A stretch of 64,000 nucleotides of DNA, from assembly GCA_902548635.1 (NCBI GenBank), contig CACCSH010000005.1, forward strand, positions 9,398 to 73,397, written 5' to 3'. The translations under genes and the position numbers were made by a program. Shown here piece by piece: positions 1 through 64,000 of this stretch. Below the pieces are notes generated by a model. The model did not search any database. It saw only the letters and a program-made list of their open reading frames with translations, and had not been told where the DNA came from. This DNA is from an uncultured SAR116 cluster alpha proteobacterium. GTDB taxonomy: Bacteria; Pseudomonadota; Alphaproteobacteria; Puniceispirillales; Marisalimonadaceae. Every line of letters starts with the position of its first letter. The stretch's first letter is position 1.

Positions 1-1772
1 GCGACATGACCACCTAATTTTTGTCTTAATGCTTCATGTAGTAAATGTGTTGCTGAATGATGTGAGCATAATTGTTTTCTGTGATCTAATTCAATTAATT
101 GTTTAATAATATCACCGCTTTGTAAGCTTCCTGATAAAACCTCTATAGTTGAAATAAATATATTTTTATTATTTCCAATATTAATTTTTTTGGTTTTAAG
201 AACATTTGCCTTAAATTCAACTCCTTCCAAGCTTCCTTTATCTGCAATTTGTCCTCCAGATTCTGCATAAAAAATAGTTTTGTTAAAAATGACATCAACT
301 TTATCACCGCATGAAATATTTTTTACTATCTCATTATTTTTAATAATTAAATTAATTTGAGTTTCTAATAAATTATTATCATATCCTTGAAAATCTGTGC
401 TAGGAAGTTTTAATAACACCTTTAAAATTTCTTGATTATATTGCTTATCACCCGATCCTGACCATGCTTGTCTGGCTTTATTTTTTTGGTTATTCATTGA
501 ACTTTCAAATCCTGAATGATCTACTGTCCATCCATGGGACCTCAATACATCTTCAGTTAAATCTATTGGAAAACCATAAGTATCATATAATTCAAACGCT
601 TTTTCACCAGAGAGAACACCTGAGGACACTTTCTCATCTATTTCGTTTAATAATAAGCTCATGCCTCTATCCAAGGTATCTTTAAATTTGATCTCTTCTT
701 CACGAATTGTTTTTTCAATGATTAATTTTTGAGTAACTAATTCAGGAAATGCTTCACCCATTTCTTTAATTAAATATTCTACTAATTTATATATGACCGG
801 ATCTAATGCACCAAGTAGATGTGTGTGACGCATAGCTCTTCTCATTATTCTTCTTAAAACATAACCTCTTCCTTCATTACTAGGTAATACACCCTCAGCA
901 ATTAAAAATGACATTGACCTTAAGTGATCTGCAACAACTCTATGAGATATGATATTATCTGTGTTTTCATCTGTGCTAGTTAAAAATGCTGAAGCGTTTA
1001 CAAGATTTTTCATCATATCTGTTTCATAATTATTATGAGTATTTTGTAATAGTGCAGATATCCGTTCTAACCCCATACCTGTGTCAATACTAGGTTTTGG
1101 CAAACTAATTCTTTTATAATTAGAAATTTGTTCATATTGCATAAATACCAAATTCCAAATTTCAATAAACCTGTCCCCGTCCTCGTTTTTAGAACCAGGA
1201 GGTCCACCTTCAACTGTATTACCGTGATCATAAAATATTTCAGAACATGGACCGCATGGACCTGTATCCCCCATACTCCAAAAATTATCACTAGTTTTAA
1301 TTTTAATTATCTTATCATCTTTAAAACCAGAAATTTTTTTCCATAGTTCTTCAGCTTCTTTGTCATTATGATAAATAGTTACCAGCAATTTTTCTTTTGG
1401 AATTGCATATTCTTTTGTTAATAATTCCCAAGCTTGATGTATGGCTTTTTCTTTAAAATAATCTCCAAAAGAAAAATTACCTAACATTTCGAAAAAGGTA
1501 TGATGCCTAGCTGTCCTACCAACATTCTCAAGATCATTATGTTTTCCACCTGCTCTTAAGCATTTTTGAGATGATACTGCCTTATTATATTCTCTATGTT
1601 CTAAACCAGTAAAAATATTTTTAAATTGTACCATACCAGCATTGGTAAATAGAAGAGTAGGGTCATTTTCTGGTACTAAATTACTAGAAGATATAACTTG
1701 ATGATTATTAGTTTTAAAATAATTAATAAAAGTTTTTCTTATTTCATTAACTGAATTTTTTTGGTTAATCAT
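1..1772 (-). CDS. alaS: Alanine--tRNA ligase (3' end runs off the window)
   Basis: Manual translation from ATG at 1772: MINQKNSVNEIRKTFINYF...DPTLLFTNAGMVQFK...GGKHNDLENVGRTARHHTFFEMLGNFSFGDYFK; later HSATHLLH motif. Absent from the ORF track because it is truncated. Confidence 0.97.
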   Translation of the reverse strand, partial: MINQKNSVNEIRKTFINYFKTNNHQVISSSNLVPENDPTLLFTNAGMVQFKNIFTGLEHREYNKAVSSQKCLRAGGKHNDLENVGRTARHHTFFEMLGNFSFGDYFKEKAIHQAWELLTKEYAIPKEKLLVTIYHNDKEAEELWKKISGFKDDKIIKIKTSDNFWSMGDTGPCGPCSEIFYDHGNTVEGGPPGSKNEDGDRFIEIWNLVFMQYEQISNYKRISLPKPSIDTGMGLERISALLQNTHNNYETDMMKNLVNASAFLTSTDENTDNIISHRVVADHLRSMSFLIAEGVLPSNEGRGYVLRRIMRRAMRHTHLLGALDPVIYKLVEYLIKEMGEAFPELVTQKLIIEKTIREEEIKFKDTLDRGMSLLLNEIDEKVSSGVLSGEKAFELYDTYGFPIDLTEDVLRSHGWTVDHSGFESSMNNQKNKARQAWSGSGDKQYNQEILKVLLKLPSTDFQGYDNNLLETQINLIIKNNEIVKNISCGDKVDVIFNKTIFYAESGGQIADKGSLEGVEFKANVLKTKKINIGNNKNIFISTIEVLSGSLQSGDIIKQLIELDHRKQLCSHHSATHLLHEALRQKLGGHV

Positions 1773-1842
1773 TTGCTAGACTGTATTATTAAGTTATATT
1801 CTTGATAGCACCAATCTAGCAAAAATTAAATCTACAGTATAT

Positions 1843-2913
1843 TTATTTTTCTTCCTCAGAATTTTGTTGCTCTGGGTTCATTAAAATCTCTTCTACTAAA
1901 ACAGAATTACCTTTTATTTTATCTTCTATCTCAAGAGCAATTTCAGTATTTTCGTTTAAGAATTTTTTAGCGTTTTCTCTTCCTTGACCAATTCTTTGAT
2001 CATTATATGAAAACCACGAACCAGACTTTTCTATTATATCTGCAGACACACCTAGATCAATAATTTCACCATTTTTAGAAATACCTTCACCATACATAAT
2101 ATCAAATTCTACTGTTCTAAAAGGCGGAGCCACTTTATTTTTAACAACTTTAACTCGTGTTTGATTCCCAATTATATCATCTTTATCCTTGATTGCACCT
2201 ATTCTACGAATATCAAGTCTAACAGATGCATAAAACTTAAGCGCATTTCCTCCAGAAGTTGTTTCTGGATTACCAAACATAATACCAATTTTTTGTCTAA
2301 TCTGATTAATAAATATGACTAAACAATTAGACTTAGATATAGATGAAGTTAATTTTCTCAATGCTTGACTCATCAATCTAGCTTGAAGTCCCATATGACT
2401 ATCACCCATATCACCTTCTAATTCAGCTCTAGGAACAAGAGCAGCAACAGAATCTACAACTAAAACAGATATAGCTCCTGATCTTACTAAAGTGTCAGCT
2501 ATTTCTAAAGCTTGTTCACCTGCATCAGGCTGTGAAATTAGCAAATCATCTATATTAACTCCTAATTTTTTAGCATATACTGGATCTAAGGCGTGCTCGG
2601 CATCTACGAACGCACATGTTCCACCTGCTTTCTGGGCTTCAGCTACAACATGTAAAGCTAAGGTCGTTTTGCCAGAACTTTCAGGACCATATATTTCTAC
2701 AATTCTTCCCTTTGGTAAACCACCAATGCCTAAAGCTACATCTAGTCCAAGAGAACCAGTAGAAATTGCCTGAACATCCAAATTTTCTCCAGATGTACCT
2801 AATTTCATAACTGAACCTTTTCCAAAAGCTTTTTCAATCTGCCCAATAGCAGATTCTAAAGCCACATTTCTATCTTTATCTTGACTAGACATTTTAATCA
2901 CCTCAGCATTCAT
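1843..2913 (-). CDS. recA: Recombinase RecA
   Basis: GPESSGKTT Walker [27 protein letters not shown]; GGAGG SD upstream of ATG. Confidence 0.99.
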
Positions 2914-2978
2914 TATCTACCTCCTTACTGACATATGGTCAAAATAGTTTCAACTATTAATATTATTGAATATTAATA

Positions 2979-3007
2979 AGTATATTCACCTTTTGTTCTT
3001 TTGTCAA
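2979..3007 (-). promoter_or_regulatory. sigma70 promoter of recA (TTGACA-N17-TATACT)
   Basis: Minus strand TTGACA at 3007-3002, TATACT at 2984-2979, 17-nt spacer. Confidence 0.75.
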
Positions 3008-3012
3008 TAAAT

Positions 3013-3027
3013 GTTCTTGATCTGTTC
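3013..3027. promoter_or_regulatory. Alphaproteobacterial LexA (SOS) box GTTC-N7-GTTC; a degenerate second box ATTC-N7-GTTC lies at 2984-2998
   Basis: gttc-ttgatct-gttc just upstream of the recA -35; matches the known alphaproteobacterial LexA direct repeat. Confidence 0.85.
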
Positions 3028-3040
3028 TTTATACATAAAT

Positions 3041-3571
3041 TTATTCTTCTTTATGTATTTTTTCCATTTTTTCATGACGTTCTTGTGCATCAACACTTAA
3101 AGAGGCAATAGGCCTTGCTTTTAGTCGTCCCAGACCTATTGGTTCACCAGTGTCTTCACAATAACCATATGTTTTTAAATCAATTCTTCTTAAAGCTGCA
3201 TCAATTTTACTAATTAGTTTTCTTTCTCTATCACGTGTTCTTAATTGAATGGACGCGTCAGATTCTACTTGAGCTCTATCAGCTATATCTGGTCTTTGTA
3301 AACCTTCTGCAGAAAGATTATCTTTTGTGTCTGTAGCTTCATCTAATAAATCTAATTTCCAGTTAGTTAATTTTTGCCTAAAGAACTCTAATTGCTTATC
3401 ATTCATAAATTCTTCATCGTTGTTTGGGCTATAATCTTCTGGAAGCACTACTCGATTACCTAATATTCCACCCCTATTTGCACCTTTGCCAAAAGATTTT
3501 TTTTTTGATAATTTATTGATATTTGATGAATTCACTATGTTATTTCCATTATTAAATAAATAAAGTAACAA
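3041..3571 (-). CDS. dksA: RNA polymerase-binding protein DksA (start uncertain, may be ~3536)
   Basis: EEFMNDKQLEFFRQKL, DIADRA coiled-coil tip, YGYCEDTGEPIG...RP. Confidence 0.95.
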   Translation of the reverse strand: MLLYLFNNGNNIVNSSNINKLSKKKSFGKGANRGGILGNRVVLPEDYSPNNDEEFMNDKQLEFFRQKLTNWKLDLLDEATDTKDNLSAEGLQRPDIADRAQVESDASIQLRTRDRERKLISKIDAALRRIDLKTYGYCEDTGEPIGLGRLKARPIASLSVDAQERHEKMEKIHKEE

Positions 3572-3733
3572 ACTTATATAAAAACTTTAAAAAAATTCAA
3601 GCATGAAAATTAAAAATTTAATAAATTTTGAAAAGTGCTTAAATCGTAAACTTTATAATCATTTCAGAAAAAATAGGTTGTAAAAAAAATGTTTAATACT
3701 ATTTAGTAAATATAATAGAAATGGAAGTTCATA

Positions 3734-4954
3734 TTGAATTATTCAGAAAAATTTAAAGCTTCAATTGATAAATTGAAATTTGAAGGTAGATATCGCCATT
3801 TTAATGAAATTGAAAGGCATGCAGGTCTACATCCAATAGCTTCTTGGAAAGTTAATAATAAAAAATCTGACATTATAGTATGGTGTTCAAATGATTATTT
3901 AGGAATGAGCCAAAATGATCTAATCATTAATTCGATGATTAATGCTGTTAAAAACATGGGAACAAGTTCTGGAGGAACACGAAACATTTCTGGCAATAGT
4001 TCTGAAATTGTCAACTTGGAAAAAGAATTAGCATTCTTACACGGTAAAGAAAAAGCATTAGTATTTTCATCTGGATATGTAGCTAACGAATCTAGTATTA
4101 GTACTTTACTAAATATATTGGACGATGTTGTTGTGTTCTCTGATGAAAAAAATCATGCCTCTATAATTAATGGTATAAAGAAATCAAATGCAAAAAAAGA
4201 AATTTTTAAACATAATAATATATGTCATTTAGAAGAATTGATTAAAAATTATCCTATTCAAAAGCATAAAGTTATTATGTTTGAATCTGTTTATTCAATG
4301 GACGGAGACTTTGGTGACATTGAAAATATAGTTAACATTGCAAAAAAGTATAATGCACTAACTTATTTAGATGAAGTACATGCTGTTGGTATGTATGGAA
4401 ATACCGGCGCTGGTATAGCTGAAATGATGAATTTACAAAATTCAATAGATATAATCCAAGGTACACTTGGCAAAGCTTACGGGACTATGGGTGGTTATAT
4501 TTCATCTTCTCAAGAAATTTGTGATGCGATCAGAAGTTACGCTAGCGGTTTTATTTTTACTACAGCAATGCCACCTGCGCTGGCAAAAGCTGCAACTGAA
4601 TCTATTAAATATTTGAAAAAATCGAATTATGAGAGAATTTTACAAAAACAAAAAACAACAATGCTTAAGAATTATTTATCAAAAGAAAAGATCAATTATT
4701 TAGATCATAACTCACACATTGTGCCAGTAATGGTTAACAATCCAATTAGATGCAGTGAAATAAGTAATATTTTGCTAAATGACTTTGGACATTATATTCA
4801 ACCTATTAACTATCCAACAGTTCCCAAAGGCACAGAAAGACTTAGGATCACCCCAGGACCTCTTCATACAAATAAAATGATATCTGATTTAACTATCGCA
4901 CTTAAACATGCATTTAACAAAACAGATGATATTGTATATAAAAAATATGCATAA
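3734..4954 (+). CDS. hemA: 5-aminolevulinate synthase
   Basis: WCSNDYLGM, GGTRNISG, DEVHAVGMYG, GTLGKAYG PLP lysine, INYPTVPKGTERLR. Confidence 0.97.
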   Translation: MNYSEKFKASIDKLKFEGRYRHFNEIERHAGLHPIASWKVNNKKSDIIVWCSNDYLGMSQNDLIINSMINAVKNMGTSSGGTRNISGNSSEIVNLEKELAFLHGKEKALVFSSGYVANESSISTLLNILDDVVVFSDEKNHASIINGIKKSNAKKEIFKHNNICHLEELIKNYPIQKHKVIMFESVYSMDGDFGDIENIVNIAKKYNALTYLDEVHAVGMYGNTGAGIAEMMNLQNSIDIIQGTLGKAYGTMGGYISSSQEICDAIRSYASGFIFTTAMPPALAKAATESIKYLKKSNYERILQKQKTTMLKNYLSKEKINYLDHNSHIVPVMVNNPIRCSEISNILLNDFGHYIQPINYPTVPKGTERLRITPGPLHTNKMISDLTIALKHAFNKTDDIVYKKYA

Positions 4955-4974
4955 AAATTTATTAAGAGCTTAAA

Positions 4975-6006
4975 ATGGCTATAATTGATAAACCTAAAGA
5001 TCACCCATTTTTTCCTGAAAAAAATAACATCGGTATACTATTAGTTAATCTAGGCACTCCTGAAGGAACTGATTACTGGTCAATGAGAAAATATTTAAAA
5101 CAATTTTTAATGGATAAAAGAGTTGTCGATATTTTTAGACCTTTATGGTGGTTAATACTAAACGGACCTATATTAACCTTTAGACCTTCAAAATCCGGCA
5201 AAGCTTACCAAAAAATCTGGGATAAAGATAATCATGGATCCCCCCTAAGAAAATTTACAATAAATCAAACTAGTAAATTAAAGAAAATTTTTGAAAGTTA
5301 TAAGGATATTTCAATTGAATATGCAATGAGATATGGGACTCCTGAAATTGAGAAAACACTTAACAAAATGACTAAAAAGGGTTGTTCTAAAATTCTTCTT
5401 GTTCCTTTGTATCCTCAATATGCGGCTAGTACTTCTGCAACAGTTAAAGATGAGGTTTTTAAGTGGATGTTAAAACAAAGGTGGCAACCTGATCTTAGAA
5501 CCATAGCTCCTTGGTTTGATAATCATAATTATATTAAAGCTTTGGCCCAGACAGTAAAAAAACATATTATAAATAAAGATAAACTAGACAAATTAATCGT
5601 TTCTTTTCATGGTATCCCCAAGAGATATTTTATGGCTGGTGACCCTTATCATTGTCATTGTATAAAGTCAGCTCGACTTCTAAAGGAAGAGCTAAAATGG
5701 CCAGATGACAAAATTTTAGTAACATTTCAATCTAGATTTGGACCTGAACCATGGCTTCAACCTTATACTGACGAAACAATTATAGACCTGGCTAAAAAGG
5801 GTCAAAAAAATATTGCTGTTGTTGCTCCGGGATTTATATCAGATTGTTTGGAAACGCTTGAAGAAATTAATGTTGAAGCTAGAGAGTTATTTATTGAAAA
5901 TGGTGGGGAAAGTTTCGAGTATATTCCCTGTCTTAATGATAATAAATATTCAATCAAATTCTTGGAATATATTATTAAACAAAACCTTCTTGGGTGGAAC
6001 TCTTAA
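4975..6006 (+). CDS. hemH: Ferrochelatase
   Basis: LLVNLGTP, PLYPQY, SFHGIP, FQSRFGPEPWLQPYT, DCLETLEEI. Confidence 0.97.
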   Translation: MAIIDKPKDHPFFPEKNNIGILLVNLGTPEGTDYWSMRKYLKQFLMDKRVVDIFRPLWWLILNGPILTFRPSKSGKAYQKIWDKDNHGSPLRKFTINQTSKLKKIFESYKDISIEYAMRYGTPEIEKTLNKMTKKGCSKILLVPLYPQYAASTSATVKDEVFKWMLKQRWQPDLRTIAPWFDNHNYIKALAQTVKKHIINKDKLDKLIVSFHGIPKRYFMAGDPYHCHCIKSARLLKEELKWPDDKILVTFQSRFGPEPWLQPYTDETIIDLAKKGQKNIAVVAPGFISDCLETLEEINVEARELFIENGGESFEYIPCLNDNKYSIKFLEYIIKQNLLGWNS

Positions 6007-6092
6007 AAAATAAATTAGTTTTTTTGATTATATATAATTATAAAGTTGCTATTTACATTTTATATATAAACACTTATAAATCAATTATCTAA

Positions 6093-6166
6093 GCGGGTAT
6101 TGTGTAGTGGTAAGACCTTAGCCTTCCAAGCTAATGACGCGAGTTCGATTCTCGCTACCCGCTCCA
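6093..6166 (+). tRNA. tRNA-Gly(TCC)
   Basis: GCGGGTA...TACCCGC-T-CCA acceptor, anticodon arm TTAGC-CTTCCAA-GCTAA, GTTCGATT T-loop. Confidence 0.97.
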
Positions 6167-6184
6167 TCATATTTTAAAATAATA

Positions 6185-7060
6185 CTAAACTCGATTTTTT
6201 GTTTTTATTAAAAAATAGGTGCAAAACAAGCTTATTATAATAATAGTTCCGCCAAAAATTGTGTTTAATGAAGGATCTTTATCATACCATAAAAAATTTA
6301 ATATTATTGAAATTGGTGGAATTAAATAGAGAAATAATGAAGCTTTATTAGCTCCAAAGTAACCAACTGCATAAGTCCAGGTTAAATAACCTATTGTTGT
6401 AGGAAATAAAGAAAGCCACAAAAAAGCTATTTGGACTTCACTATTTGAATTAATTATAAAATGATATGTTTCTGGAAACCAAAAAATCATAGGTAAAGTT
6501 CCAAATAAAATCGTATAAGCAGCTGATGTTATGGCGCCATATATTAAAACCAATGGTTTTAATATATGAAAATAAATAGCAGTCAAAATTGCTGCAAATA
6601 GAATTAATGTTGAACCACTACCAAACTCTAATCCACCTTCTTGATCAATGGAAATTATACATACACCTAATAAACAAAAAACGACACATGACCAATGAAT
6701 AAATGAAACTTTTTGTTTTAAAATCAAAAAACCTATTAACACCGTAAACAAAGGATTACAATTTACTATGAAACTACTAGCACCAGCTGATACGTTTTGC
6801 TGACCATAGTTCAAGAATAAATTATATAAAAAAATACCTACAAATCCTGCAATGAAATATCTAAGAAAATGATTTAACCTAATTTTCTTCTTATAATTGA
6901 AAACACACCACAATAATGAAATGAATGCCGCTAATGAAAATCTACCTGCACCTAAAATTAATGGGGTAGAAGTTTCTAGTATAAATGACATTACAGGAAA
7001 AGAAGAACCCCAAAAGAATATAGTAGAAAAAATTGCCAAAATTGGGGCCGTGGTTTTCAT
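6185..7060 (-). CDS. EamA/DMT family transporter
   Basis: ~10 hydrophobic segments, FFWGSSF, two EamA-like halves. Confidence 0.88.
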   Translation of the reverse strand: MKTTAPILAIFSTIFFWGSSFPVMSFILETSTPLILGAGRFSLAAFISLLWCVFNYKKKIRLNHFLRYFIAGFVGIFLYNLFLNYGQQNVSAGASSFIVNCNPLFTVLIGFLILKQKVSFIHWSCVVFCLLGVCIISIDQEGGLEFGSGSTLILFAAILTAIYFHILKPLVLIYGAITSAAYTILFGTLPMIFWFPETYHFIINSNSEVQIAFLWLSLFPTTIGYLTWTYAVGYFGANKASLFLYLIPPISIILNFLWYDKDPSLNTIFGGTIIIISLFCTYFLIKTKNRV

Positions 7061-7083
7061 ATATGTGGCACTTCATTAGTTTT

Positions 7084-7809
7084 CTAATTTTTTGGAAGAG
7101 ATAATTTACCAAAAACATTATATTTTATTAACAGACTTTTAATAAAACCATTAACAATATTCTTTTTAATAAATTTATTAATAAAATTTGCAGCTTCTGT
7201 ATTATTTAATTTACTACCAATACATTGATTAATATATGTAAAGCTTTCATCTAAAATTAAACAATCTTCAGTTTTTTTAATATCGTCAGAAAGTTTGGGT
7301 CTTAGTCCAGCTAAAACTTCATATTGCTTTTCCTGAAAAATTGAAAAAGATTCATCAATTGACTTCGCTCTAATTAAATTTGCTTTTTTTATATTTTCGG
7401 TTAACCACAGGTCATAAGCACTTCTTTCTGCTACAGCTATTCTAATTCCTTCATTATCAATATCTTTTATAGTGTTAAAATTTAAATGTTTCCTTACTAA
7501 AAAAGTTGATTCTATTGATGTATAAGGAAAACTAAAGTTAATTGATTTTGCTCTTTCTGGCTCATTAGCAATATTACCAATATCCCATTTATCTTCAAAA
7601 ACAGCATCAGCTAATTCTCCAGGCCTGGAAAATGAAATCAATTCAATATCAACACCTAATTCATGAGCTAAAGCTTTTGCCATATCAGGAGAAACGCCTT
7701 GAGGATCTCCATTAGCTTCTTTACCAGTAACTAATAAAAAATTACTCATATTTATAGCAGCTCTTAGATGACCTCTAGGAGCAAGTTGTTTTAATATAAT
7801 TTCTGACAC
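7084..7809 (-). CDS. Family 3 (polar amino acid) substrate-binding-domain protein, orphan
   Basis: LAPRGHLRAAINMSNFLLV, G(V)SPDMAKALAHELGV, ERAKSINFS; no permease gene nearby. Confidence 0.8.
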   Translation of the reverse strand: MSEIILKQLAPRGHLRAAINMSNFLLVTGKEANGDPQGVSPDMAKALAHELGVDIELISFSRPGELADAVFEDKWDIGNIANEPERAKSINFSFPYTSIESTFLVRKHLNFNTIKDIDNEGIRIAVAERSAYDLWLTENIKKANLIRAKSIDESFSIFQEKQYEVLAGLRPKLSDDIKKTEDCLILDESFTYINQCIGSKLNNTEAANFINKFIKKNIVNGFIKSLLIKYNVFGKLSLPKN

Positions 7810-8021
7810 TTCAAGCCTTTTAAAAAATTATTAACAATTATTACACTTTTTACTCATTTGAAAGAAGAATTATCAAATAATATTTAATACAGCCAATCTC
7901 TTATTAATTTTTTGTTGATTAATAATTAGGCATTTTAATAAATAATGTTATAATTATTATGCATTTTTTTGTAAAAATTGAAAAATACCATATGTTATCA
8001 ATGTCGATTTAGGGGGTAATT

Positions 8022-9323
8022 ATGATTTGTTTTTCCAATTTTTTTTATTTTACTAAAAATTTTTTATTTATAGTTTTTTTTAGTATATTTTCTTATCCAG
8101 CGTTTGCAGACATAAATAATGGTGATACAGCTTGGGTACTAACATCAACAGCATTAGTATTATTTATGACTTTACCTGGTTTAGCTTTATTTTATGCTGG
8201 ATTAGTTAATTCTAAAAACGTTGTTTCAGTATTAATGCAACACTTTGCCCTTGCCTGTATGGTGTCAGTTATATGGATAATTTTAGGATATAGTTTAGCT
8301 TTTTCTGAAGGAAATGAATGGATTGGAGGATTTAGTAACATTTTTATGAATGCCATAAATGTTAACAGTCCCTCTGGAAGTATTCCCGAAAGCCTGTTTG
8401 CCACTTTTCAGATGACTTTTGCAATTATTACACCCGCATTAATGATAGGTGCTTTTGTTGAAAGAATAAAATTTTCAGCAATGCTTATCTTCTTAAGTAT
8501 GTGGTTACTAGTGGTTTATGTTCCGGTTACTCATTGGGTATGGGGAGGAGGTATTTTATCTTCTTGGGGTACAATGGATTTTGCAGGAGGAATTGTTGTG
8601 CATGCAACTGCTGGAACAGCCGCTTTAGTAACAGCTTTAACTCTTGGAAAAAGAAGAGGTTTTCCAAAATCTATAATACCTCCACATAGCCCTATTTTAA
8701 CAATGATAGGAGCATCAATGTTGTGGATTGGATGGTTTGGTTTTAATGCTGGGTCTGCTTTAGGTGCAAACGGAGGTGCAGGAATGGCGATGCTAGTTAC
8801 TCATATATCAGCAGCTACTGCATCATTAGTTTGGATGTTTATTGAATGGAGAAGATTTGGAAAGCCCTCTTTAATAGGTATCGTTACTGGAATGGTAGCT
8901 GGTTTGGCTACTGTAACTCCTGCCTCCGGTTATATAGGTGTTCCTGGTGGTCTGGTTTTAGGTTTCTTTGGTGGTTTGTTTTGTTATCTAGCTGTGGATT
9001 ATATTAGAGGCAAGCTTCAAATTGATGATAGTCTTGATGTATTTGCTGTTCACGGCGTGGGAGGAATATTAGGTACACTACTAGTAGCATTTTTGGCGAC
9101 ATCAACTTTTTCAGGCTTAGGACTAGCTGAAGGTCAAACTGCAGTTTCTCAATTTTTTGTTCAACTTAAAGCTGTCGTTTTAACTGTTGCTTGGACTTCT
9201 ATTTTTACATATTTAATTTTAAAAATAACATCGTTTATAGTTCCACTTAGAGTAGATGAGCAGGAAGAAATCGAAGGTTTAGACTTGCGCTCACATGGTG
9301 AAAAAGGGTATCATTCGGATTAA
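8022..9323 (+). CDS. amtB: Ammonium transporter
   Basis: GDTAWVLTSTALVLFMTLPGLALFYAG, FQMTFA, DFAGGIVVH, GWFGFNAGS, twin His, EEIEGLD; N-terminal signal-like segment. Confidence 0.97.
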   Translation: MICFSNFFYFTKNFLFIVFFSIFSYPAFADINNGDTAWVLTSTALVLFMTLPGLALFYAGLVNSKNVVSVLMQHFALACMVSVIWIILGYSLAFSEGNEWIGGFSNIFMNAINVNSPSGSIPESLFATFQMTFAIITPALMIGAFVERIKFSAMLIFLSMWLLVVYVPVTHWVWGGGILSSWGTMDFAGGIVVHATAGTAALVTALTLGKRRGFPKSIIPPHSPILTMIGASMLWIGWFGFNAGSALGANGGAGMAMLVTHISAATASLVWMFIEWRRFGKPSLIGIVTGMVAGLATVTPASGYIGVPGGLVLGFFGGLFCYLAVDYIRGKLQIDDSLDVFAVHGVGGILGTLLVAFLATSTFSGLGLAEGQTAVSQFFVQLKAVVLTVAWTSIFTYLILKITSFIVPLRVDEQEEIEGLDLRSHGEKGYHSD

Positions 9324-9334
9324 GGATTAAAATT

Positions 9335-9673
9335 ATGAAATATTTTATTGCTATAATTAAACCATTTAAATTAGACGACGTCAGAAATGCTCTAACAGAA
9401 ATTGGAGTTGAAGGTTTGACAGCCTCTGAAGTTCGTGGGTTTGGGAGGCAAAGAGGTCAAACAGAAATTTATAGAGGAGCAGAGTATAGTGTTTCGTTTG
9501 TACCCAAACTCAAAATTGAGATAGCTGTTCCAGACGAAATGCAAGAAGCTGTGCATGAAGCATTACTCCAGAGTGCTTCAACTGGACAAATAGGCGATGG
9601 AAAGATATTTGTCTTAGATCTTCACAGCGCGACTAGAATAAGGACAGGAGAAACTGAAAATAATGCATTATAG
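9335..9673 (+). CDS. glnK: P-II nitrogen regulator
   Basis: IIKPFKLDDV, GFGRQRGQTEIYRGAEY, TGQIGDGKIFV; adjacent to amtB. Confidence 0.92.
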   Translation: MKYFIAIIKPFKLDDVRNALTEIGVEGLTASEVRGFGRQRGQTEIYRGAEYSVSFVPKLKIEIAVPDEMQEAVHEALLQSASTGQIGDGKIFVLDLHSATRIRTGETENNAL

Positions 9674-9676
9674 GTG

Positions 9677-10801
9677 TTAAGTATACCACTCATCTATCAC
9701 ACTTGTTTCTTTCTCAAAGTTAAGATGTTGTATTTTTGTTTTCAATAATATTTGTTTATTTCCTATTTGTTGGAGGGCCCATACTGCAGCTCCTCTTACT
9801 AAAGAAGACTTATCGTTCATCAATAAATTAATTAAACTAGGCACAAGCTTTTCATTTTTACTATTGCCAGTGGCTATACAACAATTTCTTATAAAACGAT
9901 CTCTTCCTATTCTCTTGATTGGAGAACCTGAAAATTCATTCCTAAAATCTTGATCAGAAAGTTTTAACAATTTTAATAAATCAAAGTTAAATTTATTATC
10001 ATTCAGTTTTATCTCTTTAGTCTTCTTTGCATATTTGTTCCAAGGGCAAATTGCTAGACAATCATCACATCCAAATACTTTATTTCCAATCGCCACCCTA
10101 TATTTTTTTGGAATAATATCTTTATTTTCGATGGTTAAGTAAGAAATGCACTTTGTCGCGTCTAACTTATTTGGTGCATCAAATGCATTAGTTGGGCAGA
10201 TAGCAATACATTTATTGCAGGAACCACAATTATTATTCTCAGGGGCATCATACTCAAGTGATTTATTTATAAGAATCACACCTAAAAAAAGCCATGAACC
10301 AAAGTCTCTAGAAACTAAATTAGTATGTTTTCCTTGCCATCCCAATCCAGCTTTTTCAGCTAATGGTTTCTCCATAATTGGTGCTGTATCAACAAATACC
10401 TTAATTTTAATTTTATTTTTTGTATTTAATTTAGAAATTAATTTGCTAGAAAGTACTTTAAGTCTTCCTTTTATAAGATTATGATAATCTATTCCTTGGG
10501 CGTATACCGATATATTTCCAATATTCTTATAATTATTTTTTTCTAAAGGATTGGTTTTAGGACCATAATTTAAGCCAAGAATTATTGCAGATTTTGCCTC
10601 TCCCCATAAATTAATGGGAGATTTTCTTCTTTCAAAAGTATCTTCCATCCATTTCATTTCACCATGAAAGCCTGAATCAATAAATTCTTTTAATCTCAGA
10701 GCAGCCAACAAAGGCAGTTTAGCATCCGTAATTTTACATACGTCGAATTCAAATTCTTTGGCTAACTCTTTAATAAATTTATTTTCTAATTTTTTTTTCA
10801 T
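9677..10801 (-). CDS. queG: Epoxyqueuosine reductase
   Basis: VDTAPIMEK, GWQGKHTNL, CGSCNKCIAICPT, CISYLTIE, GCDDCLAICPWN. Confidence 0.96.
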   Translation of the reverse strand: MKKKLENKFIKELAKEFEFDVCKITDAKLPLLAALRLKEFIDSGFHGEMKWMEDTFERRKSPINLWGEAKSAIILGLNYGPKTNPLEKNNYKNIGNISVYAQGIDYHNLIKGRLKVLSSKLISKLNTKNKIKIKVFVDTAPIMEKPLAEKAGLGWQGKHTNLVSRDFGSWLFLGVILINKSLEYDAPENNNCGSCNKCIAICPTNAFDAPNKLDATKCISYLTIENKDIIPKKYRVAIGNKVFGCDDCLAICPWNKYAKKTKEIKLNDNKFNFDLLKLLKLSDQDFRNEFSGSPIKRIGRDRFIRNCCIATGNSKNEKLVPSLINLLMNDKSSLVRGAAVWALQQIGNKQILLKTKIQHLNFEKETSVIDEWYT

Positions 10802-10817
10802 ACTAAAAAAATTTCAA

Positions 10818-12990
<2,173 letters not shown>

Positions 12991-13006
12991 TAGCTAAACA
13001 ATCTTG

Positions 13007-13951
13007 TTATTCAAAAATTTGAATAACACCTACAACATCATTAATTTTATTTTTAACTATTAAACATTGGACTTTTGCTTCTCTCATCCGATTTTCAGCC
13101 AATTGTAAATTATCAGTTTCAAGTGCAGTCAAAGGATTTTTATTCATTAAATCTGCTGCTTTTAATTCAGAAAAATTACTTTTATCAATTAAAGCTCTTC
13201 TTATATCACCGTCGGTAATAACACCATTTAAATTTTCTTTAGTTCCAACTAATGCTAGACCAAGACGCCCTTCAGTCATTATAACCAATACATCTTGAAC
13301 GCTAGAATCTTTGCAAATAAACGGTAAGTTAGTTTGCTTCATTTCATCTTTTACCGACGAAAGTAGTCTCTTTCCTAATGAACCACCTGGATGGGTTAAT
13401 GCAAAATCCTCTTGCTTAAAATTTTTTAATTCCATTAATGAAACTGCTAAAGCATCCCCTAAGACCATAGTTATCATTGTAGAAGTAGTTGGAGCTAAAT
13501 TTAATGGACAAGCCTCTCTGTCTACAGAAGTATCTAAAATAATATCTGCTTTAGATGCCAAAGTTGAATCTTTTACACCTGTAAGAGCAACTATAGTAAC
13601 ATTAAGTCTTTTAAATGCTGGTATAAGTGCAATAATTTCTTCTGTTTCACCAGAATACGAAATCAATAATACTATAGATTTTTTTTGAACTTTTCCTAAG
13701 TCACCGTGAATAGCTTCAGCAGGATGAAGAAAAATGCTTGGTGTTCCCGTAGATGCCAGAGTGGATGATATTTTTCTTCCAACAAGGCCTGACTTGCCCA
13801 TGCCACAAATTATTATATGCTCATTAGTTTTATTCATTAATTCAATTGCTTTAGAAAATTCATCTCCAAGCATTTTTTCAAATCTTTCTATACCTAATTT
13901 GTAAGCTTGGGTTAAGCTAAGTGCTGTTTCTATTGCTTTCATTTTAATCAC
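13007..13951 (-). CDS. kdsD: Arabinose-5-phosphate isomerase, KpsF/GutQ family (SIS + CBS domains)
   Basis: GMGKSG, HPAEAIHGDLG, EACPLNLAPTTST, HPGGSLG. Confidence 0.92.
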   Translation of the reverse strand: MIKMKAIETALSLTQAYKLGIERFEKMLGDEFSKAIELMNKTNEHIIICGMGKSGLVGRKISSTLASTGTPSIFLHPAEAIHGDLGKVQKKSIVLLISYSGETEEIIALIPAFKRLNVTIVALTGVKDSTLASKADIILDTSVDREACPLNLAPTTSTMITMVLGDALAVSLMELKNFKQEDFALTHPGGSLGKRLLSSVKDEMKQTNLPFICKDSSVQDVLVIMTEGRLGLALVGTKENLNGVITDGDIRRALIDKSNFSELKAADLMNKNPLTALETDNLQLAENRMREAKVQCLIVKNKINDVVGVIQIFE

Positions 13952-14013
13952 CCTTTAATATGAAGATGTTTTAACTTGAAATCATTAAGAATACCACAAA
14001 AAGGGTAAAATCT

Positions 14014-14775
14014 TTGAAAATTCACTTTCACATAGCAAAAAATAAAAAAGCAAAAGTAGTAGCCGACGAACTTCTTAATTTGTACGGACAGGTAGAACCT
14101 TCTAAAGCAGAAGTAATTGTTGCAGTTGGAGGTGACGGAGCGATGCTTGCAGCTATGAGAGAAAGTATTACATACAATATCCCAGTTTATGGACTCAACA
14201 GAGGTAATATAGGTTTTTTAATGAATGAATTTCAAATGTTAAATTTAATTAATAGATTAAAAGATGCAAATGAAATAATTGTTCACCCTCTAGAAATGAT
14301 AGTGATTGACACTAAAAATAAAAAGTATGTTGAACTTGCTATTAATGAGGTAGCTATTTTTAGACGAACTCATCAAAGCGCAATAATCTCCATAAAGATT
14401 GATAATACAGAAAGATTGAATGAGTTAACTTGTGATGGAGTTATGGTTGCAACACCAGTGGGATCTACTGCTTATAATCTTTCTGCACATGGTCCAATCT
14501 TACCAATTGGATCAGAACTTCTGGCATTAACTCCTATAAGTCCTTTTAGGCCTAGAAGATGGAAAGGCGCATTAATTAAAAATAAATCTGTAGTTGAATT
14601 TAATATAATCAGCTCAAAACTTCGCCCAGTTAGCGCTAGCGCTGATGCTAAAGAAGTAAAGAATATTGAAAAAGTGATTATTTCTCAAAAACATAATATT
14701 AACTTGCGCATTCTTTACGATAAGACCAACAGCATGGAAGATAAATATTTAAAAGAACAATTTTCGATTGGATAA
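14014..14775 (+). CDS. nadK: NAD kinase
   Basis: GGDG, GFLMN, NE, DGVMVATPVGSTAYNLSAHGP. Confidence 0.95.
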   Translation: MKIHFHIAKNKKAKVVADELLNLYGQVEPSKAEVIVAVGGDGAMLAAMRESITYNIPVYGLNRGNIGFLMNEFQMLNLINRLKDANEIIVHPLEMIVIDTKNKKYVELAINEVAIFRRTHQSAIISIKIDNTERLNELTCDGVMVATPVGSTAYNLSAHGPILPIGSELLALTPISPFRPRRWKGALIKNKSVVEFNIISSKLRPVSASADAKEVKNIEKVIISQKHNINLRILYDKTNSMEDKYLKEQFSIG

Positions 14776-14777
14776 AA

Positions 14778-16574
14778 TTAGTTCAACTTTTCTTGTTGTC
14801 TCAACCACATTTCTGCATAAAGGCCATTTTTCTTTATAAGCTCTTTGTGACTACCCTGTTCTGCAATAATACCGTTCTCTAACACAATAATTTTATCCGC
14901 ATCTATAATTGTTGATAATCTATGAGCTATAACTAGAGTACTATTTTTATTTGATAATTTTTTGAGAGATTTCTCTATTGATTTTTCTGTTTTTGAGTCT
15001 AAAGCAGACGTTGCTTCATCAAAAATAAAAATTTTGGGATTTTTAAGAAGCGCTCTTGCTATGGCAACTCTTTGCTTTTCTCCTCCTGAAAGTTTCAGAC
15101 CTCTTTCACCAACAATCGTATCATACCCAATTTCTAAGTTAGCAATAAATCTGTCAATAGATGATAATTTTGCTGCGTTATTAATTTCTCCTATCGATGC
15201 TCCAGGCTTAGAATAAGCAATATTATACTTTATAGTATCATTAAATAAAACTGTATCCTGAGGAACAACTCCAATATTAGATCTTAATGAACTTTGAGTA
15301 ACGTCTTTTATATTTTGGTTGTCTATCGAAATAATACCAGAAGAAGGATCATAGAATCTAAATAAAAGTTTAGAAATTGTAGATTTGCCTGCTCCAGTTG
15401 GACCAACTATTGCCACTTTATGACCTGGGTTTACAACAAAACTTAGGTTTTTTAAAATTACCCTATTTCCAAATGAAAATTTTATATTTTTAAACTCTAT
15501 TTTGCCACTATGTACATCAAGATCATAAGCATTTTCTTTGTCGACAATATCTGGCATCTCATCAACTAAAGCAAACATCCTGCCAATGTCTAATAAAGAT
15601 TGTCTAATCTCTCTGTAAACAAAACCTAAAAAATTCAAGGGCAAATATAACTGTAACAAAAAAGTATTTACAACCACAAAATCTCCAATTGACATTTTTT
15701 CACTTGCAATATCTTCTCCAGCCATTCCCATAATTAGGAAGAGTCCAATCGCAATTATTGCTCCTTGACCAATATTAACAACTGATAAGGAAGCCCTAGC
15801 TTTAACAGCAGAATCTTCATATGATTTCATTGCATTATCAAATCTATCAGCCTCTATTTTTTCAGAATTAAAATATTTTACAGTTTCAAAATTTAACAAA
15901 CTATCTATGGCTTTTGTAGATGCATTTTCGTCAGCAAGATTCATTTTTCGTCTAATTGCAATTCTCCACTCAGTTACCTTTATTGTATAAATAATATAAA
16001 TTATGACTGTTGTTACAGTGACTGCTGCATACGCCAAGCCGAATGTTGCCCATAAAACTATACCTACTGCTATTAATTCAACTAAAACAGGAACAATTTC
16101 AAAAGCTGCGAACCTTAGTAAAAATTCTATCCCTTTAGATCCCCTATCAATAGCCCTTGTTAAACCACCAGTCTGCCTATTAAGATGAAAAGAAAGAGAC
16201 AAACTATGCAAATGCTGAAAAGCTTTTAATGCAGCGCCTCTTACTGCTTTTTGAGCAACTCTTGCAAAAACGAACTCTTTTGCTTCATCAAAAAAAACTT
16301 GTCCAAGCCTAGCTAAGGCATAAGAGCCTATAACAAACCAAAGTAGATTTAAATTTACTTGTTTTCCCTCAGATACAAGATCTACAGCTTTCCCATATAA
16401 AAATGGTGTATAAACTGTTACTATTGTTGCCAAAATTAAAAAAATAAATGCTAAGAATATCCTAAATGGCATCTCTTTATTGCCTTTAGGTATAACAAAT
16501 CTTAGCAGTTCCTTTAGTGTTTTAAGAGGGGTTAAAATTTTAGTATTTGAAGAAAATGCATCAGCATTTTTCAT
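14778..16574 (-). CDS. Atm1/ABCB7-like ABC exporter (TMD+NBD)
   Basis: FHLNRQTGGL, DSLLNFETVKYF, QLYLPLNFLGFVYREIRQ, GPTGAGKST, LSGGEKQR. Confidence 0.93.
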   Translation of the reverse strand: MKNADAFSSNTKILTPLKTLKELLRFVIPKGNKEMPFRIFLAFIFLILATIVTVYTPFLYGKAVDLVSEGKQVNLNLLWFVIGSYALARLGQVFFDEAKEFVFARVAQKAVRGAALKAFQHLHSLSLSFHLNRQTGGLTRAIDRGSKGIEFLLRFAAFEIVPVLVELIAVGIVLWATFGLAYAAVTVTTVIIYIIYTIKVTEWRIAIRRKMNLADENASTKAIDSLLNFETVKYFNSEKIEADRFDNAMKSYEDSAVKARASLSVVNIGQGAIIAIGLFLIMGMAGEDIASEKMSIGDFVVVNTFLLQLYLPLNFLGFVYREIRQSLLDIGRMFALVDEMPDIVDKENAYDLDVHSGKIEFKNIKFSFGNRVILKNLSFVVNPGHKVAIVGPTGAGKSTISKLLFRFYDPSSGIISIDNQNIKDVTQSSLRSNIGVVPQDTVLFNDTIKYNIAYSKPGASIGEINNAAKLSSIDRFIANLEIGYDTIVGERGLKLSGGEKQRVAIARALLKNPKIFIFDEATSALDSKTEKSIEKSLKKLSNKNSTLVIAHRLSTIIDADKIIVLENGIIAEQGSHKELIKKNGLYAEMWLRQQEKLN

Positions 16575-16598
16575 GAAAGATAGCCTTTATATTTATTG

Positions 16599-16949
16599 CT
16601 ATTCAGCTACGGTAAAGCTTTCACCACAACCGCAACGGGCAATTTCATTTGGATTAGAAAACTCAAAACCTGAACTGAACTTTTGTTCTTTATAATCCAT
16701 CTCTGATCCAATTAAAAACATAATTGCCGCTGGATCAATACATATAACAATGTCTTTAGAAATAATTTTCTCTTCGAAGGGTTTTATTTCTGTAGCATAC
16801 TCAACATTGTATTTCATTCCTGAACAACCAGCAGTTTTAATACCAATCCGTAGCCCTATTACTTCTGATTTAGTATCTTTCATTAGTGTTTTAACCCTAT
16901 TAGCGGCAGCTTCAGTTAAGGTTAATAATGGGTTATTTTTATTAGTCAT
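16599..16949 (-). CDS. sufA: A-type Fe-S carrier (SufA/IscA)
   Basis: GCSG and CGCGESF; AGGAG SD before ATG 16949. Confidence 0.92.
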   Translation of the reverse strand: MTNKNNPLLTLTEAAANRVKTLMKDTKSEVIGLRIGIKTAGCSGMKYNVEYATEIKPFEEKIISKDIVICIDPAAIMFLIGSEMDYKEQKFSSGFEFSNPNEIARCGCGESFTVAE

Positions 16950-16967
16950 TATAAACTCCTTCAAAAA

Positions 16968-17384
16968 TTAATGTATATCAAGAGCCATTTTTGCATCTTC
17001 ACTCATTCTGTCCTTTGTCCAGGCAGGTTCCCATACGAGTTCGACTTCAATTAAGCCTACATCATCTATTTTCGCAATTGTATCAGCAACTTGTCCAGGC
17101 ATTTCTCCAGCAACAGGACAACCTGGAGCTGTGAGAGACATTTTAATTTTAATATCATTATTTTCTAATAGAACAATATCATAAATAAGGCCTAAATCAT
17201 AAATGTTAACTGGTATTTCTGGATCATAAATAGTTTCAATACATTTTTTAACTTCTGAAAGTTCTATTTTTCTAGTACATATATTATTTTTTTTACCAGC
17301 TTTAGCCGTAAATGGTGCATGCGGATCAGAAGATGGATGATGTGGCATAAATGCTGATAAAGGAAGCTTTTCAGAATCACTCAT
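16968..17384 (-). CDS. sufT: SUF Fe-S assembly protein SufT (DUF59)
   Basis: YDPEIPVNIYDLGLIY, MSLTAPGCPVAGEMP, W(T)KDRMSEDA. Confidence 0.92.
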   Translation of the reverse strand: MSDSEKLPLSAFMPHHPSSDPHAPFTAKAGKKNNICTRKIELSEVKKCIETIYDPEIPVNIYDLGLIYDIVLLENNDIKIKMSLTAPGCPVAGEMPGQVADTIAKIDDVGLIEVELVWEPAWTKDRMSEDAKMALDIH

Positions 17385-17385
17385 T

Positions 17386-18609
17386 TCAAACACCAAAGAT
17401 CTTTTTTACTTTATTTAGAGACTGAGCTAATTTATCAAAGTCTTCTTTTGTTGAATATGCCCCAACAGAAGCCCTGGTTGTAGATACTAAATTAAATGCA
17501 TCCATTAATGGTTGTGCACAATGATGACCTGCTCTTACAGCTATACCCTCCCTGTCAATAATTGTTGCTATATCATGTGAATGGGCACAATCCATAGTGA
17601 AGGAAACCACACCTGTTTTACTAGGGGCTTTTCCAAAAACATTTACGCCGTCAATAGAATCTAATAAGGCGGTCCCATAATCAATTATATTTTTTTCGTG
17701 AGCCCCGATTTTGTCAATACCAACTTCTAAAACCCAGTCAATTGCTTCCCCCAAAGCTATTGCTTCTACAATAGGTGGTGTACCCGCTTCAAATCTCAGA
17801 GGAGGATCTGCAAAAGTTGATTTATCTATTCTAACTACATCTATCATATCTCCACCACCTAAAAAAGGCGGCATTTCTTCTAATATTTTATATTTACCAA
17901 ACAGTATGCCGATACCAGTAGGTCCATACAACTTATGACCAGAAAAACAATAAAAGTCGCATCCTAAGTCAACCATATCTACCTTTTCATGAATAACACC
18001 TTGGCACCCATCAACAATACTAATTGCTCCACAATCTTTAGCAATTTTACAAATTTCCTTAACGGGGAAGGTGGTTCCTAAAACGTTAGACACGTGCGGG
18101 AAAGCAACAACCTTAGTTTTATCAGTAACTAATTTTTTTATAACACTTGCGTCAAAATCCATATTAGGATCAATATCTGCGGCTATAATACTTGCACCTT
18201 TCAGTTCTGCAATAAGTTGCCAAGGTACAATATTTGCGTGATGTTCTGCAATTGTGATTATTATTTCATCTCCGGGCAATATATTTTTCATTCCCCAGCT
18301 ATATGCAACTAAATTTATTGCAGCTGTAGCACCTGAGGTAAAAACAACTTCCTGTTCATTACAATTTATAAAATCGGCTACTTTTTTTCTGGCACCTTCA
18401 TAACTAGAAGTGGCCTCTTCAGACAATTTATGCAAACCTCTATGAACATTTGAGTAATTAAATGAATAATTTTTATTTATAGCTTCTAAAACTTTTCTAG
18501 GTTTTTGCATTGATGCAGCAGAGTCAAGGTATACAAGTGGTTTATTCCAAACTTGTCTATTTAAAGCTGGAAATTGGCCTTTAATGTGCTGTAAGTCATA
18601 AGGTTTCAT
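17386..18609 (-). CDS. sufS: Cysteine desulfurase SufS
   Basis: YLDSAAS, SGHKLYGPTG, RFEAGTP, RAGHHCAQP. Confidence 0.96.
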   Translation of the reverse strand: MKPYDLQHIKGQFPALNRQVWNKPLVYLDSAASMQKPRKVLEAINKNYSFNYSNVHRGLHKLSEEATSSYEGARKKVADFINCNEQEVVFTSGATAAINLVAYSWGMKNILPGDEIIITIAEHHANIVPWQLIAELKGASIIAADIDPNMDFDASVIKKLVTDKTKVVAFPHVSNVLGTTFPVKEICKIAKDCGAISIVDGCQGVIHEKVDMVDLGCDFYCFSGHKLYGPTGIGILFGKYKILEEMPPFLGGGDMIDVVRIDKSTFADPPLRFEAGTPPIVEAIALGEAIDWVLEVGIDKIGAHEKNIIDYGTALLDSIDGVNVFGKAPSKTGVVSFTMDCAHSHDIATIIDREGIAVRAGHHCAQPLMDAFNLVSTTRASVGAYSTKEDFDKLAQSLNKVKKIFGV

Positions 18610-18610
18610 T

Positions 18611-19873
18611 TTAAAATATTTCTTTGGTTATAATTGAGGATAAGGCTAATTCAGCTTCTTTAAACACAAAATCATGTAATGAATTATCAACAGATTGACT
18701 GATCATATCTTCTAAAAAGGCTTTAATAAGTATTTCCCGTGCCTTATCCATAGGAACACCTCTACTATTGAGATAAAATAGTTGATCATCATCTAATTCG
18801 CCAACTGTGGCACCATGCGCACAGATCACATCATCAGCATAGATTTCTAGTTCAGGTTTAGCATTAGCACTTGCAGTATCAGATAGTAAAATAGCTCTAC
18901 TCATTTGTTGGCCATCAGTTCTTTGAGCATCTTGTGCTACTCTAACCTTACCTTGGAAAACACCTGTTGATTTTCCTCCAAGGACACCTCTTACAATTTG
19001 TTTAGAAGTACAATCTGGTACATCGTGATAAATTGCTGTAGTTAGGTCGTGATGCTGTTTGTTACAAGATATATAGACACCGTTAAGGTTCAATTTTGCA
19101 TTACAACCATTTAAATAAGCGTGTGTTTCTGAGCGAGTAAAAATTCCACCTTTTATCAAGGAAAACGAATTTAAATAAGATTCTTTAGACAAATAAACAC
19201 AATTAGCAGATAAATTATATGTTTTTTCATTGTCATTAAATATTTTAATAGAATTTAAAGAAGCTTTATTTCTTAATTCTATAAGCTGCAATGGCATTGC
19301 CAATGAAGTTAAATGATTAAATCGTTCAATTAAATATAAACTACTATTCTCTTCCAACTCTAAATATAAGACTGGATGAACTGATTGACTGTCTTCACCA
19401 CCTTCATATATAATTTCAAGAAAATCATTTACTTCTATATCTTTTGATACTGTTAATTTCATTATTGACGGAGTGCAAGATAATGAAACATTTGTAGAGG
19501 GATGATCACTTAAATTACTCTTTTTTATTTTTTGCAAATACTTTAGACCTTCACTATCACTAAGAACTGACAAATTAACCCCTGAAGGCAATTTAGAGGA
19601 TAAATCTTCTCGATAAGCCCCATCAATAAAGTGAATAATTGTTGATCCAATAAGGGTTGACGTATTATTGTTGTTCTTTTTTAAATTAGGATTTATAGGT
19701 TTGATTTTTTTTCTAGATAAAGATCCTAACCTACTTAATCTCCATGTTTCTTCTCGAGGACTAGGCCAACTTTTAAAATCATTACATGCTATTCTTCTAA
19801 AGTTCGTGTCTTCAAACTGATTAGTATAATTTTTAATAGAATTGATATAATCGTCTTTAATACTATGCTGCAT
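18611..19873 (-). CDS. sufD: Fe-S assembly protein SufD
   Basis: VFQGKV, KPELEIYADDVICAHGATVG, FYLNSRG. Confidence 0.95.
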   Translation of the reverse strand: MQHSIKDDYINSIKNYTNQFEDTNFRRIACNDFKSWPSPREETWRLSRLGSLSRKKIKPINPNLKKNNNNTSTLIGSTIIHFIDGAYREDLSSKLPSGVNLSVLSDSEGLKYLQKIKKSNLSDHPSTNVSLSCTPSIMKLTVSKDIEVNDFLEIIYEGGEDSQSVHPVLYLELEENSSLYLIERFNHLTSLAMPLQLIELRNKASLNSIKIFNDNEKTYNLSANCVYLSKESYLNSFSLIKGGIFTRSETHAYLNGCNAKLNLNGVYISCNKQHHDLTTAIYHDVPDCTSKQIVRGVLGGKSTGVFQGKVRVAQDAQRTDGQQMSRAILLSDTASANAKPELEIYADDVICAHGATVGELDDDQLFYLNSRGVPMDKAREILIKAFLEDMISQSVDNSLHDFVFKEAELALSSIITKEIF

Positions 19874-20615
19874 TAATTAAACCTGAGTAACCATTTTTTT
19901 CAACTTCTAGAGCTAATTCCGGGCCACCTGACTTGATAATAACACCGTCAGACAAAATATGAACAAAATCGGGAATAATATAATCTAATAACCTTTGATA
20001 GTGTGTAATAACAACAATAGCATTATCATTATTTCTCTGTGCATTAACACCATCAGAAACTATTTTGAGAGCATCAACATCTAGACCTGAGTCGGTTTCA
20101 TCCAAAATAGAAACTGTTGGTTTTAACATTGCCATTTGTAAAATCTCAAACCGTTTTTTTTCCCCACCGGAAAATCCAACATTTACAGCTCTTTTTAACA
20201 TTTCGTCTTTGACATGCATTTTTGAAGCTTCTTTCCTTGCTTCCTTAACAAAAGCTAAATGATCAAGTTCCTCTTCGCCTAAAAACTTCCTTCTTGAGTT
20301 AACCGCTTCTCTTAAAAAACTCATTCCTCCAACACCAGGCAATTCAACAGGATATTGAAAAGCCAGAAACAAACCAGATCTTGCTCTTTCATCTGCTTCC
20401 ATTTCAGATAAAGAAATTCCATCTAATAAAATTTCTCCTTCTTCTAACTCATATCCATCTCGTCCTGCTAACATATAAGATAAAGTACTTTTACCAGAAC
20501 CGTTAGGTCCCATGATTGCGTGAACTTCTCCTTTGTTAACTGATAAGGAAACCCCGTTGAGAATATTTTTATTATCAAGTTTTAGATGAGCATTTTTGAT
20601 TTCAAGTAACGACAT
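19863..20615 (-). CDS. sufC: Fe-S assembly ATPase SufC
   Basis: GPNGSGKST, FSGGEKKR, LDETDSGLDVDAL. Confidence 0.97.
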   Translation of the reverse strand: MSLLEIKNAHLKLDNKNILNGVSLSVNKGEVHAIMGPNGSGKSTLSYMLAGRDGYELEEGEILLDGISLSEMEADERARSGLFLAFQYPVELPGVGGMSFLREAVNSRRKFLGEEELDHLAFVKEARKEASKMHVKDEMLKRAVNVGFSGGEKKRFEILQMAMLKPTVSILDETDSGLDVDALKIVSDGVNAQRNNDNAIVVITHYQRLLDYIIPDFVHILSDGVIIKSGGPELALEVEKNGYSGLINAA

Positions 20616-20648
20616 ATCAATTCCATTTAAAATAGTTTATTAGTTCGG

Positions 20649-22100
20649 TTAGCCTACAGAACCCTCTAAACTAATTCCGATTAGTTTTTGGGCTTCTACT
20701 GCAAACTCCATTGGCAACTCTTTCATTACTTCTTTACAAAAACCATTAACAATTAATGATGTAGCTTGTTCACTGTCTAAGCCCCTTTGAAGACAGTAAA
20801 AAAGTTGATCTTCCGAAATCTTCGAGGTAGTAGCTTCATGTTCAACTCTTGCAGATGGAGTATGTTGATTTATATAAGGAACAGTATGAGCTCCACACTG
20901 ATCACCAATTAACAAAGAATCGCATTGTGTAAAATTCCTGGAACCCATAGCATTTTTTTGAATTTGAACTTGACCTCTATAAGTATTCTGAGCTTTACCT
21001 GCTGAAATTCCTTTTGAAATAATTGTAGATTTAGTATTCTTGCCTATATGGATCATTTTAGTTCCAGTATCAGCCTGTTGAGCGTTATTAGCCACAGCTA
21101 CAGAATAAAATTCTCCAACTGAATTGTCTCCTTTGAGGACACAAGATGGATATTTCCATGTGATAGCTGATCCAGTTTCAACTTGTGTCCATGATATTTT
21201 TGATCTATTACCAAGACAATTACCCCTTTTAGTAACAAAATTATAAATTCCACCTTTTCCATCTTTGTCACCTGGATACCAATTTTGAACTGTTGAATAT
21301 TTTATCTCTGCATCATCCATAGCCACCAATTCCACGACAGCAGCATGCAACTGATTTTCATCTCTTTGCGGGGCAGTACAACCTTCTAAATATGAAACAT
21401 AAGCATTATCTTCAACTATAATTAAAGTTCTTTCAAATTGACCTGAATTTTGTTCATTTATCCTAAAGTAAGTTGATAACTCCATTGGACATTTTACGCC
21501 CTTAGGGACAAATACGAATGATCCATCTGTAAAAACTGCGGAATTAAGGGCGGCATAATAATTATCACCTATAGGTATAACAGATCCAATATATTTTTTT
21601 ACAAGATCTGGATAATTTTGAACTGCTTCTGATATTGGACAAAAAATAATACCTTCATCAGCAAGTTTTTCTCTAAAAGTCGTTGCAACTGAAACTGAAT
21701 CAAAAACGTAGTCAACGGCTACACCTGCTAGAGCTTCCTGCTCTTTTATTGGTATGCCTAGTTTTTCGTAAGTCTTCAATAACTCAGGATCCACCTCATC
21801 AAGACTATTCAATTTAGGTTTGATTTTAGGTGCTGAATAATAATAAATATCTTGAAAATCTATTTTTGGAAAATTAACCATGGCCCAATTAGGTTCATCC
21901 ATAGTTAGCCATTTTTTGTAAGCCTTTAATCTCCAGTCTAACAACCATTTAGGCTCTTTTTTCTTATTAGATATAAATTTTACAATTTTTTCACTTAAAC
22001 CTAATGGTGCTTTTTCGGCTTCAAGCTCAGTTACAAAACCATATTTGTAAGAGCTAGTAACTTCTTTCACTTTATCAATTGTTTCTTGAGTGGCTACCAT
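20649..22100 (-). CDS. sufB: Fe-S assembly protein SufB
   Basis: [35 protein letters not shown]. Confidence 0.98.
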
Positions 22101-22111
22101 TTAAATTCCTT

Positions 22112-22573
22112 TTAATTAATTGTACTAATTACAACTTCTTTTTTACCCTCAGTTATAAAAGGGTTTCCAAAATTAAGTAGATCATTTAATGAAATGTCGT
22201 TAAGTGTTTTTCTGATAACATCATTGACCTTATTCCACTTTCCTCCTAAGAAGCAAATATTACTTGCTTCACAAAGATTTTCTGAATTCTCGACACATGC
22301 TGTCAAAGTAATAGGTCCTTCTAATGCCTCTATAATTTCAACCACAGATATTTCCGAAGATTTTCTATTTAAAACGTATCCACCTAAAGCTCCACGATAA
22401 GCACTTATTAAGTCACTTTTGGATACAATAATTTTTAAGATTTTTTGAACTGTGTACAATGTTAAACCAGTTTCTCTTGATAATTCTGAAGCTGACATTG
22501 GGTATCCTGATTTACGTGATAACATTCCAAGACAAACAACAGCGTAATCAGTCATTTTATTAAGTTTTATCAT
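22112..22573 (-). CDS. Rrf2-family SUF system regulator (IscR-like, three Cys)
   Basis: MIKLNKMTDYAV, RGALGGY, EALEGPI, C-x7-C-x5-C; first gene of the suf operon; start revised to 22573. Confidence 0.92.
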   Translation of the reverse strand: MIKLNKMTDYAVVCLGMLSRKSGYPMSASELSRETGLTLYTVQKILKIIVSKSDLISAYRGALGGYVLNRKSSEISVVEIIEALEGPITLTACVENSENLCEASNICFLGGKWNKVNDVIRKTLNDISLNDLLNFGNPFITEGKKEVVISTIN

Positions 22574-22583
22574 ATTAGATATA

Positions 22584-22602
22584 TAGTACATTAACAGTAC
22601 TA
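22584..22602. promoter_or_regulatory. Palindrome TAGTAC-N7-GTACTA, candidate Rrf2 operator
   Basis: Perfect 6-7-6 inverted repeat 10 nt upstream of the rrf2 ATG. Confidence 0.55.
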
Positions 22603-22623
22603 ATTAAAGATTAAATTAGAAAA

Positions 22624-23025
22624 TTAATTTCTAACCTCATTTCTCAAATGATATTTCCCGTGATCCATCCCACTAAAAATTTCTTCTAAATCAGGGTGCT
22701 CTAAAGGGCCATTCTCACCATCACCAACCAAGTTTTGTTGAGAAACATAAGCAGTATAAAAAGTTTCAGTATTTTCTGCCATAAGATGGTAGTATGGTTG
22801 TTCTCGAGAAGGTCGTATTTCAGCTGGTATAGATTGATACCATTCTTCCGTGTTAGAGAATTCAGGATCAACATCAACTATTACCCCTCTAAATGGGTAA
22901 ATACGATGCTTAACAATATCACCTATGTTAAATAAAGGATCTTTATAAACTTTTATTTTTTTTGATAAATTTGGCCTAGAAGTTAAATCTTCTTTTTTTT
23001 TATCATTATTTTTTTTTATCGACAT
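22624..23025 (-). CDS. hspQ: Heat shock protein HspQ (YccV)
   Basis: FNIGDIVKHRIYPFRGVIVDVDPEF, QPYYHLMAEN, AYVSQQNL. Confidence 0.93.
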   Translation of the reverse strand: MSIKKNNDKKKEDLTSRPNLSKKIKVYKDPLFNIGDIVKHRIYPFRGVIVDVDPEFSNTEEWYQSIPAEIRPSREQPYYHLMAENTETFYTAYVSQQNLVGDGENGPLEHPDLEEIFSGMDHGKYHLRNEVRN

Positions 23026-23061
23026 TTTACACCTTATGGATTCTGATATGATAAAGCAGAA

Positions 23062-23247
23062 CTAAACTTTTGATTTAACTTTTAAAATCTGCTTGCCATT
23101 ATACATGCCAGTCTTGAGGTCAATATGATGCGGTCTGTGTAATTCACCTGTGTCTTTACTTTCAACGAATGTATCAGAACTTAAAGAATCATGAGAACGT
23201 CTCATACCTCTTCTTGATCTAGTTATTTTGCTTTTGGGTACTGCCAT
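23062..23247 (-). CDS. rpmF: 50S ribosomal protein L32
   Basis: [19 protein letters not shown]...RPHH. Confidence 0.97.
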
Positions 23248-23288
23248 AATAAACTCTCTGATAAAAAAATATTAAAATATTAAGCATA

Positions 23289-23364
23289 TGGTGGAGCTGG
23301 ACGGGATCGAACCGACGACCTCCTGCTTGCAAAGCAGGCGCTCTCCCAATTGAGCTACAGCCCC
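23289..23364 (-). tRNA. tRNA-Ala(TGC)
   Basis: Reverse complement GGGGCTGTAGCTCAATTGGGAGAGCGCCTGCTTTGCAAGCAGGAGGTCGTCGGTTCGATCCCGTCCAGCTCCACCA; G3:U70. Confidence 0.98.
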
Positions 23365-23500
23365 ATAAACTTTTCTTGTGTTAAATATCCTTTGAACTTC
23401 CTATCGTCAAGAATTATTATGTTTTAGAACCAAAATTATTAACATTTTTTAGAAATTAATATATGTATATTACCCTAATAATTTTATTTTAAGGCAAATA

Positions 23501-24493
23501 ATGATATTTGGAGAAATCAAAACAGAATCTTCACTTAATGGCATCTTGGCATCTTCATTAGTATTACATGAAAACAAAGATATAATTAAGGTTAAAAAGG
23601 GGACAATAATAAATGAAAATTTGATCAATTTGTTATTAAAAAATAATATTAAATTAGTAACTTGTGCCAAACTAGATAAAAATGACGTAGAAGAAAATAA
23701 AGCAGTTTACGAAATTTCAAAAAATATTCTAAATAATGAGCAATCAAATTTAACTATCAAAGATCCAAGACAAGGGAGATGTAATATAATATCAAATATC
23801 AATGGATTGTTGGTATTTAATCATGAACAGTTATTTTTAATAAATTCAGTAACAGATGAAATTGGAGTTGCGAGTTTAAAGCCTTATTCATATGTCAAAA
23901 AAAACCAAATAATTGCATCTATAAAAGCCATCCCTTTCGCAATAAATAAAGAAGTATTAAAACAAATAATTAAAGCATCAAATCATTGTTTTAAGGTCTT
24001 ACCATTCCTAAAAAAAAATGTTCACTTAATTCAAAGTCGTAATCAAAATACCCTTGAAAAGGTCCTGGAAAAAACTGTAGTTACTACAAAAAAAAGATTA
24101 CTTAATTGCGGTATTACAAGCATCTTAGAAAAGAAGTGTAATCATGAAATTAAATCATTATCATCAAAAATACATGAGAGCATTGACGAAAACGCAGACT
24201 TAATTTTAGTTTTTGGAGCTTCCGCAATATGTGATAAAAATGACATTGTCCCAAAATCTTTAAAAAAAAATAACGGAAAAATTTTACGCTTAGGAATGCC
24301 TGTAGAACCTGGAAATTTGATACTCTTAGGTGAGATTAAAAATGCATACAAAACAATTACTTTCATAGGTATGCCTGGATGCGCTCGTTCTCCAAAAGAA
24401 AATGGTGTAGATTGGATATTATGGCGAATCTTGTGTGGATTAGGCATCTCTAATAATAATATTAATTATATGGGAAATGGTGGATTATTATGA
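23501..24493 (+). CDS. Molybdopterin-binding (MoeA-like) protein
   Basis: MIFG, GRCNI, KAIPFA, FGASAICD, GMPVEPGNL, GMPGCARSPKENG, GGLL. Confidence 0.8.
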   Translation: MIFGEIKTESSLNGILASSLVLHENKDIIKVKKGTIINENLINLLLKNNIKLVTCAKLDKNDVEENKAVYEISKNILNNEQSNLTIKDPRQGRCNIISNINGLLVFNHEQLFLINSVTDEIGVASLKPYSYVKKNQIIASIKAIPFAINKEVLKQIIKASNHCFKVLPFLKKNVHLIQSRNQNTLEKVLEKTVVTTKKRLLNCGITSILEKKCNHEIKSLSSKIHESIDENADLILVFGASAICDKNDIVPKSLKKNNGKILRLGMPVEPGNLILLGEIKNAYKTITFIGMPGCARSPKENGVDWILWRILCGLGISNNNINYMGNGGLL

Positions 24494-24864
24494 AAAAAAG
24501 CTTTTACCAAATATACCATAATTCAAGATGTTCAAAATCAAGTAAAGCATTGGAACTTCTAAAGTTGAGAACTGAAAGTTACAAAATTATAAGATATTTA
24601 GAGATCGGAATTGATGAAAATGTACTATCGTCAATATTAGACTCAAAAAATATCCCAAAAGATGATTTGATAAGAAAAAATGAGATTACTTTTAAAAATT
24701 TTAATCTAAGTAAAATAGAACTAAACAAGAATGAAATTAAGAAACTTATTATTGAAAACTCCATCTTATTACAAAGACCATTAATTACTAAATACATTGA
24801 TGGTTTGTTAGTTAAATCAGTAATAGGACGACCACCTGAAACAGTAAATACTTTATTTAATTAG
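24490..24864 (+). CDS. ArsC/Spx family arsenate reductase-like protein
   Basis: YHNSRCSKS, LQRPLI, GRPPE. Confidence 0.88.
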   Translation: MKKSFYQIYHNSRCSKSSKALELLKLRTESYKIIRYLEIGIDENVLSSILDSKNIPKDDLIRKNEITFKNFNLSKIELNKNEIKKLIIENSILLQRPLITKYIDGLLVKSVIGRPPETVNTLFN

Positions 24865-25871
24865 AGTTTTGTTGTTTTACTCTTAATATTTAGAATACCA
24901 ATATGAGATTCATTTTTTAATTTTGACAATTCAATTTGTTTTTGTCGTTCTTTAAATTTTTGTTTTTGTTTTTTATTGGAAACATTATAACAGTGATGAC
25001 AACTTTCACCCTGAACAAAAAATTTATGCTTTTTATCCTCTTCATTTATAGGCATTCTGCAAGCAAAACACATATCATAATTACCTAATTTTAAGTTATG
25101 TTGAACAGAAACTCTATAATCAAAAACAAAACAACTACCATTCCATTTACTATGTTTCTCAGGGATTTTTTCAAGATATTTTAATATACCTCCTTCTAAA
25201 TGACAAACATCTTTAAAGCCGATTGATTTTAAATATGAGGTAGACTTTTCGCATCTGATACCTCCTGTGCAAAACATGGCAATTTTTTTATTTTTAATTT
25301 CAGGATCTTTTTTTATTAGGTTTTCAGATACCCACTTTGGAAATTCTCTAAAGTTTTTGATATTTGGGTTTAAAGCGTTCTCAAAAGTCCCAATAGATAC
25401 TTCATAATCATTTCTTGTATCTATTAACAATAGGTTTTCATCTGAAATTAATTCATTCCATTTTTCAGGTTCAATATATTTCCCTACTATATAATTTGGT
25501 GAAATATCTTTTATTCCTAAAGTTACAATTTCTTTTTTTAATTTAATTTTCATCCTAAAGAATGGATTTTTAGGAGCCAAAGAAAATTTAGGCTTGAGAT
25601 CAGTTAAATTTTCAATTTTCCAAATACTTTCTAAAGCTTCTGATATTTCATTTTTTTTACCAGAAATAGTCCCATTTATCCCTTCATTAGCTATCAGAAT
25701 AGTACCTTTAATCTCTGTTCTAAATAGAATTGAATTCAGTAAGGTTTGTAAATAAACAAGATTGTTTACATCAAAAAATTTATAAAATGTAACTACAATG
25801 TAAATATCATAATTTCTAATTGTATTTTCATTAGACTTTAAAAAATCTTGATAAACTAATTTTGGATACAT
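24861..25871 (-). CDS. trhO: Rhodanese-domain tRNA U34 hydroxylase (TrhO/YceA)
   Basis: EGINGT, KKEIVTLG, DTRNDYE, MFCTGGIRCEK, GSCFVFD. Confidence 0.92.
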   Translation of the reverse strand: MYPKLVYQDFLKSNENTIRNYDIYIVVTFYKFFDVNNLVYLQTLLNSILFRTEIKGTILIANEGINGTISGKKNEISEALESIWKIENLTDLKPKFSLAPKNPFFRMKIKLKKEIVTLGIKDISPNYIVGKYIEPEKWNELISDENLLLIDTRNDYEVSIGTFENALNPNIKNFREFPKWVSENLIKKDPEIKNKKIAMFCTGGIRCEKSTSYLKSIGFKDVCHLEGGILKYLEKIPEKHSKWNGSCFVFDYRVSVQHNLKLGNYDMCFACRMPINEEDKKHKFFVQGESCHHCYNVSNKKQKQKFKERQKQIELSKLKNESHIGILNIKSKTTKL

Positions 25872-25984
25872 TATATTTTATTTATTCCAAAGATTTAAAA
25901 AAAATAACACAAATCAAATAAATTATAATATACGTTAAAATATTATATTATTGAATACTAAAGTTTTTAGAATGGAGTTTTACA

Positions 25985-26431
25985 ATGTCTGAAATTGTTT
26001 TGGAGCAAATAACATTAGAAAAAGCAAATTTAATTATCAAAAATGCAATCAGTAAAGCAAGAGAAATAAAAATTAATCCTATTATGGTTGTTCTTTTAGA
26101 TCACCGCGGTGCAATAAAGGCCTGTTCTGGTGAAGATGGAATTAGTAGTTTACGTTTTCAAATAGCTCATGGAAAGGCTAATGGTGCATATCAGATGGGC
26201 ATGGGTTCAAGAGCATTGTTTAATAGAGCAGAACAACAAGCTTATTTTATAAACTCTGTGAACGCTCTTACAAATGGGGCTTTAGTTCCTGTACCAGGAG
26301 GTGTGTTAATAAGAGACAAAAATAATAACATTGTAGGATCTCTAGGAATTTCTGGTGATACATCAGATAATGACGAAATTGCTGCGGTTTCTGGAATTGA
26401 GTCAGTGGGATACAAAGCAGACATAGGATAA
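25985..26431 (+). CDS. GlcG/HbpS-family heme-binding protein
   Basis: IAHGKA, PVPGGVLI, GISGDTSDNDE. Confidence 0.88.
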   Translation: MSEIVLEQITLEKANLIIKNAISKAREIKINPIMVVLLDHRGAIKACSGEDGISSLRFQIAHGKANGAYQMGMGSRALFNRAEQQAYFINSVNALTNGALVPVPGGVLIRDKNNNIVGSLGISGDTSDNDEIAAVSGIESVGYKADIG

Positions 26432-26436
26432 AGTAT

Positions 26437-27096
26437 CTAAAAAGAACTCAAAATTAAAATTGGTGTTAAAATAAAAATAGATATTAACAGTATACCTTTT
26501 GATGATTTTTCATTAATGGATCTCACACTTTTTTGGTTTATTCTCGTATATCCATCAGTCATTCTTTGTATAATTTTATGTTTTTTTATAATTTGATAAT
26601 ATAAAATAGCTAAAATATGAGTTCCTACCAAAAAATATAAAAAAAAGTGAAGTAAATTATGAATATCTGTCCATAAGTATACATAGTTAGACGCTAAATG
26701 AGCAAGTGGTGCATCGTATAAAACGTCATCACTTGAAAACAACCCTGAAATGGACAATCCAATTAGGACAATTATAAAAGTTAAAGTTGAGAAACTACCA
26801 AGAGGCGTTCTTATTGATTTATTTTGATTTTTTTTTGAAAACTGCGTTAATGCTCCTTTTATAGATATATTAAAGCTTTCAAATTTTGAATAATAACTTC
26901 CAACAAATCCCCATAAAATTCTAAAAAAGATTAAACCTAAAATAGAGACACCAAAATATTGATGTATATTTAACATATCTAATTTAGCTGAGATATAAGA
27001 GCCTATGATAAGAATTATTAGAATAAAGTGGAACACTCTTAATGAAAGATCCCAGACTTTAAATTGATTATCTTTTTCTTGATCTGTTTGATGCAT
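26437..27096 (-). CDS. Cytochrome b (Ni-hydrogenase cyt b-like) membrane protein
   Basis: VWDLSLRVFH, HQYFG, RILWGFVG, SGLFSSDD, H...HILAI. Confidence 0.85.
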   Translation of the reverse strand: MHQTDQEKDNQFKVWDLSLRVFHFILIILIIGSYISAKLDMLNIHQYFGVSILGLIFFRILWGFVGSYYSKFESFNISIKGALTQFSKKNQNKSIRTPLGSFSTLTFIIVLIGLSISGLFSSDDVLYDAPLAHLASNYVYLWTDIHNLLHFFLYFLVGTHILAILYYQIIKKHKIIQRMTDGYTRINQKSVRSINEKSSKGILLISIFILTPILILSSF

Positions 27097-27136
27097 TTAT
27101 ATAATTAACGATTAAAGTTAAATTGAAAGGTTAAAA

Positions 27137-27775
27137 ATGAATTTAAGGTGGAATCTTAATATGAAAAATTCATTTTACAGTATTATTAAAATTGATGAAA
27201 GCTTTAAAAAAGTTTTTGAGCAATTTGGTTTGCCCCTTAATCGTACTGTCAAGGAAGGTTTTGAGAGTCTTGCTAAGATTATAATTGGACAACAAATTTC
27301 AACTAGTGTAGCAAAATCTCTAAGCGATAAATTAAAAAAAGATGGTATGTTAAATGAAAAGGAAATGTCTGAGGCCAGCATAGAACAATTAAGGCTTTAT
27401 GGGTTATCTTCTCAAAAATCATTTTATCTGAAAAATTTAGCAATATTAGTAGTTAAAAATGAAATTAATTTTGATTATCTTAATAAGCAAAATAGTGATG
27501 AAGTTACAAATTTATTGATAAAAATTAAAGGAATTGGACATTGGACAATTAATAATTACAAAATATTTGCTCTACAAGATACAAACGCTTGGCCATCTGC
27601 TGACTTAGCCCTGCAAGAAGCTGTTAAACTATTAAAAGGTTTAGAAACAAGACCAAATGAAAAAGAGATGGAAAAAATTGGAAATATGTGGAAGCCTCAT
27701 AGAGCGGCAGCAGCCCTATTTTTATGGCACTTTTACAATAAAGTAATAGTAGAAAAAGCAAGCTATACATTATGA
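27137..27775 (+). CDS. alkA: DNA-3-methyladenine glycosylase II (HhH-GPD)
   Basis: IIGQQIS, LIKIKGIGHWT, PSADLAL, WKPHR. Confidence 0.9.
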   Translation: MNLRWNLNMKNSFYSIIKIDESFKKVFEQFGLPLNRTVKEGFESLAKIIIGQQISTSVAKSLSDKLKKDGMLNEKEMSEASIEQLRLYGLSSQKSFYLKNLAILVVKNEINFDYLNKQNSDEVTNLLIKIKGIGHWTINNYKIFALQDTNAWPSADLALQEAVKLLKGLETRPNEKEMEKIGNMWKPHRAAAALFLWHFYNKVIVEKASYTL

Positions 27776-29553
27776 TTAGTTTAAAAAAACTTTTTCACTT
27801 AATTGATTTAGCAAGGAAATGTAATAAATGTGCAATGTTGCATTTTCAAAATCTTAGTTTTAATCAAGTAAAGTACAAAAATGACAACTCTCCACTTACT
27901 CAAGCAGATCTTGAAGTTAATCAAATAGCCGTTAATGGGATAAAAAAACTTTTTCCAAGGGTGAAAATTGTTAGTGAAGAATTTGAGAGATCTCAGAAAT
28001 TCTTCCGAAATAATAATGTTTTTTGGTTAATTGATCCAATCGATGGTACCAAAGAGTTTATAAATAAAAAGCCAAATTTCACTGTAAATTTTGCTCTTAT
28101 AAAAAATAATTTACCCATATTTGGATTAATATCACAACCTTACACTGGTAATATTTGGTATAACTTCAAAGGTAAGGCATGGAAATTAGAAAAAGATGAA
28201 GAATTTGAAAGTTCTAATCAAATACAATGTAATAAAATTGATTACAATAATCTAAAAATTTTAAGCAGCTTAAATCATAGATCAATAGAATTAGAAAATT
28301 GGCTTTCTATTGTTAATCCTGTTTCAGATCGAGATGTTGGATCTAGTATAAAGTTTTGTTATTTAGCTGAAGGTCAATTTGATTTTTATCCTCGCACTTC
28401 TCCAACTATGGAGTGGGACATCGCGGCTGGGCATAGTATTCTTAAAGCTGCTGGCGGAAATATTATTTCCAATTCAGGTTTGGAAATGAGATATGGTAAA
28501 GAAAATTTCAAAAATGAAAAATTCTTAGCTTATGGTCTTACTAATGATTTACCATGTAAGTTTCTGTTAAACCTTAGTAATACAAATAACAAAAAATATG
28601 AAGTTGATTTAACCTTGGCAACTAATGCTTTAAATAAAAAAGAACTAGTAGCGTTTCCTACTGAGACCGTCTATGGGATTGGTGCGATAGGAAATAGTAA
28701 AAAAGCAATTAAAAGCATATATTCTGCTAAAGATCGTCCATTAAGCAATCCTTTGATAGCTCATACATATAATAAAAACGAGGCTGAAAAATATGTTCAA
28801 TTTACTGATGTTGCAAATAGATTAACTAATAAATTCTGGCCAGGTCCACTGACCATAATATTACAAACAAAAAAAAATGATAAATCAAATCTATTATCAC
28901 AAGGTAAAAGTAGTCTTGGAATTAGAGTACCATCGCACCCCGTAGCACTTGATTTGCTAAAAAGAGTTAAAATCCCTATCCTGGCTCCTAGTGCAAATAA
29001 GTCTGGTGGTGTAAGTCCAACAACTGCTAAACATGTTATTGATGATTTTGGACCAAAATTTAAAGGTAATGGTTGGAAGCTTTCTAAAATAATTGATTAC
29101 GGGTTTTGTGAAGTTGGAATTGAATCTACTGTAGTTGATTGTCGTGGAGATGACCCAATTATACTTAGACACGGCTATATAACTGCTAAGATGATTTATA
29201 ATGCTATTAAAACTAAAGTCTTGGATATTAAAAGCAATGAAGAGATGATTTCTCCTGGACTATTAAAAAGTCACTACTCACCAAATGCAAATGTCCATTT
29301 AAATCAAAAATTTAATATGAAAAATAGTGGCTGGTTAATTTTTGGGAATACTCCAAAGTCATTGCAGAAAAAACAAAATCTGTTTAATTTAAGTCCTAGT
29401 AAAAATTTGATTCAAGCATGTTTTTTGCTATTTTCAGGGTTACGTTACCTAGACTCTTGTGGTGTTGAAAATATTCAAGTAATGCCAATACCCAACAAAG
29501 GAGTTGGAATTGCTATAAATGATCGCTTGAAAAGAGCGTCTTACAAAAATTAA
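27772..29553 (+). CDS. Fusion: CysQ 3'(2'),5'-bisphosphate nucleotidase + Sua5 threonylcarbamoyl-AMP synthase
   Basis: N-half SEE, WLIDPIDGTKEF, GSSIKFC, EWDIAAG; C-half FPTETVYG, KDRP..NPLI, PSAN, ESTVVD, SPG..KSHYSP, AINDRLKRAS; one open frame. Confidence 0.92.
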   Translation: MISLKKLFHLIDLARKCNKCAMLHFQNLSFNQVKYKNDNSPLTQADLEVNQIAVNGIKKLFPRVKIVSEEFERSQKFFRNNNVFWLIDPIDGTKEFINKKPNFTVNFALIKNNLPIFGLISQPYTGNIWYNFKGKAWKLEKDEEFESSNQIQCNKIDYNNLKILSSLNHRSIELENWLSIVNPVSDRDVGSSIKFCYLAEGQFDFYPRTSPTMEWDIAAGHSILKAAGGNIISNSGLEMRYGKENFKNEKFLAYGLTNDLPCKFLLNLSNTNNKKYEVDLTLATNALNKKELVAFPTETVYGIGAIGNSKKAIKSIYSAKDRPLSNPLIAHTYNKNEAEKYVQFTDVANRLTNKFWPGPLTIILQTKKNDKSNLLSQGKSSLGIRVPSHPVALDLLKRVKIPILAPSANKSGGVSPTTAKHVIDDFGPKFKGNGWKLSKIIDYGFCEVGIESTVVDCRGDDPIILRHGYITAKMIYNAIKTKVLDIKSNEEMISPGLLKSHYSPNANVHLNQKFNMKNSGWLIFGNTPKSLQKKQNLFNLSPSKNLIQACFLLFSGLRYLDSCGVENIQVMPIPNKGVGIAINDRLKRASYKN

Positions 29554-29572
29554 AATATTAATTAGGAAAAAA

Positions 29573-31030
29573 ATGCAACAAACACTTTTAGATATTGATC
29601 TCAGAACACTTAATCTAAAACACCCACCTTTATTCAATAAAGATGATCATAGCAAATACGTGAATGACTGGCGAGGACAATATAAAGGACAGGCTGCAGC
29701 TATATTGAAACCTATTAATACAGAAGAAGTTTCAGCTATCTTAAGATTTGCCCATAAAAATAATGTTGATGTTGTTCCTCAAGGAGGAAACACAAGCCTC
29801 TGTGGGGCAGCAACCCCAGACAACAGCGGAAGATCTATCATTATTTCATTAGAGAAAATGAATAATATTCGACAATTTAATAAAGCTGCTCAAACTATTA
29901 CTGTTGAGTCCGGGATGGTACTATCTCAAATTCACGAGATAGTAGAAAATGAAAATTTGTTTTTTCCACTAAGTTTAGGTGCTAAAGGATCATGCATGAT
30001 CGGTGGGAATTTATCAACAAATGCTGGTGGCGTTAATGTTTTAAAATATGGTAATACAAGAGAACTTTGCCTTGGTTTAGAAGTGGTTTTACCGGATGGT
30101 AAAATAATGAACCTACTTTCAGAACTGAAAAAAGATAATACTGGATACGATTTAAAAAATATTTTTATTGGAGCGGAAGGTACTCTTGGTATAATAACTG
30201 CGGCTACTTTGAAACTTTTTCAATTGCCAAAAATGATCTCTACATTATTTGTAGAAGCAGATAGAATATCTAATGCTATAAAATTACTTAATGTTTTCAA
30301 GTCATATTTTCCAGACAGAATTGAATCATTTGAGCTTATGCCAAAAGTTTTCTGGGAGGTTGCTAAAAATAATATCGAAAAAATTATACTACCTTTAGAG
30401 AAAACGCCTGAGATGGGTGTTTTGATAGATATTTCTAGTTACTCTAAAGATGATACTTCTCCTAATGAAGAAGGTGAAATCCCAATAATTAAAACAATTG
30501 AGAATGTATTGGAAGAATGTTTTGAAAAAAACTTAATATCTGACGCAACTATTTGTAAAAATGAAAATCAAAGTAAATCATTATGGTCAATTAGAGAAGC
30601 CGCTGCCGAGTCTGAAAAAAAAGAACTTGAAAAATCTAACTTAATTAAATGTTTAAAACATGATATTTCTCTTCCTGTCGAATCTATTGACGATTTTCAT
30701 AAAGATGCACAAAATATGATATCAAATTTTTTACCAGAATTAAGAACTATATATTTTGGACACTTAGGTGACGGCAATCTTCATTATAATATTTTTGGAA
30801 ATGGATCATTACCAGATGGATTTAAGGGTGAAAGCCAAAATTTATCTAATAAGCTTTATGAGATTGTCCATAAATATAATGGATCTTTTTCTGCTGAACA
30901 TGGAATTGGGCAATTAAAGAAAATTAACTTAAAAACTCACAAAAACGATGTTGCCTATTCTCTTATGAAGATTATAAAAAATCAATTAGACCCAAAAGGA
31001 ATTATGAATCCCGGCAAAGTTTTATTTTAA
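29573..31030 (+). CDS. FAD-binding oxidoreductase (D-2-hydroxyacid dehydrogenase family)
   Basis: PQGGNT, GGNLSTNAGG, KDNTGYDL, GAEGTLG, FGHLGDGNLH, SAEHGIG, DPKGIMNPGK. Confidence 0.92.
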   Translation: MQQTLLDIDLRTLNLKHPPLFNKDDHSKYVNDWRGQYKGQAAAILKPINTEEVSAILRFAHKNNVDVVPQGGNTSLCGAATPDNSGRSIIISLEKMNNIRQFNKAAQTITVESGMVLSQIHEIVENENLFFPLSLGAKGSCMIGGNLSTNAGGVNVLKYGNTRELCLGLEVVLPDGKIMNLLSELKKDNTGYDLKNIFIGAEGTLGIITAATLKLFQLPKMISTLFVEADRISNAIKLLNVFKSYFPDRIESFELMPKVFWEVAKNNIEKIILPLEKTPEMGVLIDISSYSKDDTSPNEEGEIPIIKTIENVLEECFEKNLISDATICKNENQSKSLWSIREAAAESEKKELEKSNLIKCLKHDISLPVESIDDFHKDAQNMISNFLPELRTIYFGHLGDGNLHYNIFGNGSLPDGFKGESQNLSNKLYEIVHKYNGSFSAEHGIGQLKKINLKTHKNDVAYSLMKIIKNQLDPKGIMNPGKVLF

Positions 31031-31089
31031 AATTAAATAATTTGAATTAAACTATCAATAAATAAGTTTTGTTAAATATAAGGAAAAAA

Positions 31090-33273
31090 ATGAAAATTTT
31101 TAAAATATTGTATATTTTAATATTTTTTATTTCTGTAGAGGCCTTTGGCCAAAAGGATAAAAGTTTATCATCAAATAGTGATGAAGTTAAATTCTCAAGC
31201 GACAACATAGAGGTAGATGAGAAAAATAAAATTGTAACTGCATCAGGTAATGTTGTGATCATCAATGATTCAAGAAAAATTAACGCTGACAAGGTTACAT
31301 ATAATCAAAATTCTGATAAGGCTATTGCTGTTGGTAATGTTATATTAACAGAAAAAGGTGGCTCTATCTATGAAACAGATGAAGCTATCTTAACAAATGA
31401 ATTCAAATCTGTCATCGCTATACCACTTTTTGGAAAATTAATTGATAAATCAAATGTTAGCGCTAATAAATTTGATAAAAATGATTTTGGTGAAAGTTTT
31501 TTTCATGAAGGTACATATACTGCTTGTGAATGTGATTTAAAAAAAGATGAAACACCAATATGGAGGCTGGAATCTAAGCTAATAAAACATGATCCAAAAA
31601 CTCAAACTGTTTACCTAAAACATCCTGTAATGAAAATATTTTCATTGCCTGTTTATTATCTTCCATATTTAAGTTTTCCAGATTGGACTATAAAAAGACG
31701 CTCAGGTTTTTTAACACCTGTTTATGGTTATTCAAAACAAAATAGGTTCCATATGAAAATTCCATATTATTTTGCTCCAGAAAATGATCCTACTTGGGAT
31801 ATGACATTTACATCTCACCAAAATGGAAAAACAGGACATGCTGACCAATTAAATATTAGAAAGGAATACGAAAAAACAACAGTAGAAGCAAATATTTTTA
31901 AAGGAAACTTAGATACTAATAAATCTAATGGAGACAACGTATTTGGTGTTAATCTGAAAGCATCATCTAATCTCAAAAACAACTGGACTATGAACCTTGG
32001 GGCTAAGTATGCCGACCAAGAAACTTTTATGAGGCGATATGGTTTTGATGGAGACTCAAAATATAAAAGTTATTTAGAGTTAGAAAAAATAAACGAAAAC
32101 TCACTTTCATTTATTGAAATCTATAACATTCAAAATCTAGATGAGAAAAGTAGTAACAATGAACCAGTATTAGCTCCATCAATATCACACCATATTTTTA
32201 ATAGTAACAAAAAATATAATTACGATATTAAGTTTAATGCTCACTCTATTTATAATGACGAAAGTTATGATATTAAAAGATGGTCTGGGTTTGGCAAAAT
32301 CAATAAAAAATTAAATTTTACGAATATTACTTTAGAAGCAGATGCAAATATCGGATTAGATTTATATTCTATTCAAGGAAGACCTTCAACTGATAGTAAC
32401 GAAAATAGATACATAGATAGAATTTCTTCAGGTTTTTCTATTTCAGCAAGTGATCAATATATTTTAATGAATGATGCAACAAGCTTTTTAATAGAGCCTA
32501 AAATTCAATTTAGCTCAGTTTTTTCTTCTGATAGGACCGATGAAGTTCCAAATAGAGACTCAGCAGAATTTAGCTTAGATGAGGCTAATTTATTTTTAAA
32601 CAATCAATTCCAAGGAAGAGACAATATTCAAAAAAACGATCGCCTAAATCTGGGTATTACATCACTTGTTATGACTAAAAACTTAGGTGATATAAATTTT
32701 TTTATAGGACAAAGTCAAAAAGTTAGTGGCACCCAAAAAAATATTACTTTGGCTAATGAAGATAGACAGTCACACATTATCAACTCAATAGACTGGAATC
32801 CAAGTGAAATGTATAAATTTTCGTGGTTTTCCTTATATAATCATCATAATTTTAAATCAGATACATCAGACTTTAATTTTAATGGGTCTTTTAAGGGATG
32901 GACCTATTCAGCAAACCATAAATCAGTTGATGGAGAATTTATTTCTAATAATATTGACCGGGAAGAATTAAAGTTAGGCCTTTCTAAGAACTTTGGTAAC
33001 TGGAATTCGATTTATTCTAGAACTTATGACTTAAACAATAATAGAGAAAGAGTTATTTCTGAAACTTTTGGATTAGAGTATACAGGCACGGGATATATGT
33101 TTGGAAATTGTCTTACTGTATTGTTAGAATATAAAAATAATGGTGGTTTAATAGACAGAGATTTAATACCAGAAAACTCTATTTATCTTACTTTTAATTT
33201 TAGAAATTTAGGAGAATATAATTGGCAACCAAAAGTAATTAATAAAACTCTATATAAAAATCTAAGGTATTAA
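31090..33273 (+). CDS. lptD: LPS-assembly protein LptD
   Basis: Signal peptide, OstA-like N-domain, YTAC, RRSGFL, PN.DS, C-terminal Cys (NCL). Confidence 0.88.
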   Translation: MKIFKILYILIFFISVEAFGQKDKSLSSNSDEVKFSSDNIEVDEKNKIVTASGNVVIINDSRKINADKVTYNQNSDKAIAVGNVILTEKGGSIYETDEAILTNEFKSVIAIPLFGKLIDKSNVSANKFDKNDFGESFFHEGTYTACECDLKKDETPIWRLESKLIKHDPKTQTVYLKHPVMKIFSLPVYYLPYLSFPDWTIKRRSGFLTPVYGYSKQNRFHMKIPYYFAPENDPTWDMTFTSHQNGKTGHADQLNIRKEYEKTTVEANIFKGNLDTNKSNGDNVFGVNLKASSNLKNNWTMNLGAKYADQETFMRRYGFDGDSKYKSYLELEKINENSLSFIEIYNIQNLDEKSSNNEPVLAPSISHHIFNSNKKYNYDIKFNAHSIYNDESYDIKRWSGFGKINKKLNFTNITLEADANIGLDLYSIQGRPSTDSNENRYIDRISSGFSISASDQYILMNDATSFLIEPKIQFSSVFSSDRTDEVPNRDSAEFSLDEANLFLNNQFQGRDNIQKNDRLNLGITSLVMTKNLGDINFFIGQSQKVSGTQKNITLANEDRQSHIINSIDWNPSEMYKFSWFSLYNHHNFKSDTSDFNFNGSFKGWTYSANHKSVDGEFISNNIDREELKLGLSKNFGNWNSIYSRTYDLNNNRERVISETFGLEYTGTGYMFGNCLTVLLEYKNNGGLIDRDLIPENSIYLTFNFRNLGEYNWQPKVINKTLYKNLRY

Positions 33274-33842
33274 TCAAATACATAAAGAAATTTGTATAAA
33301 AGATTTTCTGCGTAATTATTATCGAAATACTGTGGAACTTCAAAGATTGCTTGTCTTCCATAAATCTTATAAATAGGTACAATTTCTTCAACAATATGAT
33401 AATAGGGTCTATTATTATAATCATCGAATATTATTATACTATTTCTTTTTGCATTTATTAAACTATAAAGGAAACAAGCAACTCTGAATCTACCATCAAT
33501 AAGAATTACATCAGCCTTTTCATTAAAGTTCCAAACATTACTAATATAATCTATAAATTGGTGTCTATATTTATAAGATTTAGGTCTACCCCAATTTTCT
33601 AAATCACCTAAATTTATCCAATTTAATTTAATTCTAGAACCTGTATTAGAAACATCAATTGTGTTTATCCATTTTTTGTCTGTATCAACAGATATTATCT
33701 TTGATTTTGTATTTTCTAAAACCCAGCGAGTTGATGCTCCTACACCATACTCAAAATAAATATTACAGTTTTTTAAATATTGTTTGAAAAGATAGTCATC
33801 TCCATCAAAAAGAATGATTTCTTCCTCTTGCTTTTTTGACAT
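33270..33842 (-). CDS. Class I SAM-methyltransferase-like hypothetical protein
   Basis: YFEYGVGAST, VILIDGRFRVAC, IIFDDY. Confidence 0.65.
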   Translation of the reverse strand: MSKKQEEEIILFDGDDYLFKQYLKNCNIYFEYGVGASTRWVLENTKSKIISVDTDKKWINTIDVSNTGSRIKLNWINLGDLENWGRPKSYKYRHQFIDYISNVWNFNEKADVILIDGRFRVACFLYSLINAKRNSIIIFDDYNNRPYYHIVEEIVPIYKIYGRQAIFEVPQYFDNNYAENLLYKFLYVFD

Positions 33843-33976
33843 TATTTATTAAAATCTCTTATTATCGCAAAAAAATTAAACCAATATAAACGTAATTTTC
33901 CTGTGAAAGTTTTATTTGTTTTAAGCTTATTATACTTTTCAATACCACAAGCTGTTTTAATTCTAAATTTTTTCAT
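33842..33976 (-). CDS. 44-aa basic small protein (below the ORF-track cutoff)
   Basis: MKKFRIKTACGIEKYNKLKTNKTFTGKLRLYWFNFFAIIRDFNK*; its TAA overlaps the next ATG (TAATG). Confidence 0.6.
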   Translation of the reverse strand: MKKFRIKTACGIEKYNKLKTNKTFTGKLRLYWFNFFAIIRDFNK

Positions 33977-34028
33977 ATATTTTACAAATCAATAAATTAA
34001 ATTGTTTTAATAACATATAAAAATTAAT

Positions 34029-34670
34029 TTATGATGTTTTTTTATGAAAAAATACTATGTTTTTAGATGGGAAGGTTATTTTCCAATTTCTTTGAGATGC
34101 TATAACTTTAAAAGTAATTTTTTTATAAAAAACCACATGGGTTGGATCACGTCTATAGTGCCAATTCTTAAATAACTTATCATCAGTCATAAATGATGTC
34201 ATGACCGCAAACCAAGAATTGCTTGCAAGCAATTCATCAATTTTATCAAACTCTTTATGAGGTTTAAAGAAGTGCTCAACAACTTCTGAACAGGTAATAA
34301 AATTAAATTTTCTAAAAGAAAAATCTACATTTTTAAAAAAAAATGGATCATATAATTCTATATTAAATCCCATCTTCTTAAAAATATCTGCTAAAGCTGG
34401 AGCATAACCACATCCATAATCCAGACCTAAATCATTAATAGAAATCTTATCTTTAAGTGGGCCAATAAGATTAAATAGAAAATCTCTATAGCGAGTATCA
34501 TCAACTTCGTTATTGTGTTTTAAATAATGTTTCTTTTCTTTACTACCTGAAATATGATGAATAGGATCTAAAATAGTTGCTTTACAAAGCTTACATCGCC
34601 AGTAGTCTAAGTTTTTTATTTTGAGAAAAAACTCTACTTTATTATTCTTACAGACTGTGCATATTTTCAT
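34029..34670 (-). CDS. Class I SAM methyltransferase with N-terminal zinc ribbon
   Basis: CTVC...CKLC, LDYGCG, YDPFF, EVVEH, WHYRRDPTHVVFY. Confidence 0.85.
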   Translation of the reverse strand: MKICTVCKNNKVEFFLKIKNLDYWRCKLCKATILDPIHHISGSKEKKHYLKHNNEVDDTRYRDFLFNLIGPLKDKISINDLGLDYGCGYAPALADIFKKMGFNIELYDPFFFKNVDFSFRKFNFITCSEVVEHFFKPHKEFDKIDELLASNSWFAVMTSFMTDDKLFKNWHYRRDPTHVVFYKKITFKVIASQRNWKITFPSKNIVFFHKKTS

Positions 34671-34746
34671 TATGTAAACCCATAAACAATATCTATGAAC
34701 TATAATAATATTAAGGAAATTTAAATGATAATAAAAGGTGATTTAA

Positions 34747-35232
34747 TTGAGAAAAATAATCAATAAAAACAATTTGTTAGATAAAAGTGAAAAATTATTT
34801 ATTATAATCGGTTTATTAGGTTTATTACCTTTTATCATAGGCTTACTTGATTTATTGATTAATAAAAATAATTTATTCTTTGTAGTTCATCTACCAAAAT
34901 ATTATGGATCTATTATTTTAACATTTTTAGGTGCAATATATTGGGGGGCCATTTTGAATTTAGCTAAGAAAAGTTATGTTTCTGATCGAATTAAATTTTT
35001 TATTATAATTTGGTCAGTTATCCCATCAATTTTGGCAATTACTATTCTAGCTATAACAAATAATTTCAGCCTTTTGTTACTATCTATGGGTTTCTTATTA
35101 TGTCAATTAATCGACGAAATATATAATAAATATTTGTCATTTCCAAGCTGGTATTTACATCTCAGACGCGTATTAACATTATTTGTAGTTGTTATTTTGA
35201 TATATTCATATTTTATAATTGAAACTCCATGA
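34747..35232 (+). CDS. DUF3429-like membrane protein
   Basis: GLLGLLPF, YGSIILTFLGAIYWG, PSWYLHLRRVLT. Confidence 0.8.
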   Translation: MRKIINKNNLLDKSEKLFIIIGLLGLLPFIIGLLDLLINKNNLFFVVHLPKYYGSIILTFLGAIYWGAILNLAKKSYVSDRIKFFIIIWSVIPSILAITILAITNNFSLLLLSMGFLLCQLIDEIYNKYLSFPSWYLHLRRVLTLFVVVILIYSYFIIETP

Positions 35233-36386
35233 GAAATTTAATGACTTATTTTCCTGTTAAAAAATCAGAAGTGATGATGAATTTAAATAATTTCAGTCAA
35301 AATGAACTTCAAAATTATGCGTCTAAAAGGAATTTTGATTATGGGTCACCTCATCATAATGTATCAAAAATTTCTCCTTATCTAAGAAGAAGATTTATAA
35401 GTGAAGAAGAAATTTTAGGGATAGTCCTTAAATATCATAAGATTAATGAAATAGAAAAATTTATAGAAGAAATTTTTTGGAGGACATATTGGAGAGGTTG
35501 GCTTGAAAGTCATCCATGGATTTATGATCAATATAAGATGTATGATGAAGGTCAGTTTATTCCTAAGAAAACAGGTATAAAATGTTTTGAACATTGGAAG
35601 GAAGAATTATTAGATACTGGATATCTTCATAATCATTCACGTATGTGGTTTGCTAGTATTTGGATCTTTACTTTAGGCTATAGTTGGCAATCCGGAGCTA
35701 ATTTTTTTAAAAACAACCTACTTGATTATTGTCCTGCCTCAAACACTTTAGGATGGAGATGGGTAGCAGGATTACAAACAATCGGAAAACCTTATATAGC
35801 TAGAGCAGATAATATAAAATTCTTTACAAATAATAGATTTTATCCCCAAAATCAATTAAAAGAAAATCACATTTTAAATAATCAAAATTTTACAAATGGT
35901 AAGCCAAAAGATTTTATAAAATCTGATGAAAAAAAATTAATGAAATATGAAAATTTAGGTATTATCTTAAATAACAATGATTTGTCTTTACACCAACTAT
36001 TAAAAGAAAAAGAAATGGTATTTGAATGTTGTTTACTTAATAAAGAGCACAAAAATATTTTGATTAATAATTTTCAAAAAAAAATATGTGAAGATGTTAA
36101 AAATAATGACCCAAATGTTGTGTCTGTAAATAATTTTCAGGATATTTATAAATGGTTAAAAGACAAAAATATAAAAAATTTGATTTTACCATATGAAACA
36201 GTTGGAAATAAAGTGTTCTATGAAAGTGACTTTTTAAAAACTATTACAAATTTAGAAGTCAAATATACCTTTTATTTAAGAGAATGGGACGGTAATGCTT
36301 TCCAACACGCAACAAAAGGTTTTTTTAATTTTAAAAAGAATATTAGTACTTTACTAAATCAAGCGAATATAAAAAATAGAATTTAG
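35229..36386 (+). CDS. Photolyase/cryptochrome-family protein with N-terminal FAD domain
   Basis: VSKISPYLR, KFIEEIFWRTYW, TGYLHNHSRMWFASIW, LLDYCPASNTLGWRWVAG in the first ~200 aa; C-terminal ATKGFFNFKK. Confidence 0.88.
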   Translation: MRNLMTYFPVKKSEVMMNLNNFSQNELQNYASKRNFDYGSPHHNVSKISPYLRRRFISEEEILGIVLKYHKINEIEKFIEEIFWRTYWRGWLESHPWIYDQYKMYDEGQFIPKKTGIKCFEHWKEELLDTGYLHNHSRMWFASIWIFTLGYSWQSGANFFKNNLLDYCPASNTLGWRWVAGLQTIGKPYIARADNIKFFTNNRFYPQNQLKENHILNNQNFTNGKPKDFIKSDEKKLMKYENLGIILNNNDLSLHQLLKEKEMVFECCLLNKEHKNILINNFQKKICEDVKNNDPNVVSVNNFQDIYKWLKDKNIKNLILPYETVGNKVFYESDFLKTITNLEVKYTFYLREWDGNAFQHATKGFFNFKKNISTLLNQANIKNRI

Positions 36387-36408
36387 TTATTATTTTTAAA
36401 GATATAAA

Positions 36409-36681
36409 TTACTTTCCTGGTTTAGCTCTATAAAAAACTTTAATGAAACGTATTTGATGCACTAATTCTGCTTTTAGTTTTTGTTGTATTTTTAATACAT
36501 AGATTTAACGCTCATTTTTATTGCCACCCCTAATAAGAATTTTTATGAGTTCATGAGAAACATCAATTTCAGTAAGAACAGCATTAGTAAGACCATTTTT
36601 ACCAACCATGATAACAGGTTAAAGTGAGTAACCTTTTTTTCGTAATATTTTCTATTCAATATTTGAAAGATTTTTTTTCAT
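36409..36681 (-). pseudogene. yhbY: YhbY/CRM ribosome-assembly RNA-binding protein pseudogene
   Basis: MKKNLSNIE*KILRKKGYSL*PVIMVGKNGLTNAVLTEIDVSHELIKILIRGGNKNER*IYVLKIQQKLKAELVHQIRFIKVFYRAKPGK*; three in-frame stops. Confidence 0.88.
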
Positions 36682-36766
36682 AATATTTATCTAATAAGCT
36701 TAACAGATTTTTCTTAAAAAGAAATAGTAGCAAACTTATATTTAATTGAATAATTAAAGTAATATA

Positions 36767-36794
36767 TTGACATATACATATTATTACATATAAT
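36767..36794 (+). promoter_or_regulatory. Consensus sigma70 promoter TTGACA-N16-TATAAT for the XRE gene
   Basis: TTGACA 36767-72, TATAAT 36789-94, ATG at 36803. Confidence 0.7.
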
Positions 36795-36802
36795 GTATTA
36801 AT

Positions 36803-37213
36803 ATGATAAAAAAATCTAAATTAACAAATCCGCTTGAAAGAAGAAGAGCTCAATTAGGATACAGTCAGCAAGATATGTCTGAACTTCTTGGTATTACTCA
36901 ATCGCAATATTCTAGAATTGAAAAAGGCAAAACTGATGTTAATAAACATATTAAGAAATTATCAAAAATATTTAGCTGTGAACCTAATGAAGTTTTTCAG
37001 GGAAAAATACTAAGGGAAATAGACGATGATTTTCTGAACAATCAAACTAATTCTTTTCAAAGGATTTACCACGATAGAAAACCAGGTTTTGTGAATTTAA
37101 AAATTGAAGGTTGGTTCACAAAGAAACAAATAAGCAAAAATTATGAAATGCTTATTAAAGAATTTGATGAGTGGAAGATTAATGAAAATGGAATTAGATG
37201 GAAATATAAATAA
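36803..37213 (+). CDS. XRE/Cro-C1 HTH transcriptional regulator
   Basis: RRAQLGYSQQDMSELLGITQSQYSRIEKG. Confidence 0.88.
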   Translation: MIKKSKLTNPLERRRAQLGYSQQDMSELLGITQSQYSRIEKGKTDVNKHIKKLSKIFSCEPNEVFQGKILREIDDDFLNNQTNSFQRIYHDRKPGFVNLKIEGWFTKKQISKNYEMLIKEFDEWKINENGIRWKYK

Positions 37214-37236
37214 AGATAATTATTTTTTTTACTTAT

Positions 37237-37740
37237 TCAAATTTTATTCTTGTTAAGTTTCTTATCATAATAGGTTTGATATTTTTCAGATAATACATTC
37301 ATATTTTTAAAAAAATCAATCTCTGAATATGCTTTACAGCTTCTACGATTAAATATTTTAGTTTTTGTTATGTTCATTTTGCTCAATATTAACGTTTTCC
37401 TATCTAATACGTATGCATAAATATTTAGACTATCTTTATAAGTCCACTTAATTTCGTTTAGGTCGAGATTAAATCTTTTTTTCTTTCTCAGACTGGTTTG
37501 AAGGTTCTCACTCACTTTTATATTATCTCCAATTTTGCTTAAATAATATATTGCTACTTTATTTGTTTTGAAATGAAATCCAATTTCAGTAGGTTTTTTA
37601 TTAGCTAAGTATGAAGAAGGATCTAAATGCCTTACCTTACAATCTAAGCATTCACAGATTATTCCTTTACCATCAACACTTCCAAAAGAAGGTAAAGAGT
37701 AGAATAAAAATATAATTGTTGTGGATATAAGTTTTATCAT
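37237..37740 (-). CDS. Hypothetical secreted protein with CxCxxC motif
   Basis: N-terminal signal-like peptide, GIICECLDC, later Cys, ends NKI. Confidence 0.7.
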   Translation of the reverse strand: MIKLISTTIIFLFYSLPSFGSVDGKGIICECLDCKVRHLDPSSYLANKKPTEIGFHFKTNKVAIYYLSKIGDNIKVSENLQTSLRKKKRFNLDLNEIKWTYKDSLNIYAYVLDRKTLILSKMNITKTKIFNRRSCKAYSEIDFFKNMNVLSEKYQTYYDKKLNKNKI

Positions 37741-37882
37741 ATTAATTAAATAATGAGAGAAACTGAGAATACAATATAAACTCTATAATTAATAAAAAAT
37801 AATGATATCTCCAAAATTTCTATTTGTCTAACACATATTCAATATCACTTTTACTGATACTAAAACTAATTGAATGGTTATA

Positions 37883-38205
37883 TTATATTATTTTTAATTT
37901 AATTCTCAAGTTTTCATTTTTAGGTTTATTTCTTATACTTTCTTTTATTAGAAATCTTTTTCTTTTTAAGAATAGAAAATACATGAGTGTTTTTTTGTCC
38001 GTCCTCTGGTTGTTTAGTATCCATGTTCATTTAACCAATAAGAATTCATTCTATAACCCATTCCAGAGTCATGGAGAGACTTAATGCAGTCGTGCAGTTC
38101 CTCTTGTTCTGGAGTGTATTTCTCATTCTGTTTGTAGACAAACTGGTTTTTTTTTCACGGAAACACAAAAACAAAGATAATAAGAAAACTTGGGGTTTTT
38201 TATTT
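37883..38205 (-). pseudogene. Decayed paralogue of the 115-aa Recombinase-domain gene
   Basis: Reconstructed KNPKFSYYLCFCVSVKK/NQFVYKQNEKYTPEQEELHDCIKSLHDSGMGYRMNSYWLNEHGY*TTRG/KNTHVFSILKKKK.../PKNENLRIKLKII*; frameshifts and stops; colinear with 38386-38733. Confidence 0.85.
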
Positions 38206-38218
38206 CTTCAGATATAAA

Positions 38219-38392
38219 TTAATTTAATAAATTTTTAAATATCACTTTTTCAGATTTTAATTTTTGTATTTGTGCTGTAGTCATCCAACAAGAAAGATAG
38301 TATGTGCTGTTTGAAATATTTTTTCCTAGATCTGTAGTTGATATTTGATTTATGTTAGGTTGAGGTAGATTAATTTCAATACTATTTAACAT
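38219..38392 (-). CDS. 57-aa hypothetical ORF overlapping the stop of the Recombinase-domain gene
   Basis: MLNSIEINLPQPNINQISTTDLGKNISNSTYYLSCWMTTAQIQKLKSEKVIFKNLLN*; ATGTTAA overlap. Confidence 0.4.
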   Translation of the reverse strand: MLNSIEINLPQPNINQISTTDLGKNISNSTYYLSCWMTTAQIQKLKSEKVIFKNLLN

Positions 38393-38733
38393 ACTCTAAT
38401 TCGTTTCAACTCTAGTCTGAAATTTTGAATTGTGGGTTCAAATCTCTTCGCCATTCTTTCATCAGCAATTTGTTTTTTCTTAAGAATGGAAAAGACATGA
38501 GTATTTTTAAACTCATGTCCTCTAGGTGTTTTGTATCCATGTTTATTCAACCAAGAGGAAATCCTGCGATAACCCAGTCCAAAATTGTGTTTTTCTCTAA
38601 TAATTTCCCACAGTTCTTGTTGGTAAGTAGAATGTCTAATTTTGTTGAGATGTGATGCCTTAATTCTAACTGTAAATGAAATAAAAACTTGAATATTAGG
38701 GTTGTCTAAATACCACCTAACCCCATCATTCAA
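38386..38733 (-). CDS. Stand-alone large-serine-recombinase 'Recombinase' (PF07508-like) DNA-binding domain protein, no catalytic domain
   Basis: GLGYRRISSWLNKHGYKTPRGHEFKNTHVFSILKK fits the G-x4-I-x3-LN-x2-G-x2-T-x-RG-x2-W/F-x4-V-x2-IL pattern; TTG start lies inside the att-like core. Confidence 0.72.
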   Translation of the reverse strand: MNDGVRWYLDNPNIQVFISFTVRIKASHLNKIRHSTYQQELWEIIREKHNFGLGYRRISSWLNKHGYKTPRGHEFKNTHVFSILKKKQIADERMAKRFEPTIQNFRLELKRIRVC

Positions 38734-38743
38734 CAGTTACCGA
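38726..38743 (-). repeat. Second copy of the glmS tail (TCG GTA ACT GTT GAA TGA = SVTVE*), putative att junction
   Basis: glmS ends TCA GTC ACA GTA GAG TAG; the five sense codons differ only at wobble positions. Confidence 0.85.
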
Positions 38744-38751
38744 TTGGATTT

Positions 38752-38765
38752 AACTTACAATTTAA
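38752..38765 (+). repeat. 14-bp inverted repeat, distal arm (AACTTACAATTTAA)
   Basis: Exact reverse complement of 40164-40177. Confidence 0.92.
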
Positions 38766-38785
38766 TATGACCCTAAATTTTTTAT

Positions 38786-39937
38786 TTAGAAATTCTGAGA
38801 CTTAACTAATTTTTTTAAAATTATTTTTTCTAATTTGTGATAATCATAATTCTTTCTAATGGAATTTGTTAATAGAACAGACCCGCTATCCAAATTAACG
38901 ATCATTATTTGTCCACCATGACCTCTTAAAGCAAGATGTTTAAATTTTAAACTTTCATTTCCCATCCAAAAAAAGGCGCCATACCTTCTAAAATCTTTTG
39001 CTTTTCGTTTTTTTGATGAAACACTCTCATCAATTATTTTTTTTAAATAATTTGAAATGCAAGAGTTTGAATTATAATCTTCATATATTAATTTACCAAA
39101 CTTCAAATAATCTTTTCTACTTGAATACATAAAAGCAAAGAATATAGTCCAATCATTTTTATCTCTTAAAAAAATTACGTTGTTGTTGAAACCTGCTCGA
39201 TCAACTATTTTCTTTTTAAAGTAATTACCAATACCATCTGGTAAACTTTTATCCAAGGCAGTTGCTGCAATGTCTGTTAAAATATTTGAATAGTAAAATT
39301 CGTTTTTACTTTTATTTTTTTTATTTGTTTTTTTTAATAAATCCAAAATAGGTATTTTATCAGTTAATACTGGAGCAGCGTATGACATAGATGTTTTGGA
39401 TTTATACCCTCCTTCTTTAAAATAATTCTTATCTCCAGCGGACATATTGATTATTTGTCTAATCGTCGCTCCCTCATAAACAGTGCCCACAGTATCTTTC
39501 AAATACAACTGTATTTGATCATCAATAGATTTAATATAATTATCACAAATTGCGTGACCAATTAAGTAACCAACGTAACTTTTTGCCATGGACATGCTAT
39601 ACATTAATGTATTTTCATTCATTTTATTTTGTGAAATTTCATTAATTTCTATTTCGGAACCATTAAAATATAAAACACTTAACAAATCACTATTTGAAAT
39701 GATTTTTTTTATCTTATTATTAGGTTTTGATATATCCTTAAACTGAATTGGATTGGAAGATTTAGATATGATTTCATTTTTAAAAGATCTTTTTAACTTA
39801 CCAAGTCTATATTCGTGAACAGCAATTGCTTGCTTATTATTTTTTTTTAATTGATGGTCTGAGAATGAGTAAGAGGAATAGAATAAAAGTGATATTAAAA
39901 TAACAAGTTTTAATAGACTATGCACGAGAAACTCCAT
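38786..39937 (-). CDS. Secreted serine hydrolase, beta-lactamase/AmpC-like family
   Basis: Signal peptide, SMAKS (SxxK), YSN (YxN), LINMSAG-like segment, GHGGQ. Confidence 0.85.
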   Translation of the reverse strand: MEFLVHSLLKLVILISLLFYSSYSFSDHQLKKNNKQAIAVHEYRLGKLKRSFKNEIISKSSNPIQFKDISKPNNKIKKIISNSDLLSVLYFNGSEIEINEISQNKMNENTLMYSMSMAKSYVGYLIGHAICDNYIKSIDDQIQLYLKDTVGTVYEGATIRQIINMSAGDKNYFKEGGYKSKTSMSYAAPVLTDKIPILDLLKKTNKKNKSKNEFYYSNILTDIAATALDKSLPDGIGNYFKKKIVDRAGFNNNVIFLRDKNDWTIFFAFMYSSRKDYLKFGKLIYEDYNSNSCISNYLKKIIDESVSSKKRKAKDFRRYGAFFWMGNESLKFKHLALRGHGGQIMIVNLDSGSVLLTNSIRKNYDYHKLEKIILKKLVKSQNF

Positions 39938-39976
39938 ATTAGTTAATATGTTAAATATTTGAGATAAAAAAATTTG

Positions 39977-40160
39977 TCAATTCATTTTATACATTTTAGG
40001 GATTATGTTTATTTTTTGAACTATGATCTCAACATCTATTTTATTTAGTTGTCTCATAGTTTTAAGAACAGATTTTTTTTAGAATAATTGTCATTTAGAT
40101 AATGAACTAGAGCGTTGGTTCTATGTTTAACAGTAAAACAAATATAGGTAATATACTTGT
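39977..40160 (-). pseudogene. Internally deleted remnant of the same Recombinase-domain gene family
   Basis: YICFTVKHRTNALVHYLNDNYS aligns with YLCFCVSVKKNQFVYKQNEKYT of the 37883-38205 copy; then SVLK in another frame. Confidence 0.55.
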
Positions 40161-40163
40161 TTG

Positions 40164-40177
40164 TTAAATTGTAAGTT
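40164..40177 (-). repeat. 14-bp inverted repeat, glmS-proximal arm
   Basis: TTAAATTGTAAGTT on +; begins 4 nt after the glmS TAG. Confidence 0.92.
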
Positions 40178-40181
40178 GAGA

Positions 40182-42029
40182 CTACTCTACTGTGACTGAC
40201 TTAGCTAAATTCCTTGGTTGATCTACGTCAGTGCCTCTTTCCTTGGCAACGTGATAAGCTAACAACTGAGCAGGAATAGACATCAATAAGGGAGACAATA
40301 AAGATTTAAATTCATTTTCAAATTCAGCTATTTCTATTGTAAAATGTGCAAAATTGGCTTTATCAATACATTTTTTATCCGCAATTAAAATAATTTTTGC
40401 TCCTCTAGAATAAGCTTCTTGTAAATTGCTAATCGCCTTGTCTTCATTACCATCTGATACTAAAAACATTATGACTGGAACATTATCTTCTATAAGTGCA
40501 ATTGGACCATGTTTCATTTCACCTGCAGCAAATCCTTCTGCATGAATATAGCTTATTTCTTTTAATTTTAATGCACCCTCCAGAGCTAGAGGATACAAAA
40601 CACCCCTACCTAGAAAAATCACACTCTTTGAATTTTTTATGTTTTTAGCAATTAATTTAATTTGATTTTCTGTTTCCAACATATTAGCAATAGCACTTGG
40701 TAACAAATTCATAAATTGACATTTTTTTTCAATTTGTGGAGTTCTCAAGTTGTTAAACTTTTTACCTAAACCAACAGCTATTAGAAATAATATTACAAGT
40801 TGGGATGTAAATGATTTTGTACTTGCAACACCTATTTCTGGTCCAACTCTAGTATACAGACTATAATCAACTTCCCTATCAATAGTACTGCCTTCTACGT
40901 TTACAATTGCATTTGTTTTGAGACCTAATTCTTTTCCATACCTCAATGCCATCAGCGTGTCTAAACTTTCACCAGATTGAGAAATGACCAACATTGAACT
41001 TTGACCAAAAATCGAGGGTTTTCTATACCTATATTCTGAAGCAAGATCAACAATGACAGGTATATCCGCAATTTGTTCAATCCAATACTTACCTACCATT
41101 CCAGCGTAATAACTTGTACCTGCAGCGCAAATAATTAAAGTTTTTTTGTTTTCAAAGCCAAATTTATCAAGATCAATTGTTATTTCTGAATTATTTTTAA
41201 CAAAACTTGATGTGGTTTGAGGTAATACTACTGGTTGTTCAAATATTTCTTTTTCCATGAAATGTTTATAACCACCTTTTGTAATCAAACCAATTTCAGC
41301 TTGAATATTGATTATTGTTCTACTCACTTTTTTTAAATTTTTATCAAAAATACTTATGTTGTTACTTCTTAATAATGCATGATCACCGTCTTCTAAATAA
41401 ATTATTCTTTGTGTTAGATGATCTATTGAATGAGCATCAGAACCAATAAAATTTGCATTATCTCCCAACCCTATTGCTAAAGGAGATGAGTTTCTTGAGA
41501 CAAATAATTGGTTTGGGAAATCTACACTCATCGCAACAAAAGCAAATGCACCTTTAATATCTTTAAGCACAAGTCTGCCTGCTTCCAAAAGATCATTGCC
41601 CATTTTAATATATTTCATAAATAAATGAGGTAACACCTCAGTATCTGTCTCACTTCTAAAATTATAACCTAGTGATATTAGTTCTTGTTTTAAACTTTCA
41701 AAGTTTTCTATTATTCCATTATGCACAACAGCTATTTTGTTCTCACTAATTAAAGGATGAGCATTTTCAAAACTTATGTTTCCGTGTGTTGCCCATCTTG
41801 TGTGACCTAAAGCTATAGAATTATCAAAATATAATTTTTCTTTCGTTGATATATCTAACTTTCCAATCAAATTTAATAGTTTGCCTTCAGATTTTATTGT
41901 TTGTAATAATCCTTGTGAAACAGAAGCAATACCTGCTGAGTCATAACCACGATATTCAAGTTTTTTTAGTCCTTCAATAACAAGTTGGCTTGCATTTTCT
42001 TTACCTAAAACAGCAACTACACCACACAT
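40182..42029 (-). CDS. glmS: Glutamine--fructose-6-phosphate aminotransferase
   Basis: MCG, LEYRGYDSAG, GHTRWATHG, HNGIIEN, ASTK, DQPRNLAKSVTVE. Confidence 0.99.
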   Translation of the reverse strand: MCGVVAVLGKENASQLVIEGLKKLEYRGYDSAGIASVSQGLLQTIKSEGKLLNLIGKLDISTKEKLYFDNSIALGHTRWATHGNISFENAHPLISENKIAVVHNGIIENFESLKQELISLGYNFRSETDTEVLPHLFMKYIKMGNDLLEAGRLVLKDIKGAFAFVAMSVDFPNQLFVSRNSSPLAIGLGDNANFIGSDAHSIDHLTQRIIYLEDGDHALLRSNNISIFDKNLKKVSRTIINIQAEIGLITKGGYKHFMEKEIFEQPVVLPQTTSSFVKNNSEITIDLDKFGFENKKTLIICAAGTSYYAGMVGKYWIEQIADIPVIVDLASEYRYRKPSIFGQSSMLVISQSGESLDTLMALRYGKELGLKTNAIVNVEGSTIDREVDYSLYTRVGPEIGVASTKSFTSQLVILFLIAVGLGKKFNNLRTPQIEKKCQFMNLLPSAIANMLETENQIKLIAKNIKNSKSVIFLGRGVLYPLALEGALKLKEISYIHAEGFAAGEMKHGPIALIEDNVPVIMFLVSDGNEDKAISNLQEAYSRGAKIILIADKKCIDKANFAHFTIEIAEFENEFKSLLSPLLMSIPAQLLAYHVAKERGTDVDQPRNLAKSVTVE

Positions 42030-42120
42030 ACTAGCCTCTTTTATAAAATAATTAATAAAGGTATAATTTTGTAAAATTTTTAAGCTTTATATTTACAATG
42101 TTAAGAGATATAACACCTTT

Positions 42121-43407
42121 ATGGATGTTTGTTCAATAATTTTAAGTGCTGGAAAAGGTAGTAGGATGTTTTCTGACATTCCTAAACCATTGCACTTAAT
42201 TTCTGGAAAAACGATGCTTGAGCGAGTAATTGACGCTAACAAGTCAGCAAACATAAAAAAATGTATAATTGTTATCCCTAAAAATTGTGAAGCATTCAAA
42301 GGGATTTGTCACGATTTTGAAACCGTAGTTCAAAAAGTACCAAAGGGAACTGGTGATGCTGTTAAAAAAGCCTCTAATTTGCTTAAAAAATTTACAGGTG
42401 TAATACTTGTATGTTTTGGAGATACACCTTTCTTAACGCCTGAAACTTTTAAGAGAGTGATAAAGGCATTTGATAATAAAACTAAACTTGTAATCACTGG
42501 CTTTAAAAAATTTGAAAAAAACAATTATGGAAAAATTATTTTCTCAAAAACAAATAAGCCTATTGAAATTATAGAGCAAAAAGATGCTGAAGTAAGAAAT
42601 ATACATTCAGAATTCTGTAATGGCGGTGTTATGGCCATTCATAGCTCAATTATAAATCAATTGGACAAAATTCAAGAAAATTCAATTAGTAAAGAGTATT
42701 ATTTAACTGATCTTGTCAATATTTTAAATAAAGAAAATAAGAAAATATCTTTTATTGAAATTAAAGAGGAGGAAATTTTAGGAATCAACAATCAAGTTGA
42801 CTTGTCAGTCGCAGAAAAAATTTCTCAAAATTTATTAAGACGAAACGCTATGTTAAAAGGTGTTAAGTTAATAGATCCTGAAACTATTTTTATCAATCAT
42901 GACACTAAATTTGGAAGAGACGTTGTGATACATCCTAATGTTGTTTTTGGCCAAAATGTTATTATTGAATCATCAGTCGAAATCAAATCTTTTTCTCATT
43001 TAGAGAAATGTAAAGTAAAATCAGGATCTATAATTGGCCCATTTGCAAGGATAAAAGAAAATAGCGTAATAGGCAAAAACTCTAAAATTGGCAATTTTGT
43101 TGAAATTAAAAAAAGTAAACTTTCAGAACATGTAAAAGTTAACCATTTATCATATGTTGGTGACAGTGAAATAGGTTCATCTACAAATATCGGAGCAGGA
43201 ACAATTACCTGTAACTATGATGGAAAACATAAACAAAAAACTAAAATTGGTAAAAACTCCTTTGTAGGATCTAACTCAACAATCATCGCTCCAATTAAAA
43301 TTGGTGAAAATGTTACAATGGGAGCGGGAAGTACTTTCGATAAAGATATACCTGATAATACGCTTTCCATTGGGAGAGCTTACCAAATAAACAAAAAGAA
43401 AAAATAA
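42121..43407 (+). CDS. glmU: Bifunctional GlmU
   Basis: LSAGKGSRM..PKPLH, GTGDAV, EYYLTD, GNFVEIK, HLSYVGD, ITCNYDG. Confidence 0.96.
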   Translation: MDVCSIILSAGKGSRMFSDIPKPLHLISGKTMLERVIDANKSANIKKCIIVIPKNCEAFKGICHDFETVVQKVPKGTGDAVKKASNLLKKFTGVILVCFGDTPFLTPETFKRVIKAFDNKTKLVITGFKKFEKNNYGKIIFSKTNKPIEIIEQKDAEVRNIHSEFCNGGVMAIHSSIINQLDKIQENSISKEYYLTDLVNILNKENKKISFIEIKEEEILGINNQVDLSVAEKISQNLLRRNAMLKGVKLIDPETIFINHDTKFGRDVVIHPNVVFGQNVIIESSVEIKSFSHLEKCKVKSGSIIGPFARIKENSVIGKNSKIGNFVEIKKSKLSEHVKVNHLSYVGDSEIGSSTNIGAGTITCNYDGKHKQKTKIGKNSFVGSNSTIIAPIKIGENVTMGAGSTFDKDIPDNTLSIGRAYQINKKKK

Positions 43408-43420
43408 TAAGAGCGACAGG

Positions 43421-44221
43421 TTAATAACCTCGATCAGATAACCTATTATGCTTAAACAAACCAGGTGCTAATAAGATTTTGAAATTATTTTCTGACCACC
43501 AATTGCTATTTAATTCAATTTCTATATTTTTAAAGCCATTAATATGTTTCGTTGATTTAGTTTCTTCTGCTCTTTTAATGATAATTCTTAAATAACTATC
43601 ACGATCAACTAAAATCGCTAAATTAGCCCAATTTAGAGTAGAGCTTGGTATTAAATAAAACCCATTTGTTAGTTTTTTTATATATTTGGGATGACGAAAT
43701 TCTGGATTTTGAATTGAGTATATTGAAGTTCCGATTAATTTTTTTGCCTTTTCTGGTCTAAAAAGTCTTTTAATAGAACAAAATAAATGATTCGACCAAT
43801 ATTTTTGGTATTTCACTAAACCTACAAAAGGTTCTCCAGGATCGAACCTACTTCTTAATCTTACTTGAATTGCATTATGTTTATAAAGATTATCAATTGA
43901 TTTTTGAATTTGATTAAATGTAGTTTTTGTATTCTCAATTAATTCTAGATCATTTTCTAATAACAATATTGGTCCTTTGGGCATTTGTTTTGCCAATTCT
44001 TTGAATCCTCCAAGAATTCCAATATTTTCTCTGATTAAAATAGGCTTATAATTAAACTTGTTAGCTATTTTAATTCCTTCTTCGTTATATTCAGGTAAAC
44101 AAATAAACTTTTTATTTGTTAATTGTGACAGACCATTTTTTTCGTAAGAAATAAGTGAGTTATTTAAACTCTTGTATCCTTTCCAACTCAAAATACCTAT
44201 TGAAAATTGTAAACCACCCAT
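43421..44221 (-). CDS. Hypothetical protein, possible GT-A-fold glycosyltransferase
   Basis: SIGILSWK, ENIGI, LLLEND (DxD-like), GLFKH. Confidence 0.55.
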   Translation of the reverse strand: MGGLQFSIGILSWKGYKSLNNSLISYEKNGLSQLTNKKFICLPEYNEEGIKIANKFNYKPILIRENIGILGGFKELAKQMPKGPILLLENDLELIENTKTTFNQIQKSIDNLYKHNAIQVRLRSRFDPGEPFVGLVKYQKYWSNHLFCSIKRLFRPEKAKKLIGTSIYSIQNPEFRHPKYIKKLTNGFYLIPSSTLNWANLAILVDRDSYLRIIIKRAEETKSTKHINGFKNIEIELNSNWWSENNFKILLAPGLFKHNRLSDRGY

Positions 44222-44228
44222 TTAATAA

Positions 44229-45224
44229 TTAACGAAATTGTACTTTAATTTCATCATCCTCCAATATTCTCGCTTCAAATTCTCTCAATCGTTTGTAAAC
44301 ACTCGCTAACTCTATAATAGTTGGCCAAGCCTTTAATAAATATTGCATCGATCCCTCCACTCTTCCAAAGGCTCTAATAATTTGCTGCATTACACCAAGA
44401 GTTACTACACCTGCGACAATAGCAGGTGCTAGAAACACATATGCAGATAAAACATTTGCCTGTAAATATGCCATCCGACCAACATTAAAATATAAATAAC
44501 GAATATAACTCAAAAAATGAATTGATCTAACATCATCAAATAATTCTTCTATTTTTTTTGGTCGAACAGAACCGTCATCTTCGGCTATAACTAGCAATTT
44601 TCTGTAGGCGGCTTCTTTTTTTTGAAGATCATACTCTACACCAACTAATCGTAATATCCAACCAAGAGCTATTAAAAAAATAGTACCGCCTAATGTCCAT
44701 AACAATGCACCAGTAATTAACCCGTATTGCCAATCTCCAAAAAAATAAATTGGTATCCCTACTGAAAGACCTAACAATATTGGAATAAATTGAAATAGTA
44801 CCATCATTGATTCTATTAAACTTGTTCCCAAAGATTCCATTATGCGTGAAAATTTAATTGTATCTTCCTGAACTCTTTGAGCAGCACCTTCTATCTTGCT
44901 AGCTTTTTCATAAACTGAATGATACCACTCAACCATTGCTGCTCTCCATCTAAATAAGTAATGAGCTGTAAAAAAACTTATCACTACATAAACAGCAACA
45001 TATAAACCTGCTAAAGATATAAATGAAAATAAACTTTCCCAATATTCTTCTATTGTGATTGCGTTTGGTTTTGCTAACGCTTTTTGTATCATATCATAAA
45101 ATTTTCCAAACCATTCGTTTATCTTTACATCAATTTTAACTTGAACCCATAAGGATGACAAAATAACAAATGACCCTAACCAAGACCAAAGAAGCCATTT
45201 TCTAATTACGAAAAATCTAAACAT
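44229..45224 (-). CDS. SbmA/BacA-family peptide transporter
   Basis: INEWFGKFYDMIQKAL, FRWR, IEGAAQRVQEDT, EAAYRK, ELASVYKRLREFE. Confidence 0.9.
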   Translation of the reverse strand: MFRFFVIRKWLLWSWLGSFVILSSLWVQVKIDVKINEWFGKFYDMIQKALAKPNAITIEEYWESLFSFISLAGLYVAVYVVISFFTAHYLFRWRAAMVEWYHSVYEKASKIEGAAQRVQEDTIKFSRIMESLGTSLIESMMVLFQFIPILLGLSVGIPIYFFGDWQYGLITGALLWTLGGTIFLIALGWILRLVGVEYDLQKKEAAYRKLLVIAEDDGSVRPKKIEELFDDVRSIHFLSYIRYLYFNVGRMAYLQANVLSAYVFLAPAIVAGVVTLGVMQQIIRAFGRVEGSMQYLLKAWPTIIELASVYKRLREFEARILEDDEIKVQFR

Positions 45225-45252
45225 TTTCTTCCTTACAATAAAATACTATTTA

Positions 45253-46377
45253 TTACACTTTTTTATCGTGTATATTTATACTTAATACGATCCCCACACC
45301 AATTAATACTGTTAACAAAGAAGTTCCTCCATAACTTACTAAAGGTAATGGTGCACCCACGACTGGAAGTAAACCACATACCATACCTATGTTTAAACTT
45401 AAATAAAGAAAAATTAAAAAACCTACACCAAACACCACTACTTTGGAAAAAAGACTTTCAACTTTAAAAGAAATTTTCATAATTGATGCAATCAACAAAC
45501 AAAATACTAAAATAATGGAAATTGATCCCAAAAAACCCAACTCTTCTGAAATTAGAGTAAAGATAAAATCCGTATGTTTTTCAGGTAAATAATTAAGTCT
45601 ACTTTGGGTTCCCAATAAATATCCTTTTCCAAATAAACCACCAGAACCTATTGCAATTTTTGATTGTATTATTTGATAGCCACTCCCTAAACTATCCATT
45701 TCTGGATTTAGAAAAACTAAAATTCTATTTTTTTGATATTCATATAATTGTTGCCAAATAAAAGGGATCGACGAAATTGATATTAATATAGAGAAAATTA
45801 CGAATTTCATTGATATCCCTACAAAGAATAATATAGAAAGTCCAAGTAAAATTATTGTTAAGCCAGTTCCTAAGTCGGGTTGAGAAATTACTAAAAAACC
45901 TGGTATCATAATAATTAAAATTGGAATAATATACGGTATAAGTTTGTTAAGTTGTATCTTTGAAATATGGTCAAAGTATTTTGCAAGAGTTAAAATTAGC
46001 GCTAATTTCATAATTTCAGAGGGTTGGAAATTTATACTACCAAAAGATATCCATCTTTGTACGCTTCCTGAACCTATAATTTTAACTAAGATTAGCGCAA
46101 AGATACCTAAAATAAACGATAAAACACTATACTTCATAAAAAATTGGGATGGAATAAACGCAATAACAAACATTAAACAAAATCCAAAAAATAATCTTAT
46201 CAAATGGTTTCTTGCCCAAGGATACCAATCACTACCTGCAGCAGAGTATAATGATGCCACCCCAACTAATCCTAAAAAAATCAAACAAAATATAATTATC
46301 CAATTTATTTTTAATAATTTTGAAAAAAAAACAGTAATGATAGACTCAGAGGAAAATTTATTGGTATTCCTATTCAT
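45253..46377 (-). CDS. rodA: Rod shape-determining protein RodA
   Basis: QPSEIMK, QPDLGT, GYQIIQSKIAIGSGG, PEKHTDFIF, SYGGTS; follows mrdA. Confidence 0.95.
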   Translation of the reverse strand: MNRNTNKFSSESIITVFFSKLLKINWIIIFCLIFLGLVGVASLYSAAGSDWYPWARNHLIRLFFGFCLMFVIAFIPSQFFMKYSVLSFILGIFALILVKIIGSGSVQRWISFGSINFQPSEIMKLALILTLAKYFDHISKIQLNKLIPYIIPILIIMIPGFLVISQPDLGTGLTIILLGLSILFFVGISMKFVIFSILISISSIPFIWQQLYEYQKNRILVFLNPEMDSLGSGYQIIQSKIAIGSGGLFGKGYLLGTQSRLNYLPEKHTDFIFTLISEELGFLGSISIILVFCLLIASIMKISFKVESLFSKVVVFGVGFLIFLYLSLNIGMVCGLLPVVGAPLPLVSYGGTSLLTVLIGVGIVLSINIHDKKV

Positions 46378-46394
46378 AATATTTATTTACTTTT

Positions 46395-48314
46395 CTATAA
46401 TTTAAATAAATGTTTAAAGACATCCCTTGCAATTGGTGCCGCAACTGACGAACCACTACCTCCATGTTCAACTACTACACTTATAGCATATCTAGGATTA
46501 ATGGTAGGAGCATATCCTACAAATAAAGCGTGATCTCTTTTTTCCCATGGTCGGTCTTCATTTTTAATTAACCCCTGTTCTCTTTCCAACTCAGTAATTC
46601 TAACAACTTGAACCGTACCTGTTTTACCAGCCATCTCTATATTTTTAGATCCAATTTTATAATTTCTTGCAGTTCCTTTTTTTCCGACAACCACCTTTTC
46701 CATTGCTCTTTTAATAAAATGTAAATGTTCATTATTAATATTCAGCACTTTAAATTTTTTATTTTCTGAGGACATTGTTAAAGAAGGATTCACTGAAAAT
46801 TTACCATTTGCAATTCTAGAGACCATAGTCACCAGTTGAAGAGGTGTTGTTAGTATATAACCCTGACCAATTGAGGCATTTAGAGTTTCACCTAAAGACC
46901 AATTTAATCCGTCTCGTTTCAGCTTCCATTCAATATTTGGAACAACACCCTTAGCTCTGTCATGAATCTGAATATCATAGTACTGGCCTAAACCTAGTTT
47001 TTTCATCATAAGAGCTATTTTATCAATTCCAACCTTTAATCCTAACTCATAAAAAAAAACATCACACGATTGTTCAATTGCTTCCATTAAATTCAGATTT
47101 CCATGTCCATCTTTTGCCCAACAGTGAAATTTACTAGTGCCTAACTCCTTTGATCCATTACAAAAAAATCTAGTTTTATAATCTATAATACCACTTTCCA
47201 AAGCAGCCAAAGCAACTGCCATCTTAATTGTAGAACCGGGTGGATATACACCTGCCATGCTTCTGTTTAAAAGAGGAGATCTAGAGTTGTTTTTGACGTA
47301 ATTCCAATCATCAACTTCTAGGTCCGTTGAAAAAATATTTGGATCAAAGCCAGGTGAAGAAACAGAACAAAGAATTTCTCCATTATTAATATCCATAACA
47401 ATTAAAGAGCCAGAATGAGGATTGACAACCTTTTTTTTCTTATTTATGTAGACACTATTGTCACTTACATATCTAAAATTTTTTAGTTTGCTGATTTGAT
47501 TTTCTATATTCTTGTTGTCAACAGAAACTAAGTCATAATTACCCCTTTGAAGCCTCTCAAGAGCAAAGGCTTGAAGCTTCATGTCTAGAGATGCTCGTAT
47601 ATCTAAACCTGGCTTTGTGTTTTCATAAATCTGTGAGTCAATTACATAGCCCTTAGATGTTACTTCATTTCTCTTTCTACCAAATTCACCTCTTAATTGA
47701 GCATCAAAAAACTTTTCTAGCCCTCTTCTACCTACATCTATCCCATGTAGAGCCGTACTTTCAATATTTTTAGAATAGGGACCAGTATAGCCTGTTATGT
47801 GGCCTGCAATTATACCTTGTGGATACACTCGTCTTTTAGACATCGAAAAACTTATCTCTGGAAACTCAATAATTCTAACAGCTAACTTTGCTACATCTTT
47901 TTGAGACAAATTTTTGGTAATTAGGATTTGCTTTGGAAAATTATTTTTCTGATATCTGATTTTACTATAAAAATTATTAATATCTTTTTCATTTAAAATA
48001 ATAATTGCAGATATATTTTTTATAATTTGATGAACATTTAAGTATTTATTCCAATTCAAAACAAGAGAAAATCCATCCATATTTCCTGCTAGAAGTCTCA
48101 TTTTTCTATCTAGTATTCTTCCTCTTTCAGGCGCTATGATTCTATAATTAAATTGATTTTTGTCAGAAAGTTTTTCATATTTCCTATTTTCCACTAATTG
48201 CAGGTCAAATAATTTCCAGCCTATTGTTCCAATAATTGAACCTTTAAGCAAAGAAAGGAATAAAAATCTTCTAGAAACTGTTTGCTCTAATTTTTTTTGG
48301 CTTTTATTTTTCAT
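46395..48314 (-). CDS. mrdA: Penicillin-binding protein 2
   Basis: PERGRILDR, PPGSTIK (SxxK), SCD, GKTGT. Confidence 0.95.
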   Translation of the reverse strand: MKNKSQKKLEQTVSRRFLFLSLLKGSIIGTIGWKLFDLQLVENRKYEKLSDKNQFNYRIIAPERGRILDRKMRLLAGNMDGFSLVLNWNKYLNVHQIIKNISAIIILNEKDINNFYSKIRYQKNNFPKQILITKNLSQKDVAKLAVRIIEFPEISFSMSKRRVYPQGIIAGHITGYTGPYSKNIESTALHGIDVGRRGLEKFFDAQLRGEFGRKRNEVTSKGYVIDSQIYENTKPGLDIRASLDMKLQAFALERLQRGNYDLVSVDNKNIENQISKLKNFRYVSDNSVYINKKKKVVNPHSGSLIVMDINNGEILCSVSSPGFDPNIFSTDLEVDDWNYVKNNSRSPLLNRSMAGVYPPGSTIKMAVALAALESGIIDYKTRFFCNGSKELGTSKFHCWAKDGHGNLNLMEAIEQSCDVFFYELGLKVGIDKIALMMKKLGLGQYYDIQIHDRAKGVVPNIEWKLKRDGLNWSLGETLNASIGQGYILTTPLQLVTMVSRIANGKFSVNPSLTMSSENKKFKVLNINNEHLHFIKRAMEKVVVGKKGTARNYKIGSKNIEMAGKTGTVQVVRITELEREQGLIKNEDRPWEKRDHALFVGYAPTINPRYAISVVVEHGGSGSSVAAPIARDVFKHLFKL

Positions 48315-48317
48315 ATT

Positions 48318-48842
48318 TTAACTTTTTAATAATCTTTTAATAAAAAATATAAAATTAATACTTAAATTTATAATGGGGAAAAATATCAAAGTCGTTCCAA
48401 CATAATAAAATACCGGGCTTAAGTCAGGAAGAGAAGAATTAAGAAGGATATTTATAAAAAAAACTATGCAAAAAGATGCCAAGAATGTCACTGTAAAAGA
48501 TATCCAATCTTGTTGGTCATTTTTATTAAAATTGTCAAAAAGTAAACTTTCGCTAAAAAATTTAATTAAAAGTAGAAAAATTGGCGTAGTACCTAAATTA
48601 CTGCCCATTATAATGTCGTTGATAAAACCTACTAGAAATAGAATAAAATAAGAAGGAACCAAATTTAGTTTTTTTATGAAAATATAAATTATAATAGAAA
48701 TCAAACTTGGAGTTGCTATTTTAAATAGTGAAAAGAAACTTAATGATTTTTCAAAATTTATTATGAAAAACAAAAAGATTAAATATATAAAATTTTTAGA
48801 AAATACATTTAAAATATGGGCAATTATATAATTTTTAATCAA
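48318..48842 (-). CDS. mreD: Rod shape-determining protein MreD (divergent)
   Basis: Hydrophobic, FLVGFINDIIMGSNLG; between mreC and mrdA. Confidence 0.75.
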   Translation of the reverse strand: MIKNYIIAHILNVFSKNFIYLIFLFFIINFEKSLSFFSLFKIATPSLISIIIYIFIKKLNLVPSYFILFLVGFINDIIMGSNLGTTPIFLLLIKFFSESLLFDNFNKNDQQDWISFTVTFLASFCIVFFINILLNSSLPDLSPVFYYVGTTLIFFPIINLSINFIFFIKRLLKS

Positions 48843-49774
48843 TCTTCTATTCTTTCTATTTTTCTTGTACCACTGGAGTCTAAACCTTTAAGAACTGGTG
48901 TTTTTTTTGGTTTTTGTAAAGGTGCAAAACCTTGGAAGCCATCCAAAACAGCTATATTTTTTTTTTGATTAGTAACTATAGAAATATATGTCAGTCTATG
49001 AAAATCTACCGCAGGTCTGACAAAATACGTCCCTGAAAAGCTTTTAAATATCTTTCCTACATTTATTCCTGGAGGTAATCTTCCACCATGTCCAGATGTC
49101 TCAACCACTTCACCATCTATTGGCTTAGCATCAGACGAGAGAAATTTAATTATTAAAAGATTACCATTTTGTCCCTGGGCTACCGCTGGCCAATTACTTT
49201 CTGTCAAATAAATAGGTATCATCGAATTAATGTCTATAGTTAAAAGAACTCTACTGGTTTTTAAGCCTACATTTACAACATAACCAACGAAGCCATATGA
49301 GGAAATAGCAGGTTGGCCAATTTTTATGCCATAATCTTTACCTGCATTAATTAATACTGTGTTAGCAAAAATACCTCCTGGTGCTGTAATAGCTCGACCA
49401 GTAACAATGTTATTTTTATTTTTAGGTAAAACTTTTAATAGTTCTCTTAATTCAAATAGTTCTAGTTCTTGACTTGCAATTTTACTATTCAGTACCTTAA
49501 TTCTTCTTAATTCGCTTTTTAATCTAATATTTTCGTCTCTTAAAGAACTAGCTGATTTAACATCTTCAAGAACTCCGGCTATTTCTTTAACTGGTTTGTT
49601 GAAAGCATAGGTAACTGGTGCCAAAAAATCAGAAAAAAAAGATTTAATATTCCTAACAGCTACAAGATCTAATTTACCTAAAAATACAAGTGTTAGACAT
49701 AAAAAAACTAAAAATAAGTTAAAGTTTTTTCTACCTTTTAATATTTTTACTTGTGACGGCTTACCTGAAACCAT
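48839..49774 (-). CDS. mreC: Rod shape-determining protein MreC
   Basis: TM + coiled coil (ENIRLK), INAG, SRVLL, TSGHGG. Confidence 0.92.
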   Translation of the reverse strand: MVSGKPSQVKILKGRKNFNLFLVFLCLTLVFLGKLDLVAVRNIKSFFSDFLAPVTYAFNKPVKEIAGVLEDVKSASSLRDENIRLKSELRRIKVLNSKIASQELELFELRELLKVLPKNKNNIVTGRAITAPGGIFANTVLINAGKDYGIKIGQPAISSYGFVGYVVNVGLKTSRVLLTIDINSMIPIYLTESNWPAVAQGQNGNLLIIKFLSSDAKPIDGEVVETSGHGGRLPPGINVGKIFKSFSGTYFVRPAVDFHRLTYISIVTNQKKNIAVLDGFQGFAPLQKPKKTPVLKGLDSSGTRKIERIED

Positions 49775-49808
49775 CTTTTCTCACTCATTAATAATATTTA
49801 AATTGAAA

Positions 49809-50867
<1,059 letters not shown>

Positions 50868-50939
50868 TTAAAAGCTTATTTGTTTAATTAGAATTAACCT
50901 ACTTTTGATTAATATCTTATATTTGAAAATTAATAAATA

Positions 50940-52001
<1,062 letters not shown>

Positions 52002-52016
52002 TTAATATCAGTTAAG

Positions 52017-52568
52017 TTAAATTTGTTCTAGTAATTTTGTTTCCGTTTTATTTCCTCTTGAAATAGCTGAAACTCCAGTTCTAGAAATTTCTGTATCACC
52101 TAATGATCGCATTAATTCTATAAAGGCGTCTATCTTGGAAGGCTTACCAGTCAATTCAAAAACAAAACTGGATAAAGTTACATCTAATGTTCTTGCTCTA
52201 AATGTTTCTGCCACTCTTAAGGCTTCAACCCTATTGGCACCTTTTATAACAACCTTAATTAAGGCCAATTCACTCTTGATAAATGGACCTTCAAGTGTTA
52301 AATCTCGAACTATATGAACAGGTACAATTCTTAATAATTGAGACTTTATTTGTTCAATAGTCATAGAAGTTCCTCTTGTTACAAGTGAAATTCTAGATAA
52401 ATTACGCGCATTATCTATTTCCGTAACAGTAAGGCTTTCAATATTATAACCTCTCCCTGAAAATAGGCCGATTACTCTAGCTAACGTTCCTGGTTGGTTA
52501 TCAACAACAAGTGATAATGTTCTTGAAGTTTCTTCCTCTTTGATTTCATTATTTTGATATACTGACAT
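52017..52568 (-). CDS. ilvH: Acetolactate synthase small subunit
   Basis: VDNQPGTLARVIGLFSGRGYNIESL ACT domain. Confidence 0.95.
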   Translation of the reverse strand: MSVYQNNEIKEEETSRTLSLVVDNQPGTLARVIGLFSGRGYNIESLTVTEIDNARNLSRISLVTRGTSMTIEQIKSQLLRIVPVHIVRDLTLEGPFIKSELALIKVVIKGANRVEALRVAETFRARTLDVTLSSFVFELTGKPSKIDAFIELMRSLGDTEISRTGVSAISRGNKTETKLLEQI

Positions 52569-52578
52569 ATTAAATACC

Positions 52579-54342
52579 TTATACTAATGCTAAACCTGCA
52601 TCTGACGTATCTTTTGACTTATCCTCAGATCCTAAAATCATCTCGTTATGAGCGGCACCAGAGGGTATCATTGGAAAGCAGTTTTCTTCTTTCTCAACTC
52701 TAATATCAGCAATTACTGGACCTTTAGTATTAATCATTTCATCAATTGTCTGGTCTAACTTATCTATTTCTTCAACTCTTAAACCTTTAATACCAAAACT
52801 TTTTGCTAGCATAACAAAATCAGGCAAAGATTCTGTATAACTTTCACTATATCTTGATCCATGATTTAATTCTTGCCATTGCCTAACCATACCCATCCAT
52901 TGATTGTTTAAAATAAAAATTTTAACTGGTAATTTATATTGGACAATTGTTGAAAGCTCTTGCATATTCATTAAAAACGAAGCTTCCCCAGAAATATCAA
53001 TAACCAAAGAATCTGGATGAGCTATTTGTACACCCATTGAAGATGGAAGACCATAACCCATAGTGCCTAAACCTCCAGAAGTCATCCAATGATTGGGTTT
53101 TGAAAACCCAAAATATTGGGCCGCCCACATCTGATGTTGACCAACTTCTGTAGTAACATAAGTGTCAATATGTTTTGTCTTTTCATATAAAGATTTTATA
53201 GCTTGTTGTGGCTTTATATTCTTGCCTATCTGTTTAAAACCCAGAGAATCTATCTCTTTCCATTCATTTATTTGAGCCCACCAATCTACTTTTGATTTCA
53301 ATTTTTTTTGGTTGTGTAACATTTTGATTTCTTGAATTAGTGTAGTTAAAACCTCTTTACAATCCCCAACTAAGCCAAAATCAACTGAAACGACTTTATT
53401 AATTGAAGATTTGTCTATATCTATATGAATTTTTTTTGATTTAGGAGCAAAAGCATTTAACCTACCTGTAACTCTATCATCAAAACGAGCACCAACATTA
53501 AGCATCACATCACAATTATGCATAGCCAAATTGGCTTCATAAGTTCCATGCATTCCAAGCATTCCTAAGAAATTTTTATGATCATTTGATACCGAACCTA
53601 ATCCCATCAATGTAAGTGTTACTGGTGAATTTAGTAAATCAACTAACTCTGTTAAAAGGTTTGATGCTTTAGGACCTGCATTTATTACTCCACCACCACC
53701 ATAAATAATAGGTCTTTCTGCACTTATAAGAAGCTCAGCAACTTTAGTAATTACTTTTTGATCAATCTTTGACTTATTTTTAATTAATTTATTTTTAGTT
53801 TTATTAATTTTTTTATCGTATTGAACCCTAGTAAGCTGAATATCTTTTGGCAAATCAATGAGCACTGGTCCTGGTCTTCCAGTTGAGGCAATTTCAAAAG
53901 ATTCATGAATAATATCACACAATTTGTCTGCATTTTTTACTAAGTAATTATGTTTAGTACATGGTCTTGAGATACCTGTAGTGTCAGCTTCTTGAAATGC
54001 GTCAGTTCCGATTAAATGAGTTGGCACTTGACCACTAAGACAGATAATAGGGATAGAATCCATAAGTGCATCAGTCAATCCTGTAATTGCATTAGTCGCA
54101 CCAGGTCCGGATGTAACCAAAACACAACCAACCTTTCCTGTTGATCGAGCATATCCCTCAGCTGCATGTACAGCTGCTTGTTCGTGTCTTACCAATATGT
54201 GTTTGATATTTTTATTATCAAATATAGCATCGTATAAAGGTAAAACAGCTCCCCCTGGGTATCCAAATATAACTTCTACACCATTTTCAACTAAAGCTTT
54301 TATTACAGCTTCCGCACCAGTAATTGTTTTATTTGCAGTCAT
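52579..54342 (-). CDS. ilvI: Acetolactate synthase large subunit
   Basis: [46 protein letters not shown]. Confidence 0.96.
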
Positions 54343-54454
54343 TTTTTTATAATTCTTCCATATTAATTAATCAAATTGGTTGTTAACAACAATTTTATAA
54401 ATCGTCAACATGTTAATATAAAATTATAATTATATTCATAAATACAAAATTTTA

Positions 54455-55378
54455 TTACAAATTTATTGTTTTATACGGAATATAATTGTGCATAAACCAT
54501 GTAAATTGTCTTTTAACATATCTTCTAGTATCTCTTTTACTTAATTTTACAGCCTCTTCATATGAAATGTTATTATCTAAATAACTTAAAAGCCATTTAA
54601 CTCCTAAACTCTTTGAAATGGGAAGTGACCTGTCAATATTTGAATTATGTAATTTTTTAACCTCATATATAGCCCCTTTAGCAAGCATGTCTTCAAATCT
54701 AATTTCACATTTTTTGTATATTGATTTTCGTTCTGATGTTATAAAAAATGAATAAATATTCTTGTTTACAGTTTTAACTCTAGGCTGCTCGTACCAGAAG
54801 GATATATTTTTTTTTGTTTGGAGAAAAATGCCATAAGCTCTGAGTAATCTATGTTTATCATTGTTATTTTGCATAAACCTAGAATCAATTTGAAAATTGA
54901 TTTGTCTAAACTTCTCAATCCCAACCTCATTGAATTTTATTAAACTTTGGTTTTTAATCGTTTCTGAAATTAATGGAATATTAACTAGGCCATTTATTAC
55001 GGCATTTATATATAGCCCTGAACCACCAACTAAAATAGGTATCTTATTTTTTAATTCTATTTGAGATAATGTTTTTTTTAGCTCAAAGAGCCAGTCTACG
55101 ACCGAATAATTGATATCAGAGTCTACATATCCATATAAAAAATGAGGAACTTTATTAATATCTACTTTTGATGGTCTCGCAGATAACAATAAAAGATCTT
55201 TATATAATTGAACTGAATCAGCATTGATTAGTACACCATTAATCTTTTTGGCTAATTCTATCGCTATTTTAGACTTTCCAACACCTGTAGGACCTGCAAT
55301 TATGATCATATCGTTAACAAAAGAATAATTATTCTTTGATAGATCAAACAATGTCTCAACATTCAACAAACTAGACAT
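54455..55378 (-). CDS. miaA: tRNA dimethylallyltransferase
   Basis: GPTGVGKS, NADSVQLY, VGGSGLY, TRRYVKRQFTW. Confidence 0.95.
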   Translation of the reverse strand: MSSLLNVETLFDLSKNNYSFVNDMIIIAGPTGVGKSKIAIELAKKINGVLINADSVQLYKDLLLLSARPSKVDINKVPHFLYGYVDSDINYSVVDWLFELKKTLSQIELKNKIPILVGGSGLYINAVINGLVNIPLISETIKNQSLIKFNEVGIEKFRQINFQIDSRFMQNNNDKHRLLRAYGIFLQTKKNISFWYEQPRVKTVNKNIYSFFITSERKSIYKKCEIRFEDMLAKGAIYEVKKLHNSNIDRSLPISKSLGVKWLLSYLDNNISYEEAVKLSKRDTRRYVKRQFTWFMHNYIPYKTINL

Positions 55379-55407
55379 AATAAATACAATAATATAATTA
55401 GAGCCTC

Positions 55408-56322
55408 ATGAAACAAATTTTATTAATTTCTAATACTACAGAAAAAAATATTGACAATAATATTCTAAATTATTTATCAAAAATATTTGAAGAAATATCA
55501 TTTAAAAAGACAAATTTTAGAGAATTAAGTCCACAAGGAGCTTATGAGTTAGAGCTTAAAAATGAGGAATTAAATTTAGAGCTTAAAAAATTTATTGAAA
55601 ATTTCCTTTTGCAAAATAATATTGACTGTAATTTTATAAAAGAAACAAAAGATAGGAAAAAAAAATTACTCTTAGCTGACATGGATAGCACTATTATTAA
55701 AGAAGAAAGTCTAGATGAACTTGCAAAGCAAATTGGCAAAGAAAAAGAAGTTATTAATATTACGAATGAGGCAATGAATGGCAAAATTGATTTTAAAAAA
55801 GCATTATTGGAAAGGGTAGCAATTCTTAAGGATCAACCAGCTGAGATATTAGAAAAATTAAAAAAAAGTATAAATATCAATGATGGAGCAATCGAGTTAA
55901 TTAAAACTATGAATCACAATAATTCAATTACTGTTCTTGTGTCTGGTGGTTTCACTTTTTTAACTGATTATTTAAAAAAATGCCTAGGTTTTGAACATGC
56001 ACATGCTAATTTACTTGAAATTTGCCCTAACAACTTAAACAAAATGTATCTAACTGGTAAAGTTATAAATCCAATTTTAGATAAACATGCAAAAGTTTGG
56101 TACTTAGATGATTATGTAAGAAAGAACAAACTAGATTATGAAGAGACAATATGTGTTGGAGATGGAGCAAATGATATTGAAATGATCAAAAAAGCTGGTT
56201 TAGGAGTTTCATATAATGGTAAAAAAATCTTAGAAAAGGAAGCCAACATTCATTTTAAAACAACAAACCTCTTAGGATTATTGTATGCACAAGGGTATAG
56301 TGACAACCAAATAATTTCCTGA
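55408..56322 (+). CDS. serB: Phosphoserine phosphatase
   Basis: ADMDSTII, LVSGGF, GDGAND HAD motifs. Confidence 0.94.
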   Translation: MKQILLISNTTEKNIDNNILNYLSKIFEEISFKKTNFRELSPQGAYELELKNEELNLELKKFIENFLLQNNIDCNFIKETKDRKKKLLLADMDSTIIKEESLDELAKQIGKEKEVINITNEAMNGKIDFKKALLERVAILKDQPAEILEKLKKSININDGAIELIKTMNHNNSITVLVSGGFTFLTDYLKKCLGFEHAHANLLEICPNNLNKMYLTGKVINPILDKHAKVWYLDDYVRKNKLDYEETICVGDGANDIEMIKKAGLGVSYNGKKILEKEANIHFKTTNLLGLLYAQGYSDNQIIS

Positions 56323-56328
56323 TTTTTT

Positions 56329-57771
56329 TTATTTTAACTCCAATGCAACAAATCTACTGCCATTTTCAACCTTTACTAATAATAATAAGGCCTTTCTCTT
56401 CTGTTTTCGAGCATTCTTAATTGCTTCATCAATAACTTTAAGAGAATTAACCTCAATCTGACCTACCCTAATAATAACCATACCAGCTGTAAGACCAGCA
56501 TCTTGGGCAGAACTATTCTCTTTAACAGATGTAATTATGACACCTTTATCAATGTTCTTAAGTTTGAATTTTGACATATTTTGGCTGTTTAACTCTTCAG
56601 CAACAAACCCTAGTTTATCATATTGCTTAGATTTTGCGTCTTTAGAACTTGTTTTACCTATTAAATTTTCTTTCTCAGCTAATTCAAGCTCACCTAATTT
56701 TACGTTAAGAGTTAATTCGTTGCCGTTTCTTAAGATTACCAATGGAACAGATTTACCGACGGGGGTTCCAGCAACAACTTTTGGTAACTCTTTCATATTT
56801 TTAATTTCAATATTATTAAATTTTAATATAACGTCTCCAGTTTTCACACCAGCTTTTTCAGCAGGACCACCCTCAGTAGCTGAAGAAACCAATGCACCTT
56901 TTGCTGTTTTCATACCTAAACTATCAGCAATTTCTTTAGAAATTTCTTGAATAAGTACACCAAGCCAACCCCTTTTTGTTCTACCAAATTCCTTGAGTTG
57001 ATCTGTAACTTGTTTAGCTAAATTGGATGACACTGCAAATCCAATTCCAACTGATCCACCAGATTGGGAGAAAATGGCAGTATTAATACCTACTACCTTG
57101 CCATTCATATCAAATAGTGGGCCACCTGAATTACCTCTATTAATTGATGCATCAGTCTGAATGTAATCATCATATGAACCTGACAAATTTCTACCCCTCG
57201 CAGATACGATACCAGCTGTAACTGTACCACCAAATCCAAAAGGATTTCCAATTGCCATCACCCAATCTCCTACTCTAAGATCATTAGAGTCAGCAAATTT
57301 TACAGCTTTAAGCTTTGTTTTCTTAGGCTCAATTTTTAAAAGGGCAACATCTGTTTTTGGATCCTTACCGACAACTTTAGCCTCAAAGGACGTGTCATCA
57401 TACAGGATAACCATAATTTTTTCAGCATTGTCTATTACATGATTATTAGTAATAATATATCCAGTTTCATCTATGATAAAACCTGAACCTAAAGATTGAG
57501 CTCTTCTTTTTTTACCATTTGGCTTTTCAAATTGTTTAAAAAAATCTTCAAATGGAGAACCTGGTGGAAAAGATGGCATTTCTCTGGATTTCTGTTCAAT
57601 AACTGTAGTCGTGGAAATATTCACGACAGAAGGACTCAGTTTTTCAGCAAGATCTGCAAAACTTTCAGGGGCACTTTTAGCACTGGCTAGATTAATTGAA
57701 AAAAGTAATACAAAAATATTAACGCTAAGTATTAGACCATAATTCTTAAAACAATTTGATATATGAGACAT
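56329..57771 (-). CDS. degP: HtrA/Do serine protease with two PDZ domains
   Basis: GSGFII, TNNHV, QTDASINRGNSGGPL. Confidence 0.93.
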   Translation of the reverse strand: MSHISNCFKNYGLILSVNIFVLLFSINLASAKSAPESFADLAEKLSPSVVNISTTTVIEQKSREMPSFPPGSPFEDFFKQFEKPNGKKRRAQSLGSGFIIDETGYIITNNHVIDNAEKIMVILYDDTSFEAKVVGKDPKTDVALLKIEPKKTKLKAVKFADSNDLRVGDWVMAIGNPFGFGGTVTAGIVSARGRNLSGSYDDYIQTDASINRGNSGGPLFDMNGKVVGINTAIFSQSGGSVGIGFAVSSNLAKQVTDQLKEFGRTKRGWLGVLIQEISKEIADSLGMKTAKGALVSSATEGGPAEKAGVKTGDVILKFNNIEIKNMKELPKVVAGTPVGKSVPLVILRNGNELTLNVKLGELELAEKENLIGKTSSKDAKSKQYDKLGFVAEELNSQNMSKFKLKNIDKGVIITSVKENSSAQDAGLTAGMVIIRVGQIEVNSLKVIDEAIKNARKQKRKALLLLVKVENGSRFVALELK

Positions 57772-57885
57772 GTGTTCACCGTATTATTAATTTAATATTT
57801 AATACCTATACAAAAAGGCAGATTTAAGGCTAAACCTTGGAGCTATTTTGAAAGTTTAATAAGAAAGAATTTATTTTATTATAAC

Positions 57886-58755
57886 CTAATTACCCGTTTG
57901 TTTGCCAAAAAAACTAAAAAAATCACTGTCAGGACTCAATAACATTGTTGTTCCGTCGTCAGAAAAAGTATTTTCATATGCAAGCATTGATCGGTAAAAC
58001 TTAAAAAACTTTTCATCTTGACCAAAAGAGTCTGAATATATTTTAATTGCAAGTGCGTCTCCATCCCCTCTCAGTGCTTCAGCTTTTCTTTTACTTTCAG
58101 CAACTAAAACTACTTTAGTTTTTTCAGCAATAGCTCTAATCTTTTGGGCTTCTTCAGCGCCTTCAGCTCTAAATTCTTTCGCTTCTTGTTCTCTTTCTGT
58201 TTTCATTCTATTAAAAATATTCTGACTTGTAGCTTCTGGGTAATCCGCCCTTCTGATACGAACATCAACAATTTCCATACCTAATTTTTTTATTGTAGAG
58301 TTAACTTCTCCACTTATATCTTCAACTATTTTTGTTCTTGCGTCAGACAAAATTGCTGTGAGTTCAAACTTTCCAAAAACTCTCCTAACCGATGAATCAA
58401 TAATTGATTCTAAACGTTGGCGCGCACCAAATTCGTTTCTAACTGTTTGATAAAATAAAAGAGGGTCAATAATTTTAAATCTTGAATAAGTATCTACCTC
58501 AAGTCTTTTTTGATCAGCTAAAATAACCTCTTCAGAGTCTTTTGATACCAAGGATAAGACTCTCTTTTCGAAATATGTAACTTCTTGTATGAATGGTATT
58601 TTAAAATTTAATCCAGGCTTATTAACAAGTCTTTTAGGTTCACCAAATTGTAGAACTAACGCTTGCTGTGTTTGATCAACAGTAAAGAAAGAACTTAAAA
58701 GACCAAATAAAAATATTAATACACTTGTACCAGTTATTAATTTATAAGTAGACAT
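57886..58755 (-). CDS. hflC: FtsH modulator HflC
   Basis: SPFH domain, LVLQFG, FFKFYRS. Confidence 0.94.
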   Translation of the reverse strand: MSTYKLITGTSVLIFLFGLLSSFFTVDQTQQALVLQFGEPKRLVNKPGLNFKIPFIQEVTYFEKRVLSLVSKDSEEVILADQKRLEVDTYSRFKIIDPLLFYQTVRNEFGARQRLESIIDSSVRRVFGKFELTAILSDARTKIVEDISGEVNSTIKKLGMEIVDVRIRRADYPEATSQNIFNRMKTEREQEAKEFRAEGAEEAQKIRAIAEKTKVVLVAESKRKAEALRGDGDALAIKIYSDSFGQDEKFFKFYRSMLAYENTFSDDGTTMLLSPDSDFFSFFGKQTGN

Positions 58756-59852
58756 TATTTATCACCTTTTTGCTTTAGTTGATCTAATGGAAGGTAAGGA
58801 ACAACCCCTGATGAGCTTGCAGACTTATCCATTATGATTTTTTTAACTCTTGAAAATACTTTCTCCATAGTTTCTAGATATATTCTGGACTCAGTCACTT
58901 CAGGGTTTAATTTATAACTATTATATATAGAGTTAAATCTATCCGCGTCACCTTTAGCTCTATTAACAACCTCACTTGCGTAAGCTTCGGCTTCAGAAAT
59001 TAACTGTGCGGCTTCACCTCGAGCCCTTGGCACGATGTCATTTCTAAAAGCTTCAGCTTCGTTAATTAGAGTATCTCTATCCTGCCTAGCTCTTTGAACA
59101 TCATTAAATGCATCGATAACTTCAGCTGGTGGATCAACTGATAAAAGTTGTACATCTCTTATCTCAACTCCAGCCTCATATTCATTTAATAGTTCTTGGA
59201 GCATGTTTTTAGCTTTTAATTGAATATCTTGCCTACCACCCGTTAGAGCAGTTTGTATTTTTGTTTGACCGATAATATCTCTCATTACTGACTGCGCTGC
59301 TACCTTTACTGTTTCAGGAGGGTCTTGTATGTTAAATAAGTAAGCTCCAGCATCAGCAATTTTCCAAAATACAATAAAGTCAATGTCAATATTGTTTTCA
59401 TCACCTGTAATCATCTTAGATTCATCTGGAACATCTCTTCTACTAGTAGCGGCTCCGCCAAATGATCTATAACCCACTTCGATTCTATTATCCCTAGTAA
59501 CGTCAGGAGTCATAACTTTTTCGATTGGAGTTGGTAAATGATAATGTAAACCTGGAGGGGTTGTCCTTACCCATTCACCAAATCTCATTACTACACCTTG
59601 TTGTTGAGGATTAACTCTATATATTCCTGTCATTAGCCAAATTCCCAAAAGGATAAATAATAATATAGTAATTCCTTTACCGCCTCCAAATCCAGTAGGC
59701 ATCATTTTTTTTAACTTATCTTTACTTTCTTTAAGCATTTGGTCAACATCAGGGGGAGTTCCATTAGAATTAGGTTTTTTACCCCAAGGATTTTGATTTC
59801 CACCATTGCCCCAAGGGCCGGAACCGTTGTCATTGATATTATTGATTATCAT
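58755..59852 (-). CDS. hflK: FtsH modulator HflK (start revised to 59852)
   Basis: GPWG/NPWG N-terminus, MITGDEN, PRARGEA, RIYLETME. Confidence 0.94.
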   Translation of the reverse strand: MIINNINDNGSGPWGNGGNQNPWGKKPNSNGTPPDVDQMLKESKDKLKKMMPTGFGGGKGITILLFILLGIWLMTGIYRVNPQQQGVVMRFGEWVRTTPPGLHYHLPTPIEKVMTPDVTRDNRIEVGYRSFGGAATSRRDVPDESKMITGDENNIDIDFIVFWKIADAGAYLFNIQDPPETVKVAAQSVMRDIIGQTKIQTALTGGRQDIQLKAKNMLQELLNEYEAGVEIRDVQLLSVDPPAEVIDAFNDVQRARQDRDTLINEAEAFRNDIVPRARGEAAQLISEAEAYASEVVNRAKGDADRFNSIYNSYKLNPEVTESRIYLETMEKVFSRVKKIIMDKSASSSGVVPYLPLDQLKQKGDK

Positions 59853-59983
59853 AATTATAACTCCAGAAGCATTAAAGCTAGTTAACAAGTTTAGCGAAAC
59901 TTATCTTTGAATTTGTATGGTAGATATTTGCACTGTAGTATAAAATTACAACCTTTATATAAAATTATTTCTGGACAAATAAA

Positions 59984-61054
59984 ATGGATAATAAAAAATT
60001 AGATGAAATCATCACAATACTGAGGTCTGTTGTTCTTCAAAATCAATCAAATAATATATATGATAGCAAGTATGTTACTGGATTAAATTTTGAGAAAAAT
60101 AAGATTCATTTTACCCTTGAACTTCTGCCTGAACAATTAAAAGAATCTCAGCAAATTAAAAACTTTATTCAAGAAAAATTATTGTTAATCAAACAAGTTG
60201 AAAAAGTAGAAATTATATTGACTGCCCATAATACAAATAAAGAGAATAAAAGTTCACAAAATGCTCCTTTAAAACCTGCAAAATATATTATTGCAGTCGC
60301 GAGTGGTAAAGGCGGCGTAGGAAAATCAACTACTGCAATTAATGTCGCTCTATCACTATTAAAATTAAAATATAATGTTGGTATTCTAGATGCTGATATT
60401 TATGGACCAAGCCTTCCAAAATTAACAGGTATATCCAATAAGCCAAAAAGTAACGGAAAAAAAATAGTTCCACATAATGCATTTGGTTTACAAGCAATGT
60501 CCATTGGCTACTTAGTACCTGAAGACGCTGCAACAATTTGGCGAGGCCCTATGGTCATGAGCGCTGTTGAACAACTGCTGAGAGATGTAGATTGGCAAAA
60601 TCTTGATATTTTAATAATAGATATGCCTCCAGGAACTGGTGATGCTCAATTAACACTTTCTCAAAGAGTAAAATTGGCTGGTGCAATTATTGTTTCTACT
60701 CCCCAAGATTTGTCATTAATAGATGCCCGAAAAGGACTAAACATGTTTAAAAAAGTTAATGTTCCCATTTTAGGTATAATTGAAAATATGAGCTATTTCC
60801 AATGTACTAACTGCGATACTAAACATGAAATTTTTGGTAATGGTGGAGCAAAAGCTGAAGCTCAAAAATTAGGTGTACCTTTTTTAAATGAAATTCCTCT
60901 TGATATAAGCTTAAGAACATCATCTGATGACGGAAATCCAATTGTACAAAAAGAACCAAACAGCATTATTTCACAAAAATATATGGAAATTGGATCTAAA
61001 ATAATAAAAACAATGGAACTAGAAGAAAAAACTAGTCCAAGAATTATTCAATAA
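59984..61054 (+). CDS. mrp: Mrp/ApbC Fe-S carrier ATPase
   Basis: SGKGGVGKST, DADIYGPS, WRGPM, DMPPGTGD, ENMSYFQC..C. Confidence 0.95.
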   Translation: MDNKKLDEIITILRSVVLQNQSNNIYDSKYVTGLNFEKNKIHFTLELLPEQLKESQQIKNFIQEKLLLIKQVEKVEIILTAHNTNKENKSSQNAPLKPAKYIIAVASGKGGVGKSTTAINVALSLLKLKYNVGILDADIYGPSLPKLTGISNKPKSNGKKIVPHNAFGLQAMSIGYLVPEDAATIWRGPMVMSAVEQLLRDVDWQNLDILIIDMPPGTGDAQLTLSQRVKLAGAIIVSTPQDLSLIDARKGLNMFKKVNVPILGIIENMSYFQCTNCDTKHEIFGNGGAKAEAQKLGVPFLNEIPLDISLRTSSDDGNPIVQKEPNSIISQKYMEIGSKIIKTMELEEKTSPRIIQ

Positions 61055-61060
61055 TCATCT

Positions 61061-61609
61061 TTAAATAATCCTACTATAATGCCAATAACTAAACTCAGGT
61101 GAATTACTAGTTGCTTGAAAAGATTCAAGTTTTGTTTTTTTCCAATCATTTTCTTTCAATTTTGGAAACTTCGATCCTGACACTGCACAAAAATTTACCT
61201 TTGTCATTTCAATAGTATCACAATACTCTAATCCAATCTCATATATTTGAGCGCCACCAAATAAGAATATTTTATCTTGTGTGGCTTTATTTCCCATTTT
61301 TTTATTTGCTTCGATCCAAATATTGGCCTCTATGATAGCATTGTCGAAAGAATTTGTTACTATTGCTCCTTCCGCCTTCCAAGAAAGAGATTTAGTCAGA
61401 ACTATGCTTGCTCTTCCAGGTAAAGGCCTACCAATTGAGTCCCAAGTTTTTCTTCCCATTATCAAAGGTGTACCCATTGTGATTGTTTTTAATCTTTTTA
61501 AATCACCAGGCAAATGCCAGAGTAAATCATTACCATCTCCAATAACTCTATTTTGATTCATTGCAACAATACAAACAATAGGATTTTTTAAATCTTTTTT
61601 TCTTATCAT
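61061..61609 (-). CDS. folA: Dihydrofolate reductase
   Basis: VIG..LLWHLPGDL, MGRKTWDSIGRPLPGR, GGAQIY. Confidence 0.95.
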   Translation of the reverse strand: MIRKKDLKNPIVCIVAMNQNRVIGDGNDLLWHLPGDLKRLKTITMGTPLIMGRKTWDSIGRPLPGRASIVLTKSLSWKAEGAIVTNSFDNAIIEANIWIEANKKMGNKATQDKIFLFGGAQIYEIGLEYCDTIEMTKVNFCAVSGSKFPKLKENDWKKTKLESFQATSNSPEFSYWHYSRII

Positions 61610-62404
61610 TTAAACGGCTACCGGAGCAGATATATGAGGATGAGGGTCATAATTAATAATTTCAATATCTTCAAAAACAAAATCATTAATATTAGTATGT
61701 TTTTTCAAAAGTTTTATTTGTGGTTTGTTTTTTATTGTTCTTGACAATTGTTTTTTAGCTTGTTCAAAATGATTATTATATAAATGAGCATCCCCCAAAG
61801 TATGCACAAAATCACCAACTGATATATCACACACATTTGCTATCATATGCGTTAAAATTGCGTAGGATGCTATATTAAATGGAACACCAAGAAAGATATC
61901 TGCACTCCTCTGATATAACTGACAAGATAATTTATTGTCAGCTACATAAAATTGAAAAAGACAATGACAAGGTGGTAATGCCATAGACCCCACATCTGAT
62001 GGATTCCAAGCCGACACAATCATTCTTCTTGAATTTGGATTATTCTTAATCTCACTAATCACATCATGTAATTGGTCAAGCTTTCTTCCTTCAGGTGTAA
62101 TCCATCTTCTCCATTGTTTACCGTATACAGGTCCAAGGTCCCCATTTTCATCAGCCCACTCATCCCATATCGATACATTGTTGTCTTTTAAATAAGATAT
62201 ATTTGTATCACCTCTTATAAACCATAAAAGTTCATGTATAATTGACCTTAAATGCAGTTTTTTTGTAGTCAGCAAAGGAAATCCTTTGTTCAAATCAAAA
62301 CGCATTTGCCAACCAAAAACAGATTTGGTCCCCGTTCCAGTTCTATCTTCCTTGACATTTCCGTGTTTTAATACGTAGTCTAACAAATCTAAATATTGCT
62401 TCAT
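61610..62404 (-). CDS. thyA: Thymidylate synthase
   Basis: DRTGTGT, MALPPCH, YQRSAD, PFNIASY. Confidence 0.98.
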
Positions 62405-62502
62405 TCAAATATCTCAACCTATAATTCTTTAAAACTTTCTTAATGTGGTCTTTAATAAAAAAAATAAATAATGTATACTAAAAAAGTCATTTTAATGACT
62501 AT

Positions 62503-62780
62503 AGTGATAAACATTTTTTAGAATAAGCTTAGCGGACCCGGGGGCGGTACCCGGCGCCTCCACCAAACATTTATGGGGGCGAAATAGGATCGACGCATGT
62601 AGTAAAAATCAAACTTTCACTCGGTATTGTACCACCGTTATCGGACTACTTTAATAGTTGCAAATGACAACTATGCTCCGGTAGCTGCAGCAGCGTAAGC
62701 AGCCAAAGCAACCGAAACTTAGTCCAATTCTATAGCTAGAATTGGCGGGGTTTCAGTTTACCTGGCAACAGAAAAACTTG
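62503..62780 (+). ncRNA. ssrA: Permuted two-piece tmRNA (outer ends approximate); tag ANDNYAPVAAAA*
   Basis: T-arm and acceptor 3' end ...CGCCTCCACCA ends at 62565; 9-nt intervening segment; GGGGGCGAAATAGGATCGAC begins at 62575; tag ORF 62660-62698. Confidence 0.95.
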
Positions 62781-62782
62781 GG

Positions 62783-62810
62783 TGGCGAGAAGTTTACTTC
62801 TCGCCATTTT
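62783..62810 (+). terminator. Rho-independent terminator after ssrA
   Basis: TGGCGAGAAG-TTTA-CTTCTCGCCA 10-bp stem followed by TTTT. Confidence 0.85.
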
Positions 62811-62891
62811 ATCTGAGAAATTCCAAATTTATCTTGAAAAAGTTATCTTTAGAAATGTAGAATACATAAAAAAAATTTAGGATATATTTTA

Positions 62892-63407
62892 GTGAATAAT
62901 AACGATGACGGTACACTAAACATTAAGGGTTTTGATTATGATGATTTAGTAGAAGAAAGCCTTAAAAATGTAGTTAAGAAAGTATTAAAAATTACAGCTG
63001 AGACTGGTCTTGTAGGAAACAGTCATTTTTTTATTTCTTTTAATGGGAATGATAATGAAGTCATTGTCCCAGATGAATTAAAAAGTACTGATAGTTCTGA
63101 AATTAAGATAATTATTCAACATCAGTTTTGGGATTTAAAAGCAACTGACGAACATTTTGAGGTGACTTTATCTTTTAATGGTCAAAAGAAAAATATTCAT
63201 GTTCCTTATAAAGCAATAACGTCTTTTACTGATCCTTCAGTAGGATTTGGTCTACAATTTAAAGTTGAAGAAAAAGAAATAATCTCTAATGAAGAAAAGA
63301 AAGATGAGAATATTGTATTAGAAAATAAAAAAAACCAAACAAAACTGACAAATGAAACTGGATCTGGAGAAATTATTTCTCTTAATGAGTTCAGAGATAA
63401 AAAATAA
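62892..63407 (+). CDS. sspB: ClpXP adaptor SspB (alphaproteobacterial type)
   Basis: HFFISF, IIIQHQFWDL, FEVTLSFNG, F.DPSV.FGLQF, C-terminal IISLNEFRDKK; next to ssrA. Confidence 0.93.
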   Translation: MNNNDDGTLNIKGFDYDDLVEESLKNVVKKVLKITAETGLVGNSHFFISFNGNDNEVIVPDELKSTDSSEIKIIIQHQFWDLKATDEHFEVTLSFNGQKKNIHVPYKAITSFTDPSVGFGLQFKVEEKEIISNEEKKDENIVLENKKNQTKLTNETGSGEIISLNEFRDKK

Positions 63408-63435
63408 ATGTTATTATCTGAAATAGGAGTTTTTT

Positions 63436-64000
63436 TTGAGCGAATTTAATTATTCACCAATGTTTCCACTTTTAAAAGACTGTACTGAATATATAAAGAT
63501 ATCAGATTCTTATGTTAAAACCTCTCTAATAAATGATATTGAAATTTTAACAGTAGACCCTGAAGCTCTAACTTTACTTTCCCAAAGAGCTTTTAAAGAC
63601 GTGTCCCACTTATTAAGAAAATCACATTTACAGCAACTTAGAGATATACTTGAGGATAAAGATGCGTCTGAAAATGATCAATTTGTTGCCCTAACAATGT
63701 TAAAGAATGCGAATATATCTTCTTCAGGCGTGCTACCTATGTGTCAAGATACCGGTACAGCTATTATTTTAGGCTATAAGGGTGAAAAAGTTTTTACGAA
63801 TACAGATGACGGAAAACATTTATCATTAGGTGTTTATAATACTTATCAAGAAAATAATTTACGCTTTTCTCAATTAGCACCTTTGTCAATGTTTCAAGAA
63901 AAAAATACGGCTAACAACTTACCCGCTGAAATTAGTTTATTTGCTTCAGAAGGACAAGAATATAAATTTGCATTTGTTCAAAAAGGTGGTGGATCTGCCA
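63436..64000 (+). CDS. Class I (Fe-S) fumarate hydratase, 5' part
   Basis: TTG start after AGGAG: [12 protein letters not shown]...ASENDQFVA...[10 protein letters not shown]...NLRFSQLAP...NLPA...KGGGSA; runs off the window. Confidence 0.93.

Follow-up and report, generated by a model that had tools for sequence, protein, structure and literature searches.

The stretch of DNA that reaches from the glmS gene to about position 37741 of the window (the 64,000-nt stretch analysed here) is probably an integration array that was built by serine integrases of the LSR type, in which the small genes found behind glmS would be a detachable 3′ module of the integrase. We use "RDP" (Recombinase-domain protein) as a working name for this small-gene family. 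The array is visible in its own anatomy, in an insertion polymorphism among close strains that locates the crossover and in the gene order of related islands, and the RDP is connected to the enzyme by an open reading frame (ORF) in which both are fused and by the co-divergence of LSRs and RDPs. These comparisons suggest that the RDP may serve the integrase as an additional DNA-binding part, the attachment of which would change upon integration.

In the mechanism that we propose, the five final codons of glmS would serve the LSRs as attB. The incoming circle would carry an attP of ~54 bp, the inner part of which would mimic the glmS tail, so that glmS would be restored after insertion, and the outer arms of which would form an inverted repeat that differs from one element family to another, with strand exchange at a 2-bp AC. 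On such a circle, the order would be (small resolvase)-LSR-attP-RDP, all in one direction, and the RDP would be read in frame with the LSR (one lineage, with a 725-aa ORF) or via a one-base slip (four lineages). Integration would then cut between the two parts, so that attL would hold the RDP, directly behind glmS, and attR, at the opposite end, the body of the LSR; later deletions would give rise to integrase-less cassettes that keep both arms and all or part of the RDP and that may be movable in trans. In the window, RDP copy 1 would be the stump of the newest, recently inserted cassette, copy 2 an intact module left by an earlier unit, fixed in the species, and copy 3 a decayed one from a unit that is older again.

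The target gene glmS (40182..42029, complementary strand, as are all genes and RDP copies of the window described below) was identified as an ORF with Pfam SIS and GATase domains that ends in SVTVE-stop, and it is 54-97% identical to glmS at the loci of relatives. The three tandem RDP copies described in the sequence-only reading, all co-oriented with glmS, are real: a stump just after glmS, an intact 115-aa gene and a frameshifted pseudogene. Copy 1 (40054..40146) is an N-terminal stump of ~30-45 codons from which the helix-turn-helix (HTH) core is deleted. Its peptide, YICFTVKHRTNALVHYLNDNYS, is encoded at 40146-40081 in a frame that stays open to 40054 and matches the conserved N-terminus of the RDP family (YLCFTV..RTN..) and also the RDP portion of the 725-aa ORF (P0121); its DNA is 91% identical over 99 nt to positions 5015-5113 of contig Ga0209336_10005111 (L095), which carries a small resolvase-LSR-attP-RDP module. 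Copy 2 (38386..38733, 115 aa) starts with a TTG that precedes the end of the displaced glmS stop codon by 7 nt. It matches the Pfam Recombinase profile (PF07508; E 6.4e-5, 23.6 bits for a cut-off of 21.1) in a region limited to residues 52-87, corresponding to profile positions 17-52 of 102, its AlphaFold model has a pLDDT of 83 and its dN/dS against its closest relatives is 0.14-0.27. Copy 3 (37929..38182) is a pseudogene with two frameshifts and one internal stop, recognised from DNA repeats and by tblastn, the pieces of which lie in three frames (38182-38150, 38148-38017 and 37994-37929). It belongs to a subfamily other than that of copy 2, with which it shares a DNA repeat (38001-38065 versus 38517-38581, 82% identity over 65 nt) and 44% identity over residues 38-89 by tblastn.

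The six-frame translation of the window contains SVTVE-stop exactly twice, both times on the glmS strand: at 40199-40182, which is the true end of glmS, and at 38743-38726, where it overlaps the start of the intact ORF. Two RDP copies are then preceded by such a tail and the pseudogene is not, as had been claimed from the sequence; a search ahead of copy 3 revealed no recognisable tail or degenerate tail, no att site being left there, and the lost right-hand arm of the unit of copy 2 was searched for and not found. Directly after copy 2 lies a 57-aa ORF (38219..38392) that is called as a gene in 10/10 sister-strain contigs and that has one weak homologue, in L048. The distal flank of the island, outside the array, is a conserved gene for a 167-aa secreted protein (37237..37740), which is found beyond the last att site in 12 same-genus relatives (copies 51-86% identical).

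Ten near-identical strains (98-99.9% identity on both flanks) lack the 1,456-bp unit that bears the stump. Because glmS is directly followed by the 115-aa gene in these ten strains, the stump unit is the newest insertion and it adjoins glmS, which supports the proposal that the array grew from glmS. The joint that skips the 1,456 bp was also found in two DNA and two RNA-library metagenome runs, alongside the occupied form, and this polymorphism in natural populations indirectly supports the idea that recombination may take place at these sites. The absence of the unit from the ten strains also made it possible to map the crossover to a 2-bp AC within the tail: when the empty site of strain L073 (attB) is aligned with attL and attR, the three share only this AC at the switch point, the partner changing on either side. 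attL, the junction between glmS and the newest cassette, lies at 40160..40230 (AC at 40193-40192; outer block of the P′ arm at 40166-40177), and attR, the junction between the cassette and the former end of glmS, lies at 38700..38775 (displaced tail at 38743-38726; AC at 38737-38736; outer block of the P arm at 38752-38763). The cassette between them (38738..40191; 1,456 bp AC to AC) carries no recombinase and consists of the RDP stump and a cargo gene (38786..39937) that encodes a 383-aa beta-lactamase-fold protein of the serine hydrolase family (PF00144, E 4.4e-10). No exact copy of this cargo gene is on record, and no close homologue was found in 66 family genomes, the best being 32% identical. 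The rebuilt attP is a 54-bp inverted repeat with 12-nt inverted blocks located 14 nt on each side of the AC. A 2-bp AC crossover and an inverted-repeat attP are signatures of serine integrases. The same intact attP, with the arms of the window cassette, was found in metagenome contigs; a circle junction of the 1,456-bp cassette was not found among metagenome contigs, from which rare circles could escape, and viral_contigs contained no match to the attP patterns of two arm families.

The insertion took place inside the coding tail of glmS, 9 nt before the stop codon, and it generated no 5-bp target duplication. A Tn7-like element at attTn7, which would be expected ~25 bp downstream of glmS with a 5-bp duplication and Tns proteins, was rejected on these grounds, and no transposase was found among the island ORFs scanned. 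An integron was rejected as well, the contig of the window having no PF00589 match, the junctions being copies of the glmS tail and no integrase standing beside glmS; the description of the array as "integron-like" is then good as an analogy, and its enzyme and sites are of the serine-recombinase type.

We then considered the array in a set of 33 related glmS islands (316 kb). Full glmS tails were found 77 times on the glmS strand and never on the opposite strand, so that this pattern is more than chance, and half tails were found 35 and 3 times, respectively. For 74/84 RDP copies, the 5′ end lies at most 150 nt from a co-oriented copy of the glmS tail. The two arms of one cassette match each other at 19.6 of 45 positions compared to 15.1 for mismatched pairs (79 units), with standard units typically matching at 22-32 positions and with at least 10 arm families. 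An additional copy of the P′ outer block in direct orientation, which might have served as an extra binding site, was rejected as a general feature, since it was seen at only 5/111 sites. Units are mostly tiny (median ~1.4 kb) and lack an integrase, arrays reach up to 7 sites and near-identical units are found in different genera and classes; the same arm block is present in LSR-bearing elements and in integrase-less units of 0.7-1.7 kb.

These observations also bear on the idea that the copies are local tandem duplicates of a decayed host gene, with SVTVE repeats that arose by chance, by homologous recombination or through Xer, an integron integrase or a Tn7-like transposon. It would fit the window, which contains no recombinase: no LSR was found there or in the rest of its own genome (82% complete), where only two small resolvases and several tyrosine recombinases were detected, all on other contigs. 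The site behind glmS is also the classical target of Tn7. Nevertheless, the copies fall into distinct subfamilies that are 30-45% identical, the junction in the coding tail is precise to 2 bp and free of a 5-bp duplication, arms pair within each cassette, full tails are missing from the opposite strand, units are shared nearly unchanged across genera and classes and LSRs end 20-43 nt ahead of the tails in five loci. Local duplication is strongly disfavoured by these data and we consider it extremely improbable.

Full elements in relatives have the linear order tail-RDP-cargo-small resolvase-LSR-tail, which corresponds to the circular order LSR, attP, RDP. Resolvase, LSR and RDP were found together in elements of G046, G001, G039, G018 and a Cellvibrionaceae chromosome, and the LSR of an alphaproteobacterium is 91% identical to that of a Cellvibrionaceae chromosome. 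A cognate LSR, with Resolvase and Recombinase domains and a zinc ribbon/coiled coil, stands beside attP in relatives and in metagenome contigs, and the RDP is located immediately 3′ of attP in the contigs that have an intact attP. The claim that each incoming element carries this gene beside attP is thus supported by elements and contigs alike. Of the three or more successive integrations that had been deduced from the three copies, one event is directly documented by the strains that lack it, and the two others are deduced from the remaining copies, the third copy having no att site.

A link of the RDP to the integrase is seen in metagenome contigs with the intact attP of the window cassette, where one 725-aa LSR-RDP ORF runs through attP. 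This ORF is present in at least three independent contigs as three sequence versions, and the similarity between these contigs extends through attP and the RDP and breaks only ~75 nt after the RDP. The three attP-form contigs have no terminal overlap and could, in principle, be junctions of two like elements in an array instead of circles. Only one lineage is known to have the in-frame fusion. Longer proteins (398-1269 aa) searched with the RDP part of this ORF yielded only its own cluster, a short member of which (P0272) was rejected as an integrated RDP since it is an N-terminal LSR fragment; among longer proteins, no closer or fused homologue of the 115-aa protein was found. In four other lineages, a run of A7-A10, which is A9/A10 in the G046 and G001 lineages, lies 52-61 nt ahead of the crossover, and changing a single A there opens ORFs of 694-730 aa, suggesting that slippage may occur at this run and that a fusion or slippage product may be made. 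The pairwise identities of LSRs and RDPs track each other 1:1 (r = 0.98, 10 pairs). With the ORF across attP, the four lineages that are one A away from it and this parallel divergence, the proposal that the small protein is part of a split integrase gains direct support.

An alternative is that the RDP is a separate accessory gene, such as a directionality factor/excisionase or a regulator, that would be turned on after integration through glmS read-through or translational coupling. The majority of RDPs stand alone as ORFs of 95-145 aa and have a start codon of their own, the RDP starts at or just past the glmS stop codon in 22/33 islands and the dN/dS of the family is well under 1 (0.07-0.45). 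RNA-library contigs also run from the 3′ end of glmS through the entire copy 2, in the cassette-free form, and the intact RDP right behind glmS in the recipient of the cassette is probably transcribed. Integration of the newest cassette took place with no intact RDP on it, as could be expected of a factor needed for excision only; it also implies that the RDP is dispensable in cis for integration. Against an accessory gene stands the natural in-frame LSR-RDP fusion, which the non-integrated form would make. Engineered integrase-RDF fusions (phiC31 Int-gp3) favour excision over integration, and a fusion of this type would thus push a circle that needs to integrate in the wrong direction. Moreover, in all LSR lineages the RDP frame can be followed without a stop back to the A-run, no start codon precedes the conserved core of the RDPs in the two lineages richest in LSRs and about half of the integrated copies in the 33 islands are broken. 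Intact RDPs amount to 13/22 next to glmS, 16/35 at internal positions and 12/17 when inverted; no clear difference by position emerges, and this test did not separate the rival explanations. Judging from these sequences, the position of the RDP and the fusion would weakly argue against a role as a directionality factor, and we see a separate accessory gene as rather unlikely.

Returning to the RDP as an integrase module, this small HTH protein is probably related to the LSR Recombinase domain, over the first half of the latter. PF00239, the Resolvase catalytic domain, has no match in the RDP, so that the RDP alone cannot be a recombinase. The PHROG_95 and NCBIfam CcrB profiles weakly match the same RDP region as Pfam, some members fall below the PF07508 cut-off or have no match, and hhalign of the RDP against the LSR of G046 gave an E of 0.046. 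In the comparison of predicted structures that had been proposed, RDP residues 27-97 align to residues 165-253 of serine integrases, in the region of their Recombinase domain (Z 7.2), and the RDP also aligns to Bxb1 (Z 5.6-6.1); as a small terminase scores Z 8.0, the modelled match to the LSR fold is no better than that to other HTH domains. Foldseek of the RDP against the PDB returned nothing at E ≤ 0.001, a profile search of PDB sequences gave chance-level matches only and a search for related loci with a single RDP protein found no relative. LSRs of ~1,000 aa with C-terminal RDP-like HTH modules do exist. Many stand-alone RDPs have their own starts, are under purifying selection and persist in hosts that lack any serine recombinase, such as the complete genome of G021 (two RDPs, no Resolvase match), which would also fit an independent function.

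One such function would be that of a recombinase decoy, a copy of the DNA-binding domain that lacks catalysis, occupies the glmS-tail site and blocks further integration or excision, providing immunity or stabilisation. Its appeal comes from the probable homology of the RDP to the HTH region of the Recombinase domain, which contacts the inner att half-site in LSRs, from its location adjoining the site and from its persistence in LSR-free genomes. Yet the recipient of the newest cassette was invaded even if it already had an intact and probably transcribed RDP behind glmS, arrays of up to 7 sites make repeated integration the rule and the fused ORF is left unexplained, which makes a decoy improbable.

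If the RDP is instead a detachable DNA-binding domain of the integrase, its physical state may set the direction of recombination, a possibility that we put forward only tentatively. On the circle, the RDP would be joined to the LSR, in frame or by slippage, during transcription or on the ribosome, at the A7-A10 run; integration would sever it and place it under glmS read-through, so that the enzyme made by the circle would differ from that of the integrated element. If so, the enzyme would be a serine integrase that splits itself and whose frame is switched at a poly-A run, and we know of no description of such a directionality control for serine integrases. It would also explain how integrase-less cassettes with arms and an RDP spread across Alpha- and Gammaproteobacteria.

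Several known systems resemble parts of this arrangement. The SSV1-type integrases of archaeal fuselloviruses are tyrosine recombinases with attP inside the int gene and tRNA genes as targets. There too, integration partitions the integrase gene and leaves its pieces at opposite ends of the integrated element, but it is the catalytic body of a tyrosine enzyme that is split, whereas only an appended C-terminal HTH module of a serine enzyme would be detached here. Integrons share a fixed docking site, small and mostly single-gene cassettes that lack a recombinase and a newest cassette nearest the site; they differ by the tyrosine recombinase IntI encoded beside attI and by single-stranded folded attC sites, in contrast with the 2-bp AC crossover, the double-stranded inverted-repeat attPs and the integrase fragment carried by cassettes here. 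As SCC, SCCmec and pseudo-SCC elements inserted at rlmH by Ccr, glmS islands would arise as LSRs insert DNA at the 3′ end of a conserved gene, and they form composite tandem arrays bounded by end repeats, with recombinase-less units that may be mobilised in trans. The target, the unit size and the hosts (marine Alpha- and Gammaproteobacteria here) are different, and no RDP-like detached module is known for SCC. The LSR and the small resolvase match the NCBIfam CcrA and CcrB profiles only weakly (30 bits for a cut-off of 700 and 49 bits for a cut-off of 900, respectively), and membership in Ccr was rejected on these scores and on the glmS target.

A close parallel is with the ssrA islands of Dehalococcoides and their DsiA/DsiB recombinases (McMurdie et al. 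2011, PMC3146451). In both cases, islands stand in tandem behind a single-copy essential gene and are bounded by direct repeats of its 3′ end, a small serine recombinase of ~200 aa and an LSR of ~540-570 aa adjoin the att site and the LSR ORF runs into that site; it was even suggested that dsiB may be complete only on the circle or beside a neighbour that supplies the 3′ fragment (PMC3146451). Unlike in Dehalococcoides, where the target is the tmRNA gene, the target here is protein-coding and would be restored by codon mimicry, and the units are mostly tiny and integrase-less. The 3′ fragment is also a defined and conserved HTH family with thousands of members, in contrast to an overlap that was reported as divergent and undefined (PMC3146451), and a poly-A run sets the frame. 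Tycheposons and additive islands at tRNA ends in ocean bacteria (bioRxiv 10.1101/2020.12.28.424599; PMC10872708) likewise stack site-specific elements and their remnants at one locus of streamlined marine genomes, and some of them carry an LSR and a small serine recombinase; they target tRNA or tmRNA genes and mostly use tyrosine recombinases, with glmS unmentioned in the main text of the preprint (10.1101/2020.12.28.424599). No description of glmS-targeting serine recombinases was found in literature searches.

The link between RDPs and LSRs is then new here, and it would account for a family of >3,000 clusters, nearly all of them unnamed. It ties integrase-less glmS cassette arrays firmly to serine integrases and extends glmS arrays to Alphaproteobacteria, where the 91%-identical LSR indicates a recent transfer between classes. 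The array also provides a ready-made collection of orthogonal attP arm families, all of which share a single docking site that is universally conserved in bacteria. If the design with a split and a slippage were functional, it would be a new natural form of state-dependent serine integration, relevant to research on directionality and to genome-engineering tools.

Three pieces of a small helix-turn-helix family, the Recombinase-domain proteins (RDPs), lie behind glmS (40182-42029, minus strand, ending in SVTVE-stop), all on the glmS strand: a stump at 40146-40054 (copy 1) whose peptide fits the family's conserved N-terminus, an intact 115-aa ORF at 38386-38733 (copy 2) and a pseudogene at 38182-37929 (copy 3) running through three frames with one stop. 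Copy 2 matches Pfam Recombinase (PF07508) barely over the cut-off (E 6.4e-5) and only at residues 52-87, corresponding to profile positions 17-52 of 102, while copy 3 is seen as a 65-nt DNA repeat (82% identity) and as a tblastn match (44% identity). Translated in six frames, the window shows SVTVE-stop at just two places: the real glmS end and 38743-38726, where it overlaps the start of the intact RDP ORF and uses codons that differ from those of the glmS end. The sequence-only reading had described these features correctly in every detail. Altogether, the island spans 40192 to ~37741 and holds three RDP units and nothing else; its distal boundary is a conserved block comprising genes for a 167-aa secreted protein and an HTH protein as well as a photolyase-like gene, and in 12 members of the same genus the 167-aa protein gene lies past the last att site.

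RDPs form a genuine gene family. By a word-based search, 130 relatives were found, typically of 95-145 aa (range 63-163) and nearly all from marine metagenomes. When a profile was run against 1.84 billion cluster representatives, 3,182 matched at E <= 0.001 and 828 still did so at E <= 1e-10, most of them of 90-150 aa; a search among longer proteins found no longer homologue of the 115-aa RDP. Intact copies show dN/dS values of 0.07-0.45, indicating purifying selection. The AlphaFold model (pLDDT 83) has a three-helix core with two flanking strands, and its residues 27-97 align with the Recombinase-domain region in serine integrases of known structure (Z 7.2; Z 5.6-6.1 for Bxb1) but equally with other helix-turn-helix domains, such as that of a small terminase (Z 8.0). 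The matches to Pfam, PHROG_95 (integrase) and NCBIfam CcrB fall on one and the same RDP segment, the start of the DNA-binding domain of large serine recombinases (LSRs); the catalytic domain is absent. Five proteins of 259-801 aa (P0165, P0184, P0229, P0233 and P0134) carry 4-7 tandem RDP-like or Recombinase-like HTH modules, some with an N-terminal resolvase domain and others lacking it.

The host is an alphaproteobacterium (alpha_tmRNA match of 269 bits) with a genome of 2.07 Mb, 30% G+C and 82% completeness. RDP matches were found in 37 of the 66 species genomes of its GTDB family, usually as several diverged copies within a few kb. Among the first 20 loci retrieved, tblastn located RDP hits just downstream of the divergent glmU-glmS pair at 19; at the remaining one, L053, they were detected by the HMM only. 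Across 33 oriented islands (316 kb), the full glmS tail GTNACNGTNGARTRR was counted 77 times on the glmS strand (33 at glmS's own end and 44 internal) and 0 times on the opposite strand, and the right half-tail alone (ACNGTNGARTRR) 35 times versus 3. Consistent with the proposed association between RDP homologues and glmS-like tails, the RDP 5' end lies within 150 nt of a full or half tail in 74 of 84 copies, and an RDP starts at or directly past the glmS stop in 22 of the 33 islands.

One separate RDP subfamily (FFCFSITYRRPPFNV...; islands L035, L036, L037, L047, L050, L060, L065, L070 and others) is always opposite in orientation, its 5' end abutting a half-site from the left. The reverse-complemented tail (YSTV...) does not interrupt its frame, and it frequently stands head-to-head with a standard RDP. 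This arrangement suggests elements that dock in the opposite orientation; no LSR belonging to this class was found. Separately, RDP genes of genomes G039 (locus L057, 2417-2773) and G001 (locus L055, 10990-11346), which represent two genera, are 99% identical (dS 0.047); the glmS proteins of these genera share ~82% and 60% identity with the window's. This points to a very recent transfer of the unit. The window's own genome also encodes two small resolvases away from glmS (contig C16, 23462-23893, and contig C38, 641-1084; 205 and 223 aa), one of which adjoins a 348-aa ORF.

One integration could be caught directly. In 10 contigs of near-identical strains (98-99.9% identity over both flanks; GCA_902554665.1 is one), glmS is directly followed by the same 115-aa RDP, and compared with these the window has an additional 1,456 bp, comprising the stump and a 383-aa beta-lactamase-fold gene. 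When the empty site (attB) was aligned with both junctions, attL tracked attB up to ...GTCAC and attR tracked it from ACTGTT..., so that the exchange took place within the shared AC (40193-40192 and 38737-38736); crossovers of 2 bp are characteristic of serine recombinases. In the rebuilt attP, two inverted blocks of 12 nt, AAATTGTAAGTT and AACTTACAATTT, flank this AC at a distance of 14 nt on either side. Occupied and empty forms occur together in two marine DNA metagenomes, where the joint skipping the 1,456 bp has depths of 12 and 26 versus ~4-6 over the cassette. Since the invaded recipient already carried an intact RDP behind glmS, the idea that RDPs serve as decoys or immunity factors is unlikely. 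Three metagenome runs (two DNA and one RNA library) also contain contigs joining 38797 to 39699 with 14 other letters between, a shorter variant of this cassette with the beta-lactamase-fold gene mostly replaced.

A Resolvase-domain search of the 66 genomes returned, among its matches, four LSRs of 565-570 aa, each with an overlapping small resolvase (196-199 aa) ahead. Three end ~40 nt ahead of a strict tail copy; the LSR of G001 ends at a similar distance ahead of a half-site. An LSR 91% identical to that of genome G046 was found on a Cellvibrionaceae chromosome (Gammaproteobacteria, OZ243947.1), where a 29.5-kb island behind glmS (1933700-1963200) holds three stacked LSR elements, each in the order tail-RDP-cargo-small resolvase-LSR-tail. 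On the excised circle, LSR, attP and RDP therefore follow each other in one direction. In element 1, the RDP gene overlaps a 199-aa resolvase gene, and cargo ORFs of 983, 456 and 571 aa presumably form a type I restriction-modification system.

In 79 inter-site units (60 bp to 12 kb, median ~1.4 kb), the arm past the left crossover was compared with the reverse-complemented arm ahead of the right one. Paired arms share a 12-18-nt block, 10-28 nt from the crossover, and match at 19.6 of 45 positions versus 15.1 for mismatched pairs (typically 22-32 in standard units). Among at least 10 arm families, CAACTGATGAAATAA is shared by LSR-bearing elements of 6-8 kb and recombinase-less units of 0.7-1.7 kb, which makes the small units look like derivatives that are non-autonomous. 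Two different genomes (L042, G010:C19; L052, G048:C7) have two full glmS tails 60 nt apart around the same near-perfect 60-nt palindrome, an attP-like, cargo-free unit. At 5 of 111 sites, in two arm families, the outer P' arm block is doubled in direct orientation ~30 nt apart (L095, 4985-5045; L053; L062; L037; G066 element 2); it is not doubled in the window's cassette.

Scanning metagenomes with the rebuilt attP of the window's cassette yielded two contigs with an intact site, which sits within one 725-aa ORF (P0121), where an LSR (49% identity with that of G046) is joined by an attP-encoded linker to an RDP of the window-stump subfamily. This ORF exists in three sequence versions on at least 3 independent contigs, which share 99% identity over a stretch comprising a 402-aa gene, small resolvase, LSR, attP and RDP and split ~75 nt past the RDP; similarity continuing past the crossover counts against a mere junction of unrelated neighbours, for which a break at the crossover would be expected. 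Near its 3' end, the LSR gene contains a run of 7-10 A in each of the five lineages where it is intact, 52-61 nt ahead of the crossover in the four measured, and in the rebuilt attPs of G046, G001 and two Cellvibrionaceae elements one A more or less fuses the LSR with its own RDP into a 694-730-aa ORF. Moreover, LSR-body and RDP identities run ~1:1 (0.91/0.83, 0.61/0.60, 0.52/0.50, 0.32/0.32; r = 0.98, 10 pairs), even though the two genes sit 6-12 kb apart with unrelated cargo between them when integrated. Independent ~1,000-aa LSRs with C-terminal RDP-like HTH modules also exist.

It is thus well supported that the RDP belongs to the recombination module, and the earlier suggestions of a gene carried beside attP by incoming elements and of a part of a split integrase both gained support from the 725-aa ORF, the latter also from the one-A fusions and the co-divergence. 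We favour the RDP as an extra DNA-binding domain of the integrase: the circle would make an LSR-RDP protein, directly or via slippage, which integration would sever, thereby changing the linkage of the domain to the enzyme. A classical directionality factor is less likely, given that engineered integrase-RDF fusions favour excision, while the LSR-RDP fusion is encoded by the non-integrated form. It counts against the integrase-domain reading that many RDPs possess a start of their own and are maintained where no serine recombinase is encoded, as in the complete genome G021. Roughly half of the integrated copies in the 33 islands are broken, which fits a function in element spread rather than for the host.

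The sequence-only reading had proposed at least three successive integrations; one is demonstrated by the empty-site strains and the other two are inferred. The stump belongs to the newest cassette, a deletion derivative of an element like that on metagenome contig L095 (Ga0209336_10005111), of which it kept both arms and the first 30-45 RDP codons. This cassette is a recent arrival that brought no intact RDP, and the assembled genome (82% complete) encodes no LSR; integration therefore does not require an RDP in cis, and the enzyme was supplied in trans. Copy 2 represents an older unit, fixed in the species, whose module it preserves intact. Where a strain lacks the cassette, the TTG start of copy 2 overlaps the final codons of glmS, and contigs of two RNA-library runs reach from the end of glmS across the entire gene; this weakly suggests co-transcription, given that these are contigs and that DNA may have been carried over. 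Copy 3 is an older relic of another subfamily, for which neither the tail-pattern count nor a search for a degenerate tail revealed a remaining att site.

The closest published system is that of the Dehalococcoides ssrA genomic islands (PMC3146451), tandem islands in which a small resolvase (DsiA) and an LSR (DsiB) adjoin att; the dsiB ORF overlaps attL, and its describers raised, as a speculation, a dsiB gene that is whole solely on the circle. Functionally, the best-known analogue is the SCC/SCCmec arrays at rlmH. Our literature search found no description of glmS-targeting serine recombinases or of an RDP-like module. What is new here is the alphaproteobacterial host, the several LSR-bearing loci, a mapped 2-bp crossover with population polymorphism, and the proposed explanation of the small Recombinase-domain gene as a 3' module detached from the integrase.

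Follow-up and report, generated by a model that had tools for sequence, protein, structure and literature searches.

The downstream end of glmS in the analysed window, a stretch of 64 kb, carries a 1,456-bp unit with an exact presence/absence polymorphism in natural populations. Taken as a whole, the evidence presented below is probably best explained by a recombinase-less cassette inserted through a 2-bp crossover, of the kind catalysed by large serine recombinases (LSRs), at an AC dinucleotide inside glmS. The features of the region are collected in Table 1. In metagenome contigs from four runs (X1, X2, X5 and X12) of four studies, position 38735 was joined to 40192, so that precisely 1,456 bp were skipped. 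The ambiguity of this joint was 2 bp, namely the AC, and its flanks contained no mismatches. The joined sequence, ...GTCAGTC-AC-TGTTGAATGA, was the predicted empty site; the depth of the contigs with the empty form was 12.1, 26, 14.4 and 6.3, and that of the cassette contigs about 3.3–7.1. Strain variation at the exact boundaries, which an earlier note made from the sequence alone had set as a test of its reading, is hence present.

In the empty form glmS is followed by the core and then by a gene of the RD-let family (small Recombinase-domain genes). The cassette thus entered no virgin attB, as the earlier note had supposed, but the glmS-proximal junction of an already existing cassette. The reconstructed P-core-P' site expected at the junction of a circular form, for which a search had been proposed, gave zero matches in two exact-pattern scans of JGI metagenome contigs, and no back-joint at the unit ends was present among the mapped metagenome contig joints. 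As contigs drop rare forms and are poorly suited to detecting them, these nulls provide no evidence against a circle.

Table 1. Features of the glmS-proximal array, with positions in the window.
Feature	Position	Strand	Remarks
glmS (glutamine-fructose-6-phosphate aminotransferase), target gene	40182..42029	minus	615 aa, end KSVTVE-stop; ORF list
Proximal junction, attL-like core TCAGTCACAGTAGAGTAG	40182..40199	minus	closes glmS; metagenome contig joint maps here
Cassette left-end arm (P' arm) AACTTACAATTTAA	40164..40177	minus	14 nt from central AC
Decayed remnant of an RD-let gene	39938..40163	minus	about 37 N-terminal codons left (YICFTVKHRTN...)
Cargo gene, secreted or membrane-anchored beta-lactamase-family serine hydrolase	38786..39937	minus	383 aa; PF00144, E 4e-10
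Cassette right-end arm (P arm) TTAAATTGTAAGTT	38752..38765	minus	exact inverted repeat of 40164-40177
Distal junction, attR-like core TCGGTAACTGTTGAATGA, orphan SVTVE-stop	38726..38743	minus	central AC 38737-38736
Putative mobile unit, 1,456 bp	38736..40191 (equivalently 38738-40193)	minus	bounded by the population presence/absence joint
Intact RD-let gene, opens the next older cassette	38386..38733	minus	115 aa; PF07508, E 6e-5
Second RD-let copy, decayed (stops, frameshifts), relic of a still older unit	37880..38217	minus	hmmsearch E 2e-18

The unit is framed by two differently written copies of the same glmS tail. In the proximal core the left 6 nt belong to glmS and the right 10 nt, which restore VE-stop, are cassette-derived, with the AC (40193-40192) between them. 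On the minus strand the glmS stop is followed by TCTC and AACTTACAATTTAA; at the other end TTAAATTGTAAGTT is followed by AAATCCAA and then by TCGGTAACTGTTGAATGA. The S codons of the two tails are 1,456 bp apart, and a perfect 14-bp inverted repeat surrounds both tails, symmetrically about the AC of the Thr codon. In all six frames SVTVE-stop occurs only twice, in the 64-kb window as well as in the whole 2.07 Mb genome, and the 14-mer is present solely as the inverted pair (0.23 matches expected at ≤1 mismatch, 100 shuffles), which excludes chance as the source of these repeats. At the offset common to the whole family, the arms of this cassette are complementary at 16/20 positions with the dyad on the AC, and the right-end arm TTAAATTGTAAGTT was also found in two relatives (G026 and G053) next to different cargo. 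What had been stated about the tails, the inverted repeat, the spacing and the AC positions proved correct to the base. The same is true of the claims that the tails lack identity of tyrosine-integrase length (the longest identical run is 2 nt) and that the GlmS protein is unchanged, the cassette codons restoring VE-stop.

The cargo hydrolase displays, by eye, the motifs SMAK, YSN and HGG (SxxK, YxN, HxG). No homologue above 32% identity was found in 192 genomes of the order, and the best match (32%) lies outside any array; because the same cargo was not found elsewhere, the metagenome joint is the only evidence that the hydrolase cassette is mobile. An hmmsearch with the family profile recognised an RD-let N-terminus in the left 240 bp of the cassette (E 4e-7), so the 'gene remnant' of the earlier note is real and can now be assigned to the hallmark family of these cassettes. 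The second, decayed RD-let copy, marked by a direct repeat (D1, 82% over 65 nt), forms the end of the array, before a conserved 167-aa ORF (37237-37740). A third SVTVE-stop closing the older cassette was looked for and is absent; the array terminates in the decayed RD-let. The backbone beyond it (167-aa ORF/HTH/photolyase) is conserved in relatives, and in the genus, where glmS orthologues are 78–96% identical, glmS and this backbone flank the region on both sides.

The arrangement is not confined to the window. Among 25 glmS loci of relatives, each with at least 3 kb of downstream sequence and mostly picked for RD-let matches, 21 had SVTVE-stop copies beyond that of glmS itself, between one and six in number and always in the orientation of glmS. 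The cassettes between the copies range from 60 to 9,600 bp; most are 0.6–3 kb long and have no integrase, and some units are merely 60 bp with no cargo. The recurrence of the SVTVE-stop/inverted-repeat geometry, on which the earlier reading depended, was confirmed in relatives belonging to three of the four families sampled within the order, as well as in one Cellvibrionaceae chromosome.

The same loci define the position of the exchange. Inverted-repeat ends were recognised in 28 of the 43 cassettes by comparing the 20 nt after the left core with the 20 nt ending 4 nt before the right core (≥13/20 complementary), and the dyad axis fell between the A and the C of the Thr codon in 28/28. Cognate arms had a median complementarity of 15/20, against a mean of 7.2 for non-cognate ones; clear cognate arms were missing in 15/43 site pairs, which implies decay, deletions or rearrangements. 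The wobble bases of Ser and the first Val travel with the upstream arm (16/17 pairs vs 5.1 expected, p = 0.0002) and do not co-segregate with the downstream arm (7/22 vs 6.9 expected). The Thr wobble (13/22 vs 6.0 expected, p = 0.008) and the stop-codon bases (22/22 vs 15.3 expected, p = 0.004) co-segregate with the downstream arm. Since the pairs are related sequences, these p-values overstate independence. The linkage switches between positions 6 and 9 of the array core, TCNGTNACNGTNGAR-stop, and together with the dyad axis confirms the junction at the AC. The repeats, the site geometry, its recurrence in other genomes and the 2-bp exchange interval are thereby shown.

The enzyme can only be inferred. 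An LSR of 565–601 aa with PF00239 and PF07508 domains, a catalytic RVST motif and Cys clusters is encoded at the distal site of full-size elements (8–10 kb) in relatives, which answers the proposed search for resolvase and PF07508 genes near the sites. Its gene lies 0–50 nt before a distal core in G011, G053, G058, G018, G029 and a Cellvibrionaceae chromosome; all complete elements observed have it abutting this core. A single 8.4-kb element fits exactly between glmS and the conserved backbone in G011, and in G053 the LSR reading frame terminates inside the core. A small resolvase gene was found near each of these LSRs, with the LSR directly downstream of it in three elements, and an LSR with 44% identity is present on a SAR86 contig. 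While the adjacency of LSR genes to the sites is shown, LSR catalysis, a circular intermediate and the movement of integrase-less cassettes in trans are inferences. Neither the cassette nor the source genome yielded an LSR in PF07508/PF00239 searches and tblastn with five LSRs, in an assembly only 82% complete. The two small resolvases of the source genome (C16, C38) share 28–32% identity with the element-borne ones and were judged unrelated. As the LSR gene was found only in complete elements of relatives, the 1,456-bp cassette is at best a non-autonomous member of the LSR-element group.

RD-let genes are frequently the first genes of cassettes, consist of the recombinase DNA-binding domain only, and occur behind glmS in all four sampled families of the order. 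The 115-aa protein of the window is a helix-turn-helix protein, kin to the LSR recombinase domain and without a catalytic domain. Its PF07508 score (23.6 bits) exceeds the gathering cut-off of 21.1 and covers only model positions 17–52; relatives score 23.7–30.7 bits. It has 130 metagenomic homologues. The dN/dS is 0.25 against the G053 copy, 0.13–0.38 in five pairs of at least 70% identity, and 0.33 and 0.52 in two more divergent pairs. The 115-aa ORF was also considered as a beheaded integrase; this was rejected, since the ORF and its relatives make up a family of small, intact genes (dN/dS 0.13–0.38 in pairs of at least 70% identity). The AF2 model (pLDDT 86.6) matched residues 165–253 of a serine integrase with Z 6.9, inside the noise range for small helical domains, and hhalign against the LSR alignment matched the expected region with a probability of just 1.5%. 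A sequence-profile search against solved structures returned designed repeat proteins only, and a Foldseek search no match at E < 0.001. The suggestion that RD-let binds DNA at the arms, as a factor supplied by the cassette, is no more than a guess, with both its function and its binding inferred.

In the proposed mechanism, the unit would be a small mobile cassette that encodes no recombinase and contains one serine-hydrolase gene and a decayed RD-let gene. Site-specific recombination would have placed it in the Thr codon, within the last five glmS codons, by a 2-bp crossover at the AC. This dinucleotide would be central to a site of imperfect symmetry, with the two cassette ends as its outer arms, as in an LSR attP. 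GlmS would remain unchanged because the cassette supplies its own synonymous codons downstream of the AC, and the original glmS tail would be displaced and left behind as the orphan SVTVE-stop. Counted from glmS, the stack would comprise the hydrolase cassette (the newest), the RD-let cassette and the decayed RD-let relic, and glmS would be followed by platforms of such stacked cassettes both in this alphaproteobacterial order and in gammaproteobacteria (Cellvibrionaceae). The most likely enzyme would be an LSR of the 565–601-aa type, accompanied by a small resolvase in relatives, which may act in trans or may already be lost. The target of the cassette consisted of a glmS half and the arm of the preceding cassette, which makes it attL-like. 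Sites of this kind are not used by canonical phage LSRs, and the model has to assume a relaxed, Ccr-like pairing. The LSR-type integration put forward in the earlier note is thus largely supported, with the circular form and catalysis in trans still inferred.

We cannot exclude that the unit is a relic, in which a complete LSR-bearing element integrated and lost its recombinase module by internal deletion, so that the 1,456-bp unit was never mobile and no mobilisation in trans took place. Decay is indeed common in the arrays (RD-let pseudogenes, the 15/43 cassettes without cognate arms, the cargo-less 60-bp units), and the source genome lacks a detectable LSR. Nevertheless, neither arm has a mismatch, and in four studies the empty form lacks precisely these 1,456 bp, whereas insertion followed by internal deletion demands two events sparing both ends. 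Moreover, integrase-less cassettes of 0.6–3 kb prevail in relatives, as fits small units being the normal currency of the system, and the relic scenario seems unlikely.

Two further explanations find still less support. The junctions might be made by a tyrosine recombinase, either integron-like or XerC/D-dependent as in IMEX/CTX-type elements, with the LSR genes as passengers. Several PF00589 genes are present in all but one of 61 searched genomes, and the imperfect palindromes at the sites of these cassette arrays are reminiscent of attC. However, the exchange interval is only 2 bp, and the bases on either side vary inside any 6–8 bp overlap. None of the best 150 PF00589 matches from the 61 genomes lies in a glmS array, LSR genes abut the distal core of complete elements, and the core has no GTTRRRY or dif-like sequence, which makes this option very improbable. 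Alternatively, homologous recombination between conserved flanks could swap whole variable regions, the repeated tails being by-products. In the genus, the region is flanked on both sides by conserved genes, glmS and the 167-aa/HTH/photolyase backbone, as is usual for replacement flexible islands. Yet the repeated same-strand SVTVE-stop copies, the arms pairing across each cassette at a fixed offset and the deletion joint with only 2 bp of shared sequence would all stay unexplained, and we regard this account as highly doubtful, though homologous recombination may well move whole arrays in addition.

Cassette insertion by an LSR-type crossover therefore remains the preferred reading. According to the population data, a streamlined marine bacterium acquires and sheds individual genes at a single dinucleotide within an essential gene, a precise, integron-like route to the flexible genome in which another class of enzyme is at work. 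At least two proteobacterial classes share the system, as the Cellvibrionaceae chromosome also has complete LSR elements and repeated tails. A bolder reading, no more than a possibility at present, is that the end of glmS serves, in many marine bacteria, as the docking site for an integron counterpart run by serine recombinases. In it, single-gene cassettes of 0.6–3 kb without a catalytic recombinase of their own would be captured and released singly at the AC by LSRs acting in trans, and RD-let would be a new accessory subunit. Being under purifying selection, RD-let would in that case read the arms of its own cassette and license or block recombination; if true, such a role could explain the use of sites with very different arms and of attL-like targets. 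The free-standing recombinase-domain family is of mechanistic interest, and the arrays are a test case for tandem-array building by serine recombinases. Of practical interest, the system supplies natural LSR/att pairs that target a safe-harbour sequence of universal conservation and tolerate any wobble base in it.

No description of the glmS cassette system was found in the full-text literature searched, so the earlier statement that none is known holds in part, close analogues being discussed below. The single glmS-flanked island retrieved, from Methylophilaceae (PMC10872708), is a tRNA-Met/XerD tycheposon merely ending at glmS. For Tn7 and Tn7-like elements at attTn7, the conserved 3' end of glmS is a safe harbour as well, but Tn7 transposes by means of TnsABCD to a point about 25 bp past the stop codon and leaves a 5-bp duplication. 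In the present case the exchange occurs inside the coding sequence at one dinucleotide of the Thr codon, with no target duplication beyond the recoded tail and no Tns genes, the only genes of the unit being the hydrolase and the RD-let remnant; the claim of the Tn7 locus with a different mechanism is upheld. With phage large serine integrases (phiC31, Bxb1, A118/LI) the system shares a site of about 50–58 bp, distal inverted arms symmetric about the crossover in the reconstructed attP, exchange at a central non-palindromic dinucleotide, and the domain order resolvase, recombinase domain, zinc ribbon/coiled coil. The phage enzymes pair attP with attB only, whereas the attL-like hybrid target and the arrays imply broader pairing, and the glmS cassettes contain no phage genes. 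Integrons (IntI, attI, attC) resemble it as a fixed-site platform that accumulates small, mostly single-gene, recombinase-less cassettes with imperfect palindromic sites, the newest being proximal and read-through expression from an upstream promoter possible. They differ in enzyme class and site sequence (TCNGTNACNGTNGAR-stop here, not GTTRRRY) and in the 2-bp crossover on a double-stranded site with no evidence of attC folding; no array PF00589 gene was seen among the 150 best matches, and in place of attI the cassettes adjoin the end of an essential gene.

The closest parallels come from two other systems. The ssrA-specific genomic islands of Dehalococcoides with DsiB/DsiA (McMurdie et al. 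2011, PMC3146451) also stand in tandem behind an essential single-copy gene, each bounded by a 3'-end repeat, and encode a CcrB-like LSR and a second, smaller serine recombinase (PMC3146451). The LSR frame can run into the att site, as in G053, and some islands without an integration module were interpreted as mobilisable in cis or in trans (PMC3146451). They target an RNA gene whose 20-bp repeat is exact, whereas here a protein-coding tail is kept only at codon positions 1–2; their integration module is located at attL and not at the distal end, and they are larger and without an RD-let family. SCC/SCCmec and pseudo-SCC composite islands of staphylococci, moved by the LSRs CcrAB/CcrC at rlmH (orfX), likewise target the 3' end of a conserved single-copy gene with the protein preserved (general knowledge and PMC3146451). 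They show, as the glmS cassettes do, direct repeats of the gene end at the junctions, inverted repeats at the element ends, and tandem stacks in which some units lack a recombinase and are presumed to be mobilised in trans, and both systems need an LSR with relaxed site pairing; tandem units at a conserved gene 3' end, bounded by end repeats and partly without a recombinase, are present here too. The differences lie in the target (glmS, not rlmH), in units that are mostly 0.6–3 kb single-gene cassettes rather than islands of 20–60 kb, in one LSR plus a small HTH resolvase instead of CcrA plus CcrB (the LSRs were not compared with Ccr proteins), in the RD-let at the cassette start, which has no SCC counterpart, and in the hosts, which are marine proteobacteria. 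With SCCmec and the Dehalococcoides ssrA islands as close analogues, the principle behind the glmS cassettes is not unprecedented.

The unit behind glmS in the window lies between two copies of an 18-nt core, which encodes SVTVE and a stop codon and carries a central AC in the Thr codon. The earlier note had described the two tails and the inverted repeats beside them, and this description held base for base, confirming the observation; its interpretation, the integration of a small circle at AC by a large serine recombinase (LSR), is supported, subject to corrections that include the nature of the target. The two SVTVE-stop tails mismatch at each third codon position and also differ in the stop codon, and a six-frame search of the window and of the full 2.07 Mb assembly found no further copies. 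The 14-mer of the cassette ends occurs solely as this inverted pair, the chance expectation being 0.23 matches. Between the repeats the cassette carries a 383-aa serine hydrolase of the beta-lactamase family (PF00144, E 4e-10) and, at its left end, a decayed small gene with about 37 codons remaining, the third copy of an RD-let, a small gene with a recombinase DNA-binding domain only.

Positions of the features in the window and in the glmS loci of relatives (L numbers; rc, reverse-complement coordinates; G numbers, genomes of relatives)
Feature	Position	Strand	Details
glmS	40182-42029	minus	615 aa; C-terminus KSVTVE-stop
Proximal core TCAGTCACAGTAGAGTAG	40199-40182	minus	18 nt, end of glmS; then TCTC
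Left-end repeat AACTTACAATTTAA	40177-40164	minus	directly after TCTC
Right-end repeat TTAAATTGTAAGTT	38765-38752	minus	then AAATCCAA, then second core
Second SVTVE-stop TCGGTAACTGTTGAATGA	38743-38726	minus	1,456 bp beyond first
RD-let ORF	38386-38733	minus	115 aa; start inside second core
Second RD-let copy	~37880-38217		decayed
YhbY/CRM-like frame	36520-36640	minus	..MVGKNGLTNAVLTEIDVSHELIKILIRGG..; no start, stop upstream
60-bp units	L022:629-706; L065 4754-4831 (rc)		two cores, 42 nt of paired arms, no cargo
Inverted-repeat flanks around one core	L020:7231; L020:2179; L029 2783 (rc); L030 3451 (rc)		12-17 of 20 paired
Half-sites beside opposite-strand RD-lets	L017:3900-3960; L019:6680-6700		..GAT-AC-NGTGGA..stop + arm
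LSR of G011	L038, G011:C7 (contig)		570 aa
LSR of G053	L032:8416-10158		580 aa; ..EPLGNS-stop
LSRs of G058, G018, G029			565-601 aa
Cellvibrionaceae LSR	L053 9995-11764

The stretch is contained, whole or in part, in 20 public runs from 11 studies, and the Logan contigs of runs X1, X2, X5 and X12, marine metagenomes from four different studies, were aligned to window positions 36800-41200. All four runs hold a contig joining 38735 to 40192 and skipping 1,456 bp, with two letters fitting either side. The empty site predicted in the earlier note was thus found; it reads glmS...TCAGTC-AC-TGTTGAATGA, with the RD-let gene next, and its flank on the RD-let side equals the window sequence (0 other letters over 263-771 nt). 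The contig depth of the empty form versus the inside of the cassette was 12.1 and about 3.1-5.0 in X1, 26 and about 5.8-6.1 in X2, 14.4 and about 6.6-7.1 in X5, and 6.3 and about 3.3-5.6 in X12. Empty and occupied forms clearly coexist, and contig depth is not to be equated with the share of cells. In three of the four runs several contigs part from the window sequence precisely where glmS stops (loose ends 40181-40183), which probably reflects other strains with other cassettes there. Since in the empty form the RD-let gene comes after the glmS core, the cassette's point of entry was the glmS-proximal junction of a pre-existing cassette. It was not a virgin attB, which corrects the earlier note.

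Extra SVTVE-stop copies, one to six per locus and every one on the glmS strand, were present in 21 of the 25 relatives' loci with at least 3 kb of downstream sequence. These came from 33 retrieved glmS loci, chosen mostly for RD-let hits, so the counts are not an unbiased prevalence. The copies delimit 43 units, with lengths from 60 to 9,622 bp and a median of 1,735 bp. Past the arrays lies a backbone common to the window and most relatives of the genus: a 167-aa ORF, an HTH gene, a photolyase-like gene, DUF3429, two methyltransferase-like genes and LptD, the last assigned by reading the sequence and the others by domain matches. In the window, the spacer that separates the HTH gene from the photolyase-like gene holds a short frame resembling a YhbY/CRM-domain RNA-binding protein, probably a gene fragment.

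For each unit, the 20 nt after the left core were compared at all offsets with the sequence before the right core. At least 13 of 20 positions were complementary in 28 of the 43 units (16/20 in the window's cassette), and the best offset was identical in all 28, the dyad axis falling between A and C in the Thr codon. Cognate ends reached a median of 15/20, non-cognate ends a mean of 7.2. The ends are complementary at a fixed offset; therefore, joined via one core, they form an imperfect palindrome centred on AC, and the 58-bp attP reconstructed in the earlier note matches it. Two 60-bp "cassettes" were also seen in the arrays, which may be fully deleted units or else minimal circles consisting of att only. 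At four sites the flanks of the same core are mutual inverted repeats and resemble intact attP-like sites; neighbouring cassettes with a common arm family, or fused circles, could account for them.

The position of the exchange was examined on the premise that, with exchange at AC, the variable bases on the left follow the upstream arm and those on the right the downstream arm. Among 17 site pairs with a common upstream arm (≥90%) and no common downstream arm, agreement was high at the Val1 (16/17, expected 5.1, p 0.0002) and Ser wobbles (13/17, expected 4.5, p 0.0002) and near expectation at the Val2 wobble (6/17, expected 6.3, p 0.64) and the second base of the stop (11/17, expected 11.3, p 0.65). 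The separation in this group is not clean, because the Thr (9/17, p = 0.04) and Glu wobbles (13/17, p = 0.01) also somewhat exceed expectation. Among 22 pairs with only the downstream arm in common, the Thr wobble (13/22, expected 6.0, p 0.008) and the second stop base (22/22, expected 15.3, p 0.004) were linked to the arm, and the Val1 wobble was not (7/22, expected 6.9, p 0.53). These p-values are generous, as the compared pairs are related sequences; despite this, linkage clearly switches between core positions 6 and 9.

Beginning within the second core, the 115-aa ORF shows a partial match to the Pfam Recombinase domain (PF07508). Its reading as a beheaded integrase was rejected, as it is one member of a family of intact, free-standing proteins of 100-180 aa, the RD-lets, in which the "Recombinase" domain of serine recombinases is represented by its helix-turn-helix part alone. 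Counting the window's own genome, RD-lets occur in 33 of 61 related genomes, often in several copies per locus, and their coordinates place them immediately after glmS in each of the four families of the order that were sampled; 130 metagenomic homologues bear no informative name. An RD-let typically opens a cassette (at 24 of 82 sites one lies within 150 nt downstream) and lies on the glmS strand in 47 of 62 copies (L017-L032 and other loci). Purifying selection is evident from dN/dS values of 0.13-0.38 in the five pairs with 70% identity or more; two pairs that diverge further gave 0.33 and 0.52, and two others were saturated at synonymous sites. The structure model (pLDDT 86.6, confident) predicts a three-helix core similar to the recombinase domain of a serine integrase (Z 6.9, 67 residues), with other helix-turn-helix domains about equally similar. 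In two loci, opposite-strand RD-lets adjoin half-sites with only the right half of the core, the left half being replaced.

A PF00239 search of the 61 genomes yielded long open frames of 573-602 aa, whose positions were seen in the relatives' loci. In G011 the glmS core and a second core, after which the backbone follows, are the exact limits of an 8.4-kb element. Its gene content ends with a 196-aa resolvase and the LSR, 37 nt short of the distal core. The G053 frame ends inside the distal core, and the G058, G018 and G029 genes are arranged as in these two genomes. The RVST catalytic motif is invariant among the five aligned LSRs, which also have Cys clusters; both of the two scanned against Pfam contain PF00239 and PF07508. 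The G053 frame continues past the crossover point and reaches its stop within the core, in a different frame; its final two codons therefore differ between integrated and excised forms. A scan with the LSR alignment (one genome per species) revealed relatives in a SAR86 single-cell contig and a complete Cellvibrionaceae chromosome (OZ243947.1). The latter carries an array of at least 29 kb after glmS with three recombinase-type frames, two of them LSR-sized (548 and 570 aa), each ending just before a (S/T)VTVE-stop copy. One LSR of this gammaproteobacterial chromosome and that of G011, an alphaproteobacterial MAG, have near-identical C-termini (KRNRVKKKQR.G) and an identical arm and core context (TTYFISSIQSVTVE-stop), a tentative hint of either a recent inter-class transfer or a binning error. 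No LSR was found in the window's own genome (82% complete assembly); the two small resolvases encoded there are not related to those borne by the elements.

In the best reading, a small circular cassette would integrate at AC by an LSR-type reaction. Its half-core would bring synonymous V-E-stop codons, leaving GlmS unchanged, and the displaced glmS tail would mark the far end of the cassette. The element-side left half-core retains TC.GT. without a coding role, which could fit, by inference, a recombinase reading only positions invariant in glmS genes. LSR catalysis, the circular form, mobilisation in trans and the accepted site pairs are all inferred and none has been shown; the metagenome contig scans for the circle junction found no circular form. 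An attL-like target would require Ccr-like rather than phage-like LSR behaviour. Alternatively, the 1,456-bp unit could be what deletion left of a larger element; this is not ruled out but is unlikely, being less economical given the perfect arms and the exact empty site. An identical overlap of 6-8 bp is lacking, and this speaks against a canonical tyrosine recombinase. None of the best 150 tyrosine recombinase matches in the 61 genomes lay in the arrays.

No published description of the glmS cassette system was found in the literature searched. Its logic is that of SCCmec at rlmH and the Dehalococcoides ssrA islands (PMC3146451): all three combine an essential single-copy target, a gene-end repeat at each junction, tandem accretion, an LSR with a second, smaller serine recombinase, and units devoid of the integration module. 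The entry of the LSR frame into the site in G053 likewise has a counterpart in Dehalococcoides DsiB. Unlike in these systems, the glmS target is a protein-coding tail conserved only at codon positions 1-2, the RD-let is a hallmark gene, and the hosts are different. In cassette size and single-gene content the glmS system instead resembles integrons, whereas with Tn7 it has nothing but the glmS harbour in common.
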